This document shows, piece by piece, positions 1-64,000 of a stretch of 64,000 nt of DNA. The stretch is from contig JAGIQG010000004.1 of NCBI GenBank assembly GCA_024679065.1, forward strand, positions 95,294,001-95,358,000, given 5' to 3'. The position numbers and the translations under genes are program-made. The notes beneath the pieces are model-generated. The model was not told the DNA's origin. It saw only the letters and a program-made list of their open reading frames with translations, and ran no database searches. Positions within the stretch are counted from its first letter, which is position 1. Each line of letters begins with the position of its first letter. The stretch is from Sphyrna mokarran. Its lineage: Eukaryota.

Positions 1-59
1 AAGATGCTACAGTGTGTCAATGAGTACAGGGTGATTAATGAGCAGGTCTTAGTGCATGT

Positions 60-310
60 TGAAACATGGGCAGTAGAACTTCCAATGACATGAATATTAC
101 AGATGGTAGAAGGGGGAAGGACAGTCAGAAGTGCATTGGAATAGTCAATAGAAGCAACAGAGGCATGAATGATGATTTCAGTAGAAGATGAACAAAGACA
201 GAGGTGAAGATAGGTAGTTATGGAAGTGGAAATAGGTCACCTTTGTGAGAGCATGGATACATAGGTGGAAGATCAATTTGGAGCCAAATGTGATACCAAG
301 GTTGCAAACA
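60..310 (-). mobile_element. Degenerate L2-clade LINE fragment
   Basis: Resembles the common shark L2 RT 3' region (ggaaataggtc...gagccaaatgtgataccaaggttgcaaac). Confidence 0.5.
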
Positions 311-354
311 GATTTATTAATACAAAAGATGGGGATGGTAGCTAGCGAAAAGAT

Positions 355-485
355 AAAAGCAAAATATTGCGGATGTTGGAATCTGAAACAAAAACAGAAA
401 ATGCTGCAAAGTCTCAGCAGGTCTGGCAGCATCTGTGGAGAGAGATTAGAGCCAACAATTTGAGTCTAGCTGACCAGCTCTTTCA
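355..485 (-). mobile_element. Short Penelope-derived non-autonomous repeat
   Basis: aaaacagaaaatgctg...ctcagcaggtctggcagcatctgtggagagag; a related copy is split at 58880-58977 and 62770-62800. Confidence 0.55.
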
Positions 486-2839
486 TTCTGTCCTGCCACC
501 TTTGATTATTTCAGCGTATGTATACCCAGTCTTGACATTGAATTTCACCTGCTACTTATCTGTCCATTCCACCAACTGTACCTTATTCTTTCTCTTCTTT
601 CTTTGAACTATTATAATTCCGGCTTAATTCAATTAATCTAACAAGGATCAAGGTTTGCATGGCCATGATGCACCATGGATGATTACTTACAATGTGATTG
701 AAAAAAGGTTTGTTTTTCTCATTCTGGCAGTAAAATAACCGCCTAATGCATGAGAAACTATACAGCCAAAGGCATAAAATGTATCACAGTATGTGATATC
801 TATTACTCAACATCGTCCAACAATTTCAGAGTCCGTCAGTACATTTGCTTTGCTAGCTGGTAGAAATTCTGCATATAAATTTGGTATTAATTGGAAAAAA
901 AATACCAGAATGCCAATGGATGCTGTTGAGACTCATTAACATTTTATGAATAAATTTGCTAAAGCACCACAAAATGAAGAAAAATCATGTTTTTGCTAAT
1001 TTTGATTAGCTTCTTCAGGGAAATGGAATTATAAGATAACAATTGCAAAGCTTAGGTAAGTTTTACGATTGTGTCTAGTTATTTTTGTGGAAATGTGAAT
1101 TATGTGTGTACTTAATTTCTGGGGTTCGGGTTTTTTAGTCAATGCTGCATTTTCTGTGAAGCTCATTTTCTATCTGAATCAGAATGATGTCAGTTGAATG
1201 TGATGACTTGCAATTTATCCTCTTGACTGCTTTAATTCAGTGCATGTGCCATAATAGCATTACATTAACAGCCTAAGGCCTGCACTGGACTTCCTTTTCA
1301 AAGAATAGGAGAGTGACTCTAACCCTAATTTATATCAGCAAGATCAAGGCTTCTTGCTGTGTAGCAGCATTTGTGAAAGTGTTTATTCAGAACAGAAAAG
1401 GGCTGAAAGATTTTTTGCACAATATGCAATCATGCAATCATTTATTACAATAAAATTATAAATCTGCTAACTATAGTATCACTGGGGATAATTGGTGATT
1501 CAAGAATTCTCCTGGGTTATACAAAGACACAAAATAGTTGCCATATCATTTATTATTTAAACTGTCAAGAGTGCTGCCAAAAAGATAACTAACCATGTTT
1601 ATTGCCTTTGCACCTAAAAAAAAGACCCTCATTTGAAGATTCTCTTCACAGAGTCATATGGGAGTAATTGGCAGAAACTCAGCGTGCTGATTAATTCAAT
1701 ATAGGGTGTAGTCAATTCTGTGGATGAAGTCAGTTTCCACTATTATGTTTTTCAAAGCACATTAAAAGAGCACAGAAATTCATTTTGTGTTGGTTATAAC
1801 TTGTACTTGACTCAGAATCCTAATTTCGGGTAAGCTCTAGCACATGGTACGTAATTACGTCAAGTTTGGAGTCAAACAGAATAATTTAACATCCTCAAAA
1901 TGCCTAGATATCTTTATCACTGCATACATGTAACATTCTGCAAAATTATTTGTTATATCTGATATGTATATTTGTACTTGTGGCTTCCTTATTATTTACA
2001 AAAGTTACATTTCTTTTCATTGAAAATTGCAAATACAGGACCCAAGCTACATACATTGAATTTATATTTACTGGCAAAGTTCTCGTGATGCCATTAAGTG
2101 AAGATTTTTCCCAGAGTTGACAGAACAAAGGACAAAATCTTGTGAAGGGGACAGTATTTGCAACTGCAGTTGAAAGCACTTGGCCTGTCCCACAATACAA
2201 ATATTTATATAAACAAAATGCTGAGCATTTTGAGATAAATCCTTTTTTGTGCTACCTTATTGTAGTAATCTGGAAAAAGAGATTATGCTACAATGCATGT
2301 GTAATAATTCAGAAATGATTAATTATAATTTAAAATAGAAATTTCATAATGCATTGATTTCCATCAGCAGATACAGTTCTGATAAAGTTTAAGTGTCCCT
2401 GATAATTCAATGAACAATATTCAGGCTTTGCTTGATTGCCAGCATAAGTGTCTTTAGATGAAGATTTCATGATCCAATCAGCCAAACAAATTTTAAAACA
2501 ACTCCCAGTTTTGTCCTTAAAGCTTATACTTTTTTAAAATCTCTTTTTAAAGGCAAGGTCTCCTCAGGGAACTTTCAGACATTGAATGGATTGCTCAACA
2601 TGTTACCAATTCTAAAGCTGATGTTGTATCACTAGTTTTACAAAAGGCAAGTTGAAAATGTACACAAATTGTCATTGTTCAACTCAAATGAAACAACAGC
2701 TTCCTCAATGTTGCATTTCAAGGACTATGTGGTAATCAGATAATATGAGTCCTACACATTCAATAGTGACATCAGCATCATTTAAGACTAGCATCGCAGA
2801 AGACTCTTTGGTATTTAGAGATGCAACAACTGATCAGGG

Positions 2840-3880
2840 ACAGAGATGGCTTTGTGAGCAGAAAATCATGTTTCACAAATTTAATTGGGTTTTTTTAAGG
2901 GGTAATCAAGAAGGTAGATGAAAGCAGTGCAGTTGATGTTGTCTGCATAGACTTTAGCAAGGCCTTTGACAAGGTACTGCACGGTAAGTTGCTGCATAAA
3001 GTTAAATATCACAGGATCCAAGTTGAGGTATCTAAATGGATACAAAATTGGCTTCTTGACAAAAGCCAGAGGGTGGTCATGGAGAATTATTTTTCAAACT
3101 GGAGGCCTGTGACCAGCAGTGTGCCTCAGGGATCAGTGCTGAACCCACTGTTATTTGTCATTTATATTAATGATTTGGATGAGAATAATGAGGGGCATGG
3201 CGAGTAAGTTTGCAGATGACATCAGATTGGTGGCATAGTGGACAGTGAAGAAAGTTATCTCCAATTGCAATGAGATCTTGATCAATTGGGCCAATGGGCT
3301 GACGAATGGCTGATGGAGTTTAATTTAGACAAATGCGAGGTGATGCATTTGGTAGATTGAACCAGGGCAGGACTTATTCAGTTAATGGTACGCCATTGGG
3401 GAGAGTTACAGAACAAAGAGATCTAGGGGTAAATGTTTATAGCTCCTTAAACGTGGGTCATAGATGGTCAGAGTGGTGAAGAAGGCATTTGGCATGCTTA
3501 GTTCAATGGTCAGAATATTAAATACAGGAGTTGGGACATTTTTTTGGAGTTGTTCAAGATATTGGTAAGGCCATACTTGGAATACTGTGTGCAATTTTGG
3601 TTACCCTATTGTAGAAAGGATATTATTAAACTAGAAAGAGTGCAGAAAAGATTTGCTAGGATGCTACCAGGACTTGATGGATTGAGTTGTAAGGAGAGAC
3701 TGAATGGATTAGGGTTTTTTTTCCTCTGGAGTGTAGGACGTTGAGGGATAATCTTATAGAGGTCTATAAAATAATGAAGGACATTGACTACGTACCTTGC
3801 CTATCTCTTTTCCCAAAGGGAGAGGAGTCTAAAACTAGAGGACATAAGTTTAAGATGAGAGGGGAGAGATGCAAAAGAGA
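2840..3880 (+). mobile_element. CR1 LINE, RT and C-terminal region, decayed
   Basis: Translated motifs [64 protein letters not shown], with stops and frameshifts. Confidence 0.92.
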
Positions 3881-5489
3881 TAATGCCTGGACATTGCCCC
3901 TGGTAATACAATGCCATAGGCAGTGCCTTGGAAATGCAAAGAGACTGCTCTGGAACCAAGGTGTGGTTCCAGAGCAGTGCCAGGGTATTGTCCTCCCAGG
4001 GGGATGTACTCATCTGTGCATCTCTTGGGGGAGGGGGATGCATTGTGATTCATGTTGGTATCCAACAAGGTGCAATTACCTGAACTTCAATTCAACTCCT
4101 AGGTTTTAAAGGCCACCTCAGAGGTTCCTTAGCACCTGAACACGCTGCTAAAAATTACCCTCATAAATTTCTGATTTCTAAGACAAATTTCAATGCTTAT
4201 GGATGGGATGCTCAACAATCTATGCCTCAGAGGCAAGCAAAGGACTTAATCAGATATACTTTTAACTTCTTTTTGAGATCTGTGTATGTTATTGTATCTT
4301 TTATAATTTTCCTCAAGTTTAGTAACTAATAAACATATTTGTCCTTTAACATAAAAAATATGGTTTTATTGGCTCCTTATTAAAAAAAATGTATTTGGAT
4401 CAGAAAAGTTAACTAATGGGAAAATAATTTTTGAAAAGTCTTTGATGTGTCTAACTGAGGAGGCTGAATAAAGGAGACCCAGTTCACTTTTTCTCATCCA
4501 GTTATAACAATATTGCCCAAGCAACTTATAATTTCAATAAGGATTTTTAAGCTGGACAAGTCGATGAGCCAAATAAACTGCTCCTATCGATAGCAGATGT
4601 AACTTTAAAATGTGCCTAGGAGTTCTCTTGCATCTAAAAGAAAGTCTATAACCAAGCTTAATTTATAAAAATTTCCACTAGTAATTAATTTATCCTGGGA
4701 ATCTTGGTCAGTTTTGTGGGCAATACCAGCTTCCAGCATCTTATTCTTTAAACCAGCACAAGAGATTGTTGAAATTCAATTTGCATTCAACATAACTAGC
4801 ACTGAAAATATCCAAATTTAAGTACCAGTTAAGGTCAAGTTCACCTAAATTACATTAAAAAAGTACAAATACATGGAAACACTCCCACATTAACTTAAGA
4901 AAAGTTAATGGTGTCAGTGATTTAGTAGCTTTGCAAAATGCTGTGTTAATTGACATATACCGCAGAAACTTTCTCCTATTGTTACTCTCCTCTGAGTGAA
5001 AGAGATTGCAATAGGTCCATTTAAGACACACCCACGTCAAGTGAGCTACTGAAGACTGCAGGGCCCAATAATTCTAACTCATGTCAGGAAACTCTCACAT
5101 AATGACCAAGCCTTCAAAACATTAACTTCTTAACATACATTCTATAGTTCTCTGCGTCTTGTCTATGTTTCTGATTCCAAATGCAGATAATATGAAAATG
5201 AGAGTATATCAATATAATGAGCTCTGATTAAAAATCTTAAAGGATCACTTTGGCCAAAGGTTGATGGGTACTGTGCTAGTAACAAATGTCTGTTTGACAT
5301 CTGGACATAACTTTGATCCGAATTGCTGATTATCATAATTTCAACTTGCCTGGACCTGTTAAACTGGAAACCTGTAAGTTCAGAACAAAAGTGATGATGC
5401 AATTTTCAAAGAGCAATAAATCTGGTCTCCTTGCACCCACTTCCACTGATGGTGTGGAGTGAGTTGGTTGGCATTCAGAGACACGGGAA

Positions 5490-5590
5490 TGACAGAAACA
5501 GCACCAAAGTTTCAGATACAGCACAGGAGGCTCTGGTGGAAGACGTCCAACTTAAGATGGATGTCCTGTACCTTCAGGGAAGGACACTAT
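5490..5590 (+). mobile_element. Harbinger Myb/SANT-gene remnant
   Basis: Frameshifted APKF-DTAQEALVEDVQLKMDVLY resembles the APRFSD..LE.LV..V...RDVL start of the Myb_DNA-bind_5 domain. Confidence 0.4.
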
Positions 5591-6854
5591 TTTGTCCATC
5601 ACACTTCTAGTCTCTCTCTCTCCTGTAGCAGTTCATGTTGCTCTGGCTAGTTCAAGTCCACCACCCACTCCTTATCAAAGCTGAGAGGGGCTCCTAGCAA
5701 GATGCCCATGATCAAGTACTCTGCTCCTTCCAATAACTCCAATATGATTTCTAATAAGTTGCAACAGCACACATTTACTTTTGTTTTAGGTTAAGACCTC
5801 TGAGAATTTCCAGAATAAATGTTATTCTAGTGTTGCTGAAGTCTTGGCAAAGTTTGCCAGAAATTTTCCAGCAGCAAGTTAATATGAAATGCTGAATATC
5901 CCTTTAAAATTTGGCATCAATGCTGTGTTTACTTAGAAGCAGCTGGTTGCTGTCAGGAAGAAGCATTGAGTCGCTGCCAATATGTCATGCAGTCTCCTTT
6001 AATGAGTGTAAGCAAACATTTTAAATGGCAAAAAGGCTTTTGGGTGGTCATTTCTTGCATAAGTTTTAACTGCTTTAACAATTTCTGATTAAACTAACAC
6101 TTGATCTTAAGGCCCCACCTTAGTGACCTCAGAGGCTCTTTTGCACCTGAACACATTGCCAAAAATTGCCTCAAAAACTCCTCAATAACACCCTCAAAAA
6201 CTACTTCTTTTACCTCAAAAATATTCCTCAGTTCTCCCAGTACCCCTTTTGAAGAGGAATGACTCTGGGCACAGTTCAGATATTCTACCAAACACATTCT
6301 CATTTATTCAAGTCCCCTTCAAAATGCTTATAACTTTATCCCATTCTCAGCAATCTTTCACATCTGAATATTGTACTCTCGACATAGAAGTAATTCTAGG
6401 ATGCTGGCCATGTAGGTATCTATTAATGCTGCTTTTTAAATTGCACATTACTGTGCCATCACCGCAGCACTTAAACTTTTGATGATATCCATCATTTTAT
6501 CAACCCAAGAAATCTTACAGTTCCCAAGTACAATGGTTATCTTTATTTTTTCAATGATAACACTATAGTATAGAAAAGATAAAGCAGAATATCAAAACAT
6601 GATTACCCATAAGTATGATCAGAGATGGATTTAGCTTTATTTGATGCTACATTTCCGTAATCCAATTTTATTCCTGTTGACAAGAAACTTGTAGAAAAAA
6701 ATAAAAATATGTTGATAATGATTTTGAACTGTTAGGTCATATCTCATTCATCAACGATACCTACAATAAAATGACAGGCACAAATTAGTAGGGGTATTCT
6801 AGGGTATGCTACAGAAACAATGAAGCATAAAATGGCATGACTATATTGTCAATT

Positions 6855-7195
6855 GATAGGGTAAATAAAAGGGAACCAGTCAATATACTTGGATTTCCAA
6901 AAAGCCTTCAATAAGGTGTCATACATAAGATCAACACAGAAGATAAAGAGTCATGGAGTTAGTAGTAATATATTGGCATAGATGAGTTTGATTACTGTGT
7001 AGAAAGCAGAATGCAGGAAGTAATGGGCCATTTTTAACTAATGGAGGGCACAGGATCAATGCTGGGCTTTCAGCTATTCACATTTATATTAATGGCTTCG
7101 ATGAAGAGACCTAGAATAACGTATCCAAGTTTGCTGGAAATACAAAATCAAGTGAGAATGTAAGCTGTGAGGAGGACACAAAGAAGCTACAAAGA
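6855..7195 (+). mobile_element. CR1 LINE RT fragment, highly decayed
   Basis: YLDFQKAFNKV motif, GSMLG and SKFA remnants. Confidence 0.7.
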
Positions 7196-7329
7196 GCTTT
7201 ACCGGCTGATTTGATGCACGTCTTTCAAACTTGGTCTTTTCAGGTCTTTTCTTGGTCTTTCTACTGAGCATCAAAATAATCACTCTTGGCTGAGCACAGA
7301 TTCAGCCCATGCACTGAATCCCTCACTAG

Positions 7330-7640
7330 TACCATTTAAAGGATACTTGCAGGTGAGGTGCTTTTGATTGTGAAGGAACCTCTGGAAATACTATGGTTTG
7401 CTTTTGGAAAGCTGTGGGTGGGCACGAAATGCATTGTATTTTGTATCCTATTTTGCAAGAAGGGTGGGTGCTGTAGTTGCAGTGCCTCGGGATCTGCAAC
7501 AGAATTGATAGATAGAGCAGAGACTGTAGAGAGAGAAAGCTCTGGAAAAAGGTATGGGGGAAGGAGGAGGAAAAGGGCTTTACACTGAAAACCCTAATAA
7601 CAACAAGTTTTCGAAATGCACTTCCCATAACTCTACCACA
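7330..7640 (+). mobile_element. Harbinger transposase 5' remnant
   Basis: GAVVAVP followed by RRRKRAL..P..QVF..HF, typical of the N-terminus of shark Harbinger transposases; many stops. Confidence 0.35.
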
Positions 7641-9074
7641 CCCAGAAACAATGCTTGAGGTGATGCAGATTCAATAAGGAGGTGGTCAGAGATTTGTGGT
7701 AGATCCTTCACAACATAGTGAGAATAGCACATGCGAATGGCCACCCCCTGCCCGATGTGAATCTTGGGCATCAGGGCACTGAAGCCCTTCCAATGGCTCC
7801 TCTTTCATGACCAATGACATGCCCTCTTCATACTCAGCCTCTGCATGACCTCTCCTGCATAGCCCTCCCATTATACCTCCAGGCATGATCATGATCCCTG
7901 ACACGTGCTCTTTCATGATCCCGGATATGTCCCCCTTCATGCTCCACTGCTGCATGAAACCTCCCAGTATGATGTCCCCTGCACAGACTCCCCTACATAG
8001 TGCCCACCCCCCATTGTAACCCCCTAATCAAGCCCCATCCCCACTTAGTGTCATGTGAGTGGAGCCTGTCTCTGGCTAACTGGCTGTGCACATCTGTCAC
8101 TGCCAAATCAGCACTGCTCAATCATGTCCATTACCACCAGAAGGTTTTAGTATCTGAGCACATCGGCATTGTCATCATGCCTGTTTGTGATTCTCACCTG
8201 ACTCACGCCATGCCTGAAGGCTGGATGATCCCAGGAGCTGGGAGAATCTGACAGTGAACAAGCTATGCAAATTTAAATACTATTCTAAAGATACTAAACA
8301 GCAATCTGGTTTGCACCATTAAGAAGGAACTTGGATGACTGCACGCCATTTGGCACTGAGCGTAAAACCAATTTTAAGGCCACCTTACTATTTTCTGTGA
8401 TTGGTGTGACCTGTGCCAGGCACAATGGGGTCAAAAAATCATGTCCATTGTCTCACTCCTATTTATCCACATGACCCAGGGACTACAGTGCCACCTGGGC
8501 AGCCTCTCTTTGCCCTGGTGCTTTCATTTTCTCAGTCTCCAATTGCAATAGTGGCACCCAGCTTCCTTCCAAGTCAATGCCGCTCCCCTTTAAGAAGGCC
8601 AAATTCCCTTAAAGAGTTAGAGACATCTAGAACACATGCTAGCTTTGCAAGCTGTTAAGTCCCTTGTTGAGGGCATTATGATTGGCTACACACTTTTTTC
8701 TGTGTTCTTGACTTTAAAACTACTGATTTGAGGCTGTTTCTCCTGCTCAGAATCATCTTTTAAGATATAATGAACTGAGGAATCATTGATGCTGCCAGTG
8801 GAGAGGAACTAACAGTAGCACTAATGGCTATGTTAGACACAACAGTGCAATGGGATTAAGTTTATATTATCTAACTAAGGCAACATGTTGAAAACCTAGG
8901 GGAAAAAATTGGATAACCTCTGCAAGTGAGTGTGGAAATCACAATGCATGATTAACCTGTGCTCATTCAAACAAATGCAAATATCACACAAATATTGTAC
9001 TGCCCGCTGACTATGGTGTTGGCAAACAGCCCTGTGCTCAATGGGCTATTGGCCAATTAATAGCCTCATCAGTT

Positions 9075-9345
9075 TAAAGTTTATTTATTATTAATGTCAC
9101 AAGTAGGCTTACATTAACACTGTAATGAAGTTACTGTGAAAATCTCCTAGTCACCACATTGTGTCACCTATTTAGGTACATGGAGGGAGGATTTAGCATG
9201 GCCAATCCACCTAACCAGCATGTCTTTTGGACTGTGGGAGGAAGCCGAAGCACTCGAGGAAACGCACACAGACACAGAGAAAATGTGCAAACTTCACACA
9301 GACCCAAGCCAGGAATCTAACCAAGCCCCGGCGCTGTGAGGCAGA
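9075..9345 (-). mobile_element. HE1 V-SINE
   Basis: V-core ggccaatccacctaacc..ttggactgtgggaggaagccg..tgcaaacttcacacagac plus tRNA-derived head remnant. Confidence 0.85.
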
Positions 9346-11939
9346 ATAAATATGAAGCTAGATTCAGAAGAACAGATATTCAAGGAACGAATTGTTGGAC
9401 GAAGAAATCATAAAGAAGCAAAGTAATTAAGGGATTTCAACATAAACATGTAGATCCTATAGGAGAGGGTGATAAGTGAGTAGGGCTTTGTGTAGATATG
9501 TTATAAGCAGCAAAACTTTGAATGAGCTGTAGCCTGTGGAAAGACTGATGATTTAATAAGACTGGTTAGTTAAAGGTAGAGCTAAGCACTGTGCCACTGT
9601 ATGATTCTTCTGCTGCCATTTTACCAGCACCAGTTTGCCTGTCATGATTGCGGACTTAAGTGGGTGGAGAGTGGTAACTCTTTTTAGGGCATCTTATGCT
9701 CAATGGAGGCCTCTCCAACCATCCTTTCCCCGTGTCATGTTAATCACCACCCTCAGTCATACTTTTGATCACTGGGCCTCCACTCCTTTTGCTGAAGCCT
9801 GCCTTATCATCCCCACTGTTGAAGTTGCTCTTAGCTTGACATCTGGCTTCACAGGAGGTTCCTCATGGGGGATGGCTGCAGCCCTAGTAGTGGCCAGCGC
9901 TCCCAATTATTGTTCTGGGATTGGAGAGCTGCCAACCAATTGATTGGCTGGTAGATCATAGAGGTAAGACATCTTTTAAATGAGGGCTGAAGCCATGACT
10001 TAAGCCTGATAACCAATAAATCTATTTGAGGCTTCCTGCAAAGGCAGACTCGAAGCCGACTTTTCAATCGGTGGATGTTGGGTTTTGCAAAAAATTCTGG
10101 AGGTTCTGCACTTGCAACAAAATTATGTTAGTGGAGTAAAAGCAGCTTAGAGGACATTTCCAGCCAATGTCTTTCCATAATGTGACTTCTTTACATTGTA
10201 TATAATTCAAAATTAATATTATAAGATGTATACCTGGAAAATAAAATGAGTACCCACAATAACCTTCCATAAAGGACATGTTATATTTGAATAATATATG
10301 CCCAGGTTTTGCCTCTATCACAAACATGCTACAATATCACAGTATAGTTTAGGATGCAAACTATGAGCCATTTTTTTCAAAAGGATAGTTGCATAAAAGA
10401 TAAAATTACATTGATGACTTAGGAACATAAGAAATACAATTAATGACTTCATTTCTATTTTACATCATAAGAACCCCTTTAGAATATACGCTTTGTATAT
10501 TGCAGACAGTAGTAATTTTATAAAGATCACCTTTTTGGAAGTTTGTATGTTAGTAACACCTTGAACAGTGTTCAGCTTCCATTTTCTCCAATTCTAACAC
10601 AGTCTGCAAGATATTGTAACAATCAATAACAATTACAAATTTATTTTCATGTTGATAAGTTACTATTCTAACTATAGTTACTATACTATAATTACAGTCA
10701 TTATTTGAATCATGAATCATTTCTATTATTGTGTTTTAATTTAATATATTAACACTAATATGCAACAAAGCTGTACCAATTATTTTAATAAATCCAAGTT
10801 ACGTGAAGGCATTTTGAAGCTTCCAGATATGGGACTGAATTATTTGAATGGTGTGGTCTTATTGCCCCCGTGGCCACGACTGCCCCATAACCAATTTAGG
10901 CTTCAATGAGCTTTGGTTGGATGCAGGCAGAAATTTTGCCTTGCTCTCAGGAGAGCTTTTGAGAGCTGCCAGATAATTTGATTAGCCAGCAGCTCTCTAA
11001 TTTCTACAGAAACAGCACTACAATCCCTTTCTGTTCAAGGATGTTCAAGAAAGCATTGGAAGACCCTCAAGTAGTAAGTCACTTCTGACACTGCAGTTGG
11101 TGAGGCGTGAAATGTGGAATTCTTTGCCACCTGCGAGGCATCTCCTCCAAGGATGGCAGCAAGCATCCCTTCATTTGCTGCTAAAATGGCTTAATTGGCA
11201 GGAAGACCATCCTTCTCCACTGTTGGTAAAATACCATGACAGCAGGAAGACAACAACAAGTACTCCACTTGTTGTCTTCCTTCATCATTTTACGGTTCAC
11301 CCATTTGCTTCTCAATTCATTTTCAGCTGGTAAAATCCAACTCTCTGTATCAGGCCACCAATATCATTTCCAGCATTATTTTATTGGGTACATATTGTCA
11401 CTTTTTAATATTAATATTAATACACCTACAGCTGTTGGTAAGAGCAGGATAGCCTCCTGGTCAGGCATACTTGACACAGATTGAAGCACCTCATGTAATA
11501 GCCAATTGTAACAGAAAGTGACCTGGGGTGGAATTTTGCTCCCAAAAAACTAAGGACTGGATTCTCCAACCTTGCCCGCAATTGGGATTCTCCTGCTGCT
11601 AGAAATTAGAGATTTGGCTGAGTGCCAATGGCGGTAAGGCAAGAATGGTTGGAGAATTCAAGCTAAGTGTCATAATGGTGAGAATAATGGAGTGCTCTGC
11701 ATTGTATATGGGGTTGGGGGGATTTGCCTAAACACATCATTGAGCTTGGCTTCAGAGTGCCCTGGTGCTATTTTGCAAGATTTCACAGTACATTGGGAGA
11801 TTCACCCATGTACATTAGAACTACCACCCTCCTTCTTCAATGGCATGTTCCCCTATCGCCTCCCACATAATGGTCGCCAGCATCAGGGCCCTTCCAACGG
11901 GTCCACCTGCCTGATCCCCAACATACCCTCCCCCATCAA

Positions 11940-13500
11940 CACTGCCTTCACAATTCCCCCCATCATCACTCTCTTCATGCTCCCCACCATCATTATCTTC
12001 ATGCCCCATCATCATTACTGTCTTCACACCCTGCCCCATCATCACTGTTGTCATGCCCCATCATCATCACTGTCGTCATGCCCCACCATCATCACTGTCT
12101 TCACACTCCCCACCATTATCACTTCTTCATGCTCCCCACTATCATCACTGTCTTAATGTCCCCATCATCACTGTCTTAATACCCCATCACCATTGTCTTT
12201 ATGCCCCCCACCATTGCTGTCTTCATGCCCCCCATCATCACTGTCTTAATACCCCATCATCACTGTCCTCTTGGCCCCATCATCACTTCTTAATGCCACC
12301 ATCATCACTGTCTTCATGCTGCCATCATCACTTCTTAATGCCCCCATCACCACTGTCTTTACGCTCCACATCATCACTGTCTTCATGCTGCCATCATCAC
12401 TTCTTAACGCCTCCATCATCACTGTCTTTACGCCCCCCATCATCGCAGTCTTCATGCCCCCCATCATTGATGTCTTCATCCCCCCCCATCATCACTGTCT
12501 TTCGACCCCCCATCATCACTGTCTTTACGCCCCCCCATCACTGCTGTCTTCATGTCCCTCATCATCACTGTCTTTACGTTCCCCCATCATCGCTGTCTTC
12601 ATGCCCCCCATCATCACTGTCTTAATACCCCATCACAACTGTCTTTATGTGCCCCATTATCGCTGTCTTCATACCACCCATCATCACTGTCTTAATACCC
12701 CATCACAACTCTCTTTATGTCCCCCATCATCACTGTCTTCATGCCCTCCCATCACCACTGTCTTTCTGCCCCCATCACCACTGTCTTCATGCCCCCATCG
12801 TTATTACCGTCTTCATGCCCCCCATCATCACTGTCTTCATGCCCCCCCATCATCACTGTGTTCATGCCCCATCATCATCACTGTCTTCGTGCGTCCATCA
12901 TCATACCCCCATCATCACTGTCTTAATGACCCCATCGTCACTGTCTTCATGCCCCCATCATCACTTCTTAATGCCCCCATCGTCACTATCTTAATGCCCC
13001 CATCGTCACAGTCTTCATGCCCCAATCATCACTTCTTAATGTCCCCATCATCACTGTCTTAATGACCCCATCATCATCACTGTCTTTGTGCCCCCATCAC
13101 CATTGTCCTCATGCATCCCATCATCACTGTCTTAATACCCTATCATCACTGTCTTCATGCCCTCCATCATCACTGTCTTCACGCTCCCCCATTATCGCTG
13201 TCTTCATGCCTTCCATCATCACTGTCTTCATGCCCCCTATCACTACTGTCTTTATACTCTCATCATCACTATCTGCACGCCCCCCATCATTATGGTCTTC
13301 ATGCCCCCTATCATCACTATCTTCATGCCCCTCCATCACTGTCTTAATGCCCCCCATTATCATAGTCTTCATGCCACCATCATCACTGTCTTCATGCCCC
13401 CATCATCATTACTGTCTTCATATCCCCATTATCATCACTGTCTTTGTGCCCCCTTCATTACTGTCTTCATGTCCTCCATCATCACTGTCTTCATGCCCTT
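11940..13500. repeat. Minisatellite, ~20-26 bp unit CCCC(C)ATCATCACTGTCTT(C/A)ATG, roughly 65-70 degenerate copies
   Basis: Directly visible tandem array with strong C/G strand skew; produces spurious His/Pro/Ser ORFs. Confidence 0.97.
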
Positions 13501-14811
13501 AATGGATCTGTGGTCATGCTACCTTGGCTATGTTATCCCTTACATTTATCACTCTCCTTCCTTATCTCCTGTCTCCTCTCCTACAAGGAAAAAGAAGGCT
13601 ATCACGGAGACTGAGTGCTTCTTCTCTATCCTACTTCCATGATACGGCACAGCCAAATAGGAAACTGTCAATATGGCCTTTGTCTTAGAGAAGGTAGCCA
13701 ATAACACCTTTTCATTACTAAGATTAATGATGACACGGTAGCTATTGGAAAGATAGCCCTCCAGAACCAAATGGCATTAAACTTTGTTTTAGCAGCCAAG
13801 TGGGGAAAGTGAAATTTAATTGGCTCTGAATGTTGCTCTTATATACCAGATAACTCAGAATCCATCACTGATTTGGCCGAGCATTTCTAAAAGGAAGTCG
13901 AGAAACTCAAGCATCCTCCATCATCTACCTTTGCAGCTCAGCTTCAGGATGGTTGGGTTCCCTGAGAACATCTATAGTGCAGAGAATTGTGTTTTTCTTG
14001 GTGTTTTTCTTGATTATGTAACTCATTTTAATTATTGTTGCAAGTGAGCTATGGGTGAGGCTTCAAATGTTTCTCCCTGTCATATCGCCTCCCCTCCTGT
14101 TGACTCTTTTGCCGATGCATATACATAATCAAGCTCAATACGTGTACTAGCCAAGCTGTGCTTTCTCTTCTATTGAAGGCTGCTCATTAAAAATAGATGA
14201 GAATGTTTTACAATATCAGCTCTAGTTTGCTTCATTTTTTTTCAGGAAGAATTAAAGGAGGAATGTGGAAGCCAACCATTTTAATTTTTATAATTTTTTT
14301 TAGTATTTCTACAATGTATTTATACTAATATTTTTTCATGGGATAAATCATGCTGAGGTTTCAGGTTTTACTTGCACCGGTAAAGTTATAAAATGAGATG
14401 TGCAATGCACATTCACAGCTCATGATCAGCTTAACTTTGGCAGGGACAGCTAACTTGCATACAGTGCATGATCAGAGGTCAGAACCAATTAGTGTTGGCC
14501 ACCTCTGTAAATGTGTTTAATTAACCAACAAATGTAAATGGTCGTTCTCTGGAGAAATGTATAATAATGTTAAGAGACAAGAGAAGGAGACTAGTAACAT
14601 CATGTAAGACAAAGAAGGAACTCCTAATAAATTTGTATGCTTGTATCAACTACAAGGCATCTGCAAATTTTTGAACCTTGCAATTTTTAAGTACTACTTA
14701 AATAAACTAATCAGCCTTGTGCCCTGTCTGGGTGTGATCTGGTTCACGCCTGTTCAGGGGTTGGGAAGATTGCAAATTGTTTCATGCTAGGTGTGAAACT
14801 GATTTTTAGGC

Positions 14812-14946
14812 TCAGACAGTATTTTCGCAGATTGATGTAATCCCTGCCAGGTACAGCGAGGTGAGAAAACTACCAGAAACACTGATGAAGGGAATGGACA
14901 TAAAAGCATGCTTAGTTGCTTTGTGCACTGCTGGATATAAGAAAGT
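14812..14946 (-). CDS. Possible next or terminal fsip2 exon (44 aa plus stop)
   Basis: Strong acceptor tttcactttcctcttttactacag| at 14946; phase 0 frame open to TGA at 14812. No recognisable homology. Confidence 0.25.
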   Translation of the reverse strand, partial: TFLYPAVHKATKHAFMSIPFISVSGSFLTSLYLAGITSICENTV

Positions 14947-15443
14947 CTGTAGTAAAAGAGGAAAGTGAAATTTCCTCATAGGACAAGATAATCCAAAAGT
15001 TTTCACCAACCCCAAAACGAGGGTGTCAATATTTCCTTTAAATGTAAAATTTCAAAAAAGCAAAAAGGAACTTTTTATGTATGCAAGTTGCTTTTATTTA
15101 CACTAAAGCTTACATTTATTCCACATAATTTGACTGTGAATCCAGAAGTGGGTGAGGCTCAGAGAATGGCATTCTCCATTGGCCTTGTGTGGGATCGTAT
15201 GAATTTCAGGTGGACGTATTGGTAAAATTCCACCCCATAACTCCATGGAAGCCTGGGAATGATGTAGGTAGGAACTTGCTCAGCAGCATTAAAATATTTT
15301 GGACAGTCACAAGTTAATCAAATGCCCAAATCTGGTAATGGGGAGCATCTGTTGAGACATTTTTCTGCAACATTAGTGGGCCACATTCCTAAATCTGTGA
15401 CAAAAGGGAAAACATCACTTGTACTGTATGTGTCTGGGTTTGA

Positions 15444-15465
15444 GTGTGTGTGTGTGTGTGTGTGT
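15444..15465. repeat. (GT)11 microsatellite in a GT-rich tract
   Basis: Visible dinucleotide run. Confidence 0.95.
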
Positions 15466-16034
15466 TTTGTGTGTATGTGGGGGGTGGTGGTGGCAGGAGG
15501 ATGTCTGATTGAGAAATGTGTGAGAGTGCATGTGGAGTTTTGGAGAGAGAACTTGTATATGTGCATGTATATGTGGAAATGAGGGAGTGATGATGTGTTT
15601 GTCTTAGCGTCTTGGGTTTCTCACTAATCCTCATCACCACACACTAATACACACTCACACCATAGTTGTGGATGAATGATTTGAGTGCCTTGAGACTGAG
15701 AGTGAGCCTGGCACACACATTCTGACCTTCTCATACTCTAATGGTCATTTTAATTAATTACTTCTTTTTAATCTTAATTTTTGCTATGACATTGCTTTAT
15801 TCTTGTTCCTTAACAACTTCAAACTTTTTTTTGGAAAATCAGTTTAAAGTTGTGCCAGATCTTATATTTCTGAAAAGAAACGGAAATCCTACCCCTCCAG
15901 CTTCCCCCAAAGCTGAAAGGTCTGCCTTATATCATGTACTTTGAGCAAAACCTGAAAAGAAATTTAACCTAAATATTCTGTATTGTGCCATAGTTCTCTT
16001 ACATTAACAAATAAAAATTATTGTTGTTACATAC

Positions 16035-16709
16035 CATGTCAGTGATTCCTAGAGAAGCAAGTAGCGCCTTAGAGTCAAAGTGTACATGGCTGAATTGTCT
16101 TGAAAATGTCCCAGTTTTACGTGATGAATTTTGACTTTGATCTTCTAAAGGCCTTTCCAATCCATCGCTGATATCAGTTGTTTGTAGATTAAAATTACCA
16201 TCGATTGAATTTTCAAGTAGAAAATCTTTGACATGTATTGCTGTCAATTGACTTCGAAATCCCTGCTGTTCTCTCCTGTGTAGAAGTTCCATGAAAGCCT
16301 CAAGGCTTTTCCTTCTCTCATTTTGTGCAGCATTGTAACGTAGCTTCTCCACTGATAAATCATTAATTGTTTTATCTCCTATGCTGTCCCTCATTTTGAT
16401 GGATGGTGGCTGAGAATAATCCTCTACAATTATATCGTCATTGTTATCAGCATGTTTCAAATGTAAGCTACTTTCAAAATGTTCCATATCAAACAGACCA
16501 ACATCTTCATGTATTATTTCCTCGGTTTCATTGACATTGTCTTCCCTTTCTGTTTCCTCTTCTTCCTGGTCAGTATGTACTCGATCTGCTGGCACATCGT
16601 GGGCTACCAGACGCGTTATTAATTCTGTTTCACTGGTCACATCTTTTAGAAGTTCCACTTTAGAAATGTCAGGGTTGAACAAATTTATGAAGGAGTTTCT
16701 AGCAATTAC
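16035..16709 (-). CDS. fsip2: FSIP2-like gene, downstream coding exon (675 nt, 225 codons)
   Basis: Acceptor tgtgtaacag|GTA at 16709 and donor ATG|gtatgt at 16035, both phase 0. Starts VIARNSFINLFNPDISKVELLKDVTSETELITRLVAHDV, which continues the previous exon in frame and resembles FSIP2 (AVARNSF..KPDITKVELLKDV..LIVRLVAHD). Confidence 0.88.
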
Positions 16710-16808
16710 CTGTTACACATAAATATGCATTAGATGTTTTTTTCAGCAAGATTGAAACAATGCAGTAATTCTTCCCATTATACAGCAAATCATAGAATAG
16801 AATTATAA

Positions 16809-17557
16809 GCTGGGATTTTCTAGTCCTACCAGCAGAGAGCAGTGTTGTGGATGGGACAGGACAATTTGGAGAGCGGCTCACCAATTCCTCCCCTCACCAA
16901 TTGCAACTGCAGAATGGCAGCAGGCCACACTCCATCACCAATCGACTCACTCATGATCTGGCCCTGCCACCTTGGCACTGCCTAGTGCCCAGTGGACAGT
17001 ACCAGGGTGCATAGTGGGCAGTGGTATGGTGCTAGACAGGCAGTGCTAGGGTTCCAGGTTGGTGGTGCCAGATTGGCACTGCCCAAGGAGCACCACTCAT
17101 CTGCCCTTGACCTCCCAGGCAGTCTTAATGGCCTCCAGTTCTACCAGCAAGGCCATTACATCTGATCCCTGTCGCTGGGGATTAGCTGTGATTCTCACCA
17201 GACAGAACCTCTCCTGCTGAGGCCACAGAAGCAAGTGAACTCAGAAATTGAGTCCTGGATTTGCTAATCACACGTAAAATATATTTCAATGTGATTTAAA
17301 TAATTTATTCAGCCTTGCACCAGAAATGGACCCAAGGCTGATCGTGCCAGATACCCAATACCAGTAAAATTGGGAGAGGTGAGAAATTGGGTGTGAACAT
17401 GAATTCTCAACTCTCTCATGATCTTACTGGCTCATTGTGCCCATTAACCAGAAGGAGTGGGGAGGGGGCAATGGTTAGATCGCCCCAAGTAGCTCTCCAA
17501 ATGTTCCCATTCCAGTTGTAATGATGCTTGCCACTTCTGGGACTGGAAAATCCTGCC
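16809..17557. mobile_element. Non-autonomous DNA transposon (Harbinger-type MITE), probably with a second GC-rich element nested inside
   Basis: Terminal inverted repeats gctgggattttctagtcc ... ggactggaaaatcctgcc. Confidence 0.55.
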
Positions 17558-17740
17558 GCTAGAATGCTTACAGTAAGAAGGAAGTCATTTAACCTAATGT
17601 GTTCAAGCAGGCTCTCAACAACAGCAACTCTGCTAGTCCCTCACACACTTGACCTTTCCTCACATCTCGCAATTTTTTGCTCTTTAGGTAATAATCCATT
17701 CCCTCCTGAAAGCCAAGAATGAGTACGATACTCTCTTATG

Positions 17741-17850
17741 TCTCTGATATAATGAGATATCATTATATCAGAGATATTTGATATAATGATATCTCTTTAT
17801 ATCAGAGGTATATCACTTTATATCTCTGATATATTCACCTTATATCAGAG
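17741..17850. repeat. Nested inverted repeats (palindrome cluster)
   Basis: 15-bp perfect stem 17741-17774; 28/29-bp stem between 17742-17770 and 17779-17807; 10-bp stem 17824-17850. Confidence 0.9.
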
Positions 17851-18769
17851 TGTGCTCTGATTCTTGACCCCTCCACAAATGGGAATAGTTTTGAGTGATT
17901 TTATCCCCACAACCCTTTTTGAATTGGAGCATCTCTATCAAAACTCTTCTCAAATTTTTAATTTTGATAAAGAAGAACCACAGTTTCTTCAAGCTATCCA
18001 TGTAATTGAAGTCCAAGAACCATTCTTGTAATTCTTTTCAGTACTGTTTCTGTAACTTTTCTATCCTTTCTAACATGTGATATCCAGAATTGGACACAAC
18101 TGGACCCTCTAGTTGAGGATCTTATAAATTGTCATCATATCTTCCTTGCTTCTGTACTTAATGGATTGGATTTTACACTGGAGGTGAGGACCTCTTGCTC
18201 CCAGTTTAATGGTCAGGATTGGATCCATCCCCAGGCTTGCTGGCTTGGTCTGAAGCCAGTTATTGATAATCAAATCATTTTGAGCAGGTTTTCTGCCCAA
18301 TTAAAAAACAAGCACGATCTCTGAGAGCTACAGGCCAATCAGAAACACCACCTGGTGGTGGGGAGAAATAGGGTTAAGGTGGTGAGATGGCAGGTGGTGG
18401 ACAGGCAAAGAGAGTTGGAAAGCATTAGCCTTTATCCTGCCACAGGTAAATTCCCAGCCAATGTGAGAGGAGATCTTTACATGATCATTAATTGGCCACT
18501 AAGGGGCATCAATTAATTGGTCCATGGACAGGTATGCCTCTTGACTGCAACGCGCAGCATTGAAAATTGCAGTAAGATGAAGGAAGGGAGGTAGACGCTG
18601 GAAACCTTATCCATGGCTTGGTGCCCAATTTTAAGCATCTGCGAGCCTACCCCTAAGTGGTGGAGGGGTGTTGTAAAATCCGAGCCCATGTCATTAGATA
18701 AAGTTTAGATTCCTGTATATCTTTTTAGCCACTTTCAAACCTGCCCCTACCTTTAGTACATAATGATAT

Positions 18770-19130
18770 TCCAGTGCAGTGACAAATTCTTACATGTAAA
18801 TAAGCCCCTTAATGAAGAAAAATATCCAAAGACAATGGCAGGAGCATTATCAAACAAAAATCAACACCAAATCAGAAAATAAAGACATTAACAGGAATGA
18901 CTGAAAGTCTGATCAACGTGACATGATTTAAGAAGAGTCTTAAGGGATGAGAAATGTAGATAGACTGAGAGAATCAAGAGACCAGGAGTCAATGTAAATC
19001 AATAGGCACAAGGGTGAGTAGGAATGCAAAGATATAGACAACTGCAACTTAATTGAACTTGAGTTTATAGAACTTTATAGAAGAGTTCGGAGCGGGCTGG
19101 CCAACACAGCATTAGCATAGTCATGTTTCA
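18770..19130 (-). mobile_element. Decayed L2 LINE 3' fragment
   Basis: Resembles the shark L2 3' end (caggagcattatcaaacaaaaatc..., gagaccaggagtcaatgtaaatc). Confidence 0.45.
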
Positions 19131-21597
19131 TGGGGGAAAACTCTTACTCAGTATTATCTCATCCAAGCAGTGACCATTATTTGGTCAGACATCTCAGCTA
19201 AATTAAACTAACTTCCTGCAAATACAAACAAAAAAAATTCAAATTGATCAGATTTTTATTTTTTCCTTTGGCCTTATTGGGCACCTTTTCCAAACAGAGA
19301 TAGGTATCTTTGGGAGGAAATTGATGCACAGAAAATTTAGATGAAGGATAAATAAATTTCCTAAAATCATAAACAATGCAGTTGGATCTTTAGTAGAACA
19401 AACTTTATTTTTAACCTAAATATATTCTTTGGCAAATCTTCTGAATATATTTTTGCATAATAAAATTGTTTTTGATTTCCAATTATGTTTTTGAGGATCC
19501 TTCTGATAAATTACATAATTGAATGTAAAAGAATGAAGGGAGTTTGGGGGCAAATGAAACAGGATACAAACCTGTTTCATTTGCCCAGTAACCTTTGGTG
19601 ATTGGACCACATTTCTACACTACACTGAGTAGTAAGTTGACAGCACTAAATGTTGACTAGTCACTTGAGAGGGTGGAACATTCAGTGGGCCTGCCATTTC
19701 TTAAATTTCTTCTAAAATTTGGAATTTCTGTTGAGAGTGTATGAATATTGTGTGAGGGAGCACAGGCATGATGTGGTGTCGATGATCAGGGCAATTTTCA
19801 GATGTATGTGCTCAATGAAGAAGTTGGAGCCAGAAAATAGATTGTTTCTCTTAGATGGCAAAAGGTACTACACCAAATAAGTTTAACAGACATGGAGAAA
19901 GGTGGCTAAATAGGTCAATGCCAAGGCTGTCATTCCTGGAATCTGGAATTTTATTGACCACACCATAATTGTTAAGATTGGATCTCTCTTCATATCTCTC
20001 CATTCTGAATAAAATAGCTGGAGATATATGTGCTTGCTCCTGGAGGACTGGTGGAAAATTTTGGTCTTACTATATTGTGAGAGATCAATGTTTTTGTGTG
20101 TGGCGTTGTAGAGGTTGATGATGGTCTGAATGTCACTTGCAATGCAAGCTACAACTGCACAATGTCAGCTGAGTCTTTCAGCACAGAAAAAGGCTCTTTG
20201 GCCTATCGTGAAAATGCTGACCATCAAGTGCCTAATCTATGCTCATCCAATTTTCCAGCATTTGATCCATAGTTTTTTATGCAATGGCATTTCAAATACT
20301 CATCTACATGCATCTTAAATGTTGTAAGGGTTTCTGCCTCTGGCATTTTTCAGGCAGTGAGTTCCAGATTCCCACTATCCTCTGGGTAAAAGTGCATTTC
20401 CTCAAATCCCATCCCCTCTTATGTTAAATTTACGCCCCTGTTCATTGACCCTCTACTAAGGAGAAAAGTTTCTTCCTATCTACGCCTATTTATGTTCCTC
20501 ATAGTAACCTCAAAAAGGTTCTTCCAGCCTTCTCTACTGTAAGGAAAACAACTACAGCCTAACCAGCCTCTCTTCATAGCTAAAACACTCCAGGCAACAT
20601 TCTAATGAATCTCCCGTGTACCCTTTCAAGTGCAAACACATCTTTCCTATAATGTGGTGACCAGAACCACACACAGTACTCTAGATGTGGCAAGTGTTTT
20701 ATTCAGTTCCACCATAACCTCCCTGCACTTACATTCCATATTTAAGCTAATAAAGGCAAGAATCATGTTTGCCTTCTGGACTCCTTATCTACCTATCCTG
20801 CTGCTTTCAGGGATTTTTGGACATGGACCCCAAGTTCCCACTAATCTTCTATACATTCTAGTTTACTACAATTAATCATATCCCTTGCCTTGTCAATCCT
20901 CCCAAAATGCATCAGCTCACATATTTCAGGGTAAAATTCCATTTGCCACTGTTCTGCCCATATGACCAGCCCACCTATGTTGTCTTGTAATCTAACAATT
21001 TCCTGCTTGTTATTTAACATGTCTCCAATTTTTGTGTCATCTGCGTATTGACTGATTATATCTCCCACATTTACATCTAGATCATCAATGTATACTACAA
21101 ACAGCAAGGGACCCAGCACTGACCCCTTTGGACATAGGTTTCCAGTCACAAAAATAACCTTCAAACGTCATCCTCTGTCTCCTATTACTAAGGCAATTTT
21201 GGATCCAATTTGCTAAATTGCCTGGATCACATGGGCTCTTACCCTTCTTGGTCAGTCTCCCATGTGGGGCTTCATCAAAAACCTTACTGAAGTTCTTGTA
21301 CACTGTATCAGCTGCACTGCCCTTATCTACACATCTAGTCACTTACTTGAAAAATAAATCAGGTTTGTTGGACATGATCTACCCCTGATAAATCCATGCT
21401 GATTATCCTTGATTAATCCTTGAATCTCCAAATGGAGATTCACTCTGTCCCTCAGAATTTTTTCCAGTAATTATTACTGGTAACTATTACTGACGTTAGA
21501 CACACTGGCTTGTAATTACCTACTTTTTTTCCTACTTCCTTTCTTGAATAATGATACCACATTAGTAATTCTCTGGTCTTCTGGCATCTTTCCTGTG

Positions 21598-22974
21598 TAG
21601 TAAGAAATCTCACAACACCAGGTTAGAGTCCAATCAGTTTATTTGATAGTAATCTCACAAGCTTTCAGAAAGAGTGTTCCTTCATCAGGTGTGTGGAAAC
21701 TTCTAATCAGAGAAGGACATATAAAGTCACACACAGTTTACAGAATACTGATCAGAATGCAAGTCTTTACAGCTAACCTGCTATTCAAATTTTAAAGATG
21801 CGAACGGAGATAGCGCTAGCATTGGTTAAAGAGATGTGTATTGTCTCCAGACAGGACAGTAAGTGAGATTTTACAAGTCCAGGCAAGTCATGGGGGTTAC
21901 AGATAGTGCAACATGAACCCAAGATCCCAGTTGAGACTGTGCTCATGTGTGCGGAGCTTGGCTATCAGTCTCTGCTCAGTGACTCTACGCTGTCGTGTGT
22001 CGTGAAGGCTGCCTTGGAGAACACTTACCCGAAGATCAGAGACCGAATGCTTGTGACCGCTGACGTGATTGCCAACAGGAAAGAAACAGTCTTGCCTGAT
22101 GATTGTCGAGCAATGTTCATTCATCCGTTGTCGTAGCATCTGCATGGTCTCCCCAATGTACCATGCTTCGGGACATCCTTTCCTGCAGCATATTGGGTAG
22201 ACAATGTTGGCCAAGTTGCAAGAGTATGTGCCACATATCTGTTGGATGGTGTTCTCATGTAAGATGATATCATCCATGTTGATGATCCAGCATGTCTTAC
22301 AGAGGTTGCTGTGGCAGGGTTGTGTGGTATTGTGTCACTGTTCTCTTGAAGGCTGGGTAGTTTGCTGCGAACAATGGCCTATTTGAGGTTGTGCAGTTGT
22401 TTGAAGGCAAGAAGTGGGAGTGTGGGGATGGTCCTGGTGAGATGTTCGTTTTTATCAATGATGTGTTGAAGACTCCAGAGAAGATATCGTAGCTTCTCCG
22501 CTCTGGGGAAGTACTGGATTACGAAGGGTACTCTGTCCACCATGTCCTGTGTTTGCCTTCTGAGGAAGTCGGTGCAGTTTTGTCAAGAAGCAGAGACTGA
22601 TAGCCAAGTTCCGCTCACATCAGAAAGACTTTAACCGGGATCTTACGTTCATGTCACACTATCTGTAACCCCCATGACTTGCCTCGGCTTGTAAAATCTC
22701 ATTTATTATCCTGTCTGGAGACAATACACATCTCTTTAATCTATGCTAATGCTATCTCCAATTAAATTGTCTGTATCTTTAAGACTTGAAAAGCAGGTTA
22801 GCTGTAAAGACTTACATTCTAACCAGTATTCTGTAAACTGTGTGTGACTTTATATGCCCTTCTCTGATCAGAATCTTCCACATACTTGATGAAGGAAAAC
22901 TGTTTCCAAAAGCTTGTGAGTTTACTATCAAATAAACTGGTTGGACGCTAACCTGATATTGTAAGACTTCTTAA
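21598..22974 (-). mobile_element. Penelope-like element, 5'-truncated, with GIY-YIG endonuclease and ~380 bp inverted terminal repeats
   Basis: ORF 21897-22277 has NIVYPICC...AWYIGET...LRQRMNEH...EQRLIAKL (GIY-YIG). 21598-21980 is the reverse complement of ~22588-22974. Confidence 0.92.
21656..21691 (-). ncRNA. Minimal type I hammerhead ribozyme motif in the Penelope terminal repeat
   Basis: Minus strand CAC-CUGAUGA-aggaacacucuuucu-GAAA-GC-UU-GUG: intact core, stem I CAC/GUG, palindromic stem III AGCU, as described for Penelope hammerheads. Confidence 0.7.
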
Positions 22975-23531
22975 TGTGTTTATCCCAATCCACTGCTGGG
23001 CATCTCTACATCATGACCTTTCCTGTGATCAGAGGGAATTTGAAAATTAGTTCAGAGATCCTGTTATCTCCTCTCTTAGTTCACACAGCAGCCTACAATA
23101 CATCTCATTTGGGCCTGGGAATTTATTCATTTTTAAACCCATTAAAATCTCTAACATTTCCTCCCTCTCAATGTTAATCAGTTCAATTATATCACAGATT
23201 CTCTGCCTGCTTTATGTAACTATGTCACCCTTTTCAAAATGTAGGATGCAAAATATTTATTTAATATTTCAACATCTTTCAGTCCACACACAGGCTGTCA
23301 CTTCAGTCCCTCATGGATCCTACTCATTCCTGGTTATCATCTTGCCCATGACATATTTCTAAAAAAATTTGGGACTTTCCTTTATTTTGCCCACCGGTGT
23401 CTCTTTATGCCTCGTCTTCGCTATTCTAATTTATTTTTGAAGTATCCCCCTGCCCTACGACAAGGCAACCATTATTTTGAGCCCTCTGTGTCTGCCATAA
23501 GCCTCACTTTTTTCCTTTATCCAATCCTGCA

Positions 23532-24032
23532 AATAGAACATAGAACATAGAACACTACAGCACAAACAGGCCCTTGGGCCCACAAGTTGTGCCGATCATA
23601 TCCACACCCACCAGGCTTATCTATAACTCTCAATCCCATTAAATCCCATGTACTCATCCAGAAGTCTCTTAAAAGACCCCAGCGAATTCACCTCTACCAC
23701 CACCGATGGCAGCCGATTCCACTCACTCACCACCCTCTGAATGAAAAACGTACCCAGACATCTCCTCTGTACCTGCACCTGTGTCCTCTTGTAGCGACCA
23801 TTTCAGCCCGGGAAATAGCTTCTGAGAATTCACGCTATCTACACCTCTCAACATTTTATAAACCGCTATCGGTTCGCCTCTTAACCTTCGTCATCTCTCA
23901 ATCTTTGTCTCTTCAGGGAGAAGAGACTTAGCTCCCTCAACCTATCCTCATAAGGCATGCCTCCCAATCCAGGCAACATCCCTATAAATTTCCTCTGCAC
24001 TCTCCCAATAGCTTCCACATCCTTCTTGTAGT
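23532..24032 (-). mobile_element. CR1 3' end with (catagaa)n tail inserted in the older CR1
   Basis: tagaacatagaacatagaac tail followed by CR1 3'UTR and ORF-end sequence. Confidence 0.8.
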
Positions 24033-24487
24033 GAGCCACAAATCATTAACATCCTGGGTTCTCTAGACTTCTTTATAGAAACATGTTGGCCATATATTCA
24101 CGCTATTCCCTTTTTAAATGACCCTCACTGCTCTGATATTGAATTTGCAGCAAGAAGCTTCTCCCAGTTCATTTTGGCCAAATCCTGTCCTTTTATATTA
24201 AAATTGGCCTTCCCCCAATTCAGAATCTTTTTTTTCAGTCTATCTTTGTCCTTTTCCATAACTACCTGAAATCTTACAGAATTATGCTCATTTTCATCAA
24301 AATGCTCCCCACTGACTCTTCTACCACATGCCCAGTTCCATTCCCTAAAATAAGATTTCTGTAGGGTTTTAAATGTGCTAGCTCAAAAAGCTCTGCTGCA
24401 TACATTTTAAGAATTCCACCTGTTCTAAGCTTTTCACAGTTTGCCGACAGTGGAAAAATTGAAATCCCCTTCTATCATAAATTATAT

Positions 24488-25340
24488 GGGGGCAATCTTA
24501 CCAAAACAGTTCTAAGTATCAAACAAACATGAAAATGGGAGACAATCATGCCCATTTTTTGGCAAGCTCTCTGAAACAAAGGTATAACACTTAGTGCAAA
24601 ACAATATTTCAAATGTGAATTTCCCGGAGAGGGAGTGGGAGGAGCCAATTCTCACTGAGAAGCTGGTGCTAAGCTCTTGGGGTACAATTGCACAGGTGCC
24701 CCATCTCCCAGTGCACTATGGGAGATCTGTCACTGCCCCCCTGCCCTCTGGACATCATCCTGTCCCACTCCCAATTGCCACCCTGATCACCGCTCTTGCT
24801 GACTGATGTCCAAACACCACACAAGTGCCACCTCCGTCCCAGCCAATTGCCACTTCTAATCTGATCACATTCCCTGATCGCCACCCCAGCCGATCCCCAA
24901 CCCCCAACTGCCGTTGCAGCCAATTGCAGCCTCCACCAACCCTGATCACCACACCAGCTGATGCCCACACTCCCCGATGCAGAGTACCCTGCACCCTCCC
25001 CCCTATGGAGTTTTCCCACACCACCCCATCTCCTTTAGGCCCTACCCCATTAAGGCCTCATCCCTCCAGCTCATGTCTCACCTCTGGTACTGCTCCTGCC
25101 TTGTCTGGTGGGCAGTGCCAGGGTGGCTGTTGGGAACTGCCAGGGTGTAGGCTGTCAGGCTGCCACTACCCAAGGGACACTTCCTGGCCCTGCCTCCAAC
25201 CACCCAGAGACTTCAATGACCTCTATTCCAATTGATGAGGCCATCACATGGTGGGAATCATACATGATCCTCGGCGGTGAGGACATCAACTGGTGAGCAG
25301 GTAAGTACGAGTGAACCGGACAATAATATCTGAACATATT
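24488..25340. mobile_element. GC-rich non-autonomous DNA transposon
   Basis: Starts ggggcaatcttacc; internal ggcagtgccaggg motifs shared with 3890-4050, 16960-17260 and 49780-49900. Confidence 0.45.
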
Positions 25341-26079
25341 TAAATTAGCTACTAAATATTGAGCTGCTGTTCAATTTCAGAAACTCAGCTTTCAAACTAA
25401 TCAAATCAATGGCACTTTGGGCAAGTGTTGTCCAGACTGGAAGAAGTGTCTAAGAATTCTCATATACTACAGGTCGGGCAAAATACGGGATTAAACTTCC
25501 AGGTCATACTTATGGTTAGAAGACTGTTATCTTAAATATATGCCAAGTAGAAAATGATCTAAATTATTTTTTGAAAAGCTAGAACTCTTACCTTTTCTTA
25601 CTGTAGTTTTTATAAAGTACATATACTTTATAAAACAAATTAGTCATAACTACCAATCAACTCTCTCCCTTGCAACTTCACTTCTGCAAGAGCCAGGATC
25701 ACTTCCTGAAGAACAAAAAGTTAGGAAAACAAGAGAACCTCCTTTCTCTTTACACTAAATTCTCTCTTTGCATCAACTTCCCAAATATACACTGACTTTG
25801 TTTCACTTAGGTAATGTTTCTCCCAACTACTTGTGTATTCACTTACTGTAAGTCATATTGTAAGTTATAGATATGCTGAATGGTCAACTTAAGTCTTGAC
25901 TCTCAGCCAAGATTAGAAGGTTCCCATTAAATTAAAATTCAATTATTAGCTCTTTTGAAAGTTGGTCAGGAAGAATTTCCATGACCAGGCTCAGTAGATA
26001 GGGAAAAGAGTTGATACAATCACACAGCCTTATCTTACTGGATACCTGTCCAAATAGAAAAGGGCTCAGTCTCTAATCC

Positions 26080-26370
26080 ATTGCAAAGTCAGACAAGCAC
26101 CTATATCTCCAGTAATTGCCATTGATGCGAAGTCTTTAGAAGTTGTTGAGCACTTCCCATGCTTGGCAGCCACCTTTTTCAAATGGTCACCATCAAAAAA
26201 GAGATTCAACATAGAATCAGCTGTACTAGTACAGCCTTTCAAAAACTCTCACAACTGTGGCTGGAACTTTTTTGCCTCAGCTTACTATGGGGCCAGCCAG
26301 TGGTTCATTGACTTTCAGTGGAAATGGAAATTAAATCTGAGCCTTGTCTTTGACAAGAGATATCCATAAT
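26080..26370 (+). mobile_element. RTE LINE fragment, decayed
   Basis: LEVVEHFPCLGSHL and EIQHRISCTSTAF remnants. Confidence 0.5.
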
Positions 26371-26460
26371 TAGACATTGGGTGGGATTTTCCGTATGCCC
26401 CTGTGGTATGCTTTGTGATGGTGGAGGTTTTCCCATTTTATATAACTTCCTGCCACAGTG

Positions 26461-26700
26461 AACATAAGAACATAAGAAATAGGAGCAGGAGTAGGCTATC
26501 TAGCCCTTCCAGCCTGCCCCACCATTCAGTAAGATCATGGCTGATCTGAAGTGGATCAGTTCCACTTTCCCACTTTCTCCCCATAACCGTTAATTCCCTT
26601 GTCTATCAGAAACCTATCTACCCTTGACTTAAATATATTCAGCAAGGTAGCCTCCACCACTTCATTGGACAGAGAATTCCAGAGACTCATCACCCTTTCA
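26461..26700 (-). mobile_element. CR1 3' end inserted in a MITE (26379-26748)
   Basis: aacataagaacataagaaataggagcaggagtaggc tail; ORF-end VMSLWNSLSNEVVEA; flanking TIRs gggtgggattttcc / ggaaaatcccacc. Confidence 0.8.
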
Positions 26701-26824
26701 GGGTGAAACCCTTGGCATGGATAGTTGGCAGGACTGGAAAATCCCACCAGCAAAAATGGTCGGAAAATTCAGGCCAAAGGCTTAAGTCTACAGTCTTGTT
26801 GTTATCATCACAATTCCAAATGGC

Positions 26825-27125
26825 AATTCTAAGTGGAATTGTTATTAGGCTAAGTAATTCAGAGGTCCAAGCTAATACTTTGGGAACACAAGTTCAAAAT
26901 ACAACATGGCAGCTGGAATTTAAATTCAATTAACACATCTGGAATTAAAAGCTAATGTTAGTAATAGTGACCAAGAAACCATTGATTATTGTCATAAGGA
27001 CTCACATCATTCATAAATATCTTTTAGGGAAGGAAATCTGCTGATCTTACCTAGTCTGACATTAATATGATGACTATTGTTGAATCTTGAATGCTGTCTG
27101 AAATAACTCGGCAAGTCAATCAAAT
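26825..27125 (+). mobile_element. tRNA-derived Deu-core-like SINE (SacSINE1-like)
   Basis: Core ttttagggaaggaaatctgctgatcttacctagtctg; inverted relative at 27235-27705. Confidence 0.5.
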
Positions 27126-27234
27126 CGCAAGAATATAAAAGGAATTAAAGCTGATAGACCATGAGCCATTAACCTAGCCACCAGAAACGACAATGGCAGA
27201 CCCAACCCTGTCGATCCTGCAAACTCTTTTGTTT

Positions 27235-27705
27235 TTGTTAATTTGTGGGGCATGGGCACTGCTGCCTGGCCAGCGTGTACTGCCCATCCCTAGTTGATCT
27301 CGTTCAAAGGGTAGTTGAGAGTCAACAACATTGCTGTGGATCTGGAGTCACATGTAGGCCATGAGGTGGAGATGCCTGCATTGGACTGGGATGGGCACAA
27401 TATGAAGTCTTGAAATACCAGGTTAAAGTCCAACAGGTTTATTTGGGATATTGAGCTTTTGGAGCGCTGTTCTTCCATCAGGTGTTGTGAGACTTCCTAC
27501 ATATAGATTAGAACAGGTAAGGATGGCAGATTTCCTCCGCTAAAGACATCAGCAAATCTGGTGGTCATCATTAGATTCTTAATTCCAGATTTTTTTTTAT
27601 TGAATTCAAATTCCACCAATTGCCATGGACGGATTTGAACCTGGGTCTCCAGAATATTAGCTGAGTTTCTGGATTAATAGTCTAGCAATAATACTAGACC
27701 ATCAA
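27235..27705 (-). mobile_element. tRNA-derived Deu-core-like SINE interrupted by a ~140 bp Penelope-end mini-element (~27360-27500)
   Basis: ggtaaggatggcagatttcc core and B-box ggatttgaacctggg; the insert shares the termini of the 21598 Penelope and a decayed hammerhead core. Confidence 0.6.
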
Positions 27706-30084
27706 TCCCTGGCCCTCCTTTCTAACATCTGGGGGTTTGTGCCAAGTGAGAATGCTGGGTACAGGCTAATCAAGCAACAGCCTGATTTAGTCATGCTCAC
27801 TGAATCATATCTTTCAGACAATGTCCAGAATTCTTTGCTACTACAAATGTTGAACATTGCGGTGGTCAGAATTGGGAAATTTGGACATTGGCAAAAAGTC
27901 AGTTTTCACCGGGATAAATTTTCTACTCCTAATTTTCAAGGCGGGTCAGGTTGCTCACTACACCATGTAGGAAACTATATTTGCATGCCATTGCATCTCA
28001 TGAATAAAAATAAAAATGAATAAAAATCTTATTAAAAATCTACCTCACTGGAATCATGCCCCCACTCCAGATCTAATACCCATGGCAACTAATCAGATTA
28101 ACATGAATCTTGGGCGGATGTAACAGATATGCATTAGCTAACTGCATTTCACTCAAGTCTTTGCACATACAGTGGTCACCTATCTTTCAACAGCACTATG
28201 CTTGTGGCTGCTTCATCTTTGTGTCAAGGTTCATCAAGCAAGACCAGTTTGAAGAGAACGGGTTGAGAGATGCACACTTGACTTTGAGTTTGTGAGGAAG
28301 GGGATTTTGACGAGAACCCTAGAGGATAGTGGACAGAAACACATGACTGGGGATCATAATAAAGGAAGAAGGGCATTCGTGTAAGTCAGCCCTTGGGCTA
28401 TGCACACCATGTAGTCAAGCCCAGAAAGCAAAGATATTCTCAGGGTAGCACACACCATATGATTGGAGCTAGGAAGTTAAAGTAATCCTGGGACAGTGTG
28501 GATCATGACCATAGGCACTGAGTCTGTGGTGCCCAGTGACCACCACTCTGGTGGTGGCACTCATGACCTTGTCCCAGTAGAAGAGGGGGTGGGGTGCTCT
28601 GTCCATACAGTGTCATCACATATATAGCATTGTGCGCAACGGGTGGTCAGTCTCTCACACATTTGGATGCTGTGGTTTGGTGGACTGGTAATCAGACACT
28701 GATGGCAGTCAGAGTCAGGGGCAGCATCAGCAGCTTATAAACAGAGAATTAGTAACTAAGAGGAGAGCACTCAGGAGGTTGGGGGGTTCCTGGTAGGATA
28801 TGGTGCATAGGACCAATATTGCAAGGGATCAGGTCAGCAGGGGTGTCAGGTTATCAATGGGAGGGGAGACAGGGGATATCTAAAAGAATTATGATGGGCT
28901 CCAGGATTATAGAGGGCGGTAGAAGAGTGATTGTTGGAGTCGGGGAAACTTATTCATGATGCTCTTCCAGGCTGATTGAAGGGACTCAGGATGAGGATGG
29001 AAGCTGATTTCAGAACAGCAGCACCATTTCAACCACCGATGAAATCATCCTTGGTAGAGTGGGCAGCCTCAGGAGATTGTGGCCTTCTATTATGGGAACA
29101 AAATTCCACCACTGTGCACAGTGAAGGCATTAGAAATGGTGCATTCTTTTCAAACGTATTATTTGACAACAGCGGCCTTCAAGAAGCAGGAACAATACTG
29201 CAAAGCTCTCTGCACTTATGGGTAGTATGTCTGGAGCATTGCAAGGTCCAAGGCCTCAAAAGGAGGATAATCATCTATCACTTGTTTTGAAGTCTGATCT
29301 GAATCCAGACTGCACACCTCTCTACAAGCCATCCCTTCTGCAAGGATAATGTAGAGAGCCTTCAGCGTGAGATATTTCTTTAAGACACTATTATCCATCA
29401 TCTCGGTCATGGACTCAAACCTGTGAGTCAGGTCAATTTTGTGGAATGGAGAGAGCTTTAGCAGATTGTCTGATCATTGACGAGTACTCATGATCCACCT
29501 CTGTTTAGAGCTTCTAAAATTCCTATCCTGCATTGCCTTGGCTTCTGAAAGTAAGTGGCCAAGTAAATGTCATTTAAGCATTACTTACTTTTTTCATGGA
29601 TAATATAGGGCACACATCAAATATAGTGGAGTTTCATTCTGATCCTTTTGAGACTTCAAAATTTCCATTCCAGCATTTTCAGAGGGAGTCCTGGGACACT
29701 GATGGCCCTTTCACAATCAGATAACCATGTTGATTATGAGCAGATAACTAGCTCAGGGATTATGTCAAGATATGCTAACCACACATTCAGTGCAAGGCAG
29801 CACTCTCCCATTTAATAGTTTGGCATCTGGAGCATCGACACATACCACTGATCTTGCTTAATAGTGACGATAAAGCAGCCATTTCAGGAGTTAACAACTG
29901 ATGGTTCGGTCCATTGTAGATGGAGATTGAGAACTACTTAGGATTGATGCCTAGCTGTACATCTGGTCATGACGTGATGTTACAGGGTGCCATGACTGCA
30001 TGTCTGTCTTTGCCAGCCTTTTTTGTTGTCTCCTCTTCAAAAAGCGGCAAATGTCCTGAACTCCAGCATTCCCCATTCTTGTCC

Positions 30085-30440
30085 AGTGTCAAGAATACTT
30101 AAGAAGCTCGACATCATTTAGGACAAAGCAATTTTTTTGATTGGTACCCCACCATCGATGCACAGTGACAGCAATATGTGCTATCAGCAAAATGCACTGC
30201 AGGAAATCACATGGTATCTTCCAAACCACAACCACCACCATCAAAAAGAATAAGGCGGCAAACACAAAAGGCCACCTGAGTAGGAAATATATTGCCATTT
30301 CTTCATTGTATAGAGTCAAAATCACTTAACAGCACCGTGAATGTACTTACACCATATGGTCCGCAATAGTTCAAGAGGGCAGCTCACTACCATTTCAAGG
30401 ATTAATAGGGATAAGCAATCAATGCTGGCTTAGCATCTAT
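30085..30440 (+). mobile_element. L2-type LINE 3' fragment
   Basis: aaaatgcactgcagg...gttcaagagggcagctcactacc...aatgctggc 3' end. Confidence 0.55.
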
Positions 30441-30569
30441 TAAAGAGCCAACTGTTCAAAAAGGAAAGCTGTGTTTCACTGTTACAATACTGCAGTGCTG
30501 GAGACAGCCATATTCATCTGAGATTCATCCAGATATTCCATCTAATATGGTGTCCAACTCTAGCAGCAG

Positions 30570-30780
30570 ACCAACACCTCAGTTCCATGATGTCTTCCTG
30601 AAGGTTCTCCTCCAGGCCATCAGGGAAAGGTTCTTTCCTACTGATGGCATCAGAGGCCCTCCTGGCAGATGGAAGTGGCAGAGGAGACAGAGGATGTGAG
30701 CAACTATTGCATAACTAACTGAATCTAGACTCAATACAGGAAACAGGTCAATAATTTGCACCATTCTGCTTTGGTAAGTA
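30570..30780 (+). mobile_element. Harbinger Myb/SANT-gene exon remnant
   Basis: PQFHDVFLKVLLQAIRER...VAEE...QYRKQVNNL followed by a gtaagt donor. Confidence 0.5.
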
Positions 30781-33700
30781 CCAGTTTTGCACCTTTAATG
30801 GTAGTCTCTCATGTGGTCATCAATCATGTGGTTCATCTTAAATTCCACATGATACCTAATCCCAAAATATATAGAATCATGACTTTTGTGCACTTTTGGA
30901 TGCAACATATGATGACAAATAATTGGAGAAGGCCTGGGGACCAGGCCTTTGCTGTGCCACATGCTAATGACAGGTCTCTGGTCTTGGTCACAAGAAGCCT
31001 GCTGAACAAAGAGATTGGGGAAACTATGGCAGAAATGCCAAAGATTATGTGCAATGCTGCTTTTGTAGCTAGGCAGGCCAGGAGACTCGAGTGGAGGCTG
31101 TTTCGCAGGCTCCCTGCCTGGCATCACAGTCTCCATGCATCTTCTGTGATAGATTTCCTGCACCGTCAGCTTTGTGCCAGAAATCAACACAGAGCTGTCT
31201 AATATATTCAAAAGCTGATTTAAATATAATTTAAATTGCATTAGCAGACCCAGAGACTTCTTGCTAGCCTCTCCTCCCACCACCAGGAATAGCTTTCCAC
31301 TTGCAGGAAGCTGGCAGCCCGAGCTCATTGGGGTGAAGGGAAGTAATCGAGGCCTCCCAGAGGGTCAGGTGCCAGGGGAATGCCCCCTGAGCATTGCTAT
31401 CTTGGCAGCGTCAGCCTTCTTTGCATTCTCTCCTCCGGCTCCTGAGGTTTCAGAGATGTCAGGTGAATGAGATCACAATTATTGCAGTAATTGCACTGCT
31501 TGAAAAGAGCAGGCATACATGTGAGTGCATGGTTGCATACGGTTTTCATTCATTTAATGAATTAATTATTAATGCATTCCTTCAATTGGCCAATTATGTG
31601 CAAAATGAACTCCACCCATTCAAACAATCCTTTTCCTGCTCCAAATAAGCTTAAATTCATGCTAGACCCCAAATGAATGGTGTCAGTAACTTTTAAGACT
31701 CATTCTCCCAACATTTACCCTCCCCTGTCGTTGTTTTATTTCCCCTGTCACTCTGGATCCTCCTAATATCACCTTTTCTCTCATCTCTGTGTCTAGTTTT
31801 ATGGCTGATAAAATTGGACATCTTAAAGAATTGGACATATTAAAAATCAAACACAGTCAAACCTCAGGCAGGCCAGTTGTACAATTCATGAACCTGTCTG
31901 TGGCTGACTCATCAATCCCCTATCAAAGGTCATTGCATCCTACTGGTACATAGCAGGAGATCATTGCACCCCATTGAAATACATCAGCCTATTGTTACAA
32001 GTCCAGACTGAGCTAGATTTTCTGTCACCGAGAGTTCCTGCAGTTGTCTTAATCTGATAACAGGTCACATGTAAGCAGCAGCATGGAGATGGACACCTGG
32101 GGGCAGAGCCTGGTGTCCTATCAGGCAGACATCAAGAAACCTACTGGATATTGAAACTCCCTCCTGGGACCTCATTGGCCAGAAGCCAGAGAAGTTTCTG
32201 GAAAGGCAAGCAGGCAGGGATAAAGGAACACACTTTCAGACACCAGTGGACAAGACTCGGGAAGATTTGATGAAGGAGGTGACCCTTGACCATTCGGAAG
32301 ACTGACCAGAGCAGGAAGGAAGGAAGGAAGGAAGAAGAAGAAGCAGAAGCAGCTGCAGCTGCCATCAAGACTCATCTTCATGACGACAGACCAGAGGGAC
32401 TCAGAGAATCGTGCATGTAGTTTTAACCAAACATCTTTGTGGGTAGTATATCTGATTTTGGGGTATCCTTTCATTTTATGTGGGTAATTTAAGAGTTAGT
32501 TGTGTTATTGTTAATAAACTTGTTGAACCTTTACTTGTGTTTGTCATTTGTCCACCTTGCAAATAAGGGCATCGGGGTAAAACATTGGAAGAAGCAAACT
32601 GGTCGAAAAGGGTCAGAGATTTTTAAATTACAACATCTGTTACCTTTGAACTTCCCCATGTTACCCTAAACACTTTCATAGAATGTCCAGGGAAATTATC
32701 TCTACCCACTATACTTTCCAAGTACCCACTCTAATCCTGAATGTTCCTGTTATTCTCTATTCCTAAGATCCACCCCATATGACTTCTGAATATCCAATCC
32801 TGAGTCTGGACTTGCTGCCAAACTGAATACAACTACATTGACAGCACCAACCTCACACTTTAGTTCCACCATCCATCTTACAATCCTCAATTACAGGAGC
32901 AAGACAACTAGGATTCCAGGCCCTTCCTTCCATTGCATCTGGCTGAACACAAGCTTTTCTACACCCACTGTCTTGTGCAACAGAATTCAAACGCTTATCT
33001 TAGTCACAAATGCATAAAGCTGAATGATGCACACCATCTTTAAAGATTGTAAGCCAAGTGCCACAAGTTACTTGTGCGCCACTAACATTATCCCAATGGT
33101 ACAACTTCACTAAAAACTGATCGTGTTTGTGAATATTCATGGATGCAAATATATTACACATATGAACCTGCCTCAGGTCAGCACAATGTTCAACATGCTT
33201 CAAATAGTCCATTGACTTTATCTCTATATCTCAACCTGCCATCAGAAAATCAAACTTTCGCACCCTGTCTTATTAATTCACTCAGCAATGCTACATTTTC
33301 TGCTCTTATGAGCACCATAAAATCCTTCCGTTCTCCACCTTCATGAATTGCTGATGTGTGCAGAAAAGATATAAATGCTCAACACAATTCAATCTCCTCT
33401 GCAGCAAGGCCTTTCCAGAAAGGCTGTCTCTATAATTCTGCGCAGTGATTTTCATGTCAGAGAACCATTCTCAGTAATTCTGCATCCCACCATTCTTGTG
33501 GTGCTAAAAACCTGCTTGCCTGTTTTTAATACAATTGAAAATCCACAATGGCTCTTCATGAGAATAGTTAATTACAAAACATGAATTCCTTGTGTCACTG
33601 GGGGAAATACCCGGATGAACTAAGAAATTAAGGAGCTAAATTGCATAGCTCCTTAAATCGGGCAAAGTGAAAGACATGGACAATTAGCCTACACTCATTC

Positions 33701-33889
33701 AAAGAGATGCAGGAACCATCCAAACAAGTGGGCCATGGTATGCAGTCTAACACTGAATGTGCTGTTGAGTGGTTGCCACCTCAGCAGGAGGCTCATCAGA
33801 GGCTATTACCCCTTGAAATTAGCCAGAGTTCTAAAAGGAACGTTCATTCTGACTGCAACAAGGGCTGAAACTGTTAAAAGAAGCAGGAT

Positions 33890-34100
33890 CAGGACAGCAT
33901 GCTCCAAGGTTCTCACAAGTGGATCCAGTGCAGGCAATGGATAAGAGAAGAAACGTTGTCTTGCCTCGAGGTGTTGGGAAGTTCCTTAGACAGGTACTGA
34001 GAAGGCAATGGGGAGTAGGTAATAATGCCTGCAGTTCAACTCCTGTGTCCCTGATACAATGGGAAATGATAGTTAATGACCTCAAAGGATCAAGGTCATA
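33890..34100 (+). mobile_element. Harbinger Myb/SANT-gene remnant
   Basis: HAPRFS..VQAMDKRRNVVLPRG..LRRQW..NACS..QW..VNDL. Confidence 0.5.
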
Positions 34101-35074
34101 CAATACATCTTCATAACTCATATTCTCACCAATTGCTCCACTAGTCTCACACACTGCTCCATTCACATTATTCCCTTTAATCACTTACCAGCAATCTCTA
34201 TCATCCACGATCAAACCTCATAGCAGAGATGAGTCAAATGGCCCCTTCTTGTTCTTTATCCTCCAGCATCTAATTCTCAGTGAAATCCATCCTGTTTTGT
34301 GCTGAGGGTTACTCAGTAAAAGCATTAACAAACCTCAGTGTCCCTGACCTAGGAAGCAAAACTAAATATCATCCAGTATTCATATTCTTAAACCTTACTG
34401 AATGGTGTTGATATATACATTGCACATGAGAATGTACATGAGGCTTGGTTGTTGAGTCTGCTGACATGCATTACCTGTCAGTAATGGCAGCACATCAAGA
34501 AGGTTCTCTTCCTTCTCTTGAAAATCCCTTATATCCACGAGAATAGATTCGACTTGAGTTTACATTTAATCTGAAAGATAAAACTTCTCATTGTACCACT
34601 ACCTTGGTATTCCCCCTATGCAATACTCCCTCAGCACTGGTCCTTCAACATTGCAGATTTCCCTCAGTTCTGTCCCTCTGACATTACAACACACCTTCAC
34701 TAATGACTCTCCCTTTGTGGCATATCACCTTTAGGCCACAAGCTCTAGGGTCAAATCCCTACCAAAATTGTTGGCTATGGAAGCAGCATTCATGACATGG
34801 CTGATAATCAGCCTGGAAATCTTTCCATTGTCTCTCCATTATTCTCCAAATAGGAAAAGAACAACTGAGACTGTGGTCAACATGTGGCTGAAACTGTTAG
34901 TGGTAATTGATTGATCCGACTGATGCAATGTGATGGCATGCCTCTTTTAAGTGGAGAGTTATGAGAGTCAGATGACCCACTGGGCCAATCATGGTGATAG
35001 TTTCTGGCAGTTGATTCTGGGAATCGTAGAGTTCAGAAACACTGTTATCTCTGTCTTGTGTATAGTTATTTTCA

Positions 35075-35985
35075 TAGAACAGAATCACAGATTTCTACAG
35101 TGCTGAAAGAGGCCATTCAGCTCTACAATCTGCAATGATCACAATTCCAATGAAGTAGAAATGGTTAAGAGCTTCAAGTTTTTAGGTGTCCAGATCACCA
35201 ACAACCTGTCCTGATCCCCCCATGCTGGCACTATAGTTAAGAAAGCTCACCAAGGAAATTTGGCAATGTCAGTTACAACTCTCAGCAACTTTTACAAATG
35301 CACCATAGAAAGCATTCTTCCTGGTTGTATCACAGCTTGGTATGGCTCCTGCTCTGCCCAAGACTACAAGAAATTATAAAAGGTCATGAATGTAGCCCGA
35401 CTCATCATGCAAACCAGCCTTCCATCCATTGACTCTGTCTACGCTTCTTGCTGACGCGGCAAAACAGCCAGCATAATTCAGGACTCCACACATCCTGGAC
35501 ATTCTCTCTTCCACCTTCTTCTGTCAGAAAAAAGACACAAAAGTCTGAGACCACGTACCAACAGACTCAAGAACAACTTCTTCCCTGTTGCCATCAGGCT
35601 TTTGGATGGACCCACCTTGCATTAAGTTGATCTTTTTTACATCCTAGCTATGATTGTAATATTACATTTTGCACTCTCTCATTTCCTTCTCTATAAAACA
35701 TGCAAGAAACATATTTTTCACAGTACACTAATACATGTCACAATAAATCAAATCAAATCAAACTCAGGCCCTATCTCTATAACTTCATGCATTTACCATA
35801 GATAATCCTCCTGATATCAAGGGGCAATTTGGCATGGCTACTTCACCTAACTCGCATATCTTTGGCCATGCAGACATGGGGAGAGAATGCAAACTCCACA
35901 CAGATAGTGACCTAAACCAGGATTTGAACCCAGGTCCCTGGAGCTGTGAGATAGCAGTTCTAACAACTAAGTCACTATGCCACCC
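35075..35985 (-). mobile_element. HE1 V-SINE split by a Rex/Babar insertion
   Basis: SINE tail at 35075-35148; core and head at 35763-35985 (tgcaaactccacacaga, ggatttgaacccagg). Confidence 0.8.
35149..35762 (+). mobile_element. Rex1/Babar LINE 3' fragment
   Basis: VEMVKSFKFLGVQITNNLS, NFYKCTIESILPGCITAWYG; ends aataaatcaaatcaaatcaa. Confidence 0.85.
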
Positions 35986-37388
35986 TATCTAGGGGGGATG
36001 ATAATAATGTTCATGCATGGTTAAAGCATGAGCAATGAGAACTTGGATTAACACTCAACAATATGTGAAGAGATAATTTTGTGGTTTGAACAATCTCACC
36101 ATATAGAAAAAAATTATTAGCAGAAACAAAAATGCAAGTTGACAATGTCAGCCAACTTGGCAGAAAACCGCAGGGTGCCATGGCACCAGGGGAAGCCATG
36201 ACCTGAAGAGCACTCAGCAGGACAGGGCACAAAGATATAGGAAGTCAGAGCTGCAGACCAAGAACTTAAAAGAATGCTACCAGTTCTGGGGAAAGCACCC
36301 TCAAAAGCGATGTAAGTTTAAAGATTGAACATGTTTGGCTAGTAACAGAAAGGGGCATATTAGGATTAAATGCAAAGCCAAACAGAACCTATCAAGGGAT
36401 AATTTAAAAAACTACAACTCCGGTGCATAATTTAGAAAATGACTCCAAAGAAGAATCTGAAGTTTACAAGATTAAACAGTATTAAAGTGAACAAGTCAGC
36501 TCTACTTGTAAATGTGCTAATGATGAACATTCACTCACTAAGAAAGGAGGTGGATATAGGGGCCACTGCCACTGTTGTAGGAGAGTCGATGTATTGGTAT
36601 TTGCAAGGGTAAGATACAGCCTTTGAAATTAAAAAGCACAATGGCCATGTACACTGGAGAATTGTTGAAGATACCAGAGCAGCACCAGTAACCTACCAAA
36701 ATCAATCAGCTCAGTTACCTATCATCATGGTCAAGGAGCAAGAGCCAAGACTCATAAGCTGAGATGGATTCTGTCTGATCTGATTAAATTTGTTGGAGTT
36801 CTTCAGCATTAATGAAGGCAACTTTCATGAAATGTTGAGGAAGTATTTCAAAACAAACTGGGCAAGATGTAGGGTATCAAGGCAAACATCTATTTGATCC
36901 TGAGTCAACAGCCAAGTTCTACAGAGCCTGACAAGGCCCTATCTTTTATACAAAAAAGCAGTTGGAAATGATTAAGTCTGTGCAGTTTTCTGACTAGGCT
37001 GCCCCCACCATTCTGTGGTTAAGCTGGACAGGACTATTGGGATAAAAAGAAGTTATAAGCTAACCAAGCAGCATAACTGGATCAATACTCTATACTGAAA
37101 ACTGAAGACTCTTATGCCAACTTAGCTGGAAGGTTGACTTATACAAGTCATGCATATCAGCAGATATAGTTAGATGAAACATCTAGGGAATTTGTAACAA
37201 TCAACACACACAAAGGCTTATATCAATAAATTTGGCTGCCATTTGGAGTATCTTTGGTATGTGCCAGATTCCAATGTACTTTGGAAAGTAGTTTTTTTAT
37301 TTAGAAGATGTATTAACTATGGGAGCTTCTAAAGAAGGACATTTAGCAAATTTGAAGGAAGTGTTGAAAAGATTGTAAAATGTAGGGG

Positions 37389-38225
37389 TGATGCAGAAAG
37401 GCTAAAGTAAGCTAATAGAAAATACATAATCATGATTGAGAATATTAACATAATACTGACTTAAGAATGAATGATCTTAGGCTATAGAAAGCACTGACAG
37501 GAGTTGCCATTATAGAAGACAGCTCCAACTGAATAACAAGTACTCCTTATTTAAAATGTGTATTTTGAATCCATAAAATCGATGCAGTTTGCTTTTAGAA
37601 TATATTTTGTGAAATTTTAGCCAATAACAAGATACAGCAGGGTTTAATGGGATGAGGTAGCAGGCAGGGCTTGCATCTTGTGAGACAATGGTTCTACTGA
37701 ATGCAGCCACTTTATCAGCAGTTGTTGGGAACAAAACAGTTATCAGTGCTGGTTTGATAAGTAGCTCAAAACTGTTAATACAGGTGCAAGGCAGATATAA
37801 GGATTTTCTCAGAGTTGGACAAGTGTCACGTGGGTTTGAGTTTGTGGGAATCATTCTCTCATTTCACCGTCTAGTGTCCTAACTTACTGGACAACCAAGG
37901 GAAGCTGACATCCAAAATTAACGACATAAGATCTCATGAGGTCAGGATGTAAACTGTTATTGGGAGAATTTGGTGTCAGAGATGATTATTGACTGATTTC
38001 TATTAATGTTTATAGGATAATACCTACGGGAAAGATGGGAAATATGATTTTGAAAATGTATAATTGCACTCTGTTTTTCAGAGTGATATTGGGCTGACTG
38101 AATTCTCTACCTAGGGTCCTAGGATTCTCTTATTTGTTTGTATGGTTAACAAGATCACATTTTATGAGTCTCTGTACTTAGCTTAAGTTTAGCAGTGTGT
38201 AGCCTCAAAGAAAATCCCATCAACA
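37389..38225 (+). repeat. ERV 5' LTR
   Basis: Collinear with 43573-44385, with many substitutions and some indels. Confidence 0.9.
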
Positions 38226-39959
38226 ATTTGGCACTGCGGACGTCACTACCTTCAGGTGACAGGACATGTCTCCTAAGTAGGGATAAATATATTTTTATAC
38301 TATCCACACCAATTAGTTAGAGGAGTCCCTGTCAGGCCAACAGGACCATAAGTTGACTCACCTGAATCGATATTATGGGTTGTGATATGCAGTGTTACTA
38401 AACTGCACTAAAAGTGGGATGGGGTGGGGCAGGGGCGGGGGTGAGGGAGGTGGGAGGCATGGATGGACTCATGCTACTTCCCTGCAGAGTGAAGCAAAAA
38501 CAGCATGCAGTAGGGTAGACATGAGAAGTTAGGGGCACTCAATACAAAGCAACAGGAGGGAATAAGACCCCAGATTGCTTCGCCCCAGGAAGAACTTAAA
38601 AGAGAGAGAGAGAGCTGCACCAAGAGGTGACAGACATTATCAGCTAAACACAGAGGTTGCATTAAGGATTGCTCAAGAGAAAAATGAAAGTGCTCAAGAG
38701 AGAGCACAAGAGATCCCTGTGAAGGGGGTGGAAGGACTTAAGGGGTTAAAAAAAGAGAGAATGTGAACAGTACTCAGGCTATGACATACAAAAAGAGAGT
38801 GCAGATTATACAGTTTGGAGCATCCTCGTGTGGATGCTTGAGAATTGCAAGTAAATTGTGAAGTATTTTTAACGGGATTGAAGCAGACACTTTGAAATCA
38901 AATAGGGTCTTGAAATTCCTTAATTTTGAGAATGACCGATGACCAAAGTCATTCTTGAAAAAAAACAGGAAAATAATTTGACAGAGATTTGAGCTCTGCT
39001 ATTTTTGGAGAGAGTATTTACGTATACATTAATCTGGAAGGTAGTCAGAATTGTGTTTGGAAAGTTATAAGGAGAATTAGGTAGTGAAATTAACATGATA
39101 GTCTTAGTCTAGCAAATATGATTGAGAATTTGGATATTTAAAAGTGATTATGATTAACAATGAAAAGATAAAGTTTAGAATTTGGTTCAGAAAATATGGA
39201 GGTTTTAGATGATGATGTCCATTTGAGAAAATATACTTGTTCCGCTTTTTGAAACAAGTAGAGAGTTAACCCATTCTGTCCCAGACAGAATGGATTTTTG
39301 TGTTTTAAGATTTTGCAGCAACTTTAAGGATTCAAAAATTCATTGGTAGATCTTAAATATAGTAAAACTTATTAGTTTAAATCAAAATCCAGCAGAGGGG
39401 GAGACAGAGCATTTAGTGAAGAGTTCCATAAGGTACAATGGGAGAGTGTGTTTGACAGAATAATACAACAAAAAATGAGGGAAATAATCCTGTGGAATAA
39501 ATGAACATTAAAGGAAAGGAACATATCTGTGATGTACAGAAGAGATGTGGGAAGTGAACAGGATAATAAAAAGTCAAAGATAATAAACAGAGTAGGACAG
39601 AATTAAAGGTGGAATTCATTTGCTGGGTACAGAAAACAACAATGCTAATAAAAAAGAGACATTTAAAGGGATTCTAAAAGGTAAAATACAGTTTAGGTGA
39701 TAACTATGGATGAAGGAACAAGTTATTTTTTAAAAAAAGAGATAAGATAGACACTAATGAACAGTTGAAAAGCCACAACACTGTTTTCTGAATGTGAGAC
39801 AATTCTGACATAGAAAATGTGCTGTTAAGCAAGCTAACTTAACCAAATGATACCATTTAAGATAAAGAATGACCAATCAAAATAAGTTACTACTTGGAAT
39901 CAAATTGAAAGGTTTGATTTCTGTTTCAAAGATGTTAATATGTTATAGAATTCAGTAAA

Positions 39960-41920
39960 AAAGGCAAAGTCCCAGAGGACCGGAAGAAGGTTCAAAGACT
40001 TCTCAGTGGAAAGAGGGAAGACAAATATTGGGACATTTTAATTACTGTACGAATTTTGTAGAATATTATGCCGTACTTGCAAATCTTGACAGGAACTGAT
40101 TAAGGGAGGAAAAGCTAGCAATGAGAAAATAGTATGGGGCAAACACAGAGGAACAGGCTTTTCCAATTTAAAACAGGCCATAGTAAAGGTCCCTGACTTG
40201 GGATTGACAGATGTCAAGAAAATAATGCACTGCAAACTGTGGTAGTAACCCAAAAATATGCAGACAGATTAAGACCAGTGGGGTATTACATCTCTTTTGC
40301 CAGGAGAGAAATACATAGAGATCAGCAGAAATGTAACAGAAAATTCTGCAGTGCAAGAAACAAAGCACGAATGTGTAGTGGAAGTGACAAGGTCAAATGA
40401 TGGGCTAACAGAGAAACCACTCACAGGGAAAGGAGTGATTAATCTGTCTGTGGATAGAGCCAGAAGATATGTTAATTACGAATCCCGCTCAGCATGGGAG
40501 GTGGTGAATAGTGAAGGAACAGTGATTGCAGGAGAACAACTCCCAGCAAGTAATTCAGTATAAGTGACAGAGTTGCTAGCTTTAACCAATACTTACCTGG
40601 CAGGAGTGAAACCTTGATCAAACAAGTGGTTCGCCAAGGATGAGACTAGCCCTTTGCACTTCGGGTATGCTGATGCTTGTGAAGTCCCCAAATGCGGGAT
40701 GCTCAGGAATTTATTTCAAGAACTCCATAGTCCCTTAGAAGCAGCAATAAGAGAGGCACACACGAAAATTATAACGCAAGCCTAGTGGGGAAATGATTAG
40801 GCAGATGAAACTGTGAGAGAGCTGTTAGAACAGAACACTGAAGGAATTCAAACAACAAGTGTGGCAGCAGCGCAAGTCACAGAATTCACAGACATAGATG
40901 TGAAACAAAGACAGGAACAGGCATCAGAGAAAGAGAGACAGGAATCGGAGAAATGTGAAAGATGGAGAATAATAGCCCCAAAAGTAATACAATAGACCTT
41001 ATTGGAGGCATATCATGGATTAGTACACAGGAGTAGAGACCGCATGTACAATTTGATAAGGGGATGTTGGTGGTGGAAGAATATAGGAAGAGATGTGGCA
41101 AGTTATTGTCAAAGGTGCCTAGTGGAATCAGATCATCCCTGCGGGGTTAAGATGGGAAATCAGCCAGGAACTAAAGGACTGTGGAAGAATTTACAGATGG
41201 ATTTTCAGGGCCCTTTCCCAGAATGTAAGGAAAGACCTATTGCCTGATAATCATTGATTATCCAGTGGATAACCATTATTACCCAGTGGATAGAAGCATT
41301 CCCATGTAGAGATGTTATAGCCAAAACAGTGGCTTTGATATTAGCAAATGTGATAATACCTAGGTGGAAAATGCCTCTTCAGTTAGATTCAGATCAAGAA
41401 GCATACGGAGAAAGTTTTAAGAGAGATCTGTAAAATGTTGGGAGTAAAGCAAAGATTTCACATATCATACACCACAGGAATGGTAGAGCAGATAAACAGG
41501 ACACTGAAAAACAGTCTAGCTAAGGCCATTTAGAAGAAGGAACAATTGGGTGCGGGCTCTGCCTGTAATATCGTTATGACAGGAAACTTCTCAATCTAAC
41601 TGGTGGAGGAGAACTTGAAATCAGCCAAGGAGTAGTGTTTCAGTGCATGAGAGACTCAAATAATTGTTTATATTCTCTTAAAAGACAGATGGTTATCCAG
41701 AAGCAGCAAAGAGACAGGACAAAACTAGCAGAGGAGAACATTCCTAAGTTACCTATACCGGGGATAAGCTAATGGTGAAACTCATGACAGACAGAAAAAG
41801 GCTGGGGGGTCAAGTGGGAAGGCCCTTATGATGTGATCATTGCAGGACAAACATGTGCACTCATTGATGAGAAATTTGGGCCATGGTGGCGACACCAAAA
41901 TCAGTCAAAGCCATATGAAA
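39960..41920 (+). pseudogene. pol: ERV pol remnant (RT thumb/connection, RNase H, integrase)
   Basis: ILGHFNYC, AFSNLKQAIVKVPDLGL, VDRARR..ELLALT, HHCC HGLVH..WWW..YCQRC, LQMDF.GP, WIEAFP, IIPRW.MP.QLDSDQ, GMVEQINRTLK, WEGPY. Confidence 0.9.
40589..40704 (+). pseudogene. RNU1: U1 snRNA-derived sequence (nt 1 to ~116, lacking Sm site and stem-loop IV)
   Basis: ATACTTACCTGGCAGG...TGATCA...GTGGTT...TTGCACTTCGG..TGCTGA...CCCCAAATGCGGGA..CTC is collinear with vertebrate U1 from its first base. Confidence 0.93.
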
Positions 41921-42329
41921 TGGTAAGTATCAGTAGATTACCCCAATAGATTCATAATCATACTGAACAGGGGGTAATAATGGCTCTTGTAGTAGCTTAA
42001 GAACTTCGCTGGAGTAATTTGAAATTGTAGATTAGCAACAAGGTTAAGTCAGATAATGGTGCAAAATAATCAGGTGGATATCAAGGGGAAGAGCTAGAAA
42101 TGATTGAATTGATAAGGAACTAACTTAATGTCACAAGGCATCCTACTTAAATTTTATAGAATTGTGAGGATTCTTGAAAATCAAGACAACTAAAGTTCAA
42201 AACTGTTCCCCAGTTGCAGAACGATGGGACTACACTGAACGCAATGATGAAAAGACCACATCAAGTATACTATCATTGTAACACAAGATAATTGCATTTT
42301 GCTTGTTTAACATTGATCAATGGTCATGA

Positions 42330-43400
42330 CTTATAAGAAGGGAGAATTATGGCAATTGTTATAATGAATGTATGTGTTTCCATTCTTCTAGTACAGAAAA
42401 TGTAGATAAATGCTCAAATGGGACCAGCATCTAAGACCATTCAACATTTTCCTCAGAAAACGTAGGTTTATACTGAAATTCGGCACACACATAAGGACAT
42501 TACATACTAGGATTTTCAAATTGGGAAAAAAGGGGGAGGTCATGACAGTGAGGACTTTGCAGGAAGGTTAACTATATGAAGGAATACACACTTGTTTATG
42601 ATTAATAAGATCAGCTCCTAGTTTAGTTTTAGAGGAACCAGCATCGAAACTGAGAAAAATCTACTGCACAGAGAATTTAGAACGTTCAGGGGAAAGTTTA
42701 GGTGTAAGCGAATGTGACTATACAGTTCTGCCTGAGTCCATCCAGTAATGACCAGCCATGTAATACATTGTAATGCTTTAGTGAAGCTAACACATATCCA
42801 GCTTTTAATAGTACATTGGATTTGTGGCAATAGAGCGTATGCTTGGCTTCCTGTTGAATGCAAGGTACCTTGTTACCTTGGAGAAACTTCTGTACATAAA
42901 TAAATCCCTCACCTACCAAGATGTTGGCGAGCTATAACATAGACAGAATGATTTTTTGGCATAATGTTTTCCCAGTATGGAGTGGTTAGAACAATGCAAA
43001 AGATTATAATTGTGTGCTCAATTTGAAACAAATTGCCAATGATACAGCAACTGCTCTCACAAAGATCAATGGTGAGATAGTTGCCATGCATACAGAGAGC
43101 ATAGGATTACATTTTGGCAGCAAGGGGAGGGACAGGTGCAATAATTGGATCGGAATGTTGCACTTACATACCAGACAGTTCAGTAAACATCACTAATTTG
43201 GTTGTACACATGAAGAAGTTGGAGAAACTCAACAGCCGTGAACATTTACTTTAGGTGGTTCACATTCAGGCTGGAAAGGCTCTTTGGGAATATTGATCCT
43301 GTAAGGAATTATATTACTTTTTATTGTGATCCCTAGTGTTTGTAGTAACTGTATAACTGATCAAATGTGGGCATGCACAACTTTCTAAGTCCATGAAAAG
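42330..43400 (+). pseudogene. env: ERV env remnant, gamma-type TM
   Basis: WICGNRAYAWLP, decayed furin site RCWR|AIT (~42920), heptad LKQIANDTATALTKINGEI, ISD plus CX6CC relic DYILAARGGTGAIIGSECCTYIPD (43105-43175), hydrophobic TM ~43290-43360. Confidence 0.88.
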
Positions 43401-43572
43401 TACAGTGATGTACTTCAGTGATAGCAGTCAAGGTAAGAAAATGAGACCGCAGAAACCAACTCATCCTTTAAGAACTACTGGACATTAGTCCAATATTAAG
43501 GACTAATAACTTAGTTAGTAAGAAATATCTATTTAGTGGCCTTAGTTGGTCTTGGCAAATTGGAGGGGGGAT

Positions 43573-44385
43573 TGATAAACGGGATTAAATTCGGCGAAGA
43601 GAAAGTACATCATCATGACTTGAAAATATTAACACAATACTGACTTAAGAATGAATGATTTTATACTATAGGAAGCGCTCAAAAGAGCTGTCATTATAGA
43701 ATAGCAAGTATTTCTCATTTAAAATTTGTATTTTGAGTTTATAAAATGGGTGCAGTTTGCTTTCAGCCAACAGCAAGATAAGTAGGGTTTGATAGGATAA
43801 GGTTGCACTCTGGACCTGCATTCCAAGAGACAGTAGTTCTACTGAATATGGTCATTTTATCAGCAATTATTGGACTATCAATTCAGTTTGATGAATAGAA
43901 CTATATAGCTCAAAGCTGAAAACATAGGTGCAAGGCTGACAGAAGAAATTTCTCAGTGTTGGACAAGTGTCACTCGAGTTTGAGTCTGTGGGAATCATTC
44001 TCCCTTTTCACCATTCAGCATCCTGCATTGCTGGACAACCAATAGAAGATAACATTCAAAATTAAGGACCAATAAGATCCCATGAGATCAGGATCTAAAT
44101 TGTTATTAGCTGATTTGTATTAATGTTTATTGGATAATGCCGATGGGAAAGGTGAGAAACATGATTTTGAAAATATATAATTGTCCTCATGCAGTGATTG
44201 TTTTTCAGAGTGATATTGGGCTGTCTGCATTCTCTACCTAGAGTCCTGGGCCGCTTTACATTATTCTCCCATTCAACTGTTTGGGTCATAAAGTTACATC
44301 TTAAAATCAGTACACTGAGTTTCATGAGTCTCTCTATTTAGCTTAAATTTAGTAATATATAACCTCAAAGAGAATCCCATCAACA
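43573..44385 (+). repeat. ERV 3' LTR
   Basis: Follows the PPT; direct repeat of the 5' LTR. Confidence 0.9.
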
Positions 44386-45876
44386 AGGGTTATGCTCAAG
44401 AGAGAGAATTATAATTCCAAGCCCACAAAGTAACATACTTAGGATTCAAGGTTGACACTGAAAAGCTGCATCCAATAAGGAGAAGTTAAGGTGATCTAGG
44501 CGATACCAGCATCCAGAAATCATTCTTAGCGATGGTGAATTACTATGAATGATTTATCCCCAATCCCCTGTCCACATTGCTGGCATCTTTACATGTAGGA
44601 AGTAGCAAAAGCAGCATTGGAATGAGCATAAAAAGGAAGCATTTGAACAGGTTAAAATTACATTTCAGCCTTCAAGCCTCTTGGTCCATTTTGATCCCAC
44701 AAAAGAAATAGTGCTTACCTGTGACTACTTGTCCTATGGAATCAGAGCATTATTGTCCCACAAATGTAAGGTTGGATTAGGGAGACATATCACTTTTGCC
44801 TCAGACACTGAGAGGACCTATTCTCAGATTGAAAAGGAAGGCTCGGCTATGATTTATGGGATAACAAAATTTCATCAGTACATTTACGATAATTACTCAT
44901 CAGAAGCCCTTTTAGGTTTGTTCAGAGAGATCAAAGCCATTCCCCCCATTGCTTCAGTGAAGGTTCAACATTGGATTCTACTGTTAGCAGCATGCAACTA
45001 ACACATTCCAACATAAACTTCCCTACTGCCTCCTTCCTTTGCCACAAAGTATTCCAATGCTCCCAGTACCCCCAGAAATTATAATTATTTTTAACTTTCT
45101 GGACAAATTACCTGTCTTGTCCTGATAAATCAAGTTATAGACCCAAAGGGACCCCATTTTACCTGAAGTCAGACAAATTGTCCTTCACTATTGGCATCAC
45201 AACAATTCTGTACAATTTTGACATTTTCAAATCTGAAAGGATGAGTTGAGTTGTGAGAATGGAGTGCTGTAGTGGGGAGCCAGGTGGTAATTCTTGTTCC
45301 TGCTTGGATAATGGTATCACAAGAATTGCATTGTGTATATCCCGGCATAATGAAAATGAAAAAGTTATGCATTGTGGCCCAGGTGATAAGAACATTTAAG
45401 AACTTGTTAGATGGTGTGATTCCATGTTGATTTTGCAGGTCCCTGCATGTTTCTTCTCATTATTGATACTTACACTAAATGATTACACATTCATGAGATG
45501 AAGATCTCCTTAACCACAACTGATAAACTAGGGCACACATTTACCACACATGAGTTGCCTGAAGTGCTGGTCTCTGACAATAGGACTTCATTCACAAGCA
45601 ACAAATTATGCAAACTAATGGGATATATTATTTTGGAACAGTCCTCTATCACCCGACATCAAATGAGTTAGCTGAAAAGCTGATCCAGATATTTAAACCA
45701 AAATAAAAGGCTCTGCGCCTTTACAACTTCAACTGACCTGCTACTAATGAATAGAAGAACTCCTCATGCCACAATAGGAATTGCTCGTGAGAAAACATCT
45801 TTGGACAAGACTTGATTTAATATTTGTAAAATTAACAAGGTTGGAAGCAAAACAGAATGCATAGATACCTACAGAT

Positions 45877-46181
45877 GGTGGCACGATGGCATAGTGGTTA
45901 GCACTGCTGCCTCACAGCACTAGAGATCCTGGGGCAACTGTGCAGAGTTTGCACATTCTCCCCATGTGGCGTGGGTTTCCTTGAGATGCTCTGGTTTCCT
46001 CCCACAGTTTAAACATGTGCCATGTTACATTGTCCCTTATGGGTGATGTAATCACCTTGTCACAGGGATTAGCAGGGTAAATACCTGGGGTTATGGGGAT
46101 AGGGCATGGGTCGGATTGTTATTGGTGCAGTCTCTATGGACCAAAAGACCTCCATATGCACAACAGACATTTTATGATTCT
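45877..46181 (+). mobile_element. HE1 V-SINE inserted in the Gypsy integrase region
   Basis: ggcacgatggcatagtggttagcactgctgcctcacagc head and gagtttgcacattctcccc core. Confidence 0.88.
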
Positions 46182-46405
46182 GTATCATGACTCCACTAAG
46201 ATTGAGAGGACTTTTTAGGTAAACAATTTAGTTTACGTAAGAAATTTCAATGCTGATCCAAATTGGAAGCCTGGATGATCGTGGCAAAGACAGGTCCAGT
46301 GTCATATCTAGTTGATGGAAAAGCATGTGGACCACCCAATCAGAAGAGTCCACACACTGTACTAAGTGAGCAGACTGACCCCCTGCTACACCTGTTAGAG
46401 AAGCT

Positions 46406-48357
46406 CTTGGGAATTCCCCCTTCCTGAGTACAGATGATACAACTCTCATTACAGAGAAGGCTCAGATCCTGCAGAGATGGGCTGAACACTCAAAAGCCAT
46501 TCTCAACCAACCATCATCGATTAACCATGAGGGAATAGACAGGATTTCCCAGGTTGATATTACAGCGCCATGGATGACCCACTGGTAGTAGTCGAAGTTA
46601 CGAAAGGTGTCAGGCAGCTATCCAGTGGCAAAGTCCCAGGAGCAGATGCATACCTGCAGACATCTATAAAGCTGCTGGTCCTGCACTTATTGAGAAGCTC
46701 ACCAAGTTGTTCCAGTCCTTTTGAAAGCAAGGATCCATTCCTCAGGAACTTAAAGATACTTCCATCGTACACCTCTACATGAGGAAGAGCAATCGACAAG
46801 TATGCAACAACCACTGAGGAATCTCACTGCTCTCCATCACAGGAAAAACCCTCACAAGAGCCCTGCTACATCGTCTGCTCACTCATCTGGAGCTGGGCCT
46901 GCTTCCAGAGTCACAGTGTGGCTTCCGCAAAAGTCGTGGGACTACTGAAATGATTCTTCTGCGCGCCAACTTCAGGAGAAGTGTCAGGAACAGAATCGCA
47001 AGCTCTACCTCTACGAGGTCTTTGTTGACCTCGTGAAAGCCTGTGATACTGTAAACCGACAAGGATCATATCAAAGTTTGGCTGCCCCCCCAAATTCATT
47101 CAAATAGTACGCCAGTTCCATGATGGCATGATGGCCAGAGTATTGGATGGTGGAGAATCCTCTGAGGCATTCCCAGTTATCAGTGGTGTCAAACAGGGCT
47201 GTGTGCTAGCACCCATACTGTTCAGCATGATATTTACTGCCATGCTGAATGATGCCTTCCAGGACAGTGTTGCTGGAATCAACCTCAAGTACAGAGTGGA
47301 TGGGAAGCTTTTCAACCTGAGAAGATTTTAAGCTATCACCAAAGTGAGGGAGACTGTTCTGAGAGATTTCCTCTTTGCCAGTGACTGTGCCCTGTATGCT
47401 GGCTCAGAGACAGAGATGCAAGTCAGTATGGACAAATTTTCCACTGCTGTGACAACTTTGGACTCATCATCAACATTAAAAAGACTGAAGACATGCACCA
47501 GTCTGCTCCTCATGCACTGTACACAGAACCCATAATCACAGAAACTATAGGCAGTGGACCAGTTTACTTATCTTGGCCATGCCCTCTCCCAAGCAGTGAC
47601 TATTGATGCAGAAGTTAACTGCAGAATAGCAAAGGCAAGTTCTGCTTTTGGTAGACTGTGCTACACTGTATGGGAATGTCAAGGAATCAGCCGAGCAACA
47701 AAACTGAAGGTCTACAACGCCGTGGTATTCACTACCCTCCTGTATGCCTGTGAAATGTGGACTGTGTATTCGAAGGCATGCAAGACAGCTCAATCATTTC
47801 CACATGACTTGTCTTCACAGGATATTATGCATCCAATGGCAAGACAAAGTACCAGACACTGAAGTTCTCTCTAGAGCAAGTCTATCATCAGTCCACACAC
47901 TACTGATGAAAGCACAGACCCGGTGGGCAGGTCATGTCATCTGTATGTCAGATGAGTACGTACCCAAGCTGCTCCTTTTTGGGGAATTCTCTGCTGGAAA
48001 ACGCTCGCACGGAGGGCAGAAGAAACATTTCAAAGACACACTCAAAGACTCCCTGAAGTTGCCTGACATTGACACGACCACCTGGGAAATACTGGCACAA
48101 AACCACCCTACCTGGCGCTACCTCATCCACAAAGGCTGTCAAGCTCATGAAGCAAGAGGTGTGTTGCTGAAGCACAACTTAAGCACAAGCTGAGCAAGTC
48201 CAGAGCAACAATTACAATGTCTACAAAAGTCTGTCCAATATGTGCAGGTCATTCTGTGCCCGAATTGGCCTGATCAGTCATCTTCGGACGCACCGCAACC
48301 AGCTTCAAAGTGACTAATAGTGTTGAGGTCCTCATCGATGATGATGGATGAACAACA
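46406..48357 (+). mobile_element. RTE-clade (BovB-like) LINE, 5'-truncated, with 10-bp TSD
   Basis: GVKQGCVLAPILF, FLFASDC, FTYLG, FHMTCLHRILCIQWQDKV, RWAGHV; TSD tagagaagct (46396) / tagtgaagct (48358). Confidence 0.93.
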
Positions 48358-50063
48358 TAGTGAAGCTGCAGTGATTGCCAGAAGAATTGAATCAAACAAT
48401 TCTGAGGAGGCGTCGAGTAACATTCTGATGAGAATGGAGAGATTGTTTATAATAAAGGAGCTTCGCAAACTGAAAGCCTTCTTGCTGTTGTTCAAGATGA
48501 AACTACTTCAACTTGTGAGGCCTCTGCTAAGGAATTTCAATGCTCTCAAAGAATTAGAAAGTTTCTAGATAGACTTTGTAAGAGACTATGTTAAGTTTCC
48601 CTCTTTTGCTGTAACAATTTGTAAATAATTTTGTTGATATCGCAAATTAATTAAGGACTTATAAGGGGAGTGATGAGGTAGTATGCCCCTTCAGAGAGTG
48701 AGTTATTGTGGGGTCACATGACCACATTGGTCCAATCATGGTGAGGCATTTAAGTTCAGTCTGGAAGTGCAGGTTTTTTGGCAGTAGGAGTCCTGAAGTC
48801 ATTGGGCCTGACTCTCCTATTTTGGGACTAAGTGCCACGCTGGGAGGAAAAAGGGAGTGTTTTGTGCTGGCATTGACAACAACTTTCAGATGGGATTCAC
48901 CCACCTGAAAGATACTAATTAATTCATTTTGAGCAAACTGCTGGCCAGCCCAATGTGTCAAAATCTTTCTAAGGGCCCTTTTAAAAAGCAGCTCAGAGAA
49001 AGGATCCTCTCCCCCAAAAAATAAAACGGTCCCCACCTCATTGAAAAGCCTATGATTTTTTTTTCAAAATAATTGGGGTTTACAAAAGAGAAAGTGAAAC
49101 CACAGGCTGTCAATCAGACTTAGACTCTGTCAACATTGTGGTCATGATGGATGGGTCACTTGAAGTGGCTACAATGATGACATGAATAAAAATAAACACA
49201 GGTGGCTCAAGGATGATAGAAATCCAATGAGCTGGCAGTTAAATCTTTTAGGGGGTACTGTACATTGAACTTGTGTGCAATGAAGAGGCTTTCAACAACT
49301 TCAGCTTGCTAGGAAGCCTTAGCAACTTCAAATCAAAGCTGTGTGGATACACTGGGGTTGGTACACAAGTGTGCAGAATAAAACCAACCCTTCCATCTCT
49401 AGTTAGGTGAAATTGACACCTCCTCTTTGTCAAAGGACTTCAAAGGGGTCTGCTCCTTGTTCTGACAGGGAGAAAACAAAATCTCTTCTGCAGAATGGAA
49501 TGCTTCAAAGATCTGAAATCCTGCCAGGTGACTGGTGGCATGGAGATTAAAATGACCCAGCCACTTCAGAATTTTTACAGCTGACAGACAGGAAAGTAGA
49601 TATTAGTCTTAGGATCATGCCGGAGTGATCTGCCAGGGCTAGAAGGGGCAATCCAGCCTTGACATCCACATCTCAGCGGGGTTGGTGAGGTTAACCCGTT
49701 GTTCCCAGCCCATCCAACCTTCAAGACATTTGAGGGACCTGTACTCTACAATCTGGCAGAGAAAATAGCCATTGGACCTACCTCTCAAGCCCTCAAGGGG
49801 ATCAAGGCACCAGGCCATGGTATCAGTGCCAGGGTGCACTGTTGACACTGCCAAGGTGCTTGGCCTGAAGGTGGGGCTATTTGGAGTCTGAGGGAAAGGG
49901 GGCTGATTAGGCGTTCTAAAGGGGATTGAGGGCTGAGAGGTGGTTAGTCAGGTCATCTTCTTGCCTGTGTGGTATTGGGGAAAAGATGCCCTTCTTTTAT
50001 GAGGCATATTAGGTGCTCCTATGAGCTGATGGAATCTAGCACATCAGTCCCTACTTGTGGGTA

Positions 50064-50902
50064 TGTGATAATACTTTGCCTTTAAGAAATGTATTTAAGT
50101 CATGTTTCTCTGCTCAGTGTGTTCACTAGTCTCTTCCATTTTATTGAAGCCATTTTGTCTGGATCCAATAGTGCTGTATTGTTACTGCAGCAACATAATT
50201 GATCTTAATTAATGCACTGTTTGTCATGATCTGAATTAATGCATGGAACTGTTGTTTTGTGTTTTCCCATAGATATTGCAGAGTGGGGCTTGATTAAGTT
50301 GATTTATAACTTAATCCTACTAAGTCATATGATATGATAGGATTAAGCTTTCACAGAGAACTCAAGGTAATGCGCTTTTGGGATCTTTGGAGAGAGGTCA
50401 CTTTCTCTGCACCTCTAGCTCTGTCTGAGGTCTGGAGACTGGAATCTGCTAGGAAATAAATCTCTTTCTCTTAGGTTCTGTTGTCTGGGAGTGGAACCCC
50501 CTCTGGAAGTTGCTGTCTGGATCACTTTCCAGAAGTATTAAAAGGCTGGAAATCTAGTATACATGTAAGCACCTTCGGTTTCTGTGCTAACTCATTCCAA
50601 AGAATAGATTCATGCCTGTGGGAGATGCTGCTAAATTGGAACAATAGAGATAGCTAGCTGTTAAGAATTATGTTTGTCACGTGTAAGTATTTAATTGGTA
50701 AAAATAATGAATTTTTTAATGTTCTAACTGTTCTTACATAAAATGTGTTTTGGTAGAAGCTTCTTAGTGGTCATTTGAATCATACCTGGAGTGAAACACC
50801 TTATATTCACCCTAATGTCCAAATCCAATGCAAAAGTGAGGGTCTAGTTAGACTTCATAAGCTTCATAAAATGTCTTGGAGTTTCTGACCTGATCCTTAA
50901 CA
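50064..50902 (+). mobile_element. Probable solo LTR
   Basis: tgtgata...ttaaca termini, flanks ggta/gata; interrupts a GC-rich non-autonomous element (~49600-51110). Confidence 0.5.
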
Positions 50903-52950
50903 GATAGCACATGTAAAGCCTGCTCGGTGTTGATCCTGTTGATGAGTTAGATAAATGTGCGAGACTGGTGAATGGTCTGTGAAGCCCACTAATGCCATTC
51001 AAATTAGACGGTTTACTTAATTATTGAGTTGCCCTCCACTCTGGGTGAGAATCTGATTTGGGGCCATTGGGGTGGGTTGGGTGAATCCTGACAACCCTCA
51101 CACTAGTTAGTGAGTTTTGGCCAACAGTCTATTCATCAGGGCATCAGGATTTCCACAGACTGTCTGAGGGGGTCACAGAATTGCTTCCATAGGGTTGCAA
51201 AACATTCTTATCATTGTCTTATATAATTATTTTTCCCCAATTTTCCTGTTTGTTTGTCTGTCTTGTTGGTCATCAGTTCCTCATAGCTTTTACATGCACA
51301 CATTCACATGCTTTCTATGATGTGATGGCCAGAAATGTACACAATATTCCAGCTGAGATTTAACTAGTATATTACATAAATTCAGTATAATTTCCTAGCA
51401 GTTGTATTCTATGCCACTATTAATGAAGCTTTATTAACTGTTTTCCATTTGTACTGCCACCTTCAATGATCAATGCACATATACACCCAAATTTCCCTGC
51501 TTCTGCACCCTTTTAGGGGGTCATCTTATGAGGAAAACCTGAACAATGCTCCCAATGAGTTACATGCAAATTATCTTTAATTGGGTTAACTATTTGAATT
51601 AGATTCTCACTATCAATGTATTGTCCATGTTAGGCCCTTCCTGCCATGCAATTAATACAAAACATTTTTTTGCTGCCATTGGATTATTAATCTGATGGGG
51701 CCTTTCACACAATTACCCATGTACACCCACCATCTTGTTTGCTCCAATGGTCTCCACTAAATTCTATCCTTAGCAAGTATAGTGATGATGCCTTGTAACA
51801 TACTGGATAAAACCTCTGAGCCAAAAACTCCAAGTTCAAGCCACACTCCAGAACTTGATGGTCAAGGATAGTACATTTAAAACTTAGCCATTTGCACGTT
51901 GATTGTCAATCTGCAAATCCTCCCAATACACCTATGGCAGATAGTAAGAGTAGGAGAGACCTCAGGCCAGCCACATTTGTTGTGGAGTGACTCATTTTGA
52001 GCTACAGCCTCCAGTTTCAGGTTAGTGACCTGTTCCAGGAAAAACAACCTATGAAAAGCAGTTGGAAGGATGAGCTTTGTCCACCTCATGCATCTCTAAA
52101 AGCAGCAAGTCTTCTAAGTATAAGACTATGTATACTGAAATACTGCCAACAATTAAAAATACCTCAGTGACATAAGAGTCATTTATTACATCTGACTGAT
52201 CTTATGATTTATACCTGAAGAGAAGAAAAGAAAATCCAGACATTATGGGCCCGATCTTCAGTCTTAAGAGCAATTAAATTATTAATGATCTCAACCATTA
52301 TCAACTTTAACAGCAATTGGATTTTGTGGTTTCAAAAATACAAGATTCTTCTTAACAGCAGAATAATACATTGTCCTTATGAAACAGGAAGGGGAGATTT
52401 TCTTCTAGCTGTACTATCTGAATGACTAGTAGAGAGTCATATCCTTGAAAAATAGGCTGATTATGATTTTCTTGCCAGAGTCACACTTCACATGATCAGC
52501 CCAGCTATCCACCCAAAAATCTAGCACAAAATATGAGTGCAGGTACAGATTAAAGAGATGTGCAATAGCATTCCTGGCTGCCCCAACATCAGGGTCAGCA
52601 TCAACTTGAAGCTTCAGAGAGAATCTTCATTTATTTGGTACATGTTCACATGTTGGTAGAATGTTTGTTATTTTGTGGTGACATTGGTGGTGCATCTTGG
52701 CAAATGGGTAGATGATAGTATTATCTCTATAATTCTCCATCTGTGGCCAGGGTATCAGAGAAAGCATAATTTTCCCAATGAAAAAGAGAGAAAAGTGAGG
52801 GAAAATGTCATGCCATATTGTCATTGTACAATTCTTAAACTGTTAGTTTGGGAGATAAACCTCAGAACTGATCAGGAAATGGTACACAGAAGAAACAAAG
52901 CAAAACAAGACACCATGATAAAAACAGATAACTTTTGTTTTAGAACATAC

Positions 52951-55900
52951 CTCTTTATGTTTTACATCTAATCTCCCATGGATGTCCAGAGAACCTCTTC
53001 TCAAAGATCTTCGGTGTATTGTATGATTGAATTGCGTTTCTGTACCAACTTTTGGAGGTAGTTCTATATTTATCATAGATGCATTACGAAGTTCTTGCAG
53101 GTCATGGCCAGTTTGTAACAAGCTTATTTCCTGGAGCACCTCAATTGGCTGGGTTTTTATTGCAATAACAGACAAATGATCTGAGATGAGCTCTGGATCT
53201 ATGTTCAGTTTTGTTTCTCGCTTACGTGGGACAATCTTCACGGGTACTTCTTCCCCATCAGAGCCAAAAATTGAACCAAGTGTATCTTCACTGAAAGTTT
53301 CACGAAGCACATTCTCTGCTTCACTTGAAGTTGTATGTGATGTTGCTTCAGTTGAAGATGACTCAGATACCATATTGCTTGTATGATCTGTAGTGACTAT
53401 TTTAGGAATTGGTGGTTCGGTATCAGTTTTTTTACTTAACTTACTTGTACTAGGAACAGCAAATGAAATTTTTCGTTGGGAGGAACTGCATAATTCAGGG
53501 CTGTCTTTTAAAACGTCAATAATATTTGTTACAATTTTTTCTGAAAGCAAACTTAACAGAGAACGAGATGGCTTGGTGAGACATTTCTGCAAAAGCGTAC
53601 TTGCAACACGTGAACAAATGTTAACCACATCTTCCTTTGACAATGCTTCAGTGAATTCATCCAGTGAAAGAGAACTTTCACTTGAAAACTCAGTGCCATG
53701 TGGAGTTGCTGTTTGCTGTTGGATTGCCTTTCTATATTGAATGGCCTTGGAGCTTTGTGAATTCTGATGAGCTGTGTTTGATAATATATTACCTAGAACT
53801 GTTTGAACTAAATTATCTGCTTCACTACTTATGCTTGAGGAACGTGTCCTTTCTGTTGAAGAAGAAGAAGAAGAAAGCTTTTTCTCTGCAAATCCTTGTG
53901 CAATGGTAGGAGTTTTATCTCGAGAGCTAATATTTACAGAAGCTTGTAGTTTGCCAGGTTTTTGTTTCCTTAAATTATCACTGAAAAAAGAAATTTGTTT
54001 GCTATCTTTGTCAGATGATTCCGTAGATGAAGGTATAAACAGCGAGGATGTTGAAGATTCAGAGTAACATTTTAATTCTTGCATAACATCAGAAACAATT
54101 TTTTCTGAAAGCAAATTTAACTGAGAAGAATGTAAACTCTCACTTGTTTTCTCGGATGGTTCAGGAAAAAGTGAATCTATTAATTGTGAAAAAATGGAAA
54201 TCAATGCCTCTGTTAACATCTCCTCAGACAAATCATCTAGTGAAACAGAACTTTCACTAGAATGTGGTTTATGTTCACCTGCCTCTAAGGACAGGAGCTT
54301 TTCAGAAGGAATACTAGCCCATATATTACACAAAACTGATTGTACTAGACTTTCTGCTTCACTGCTTCCTGTTGAATAAAGTGGTTCTTCAGCTGAAGAT
54401 TCAGAAAACTTTCTGTCATCAGAATGTAGTGGACAAGTACAGGGTCCATCATATGAAGTTATAATTTTGGAATCTGATGGCTCAATGGCTGACAGTGTAC
54501 ATACACTCTCTTTGTCAAAAAACATTAATGGGCTGCTCTGTTTGCCAGAAAACTTACAGACATCAGTATGTAAAGGTTCAAGCTGACAAACACATGGTGG
54601 CTCAAAATTACTTTCTAATCCTTGGTAAGTATTTGAAATAACTGTATCTGAGTACAGATTTAACTGAGAGGTATGTGTAGTTTGATCAGATGTAACTTCT
54701 GGTTTTAGTAAGCCTGAATCTGAAGTATGTGACAAACTTTTCGTTCCTTCCATGCACAACATGTTATGAAGTCCATCAACTGACTTAAAGCTGTCATCAT
54801 AAAGTTTAGTGTCACAAACTGATGACATTGCAGGCCATGATGTTACAGTCTCTTTTCGAGTTAATGGACATACTGAATCACAGCTAACGTCATCAGGAAC
54901 TCTATATTCATGTTCCTTATCTTGACATATGCTTTCTTTTTCTTCAAGGTATTGAGGTTGAAATTGAGTTCTAAACTCATTTTCCTCATCTTGACAAATG
55001 TCTTCTTTTTCACTTAGGTATTGTAATTGTGGCTGGTCAAAAAATAAAGCCTGTTTTTTGTATTGCATAATTTTCTGTATTATCTCTTTTGTTACAAGTT
55101 CCAGGAAAAAATCTTGCAGTTCTCGTCTGGTAATATCATTTTTAAACTTATCTGCTTCTTTTGTCCCACATAACTGGTCTAACTGACTCAGATATATACT
55201 ATACTTTACATACTCAGTGATAGACTTCATCACATGGGGTAACAATATTACATCAATATTTGCAGACAGTTTAGGTGCTGAACAGGTGCATTTAGCATCT
55301 TGTTTCTTATATTCACAAATCATTTTTGCTTCCCCACAGACCTGTTTTTCACTTGAGGGTAAGGAACATGTGTCAAATTCATCAAACATTCCAGAAACAT
55401 GTTTGTCAACTCTTTGATCTGATAATGAGTCAGGAGGTTCAGAAACTACAGATTCTGAACATTGATATTTATTTTTTTCTTCTAAGATGAAACGTACTAA
55501 ATTACTTTCCAGATCGTCATTGAGTGTAACACGTGCTTTAACAAATGGACATACTCCACTTTCTTCATTTGATTGCTCAGACTTGAGGACTGAATTAATT
55601 ACATTTTCAATCAACGTTTCAGACATTTTTGTTAAGCCAGCTAGACCTGGCTCATGATAACAGACTTCTGATGATTCCTCAGTCATACTATCCGCCATTG
55701 ATGAAATGCTACTTGAATATACTTTTTCACAAACAGATTCTTGTGGTATACTGAATGATATTCTCTTTTTACTTGTCTTTGAACTACTGGAAGAATGTTC
55801 ACTACAGATTGTTGGTGCAGCAGTATCCTTTGAGCAAGTATCAACAAATGACATTTCACTAATCGTTGTCTGCGAATGGCTCAATTGCATTTCATTTGTA

Positions 55901-58364
55901 GATTCAGAAAAGCTAATAACGTTTTGAATTTGTTCCAAAATAAATCTGACAAGGTCTACTGAAATTAAATGAAAATATGATGCAACATCTTCTGTCCCAG
56001 CATCGGCTGATGTGTTTTGAAAATCCACTGGCTTTCTGAGAACTATCTGAGTTTGCATCAGTGGTCTCACAGAAAGAATTTTCTTGACTTGTTCTGTGAC
56101 ATCATTTATAAAATAAATTGAAGAAAGCATACTAGCAAAAGAAGTATGTTGCGTTGTATTCTTTCTAGCAAATGGACAAGTATCACCAGTGTCTGAATGT
56201 GAATGAACTACAAATGAATCATCCAAAGCATACTTCCTTTCTACCTCTGCAACAACTGCATTCACAAGTTCTTGAGAAACATCATTCACTTCGCTTTCAA
56301 GTGGTATGAAGCTTAACGTGGAATCTATCTTCTCATGTAAAATGTCAATAGTTTTAAAAATAATATCTTGCAAAACTTCTGGAGTAATCATGGCCTCAAG
56401 ATCCTTTATGTGAGAGGAAATCAGTTTTCTTTCACCATCAATAATATTTGTGATTTCCTGGGAAAATTTTTCATCACTTAAAAGCTGTTGTAAGGCAAAC
56501 TTTATGAGTTCCTCTTTCATGCGTCTTGCTGTGTCAGTAGTCTTCTGTTCTGTTAAATCTTTAGAACCAGAGATGAGCATCTCAGTTTTTGTTTGTAATA
56601 TTTCATGAAGTCGTTTTGTGACTTGATCTCCAAATGAGCTGCTGAACTTTCTTCCATCAGGTGGTGTTCTGTTTTGGTTTGTTTCTTGCCCTGATTCAGA
56701 TGTTAGTCCTTTATAGGCTGTTAATGATTTTTTAATTTCATAATAAATAGCATTTAAAAAATCTGGTGAAGTTAGACCTAACTTACATGATTGAGATACT
56801 GAGCTTGCCATATCATTGAACAGTTTTGTAAAGCACTCAGTGAAATCTGAAGTACTGCCCGATGTCTCTGATGATTTATCGGCACACAACTGTTCCCTGT
56901 CAAATTCAGAATTCTGTTCAAATGAATTTAGTGAGAGACCAATTACTTTTTTGATGTGGTCTAAAACAGTTTTTGTAGTATCTTCTGAAACAACATCGAG
57001 GCAAGAATCAATTAATTCAGTATTGGATTTATCATCAATCAATGATGTTTCTGTATACCTCCTTTTTTGCCCTGTAACCATTTCTGAAATTTCACATTTA
57101 AGTTGAGTAGTAAGTAATTTTATAAGTTTTTCATCAATGACGTTGAACGATTCCTCAGATTTATCATCTTTGTGGTCAGGTTTATCATCAAGTGAATCAT
57201 TATGAGTAGGTTTTTGATGTGGTTTGCTTTGGACAGCAATTTTCTCTGTTTTTTCATCTTTTATTACCTTTATCTCTTTTACATTTTGGAAAACCGGGAA
57301 CTTTTCCACAGCTTGATTAATGGAAGGTTTTTTGGAAACACTGGTTTTCTTTTTTGTGATAAGTTTTTTTGATTTTGGAATTGCTTCTGGTAAGCGTTCT
57401 GGTCTGTTTCCTAATTTTTGACTTTCTGACGACAAGGATTTTGTGGGACTAACTGCAATCTTAGTCAAAGATAATCTGCGCGATTTGGGCAGTTTTTTAA
57501 TAATAGTAGTTGGTACAGGAATAATATTGTCTGGAGATCTTTGAAATGCATCATCTGAAAGTGACTTTGTATCTTCTAATCTTGTTGGCTTTCCTTTTAC
57601 AGATACTTCAGTGGTGGGTTTTGGCTTTACGTCTGTTAGGCCTTTTGCAGCCATATTTGCATTTGACTTCTGCATTTTACCTCCTAAAATATTAGTAATT
57701 GACTTCATTACTATGTCAAAGAGCTTCTCATAGTCTGATCCTGGTGCCGTTGAACTGACTGACATACCATCAGCAGGTTGAGCTATTCCAATCTGTGAGT
57801 CAGTTGTGGTATGACTTTGGAACACAAGACATTTTTTTAACAGGCTCCTAACTAGCCCTTCAGCAACTCCAGTTATTAATAACGAAGATATGTGTGCATC
57901 TTGGGGACTTTGCTTCACTGATTTTAAATCAAAGGAAGCTGATGTCATAGATATTTGTCCTGGTTGGAGCCTTTTGATATCAAACTTTCCATTTGATGAT
58001 GAAATAGACGCATCTACAATTACTTTCAAGACTTTGTTTACAATGTCATCTGAGACAAGATTGATTTCTGGACTTGTTACCAACTTGTTTAATTTTGCTA
58101 CAGTTGAAGGTGATTTTATCCAGATCGATTCAATGTGTAATTTATTTGACGTAACGGCATCTGTTATTGCTTTTACTGCATAAGGAGCTTTGTCTTGTTT
58201 CTGAGCAGAAGCTTCTGAGGCAGCTGCGATAGGAGGCAGAATCTTATTTGTCATCAGATCAGCCTGTGACAAATTGTTAGGCCTTTGTTTCACAGTTGCC
58301 ATTTTTCCAGTTGAATCAACAGTACTAAACTGTTGATGGCTTCCCAAATCAAAGTCAGTTTTCT
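52951..58364 (-). CDS. fsip2: FSIP2-like gene, giant internal coding exon (5414 nt, ~1804 codons)
   Basis: Uninterrupted 1834-aa S/E/K-rich ORF (52843-58347). Acceptor tctctttccttgaacag|AG at 58364 lies just after an in-frame TGA. Donor GAG|gtatgt at 52951 (phase 0). The C-terminal ELISDHLSVIAIKTQPIEVLQEISLLQTGHDLQELRNAS...GRLDVK resembles the mammalian FSIP2 C-terminal domain as I recall it. Confidence 0.88.
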
Positions 58365-58977
58365 CTGTTCAAGGAAAGAGATCAAATGTTTCAACCTTAC
58401 GTCCATAACTGTATTTGAAAACTCAATAATAATTAGTGAATCAAGTAACATTAAGACTATTTCACAAATAGTACTGTAGTAGATTAACACCAACATAATA
58501 GATTAGTCTTCTTTGAATCTCAGACAGTAAAATTAAACACAACTAATTAGATGCCTGAGAAAAGGTTTATGAAATACATTCAATTCAATGGAACATGTAT
58601 GTTAGTAACAGGTATGTCAATTACATCCCCTTACAATAGTGGTAGCCCTGGAAATGAGATTTATTTTAGCATTTTGTTGAATATAAGTTATAATGTATAG
58701 GGATTTGTATAGTTTTATCCATAAACAATTATAGATATGAAAGTTTAATGTCTGTTTTTGGTAAGTTATTGGAATCCATTAAGGGCAGAATGGCTGAGCA
58801 TTATGAAGAAATATGGGATAATTATAGTGAAAGTCACTATGGATTTCTCAAGGATAAGGCATGTCTAACAATCCTAGAATGAAACAAAATCCTGCAGATG
58901 TTACAAGTCTGGTATAAAAACAATACACGTTGGATAAACTCAGCAGGTCTAGCAATATCTGTGGACAGAGAAACAGA

Positions 58978-61900
58978 AAGTGGAATTTCACCACCTTGCC
59001 ATACTTGGCACAAATGGTGGCGATCTGACCTGTGAAGCTAAAACTCTAATTAGCATCTGGCATCCAAACGATTTATGATCTTCCCACCCCTTTCAGAGTT
59101 GCGCAAATGCATCATGTCCAGAAAGTGCACAAGATTAATTTGCAAGATATTGATTGGATTTCAATATCATTAGCAAGCTCAAGATGCAATTGCCCTCTTT
59201 CCAGAGACTACCCATCTCTCCAGCATGACCTCATGCTGGCAGCAATCAGTACAAATTTTTAAAAGTATTGCTAAGACACAGCAGTAGTGAAGGAGAGCTA
59301 GCAGATGAATACTGCTGAGCACCAACCTTCAGGCTGCAGTGGAGGCGATGTCAGCCTCTGCCGTAGTGTGAGACGGAGTGGAGGCTTGCATGGATGCGGG
59401 GAAATTGAGGGGGGCTTGGGATTGTCATAGATCAGGGTTGCCACTGGCTTGGGGCTCATGTTGTGTGCCTCTCCTGGCCACTGAATGACCCCTAAGGGGT
59501 TGCATATGATGTCAAGTCCCAACTAATGCTGTGCAGGTTTCCCTCCATCTATTTACTGGAAAGGCTCTGTTATGTACTGCGGATATTATATTCCAGGACC
59601 AATTAATAGTAACAAGCACCAGGCCTGAGACTTGTTGCCCCAATCAAGGGAGCTCTGCATGCCTCCTCACACAGCATGAATTTTGCATTGCTCCCTACAA
59701 TGACCACCCATCGCATGAAAGTCACAAGTGTTCTTCTCCACTGTTGGCCTGTACTGCATGCCATTCCCAGAAGCCATGGTGGGTGCACATGAGTCTATGC
59801 TTCAAGGGTTCTCATTGAGGACCTCCTCATAGCCACCCTTATGCTCTCTGTGAAATTTAGAGTGCCCCGTCTGCCACATGCTGTTATTAACGACCTGTAG
59901 CATTAGAGGTTTGTACTAGGGGAGTTACTCCCACTGCTGGGACTGCTTGATCATAGAAACATGGAAATCATAGAAACCCTATAATACAGAAAGAGGCCAT
60001 TTGGCCCATCGAGTCTGCACTGACCACAATCCCACCAAAGCCCTACCTCCTTAACCCCACATATTTTACCCAATAATCCCTCTGACCTATGCATCTCAGG
60101 ACACTAAGGGGCAATTTTTATCACGGCCAATCAACTTAACTCGCACATCTTTGGACTGGGAGAAAACCGGAGCACACAGAGAAAACCCATGCAGACACGA
60201 GGAAAATGTGCAAACTCCACACAGACAGTGACCCAAGGGGGTAATTGAACCAAGGTCGCTAAAGTTGTGAAGCAGTAGCGCTAACCACTGTGCTATCGTG
60301 GTGGGCTAGCAGAGACTGGAACAGAAGAAACCAGACTGGAGATTCCCACATCAGGTGAGGCCAATGACCTAATGACCCTGACTGCAGTTTTGAATGAACA
60401 TTTGGCAGTCAGGGGTCTGGCATAGGTGCTGGGAACTAGGAATTGCAGATTCAGTAGGCTGAAGAGTCTCTGACACAGAAAGATGCTCTGAGCCACTATG
60501 GATATGACTGGGATACAAGACTCCCTGGCTGGCAGGGGAGGGCGGTCGCAGATAGATGAGTCACAGATATGGGATGCAATAACATTTAATAGTGATAATC
60601 TACAGAGCAATTGCTCAACCCCTATCTACAGTGTCTGCTTTCACACATGCTCTCTTTGTGAATCTACAACTTTTTAATCTTATCTTGCCTATACTACATA
60701 TAGGCAACCTTTCAGTCTGCATATCATTGGGGAAGGTGGTCAGCTGTGTTCTGCATCTCTTGACTGCGATCCTCTTGGCAAGGGCCTCAGAAGAACAGGA
60801 GTCTGGGAGCCCTTACTGACTTTCAGGTATCATGGAAGTAGCCTGTATCCTGTACAGCCCGCTGCCTGTGAGATGCACGGGTGTCAGGGAGGGGGGGAGA
60901 TTTGGAAAACTGGGCACTGGTAGTGTCTTCTGGGTTGAAGGCCCTGGCATGGGCTCCAGCTCTTTATCCTTCTTTAGAGTGCCTGTGGGCCTCTAGGACA
61001 CTCCGTGGGATGGAGGGGCAGCTGGAGTGAACTCCAGAAACCTCTGTGTTACCTGGCTCTGCCAGTCCTGGAGGCCCAACATTGGCTGCACCATGGTATG
61101 TGAGCCTTCCATGATAGCCATCTGAGTCTGGACCAAGTTCTAGAACTGCTTGCAATTGCCCAATGTGACTGCGCCAAACTCTGAAGTCCCTCCACAAGTG
61201 TGACTGGGGCATTTGCTCAAGGCTCGCTGTCATAGCTCTCTTGTGTCTCTGGCATGCTCCCAAAGCCATCAGCCATGGTCCACTGAGACTGGGCCACACA
61301 TGACCACCATTTTCTGCCCCAGATTTTCCACTGCAGTCACCATCCTTGTAGTGTTGACCTGGGTGCCACACAATGGTGGCACCATCTCTTTCTCCTGAAG
61401 ACTGTTGAATTCCATCAAACAGCCTTACAGATGTCAAATGTCGTTGGCATCCCTCCTGCAATTCCAGCTTTGCTCTGGATCTCCAGCAGCTTCTGTAGAC
61501 CTGTTCCCAGTGCCTCAGCAACTGTCTGGAGCCAACTGTCTCCCTGGCTCTGCCAGACCTAAAATTGCAGTGGAATGCATCAACAGTTGTGTGGCCATCA
61601 CCAGGAAGTGCCCCAGAAGCCTGACTGCTGAAATATTCCACCAAGGTGACTCTATATGCACCAGTGGATGGTGCAGGTGATACCTATGGCAACTGTTTGG
61701 TGCTTTTCTGCGAGGTTCCCTTGGGGTGTCGCAACAGGGGAACCAACTCCTGAGAGCCCGGCTTCATCAGGTCCTGCTCCTGCAAAAAATGACACATGGT
61801 TCAGTGCAAGGAAGCAACAGGTATCTGGGCAGATTGCAACTTATTTCAGAAAGGCCACATGATGAAGCTTTTGTGGTTCTTCACTTCTGTAGTGCACGGC

Positions 61901-62769
61901 AATATTACTGTCAGTCGCGGCTCTCTCATTTGCCTCCCCTGAGCTCCATCGCTTACTCCTCGAATGGGAATCAAAAAGACACAGCTAGAGTGGGAGTCAA
62001 GAGGACCCTAAGACCAGTCTTCTCTTGCTCCTTTCAATGATGCGCCATCTTATTCTGCAGAGATAAAAGAGGGTGATTGAAAGTCTGATGGTTGGAAGAC
62101 CTCAGAATTTTGGAGAATGGAGTGGGGAGGTGGTACTTCTTGGCACAATATCACAGCAGTCTGGGATTATAATTGGGGGTGCCAGAGAGAGATCTGGAAT
62201 GATGCTGGGGTGTGGGGGCTGAGGGGAGATACTGAATGCTGGATGACCACTGTCTACTGGGAAGGGGTGTTGGTTGAGGGGCGCTGAGACATTCACTCAC
62301 CTTGCTGCTCAAACAAGGTTGTTCATTTTCCTGCAGCACTGAGCTCCTTGTCAGTATGCAGGCACTGAATGCCTCAGCTACCGCATCTCAGGATATATTA
62401 TTGTCCTGGCTTCTGGGTCATCTGCCTTCTCGGGGGTACAAGATGGCCTGCCTCTCTTTCACAGTGTTCAGCAGCCACCTGAGCTCTTCCTCCGTAAACT
62501 ATGGGGCGGTCAATATGCTGCCATCTTCTTGGCATGTCTGGTGGTTCATGTTTAAATGGAGCTCTGTTTGCTTAATGGTGCACAGCTGCGGCCAACTGGG
62601 CTGAGTTACTGGCCTGGAGCCTTGATGATGGCATGTTCAATGTAACGGATCTTTTGGTATACTAAATGTCAAAAGATCATGATGCAGAGCAGGCCTCAGA
62701 AGCTGGCGCAGATCACTCCATCATTTTTGCTGTTTTGACACTCAGAAACATTTTGGGCTAATTCTGCCC
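58978..62769. mobile_element. Decayed PIF/Harbinger DNA transposon with convergent transposase (+) and spliced Myb/SANT (-) genes
   Basis: Ends gtggaatt / aattctgccc. Minus-strand Myb exon DAVAEAFSAC..CRKMNNL..|gtgagt (~62295-62500), next exon ctgcag|NKMAHH*KEQEKTG (~62055). E*TFG transposase relic at ~60395. Confidence 0.65.
59948..60305 (-). mobile_element. HE1 V-SINE with CR1-like tail, inside the Harbinger
   Basis: catagaaa tail, V-core, B-box and A-box head (ctaaccactgtgctatcgtg). Confidence 0.9.
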
Positions 62770-63079
62770 AAAGTTAACGTTTCAAGTCCATATGACTCTT
62801 ATAACAATCTTAATTGAATTTTCTGAGCTAAGATAGCAGACAGCAGTTTATCCATATAGTTTACATAGGCTTCCAGAAAGCAAGGATTTCATAAGGTTCC
62901 GCATAAAAGTGAACTAAATTTCAAGCACATGCAACTTGAAGGTAAGTTTTGATCTGGGGTAGTTGAATGAGTTTGATGATTGAAATAGAAAGCAGGAAAT
63001 AATGGGTTTGCACTCATATTGGAAGGAAGTGGCTGGTAATAGCACCAAATGATCTGTGCTGGAACACTGGAACAATAAA

Positions 63080-63595
63080 TCTAGATCCCATTTTTTTAAA
63101 AATTTGAGTGCCAGATCTCCCTCCCTTTAAAATCCACATCATTCAGCTGATAAGACGGGACGTGGATTATGTCTGTGGAAACGGTGAGATCAGCAGCAAA
63201 AACCCATGTGAATGTCCTGTAATAGTCAGTCCTCATTACCCTAATGGTGTTTTTGGATGAATGCTTGGAGTACTATGTCAGTCAGGGTACACGTGCTTCA
63301 AACTGGGGATCACAGTCTCAGTAAGCCAAAGGGCTTCTCTCAACAGAACGGCACTCTAAGCCTCAGTCGAGGTAATGATCAACTCTGTGGAAGGTGAATT
63401 ACAGACAGGAGAGGCACAGCTGTGGGTTGCAATAACATTTATTAGTGAATTTTAACAGTGCATATTACCCTATCCCTAACTATAGTGACGCTTTCACTCT
63501 TGCCTTCCTGGTGATTCTACAACTTTTTAATCTTCTGTAGCCTATCGCTATGTCTCGGTGAACCCCTAAGGACGCACATCAGGGGTGGAAGCAGT
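63080..63595. mobile_element. Second Harbinger fragment
   Basis: 63425-63560 resembles 60572-60710 (gcaataacattt...tctacaactttttaatctt). Confidence 0.45.
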
Positions 63596-64000
63596 CATAG
63601 AAACATAGAAGCAGGAGTAGGCCAATCGGCACTTTGAGCCTGCTCTGCCATTCATTTTGACATGGATGATCATCAAATTCAATAATATCCTGATCCCCCA
63701 CATCTTTTGATCCTCTGAAGCCCAAGGACTATATCTAATTTCTTCTTGATATCAGACAACGTTTTGGCCTCAACTACATTCTGTGGCAGTGAATGCTATA
63801 AATTAACTACCCTCTGAGTGAAGAAGTTTCTTTTCATCTCAGTTCTAAAAGGCTTACCTCTTATCCTCAAACTATGACCCCTAGTTCTGGTCTCCCTCAT
63901 CATTAGGAATATTCTTTCTGAATCTACCATGTCTAACCCTGTTAGAATTTTATAAGTTTCTATCTTTTAATCTCCAGTGAATATAATCCTAACTGACTTA
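63596..64000 (-). mobile_element. CR1 3' end (runs off the window)
   Basis: catagaaacatagaagcaggagtaggcc tail, CR1 3'UTR and ORF end. Confidence 0.85.

Follow-up and report, generated by a model that had tools for sequence, protein, structure and literature searches.

Part of a spliceosomal RNA lying within an endogenous retrovirus (ERV) raises the question of how it arrived there: was it written in by reverse transcriptase (RT) before the provirus integrated, or did it land later, as host U1 retrocopies do? We address this question for a stretch of 64,000 nucleotides from the Sphyrna mokarran genome (the window), where the original prediction had placed U1 snRNA, from nt 1 to about nt 116, at 40589-40704 inside the RNase H region of an ERV and in viral sense. 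Both Rfam and an alignment with U1 genes confirm this placement.

A U1 piece within a decayed provirus

The Infernal check with RF00003 that had been proposed gave a match on the + strand beginning at 40589 (cmscan in E-value mode; E 5.2e-13, 54.8 bits). This lies below the Rfam gathering score of 69.5 because the 3′ part of U1 is missing; hence, a scan of the window at gathering level returned no U1. In an ungapped alignment, U1 nt 1-116 correspond to 40589-40704 with 84-86% identity to six intact U1 gene copies from the same genome. The piece begins exactly at nt 1 and runs in viral sense (+ strand, like pol and env). Structural positions of U1 were taken from the Rfam alignment, the MFE fold of a U1 gene having been set aside as it did not recover the known structure. 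According to this alignment and the comparison with U1 genes, the Sm site, stem-loop IV and the 3′ box are absent. Intact U1 genes share an upstream element and run on into the Sm site and stem-loop IV; at 40589 the upstream element is lacking, both flanks are viral, and no poly(A) tail was found. With the features of a functional U1 gene all missing, the piece is not a working U1.

The host provirus is about 7 kb long and carries U1 inside RNase H. Its features are as follows:

37384-37388, no strand: left copy of a probable 5-bp integration duplication (weak, 4 of 5 bases being shared with the right copy)
37389-38225, +: 5′ LTR (TG...CA), from the LTR-LTR alignment, with ends compared with relatives L092 and L099
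38229, +: TGG start resembling a primer site, after the 5′ LTR
38226-40401, +: decayed leader, presumed gag-like region and presumed RT thumb/connection remnant, with many stops and frameshifts
40402-40588, +: RNase H, N-terminal part, including the first Asp (40453) and the ELLAL Glu (40570), from translation and a Pfam RNase_H match on relative L094
40589-40704, +: U1 snRNA nt 1-116, comprising the 5′ splice-site-binding end and stem-loops I-III, in place of ~149 viral bases (Rfam, gene alignment, relatives)
40705-40830, +: C-terminal part of RNase H with the presumed last Asp (40804); viral sequence resumes at 40705
40830-41930, +: decayed integrase with zinc-binding domain, core and GPY motif (Pfam PF17921, E 5.5e-10 on the window; rve on relative L094)
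41930-43500, +: decayed env, from translation
43562-43571, +: polypurine tract, from sequence
43573-44385, +: 3′ LTR, from the LTR-LTR alignment
44386-44390, no strand: right copy of the probable integration duplication, from sequence

Some of these labels are motif readings. The gag-like and RT thumb/connection labels in 38226-40401, where Pfam gave no match, are of this kind; 40804 is taken to be the last catalytic Asp from the RNase H fold, and a motif near 43130-43170 in env is presumably of the CX6CC transmembrane type. Compared with its relatives, the provirus is ~190 bp shorter near 40200-40290 and has several further deletions of at least 40 bp, roughly one per kb.

The RNase H of relative L094 best matched that of XMRV/MLV (E 7e-12), and all nine PDB matches were retroviral RT/RNase H entries. 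Together with the layout of LTR, primer-site-like start, polypurine tract, integrase and env, this match points to a possible place among class I (gamma/epsilon-like) ERVs. Unlike class I ERVs, the provirus is only ~7 kb long and short between LTR and RNase H, and YxDD occurs in none of 13 family copies (the window and 12 relatives); V-D-G-[ATS] is present in 7/13 and F-T-D-S in 5/13. Pfam matched neither RT palm nor protease in three frames of the window and two relatives, in a heavily decayed region, and three PDB searches with the RT region of L091 gave no match. Of these results, only the motif count bears on RT, and it suggests that the family was probably non-autonomous before U1 arrived. 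It had been proposed that capture of U1 made the provirus defective. Defective it is, but U1 was probably not the cause, because the family apparently already lacked a normal RT active-site motif. Across the window (38226-40400) and L091-L102, the family is short between LTR and RNase H and keeps remnants of RT thumb, RNase H, integrase and env, which would fit a possible non-autonomous class I family.

First-look searches with three proviral segments gave 57, 63 and 104 candidates, the best paralogues being 71-78% identical to the provirus. The family is rare, since the provirus interior had no match in a random sample of 60 ten-kb stretches. Scans of 12 ten-kb relative loci found no other snRNA, tRNA or 7SL in any of the 12; two contained miRNA-model matches below the gathering score, on palindromic or simple-repeat DNA.

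Several other elements were observed in the window. Large open frames lie on the minus strand at 52843-58368 (1841 aa) and 15999-16712 (237 aa), the second of which matches Pfam FSIP2 (E 1.5e-15); the provirus is probably antisense in an intron of the FSIP2-matching gene. On the host strand, the intact 5′ end of U1 would then read as a perfect consensus for a splice donor at ~40589-40599, a putative site. A Gypsy-type RT/RNase H remnant at 44391-45001 (Pfam PF17919, E 4e-18) adjoins the 3′ LTR, and the provirus may have inserted into it. At 21601-22973, a long inverted repeat (arms ~380 bp) surrounds a frame with a weak GIY-YIG match (E 0.006), which we take to resemble a Penelope-like element remnant, and a degenerate tandem array of 22-25-bp units occupies 11950-13500.

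Replacement, joints and relative age

Both flanks of U1 were compared pairwise with 60 relative stretches, 46 of them distinct by junction context. Both flanks reached the joints in 25 of these 46 contexts, which were usable; the remaining 21, with a flank missing or interrupted, were dropped. At the U1 site, every one of the 25 usable relatives has 130-154 viral bases (median 145, commonest 149), in agreement with the ~50 codons of viral sequence that had been described as absent. None of the 60 stretches contains U1, the highest local score of 31 being no more than noise, and no target-site duplication (TSD) was found around the piece. U1 is a replacement of viral sequence without target duplication; the earlier claim of no poly(A), no TSD and no U1 gene flank holds in all three parts.

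In a relative, the lost segment carries F-T-D-S, aligned with Y-T-D-S of the XMRV/MLV RNase H. The YTDS Asp is therefore lost, as predicted, but the claim that the RNase H catalytic core was replaced is overstated: this is one of four catalytic acids, and the first Asp, the Glu and the last Asp remain. By translation, the motif E-L-L-A-L-T precedes U1 and R-N-L-F-Q follows it in the same reading frame, the swap being frame-preserving (net -33 nt). Selection for a read-through protein was rejected, as the ninth codon within U1 is a stop in this frame.

Of the six positions of U1 nt 1-6 at the 5′ joint, five agree with the commonest viral letter, and a transition at the remaining one would allow G:T pairing. 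A match to the U1 start at least this good occurs at 68 of 18436 background positions in the same copies (0.4%). The 3′ joint has 2 contiguous matching bases, 3/4 overall.

To estimate the relative age of U1, we took the host U1 gene as source, using at non-CpG sites the state that most of 33 retrocopies share. From this source, the piece differs at 10 of 99 non-CpG sites. The two LTRs differ at 149 of 777 aligned sites (19%; K2P 0.226, non-CpG 0.213), and half of the LTR-LTR distance predicts 9.8 differences in U1, or 10.6 after base-composition correction. The 95% interval of the U1 count is 4.8-18.4, equivalent to about 0.45-1.9 times the age of the provirus. Two of the ten differences are each common to 6/33 other copies and may be old U1 variants, which would leave eight. 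LTR pairs of three relatives are younger (K2P 0.14-0.16), given which the LTR distance in the window may be inflated. The estimated age of U1 fits its presence at integration, with a wide interval that also allows insertion in the first half of the life of the provirus.

Presence in related organisms and the background of U1 retrocopies

A junction-spanning search, in which the best 40 of 147 candidates were scored, returned the window itself, 35 U1-only matches and 4 flank-only matches; among the scored copies there was no second U1-bearing provirus. Sequences from related organisms do bridge the joints. Of the public runs, X2, X3, X4 and X7 were compared with the window; X5, X6 and X8-X13 had small word shares, and X1 may be the source sample. 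Both joints lie within X3 record 8, which covers 40517-40962 and differs at 26 of 427 letters, and X4 record 15 spans U1 and the 3′ joint, with 19 other letters in 356. X4 record 14 extends 30 bases into U1, a base fewer than our bridging rule requires, and X2 record 4 reaches 15 bases; among the matches listed for X7 there was no bridging piece. Joints that skip U1 were absent among the matches listed, which come from close relatives only. An assembly artefact was rejected, as contigs of other organisms bridge the joints.

At 93-95% identity, far above the 70-78% level of paralogues, the X3 and X4 contigs are most likely orthologues. U1 would then predate the split of those lineages, an event roughly one third as old as the integration. 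The orthologue divergence of 5-8% is roughly one third of the LTR distance and says nothing on the first two-thirds of the life of the provirus.

To judge the locus, it must be set against the U1 copies elsewhere in this genome. The U1 query gave 390 first-look candidates, with searches favouring long and young copies. After 14 gene-like loci and one duplicate were set aside, 46 non-gene U1 copies were examined, and 29 of these are tailless. Tailless U1 retrocopies are abundant genome-wide (e.g., L004, L015-L029, L144-L161, L183-L190). Their 3′ ends fall at nt 127-142, at or just past the Sm site, in 28 of 29 cases, the exception being L006, which ends at ~116-119; seven of the 29 start at nt 1. 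Few U1 copies show a TSD above the shuffled null; L006 has a TSD.

The empty site could be read for those copies that lie in repeats (5/48; 43/48 were unreadable). Three of these five have duplications of 9-16 bp, and two replace target DNA. In L004, a sense U1 of nt 1-129 (L004:1501-1629) without TSD replaces 10 bp (8/11 comparisons), just after the catalytic motif of an older LINE RT remnant, which we take to be CR1-like. This U1 has changed at 1 of 89 sites, whereas the remnant is 71-77% identical to its relatives in 9/11 comparisons; U1 was therefore added long after the LINE inserted. In L187, U1 replaces 35 bp (one comparison). TSD-less replacement by U1 cDNA thus occurs in this germline without a retrovirus.

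Two further observations concern U1 in this genome. In L184, L197 and L026, the right flank of U1 begins at once with a very high-copy repeat (129-149 local matches), and these may be U1-SINE chimeras. A second U1 gene cluster, L112-L119 (C994, 6.0-6.2 Mb), is ~89% identical to the main type and has its own shared flanks.

Among the vertebrates screened in PMC5322556, as its account describes them, tailless retropseudogenes came only from mammals and a lizard. These copies (Group III snRNA copies) are described as having 8-35-nt TSDs and arising by internal priming, often at A-rich sites (PMC5322556, PMC4476161). The U1 piece is like them in being 5′-complete, 3′-truncated and without poly(A). 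Unlike them, it has no detected 8-35-nt TSD but a loss of 149 bp, and its 3′ end falls short of the A-rich Sm region; the missing TSD could have been erased by a later deletion. Cytoplasmic U1 forms without Sm site and stem-loop IV are described in PMC3936765, and such forms are a possible template for insertion by either a retroviral or a LINE RT, as well as a possible source of the 3′-end cluster.

Origin of the U1 piece

On balance, we think it probable that U1 was written into the element by RT before integration, through a double template switch ("patch repair") during minus-strand synthesis. U1 RNA would have been co-packaged with the RNA of the element, the enzymes of the particle probably being supplied by a helper virus. 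RT would have stalled just 3′ of the lost segment, moved to U1 at the base of stem-loop III over 2-3 matching bases, and copied to the 5′ end of U1, where the template runs out. Six base pairs, five of them Watson-Crick and one a G:T wobble, would then have joined the DNA end to viral RNA ~149 nt further upstream, allowing synthesis to continue. A single germline integration of the patched DNA, followed by neutral decay, would complete the sequence. We favour this account because it predicts several features at once: U1 in viral sense and copied through to nt 1, a good match where RT returned, no constraint on the 3′ entry point, a large loss and an age matching that of the LTRs. The 3′ end of U1 at nt 116, outside the nt 127-142 cluster of tailless copies, and a loss of 149 bp, which exceeds the control losses of 10 and 35 bp, also argue for it.

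RT capture before integration, as originally proposed, gains support from new evidence, namely the deletion, the five-of-six microhomology, the agreement of U1 and LTR ages and the probable orthologues with U1. The combination of a start at nt 1, no tail and no TSD, in contrast, does not discriminate here, because many U1 retrocopies in this genome share these features. A TSD, an intact viral sequence or an orthologue without U1, all named earlier as outcomes that would speak against capture, did not appear. Other findings weigh on the opposite side. The lack of a second copy among those scored leaves a patch before integration unproven, L004 is built alike on a smaller scale and was added once its host element had integrated, and L006 also ends at ~nt 116 and has a TSD. 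While U1 and pre-U1 reads occur in HIV-1 virions, the account in PMC4931115 gives mature U1 as poorly enriched there. By chance, a rough 0.07 U1 copies would be expected in the family (390 U1 candidates, about 100 family copies of 5 kb, a 2.77-Gb genome), with a higher figure for all proviruses.

Alternatively, a double-strand break that arose after integration may have been patched with U1 cDNA made by a LINE RT, without endonuclease cleavage, resection having removed ~149 bp and microhomology having joined both ends. We regard this as a close rival, though less probable than capture. With hundreds of U1 copies landing at random, it starts from a higher prior, and the background fits it well: some 390 candidates, 29/46 copies tailless, few TSDs above the null, and target DNA replaced in two of five readable copies (10 bp in L004, 35 bp in L187). 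Human endonuclease-independent L1 insertions are likewise reported to lack TSDs, to be 3′-truncated and, in 18/21, to have deleted target sequence (PMC1920257). The U1 piece resembles these insertions in all three respects and in its microhomology. As characterised there, however, the inserts are L1 sequence, some with pieces of cellular RNA, at an empty orthologous site, whereas no empty orthologue was seen here. Repair allows each feature of the locus but needs several coincidences: the sense orientation (1 in 2), an age near integration, a loss 4-15 times larger than in the two controls, a 3′ end outside the usual cluster (as in 1/29), and a five-of-six match at exactly nt 1, where 7/29 tailless copies start.

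The odd 3′ end and the loss would be explained in one step if a tailless U1 retrocopy with a TSD had inserted and a later deletion of ~160 bp had taken the last 13-17 bases of U1, the right duplication and adjacent viral DNA. Other deletions of at least 40 bp in the provirus, roughly one per kb, and a 3′ joint with only 2-3 matching bases, as often in deletions, agree with such a history. We nevertheless consider it unlikely: the deletion must begin within ~15 bases of the U1 end (an estimated 1-2% at the observed density), and the probable orthologues already carry the same 3′ joint. Least probable is that the U1-carrying provirus founded a subfamily through spread in trans. Loss of RNase H need not stop mobilisation in a family that is apparently non-autonomous, and each search scored the best 40 candidates. 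This part of the original prediction is not borne out, as U1 occurs in 0/60 relative stretches, the window alone covers U1 plus flank (best 40 of 147), and the nearest paralogues are 76-78% identical, with no close sister copy among those scored.

Capture by RT has precedents in laboratory retroviruses. Patch repair with host sequences through fortuitous microhomology, including 7SL patched into a recombinant, is described in PMC4997597, which gives as examples the 7SL recombinant of Hajjar and Linial (1993) and the tertiary-template insertions of Duggal et al. (2007). As in the recombinants described there, a host RNA piece in viral sense bridges a non-homologous joint between viral flanks, without duplication and with microhomology at the jumps. 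Unlike those laboratory and clinical cases, the locus is a germline fossil with U1, and its pre-integration timing is inferred. The same joints at independent integration sites, which would be sufficient for this assignment and are not required for it, were not found among the scored copies. According to PMC4476161, Giles et al. (2004) reported a few old human snRNA copies linked to LTR elements; for some of these, an origin at the time of the LTR insertion has been proposed. The locus is like these in being an old snRNA copy in an LTR element; in comparison with those cases, known by summary only, deletion, joints and relative age are measured here. Our literature search turned up no account of U1 in place of ERV pol sequence; it did not reach the full text of Giles et al. 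(2004) or supplements, which may list comparable human cases.

The locus is single-copy and decayed, with no sign of function, and its own biological weight is small. We lean towards reading the U1 patch as an ancient germline fossil of retroviral patch repair, in which RT moved onto co-packaged U1, ran to its capped end and moved back. At best, it is a germline fossil of a process known from laboratory retroviruses. Patching with host RNA and small RNAs in virions are known from cell culture, and natural, datable proviral examples are scarce. This reading predicts that small-RNA patches in proviruses are sense-biased and as old as the LTRs, unlike those in DNA transposons. If true, packaging and copying of spliceosomal RNAs would already have been a property of retroviruses in this vertebrate lineage, and proviral small-RNA patches could be mined as a record of old virion contents.
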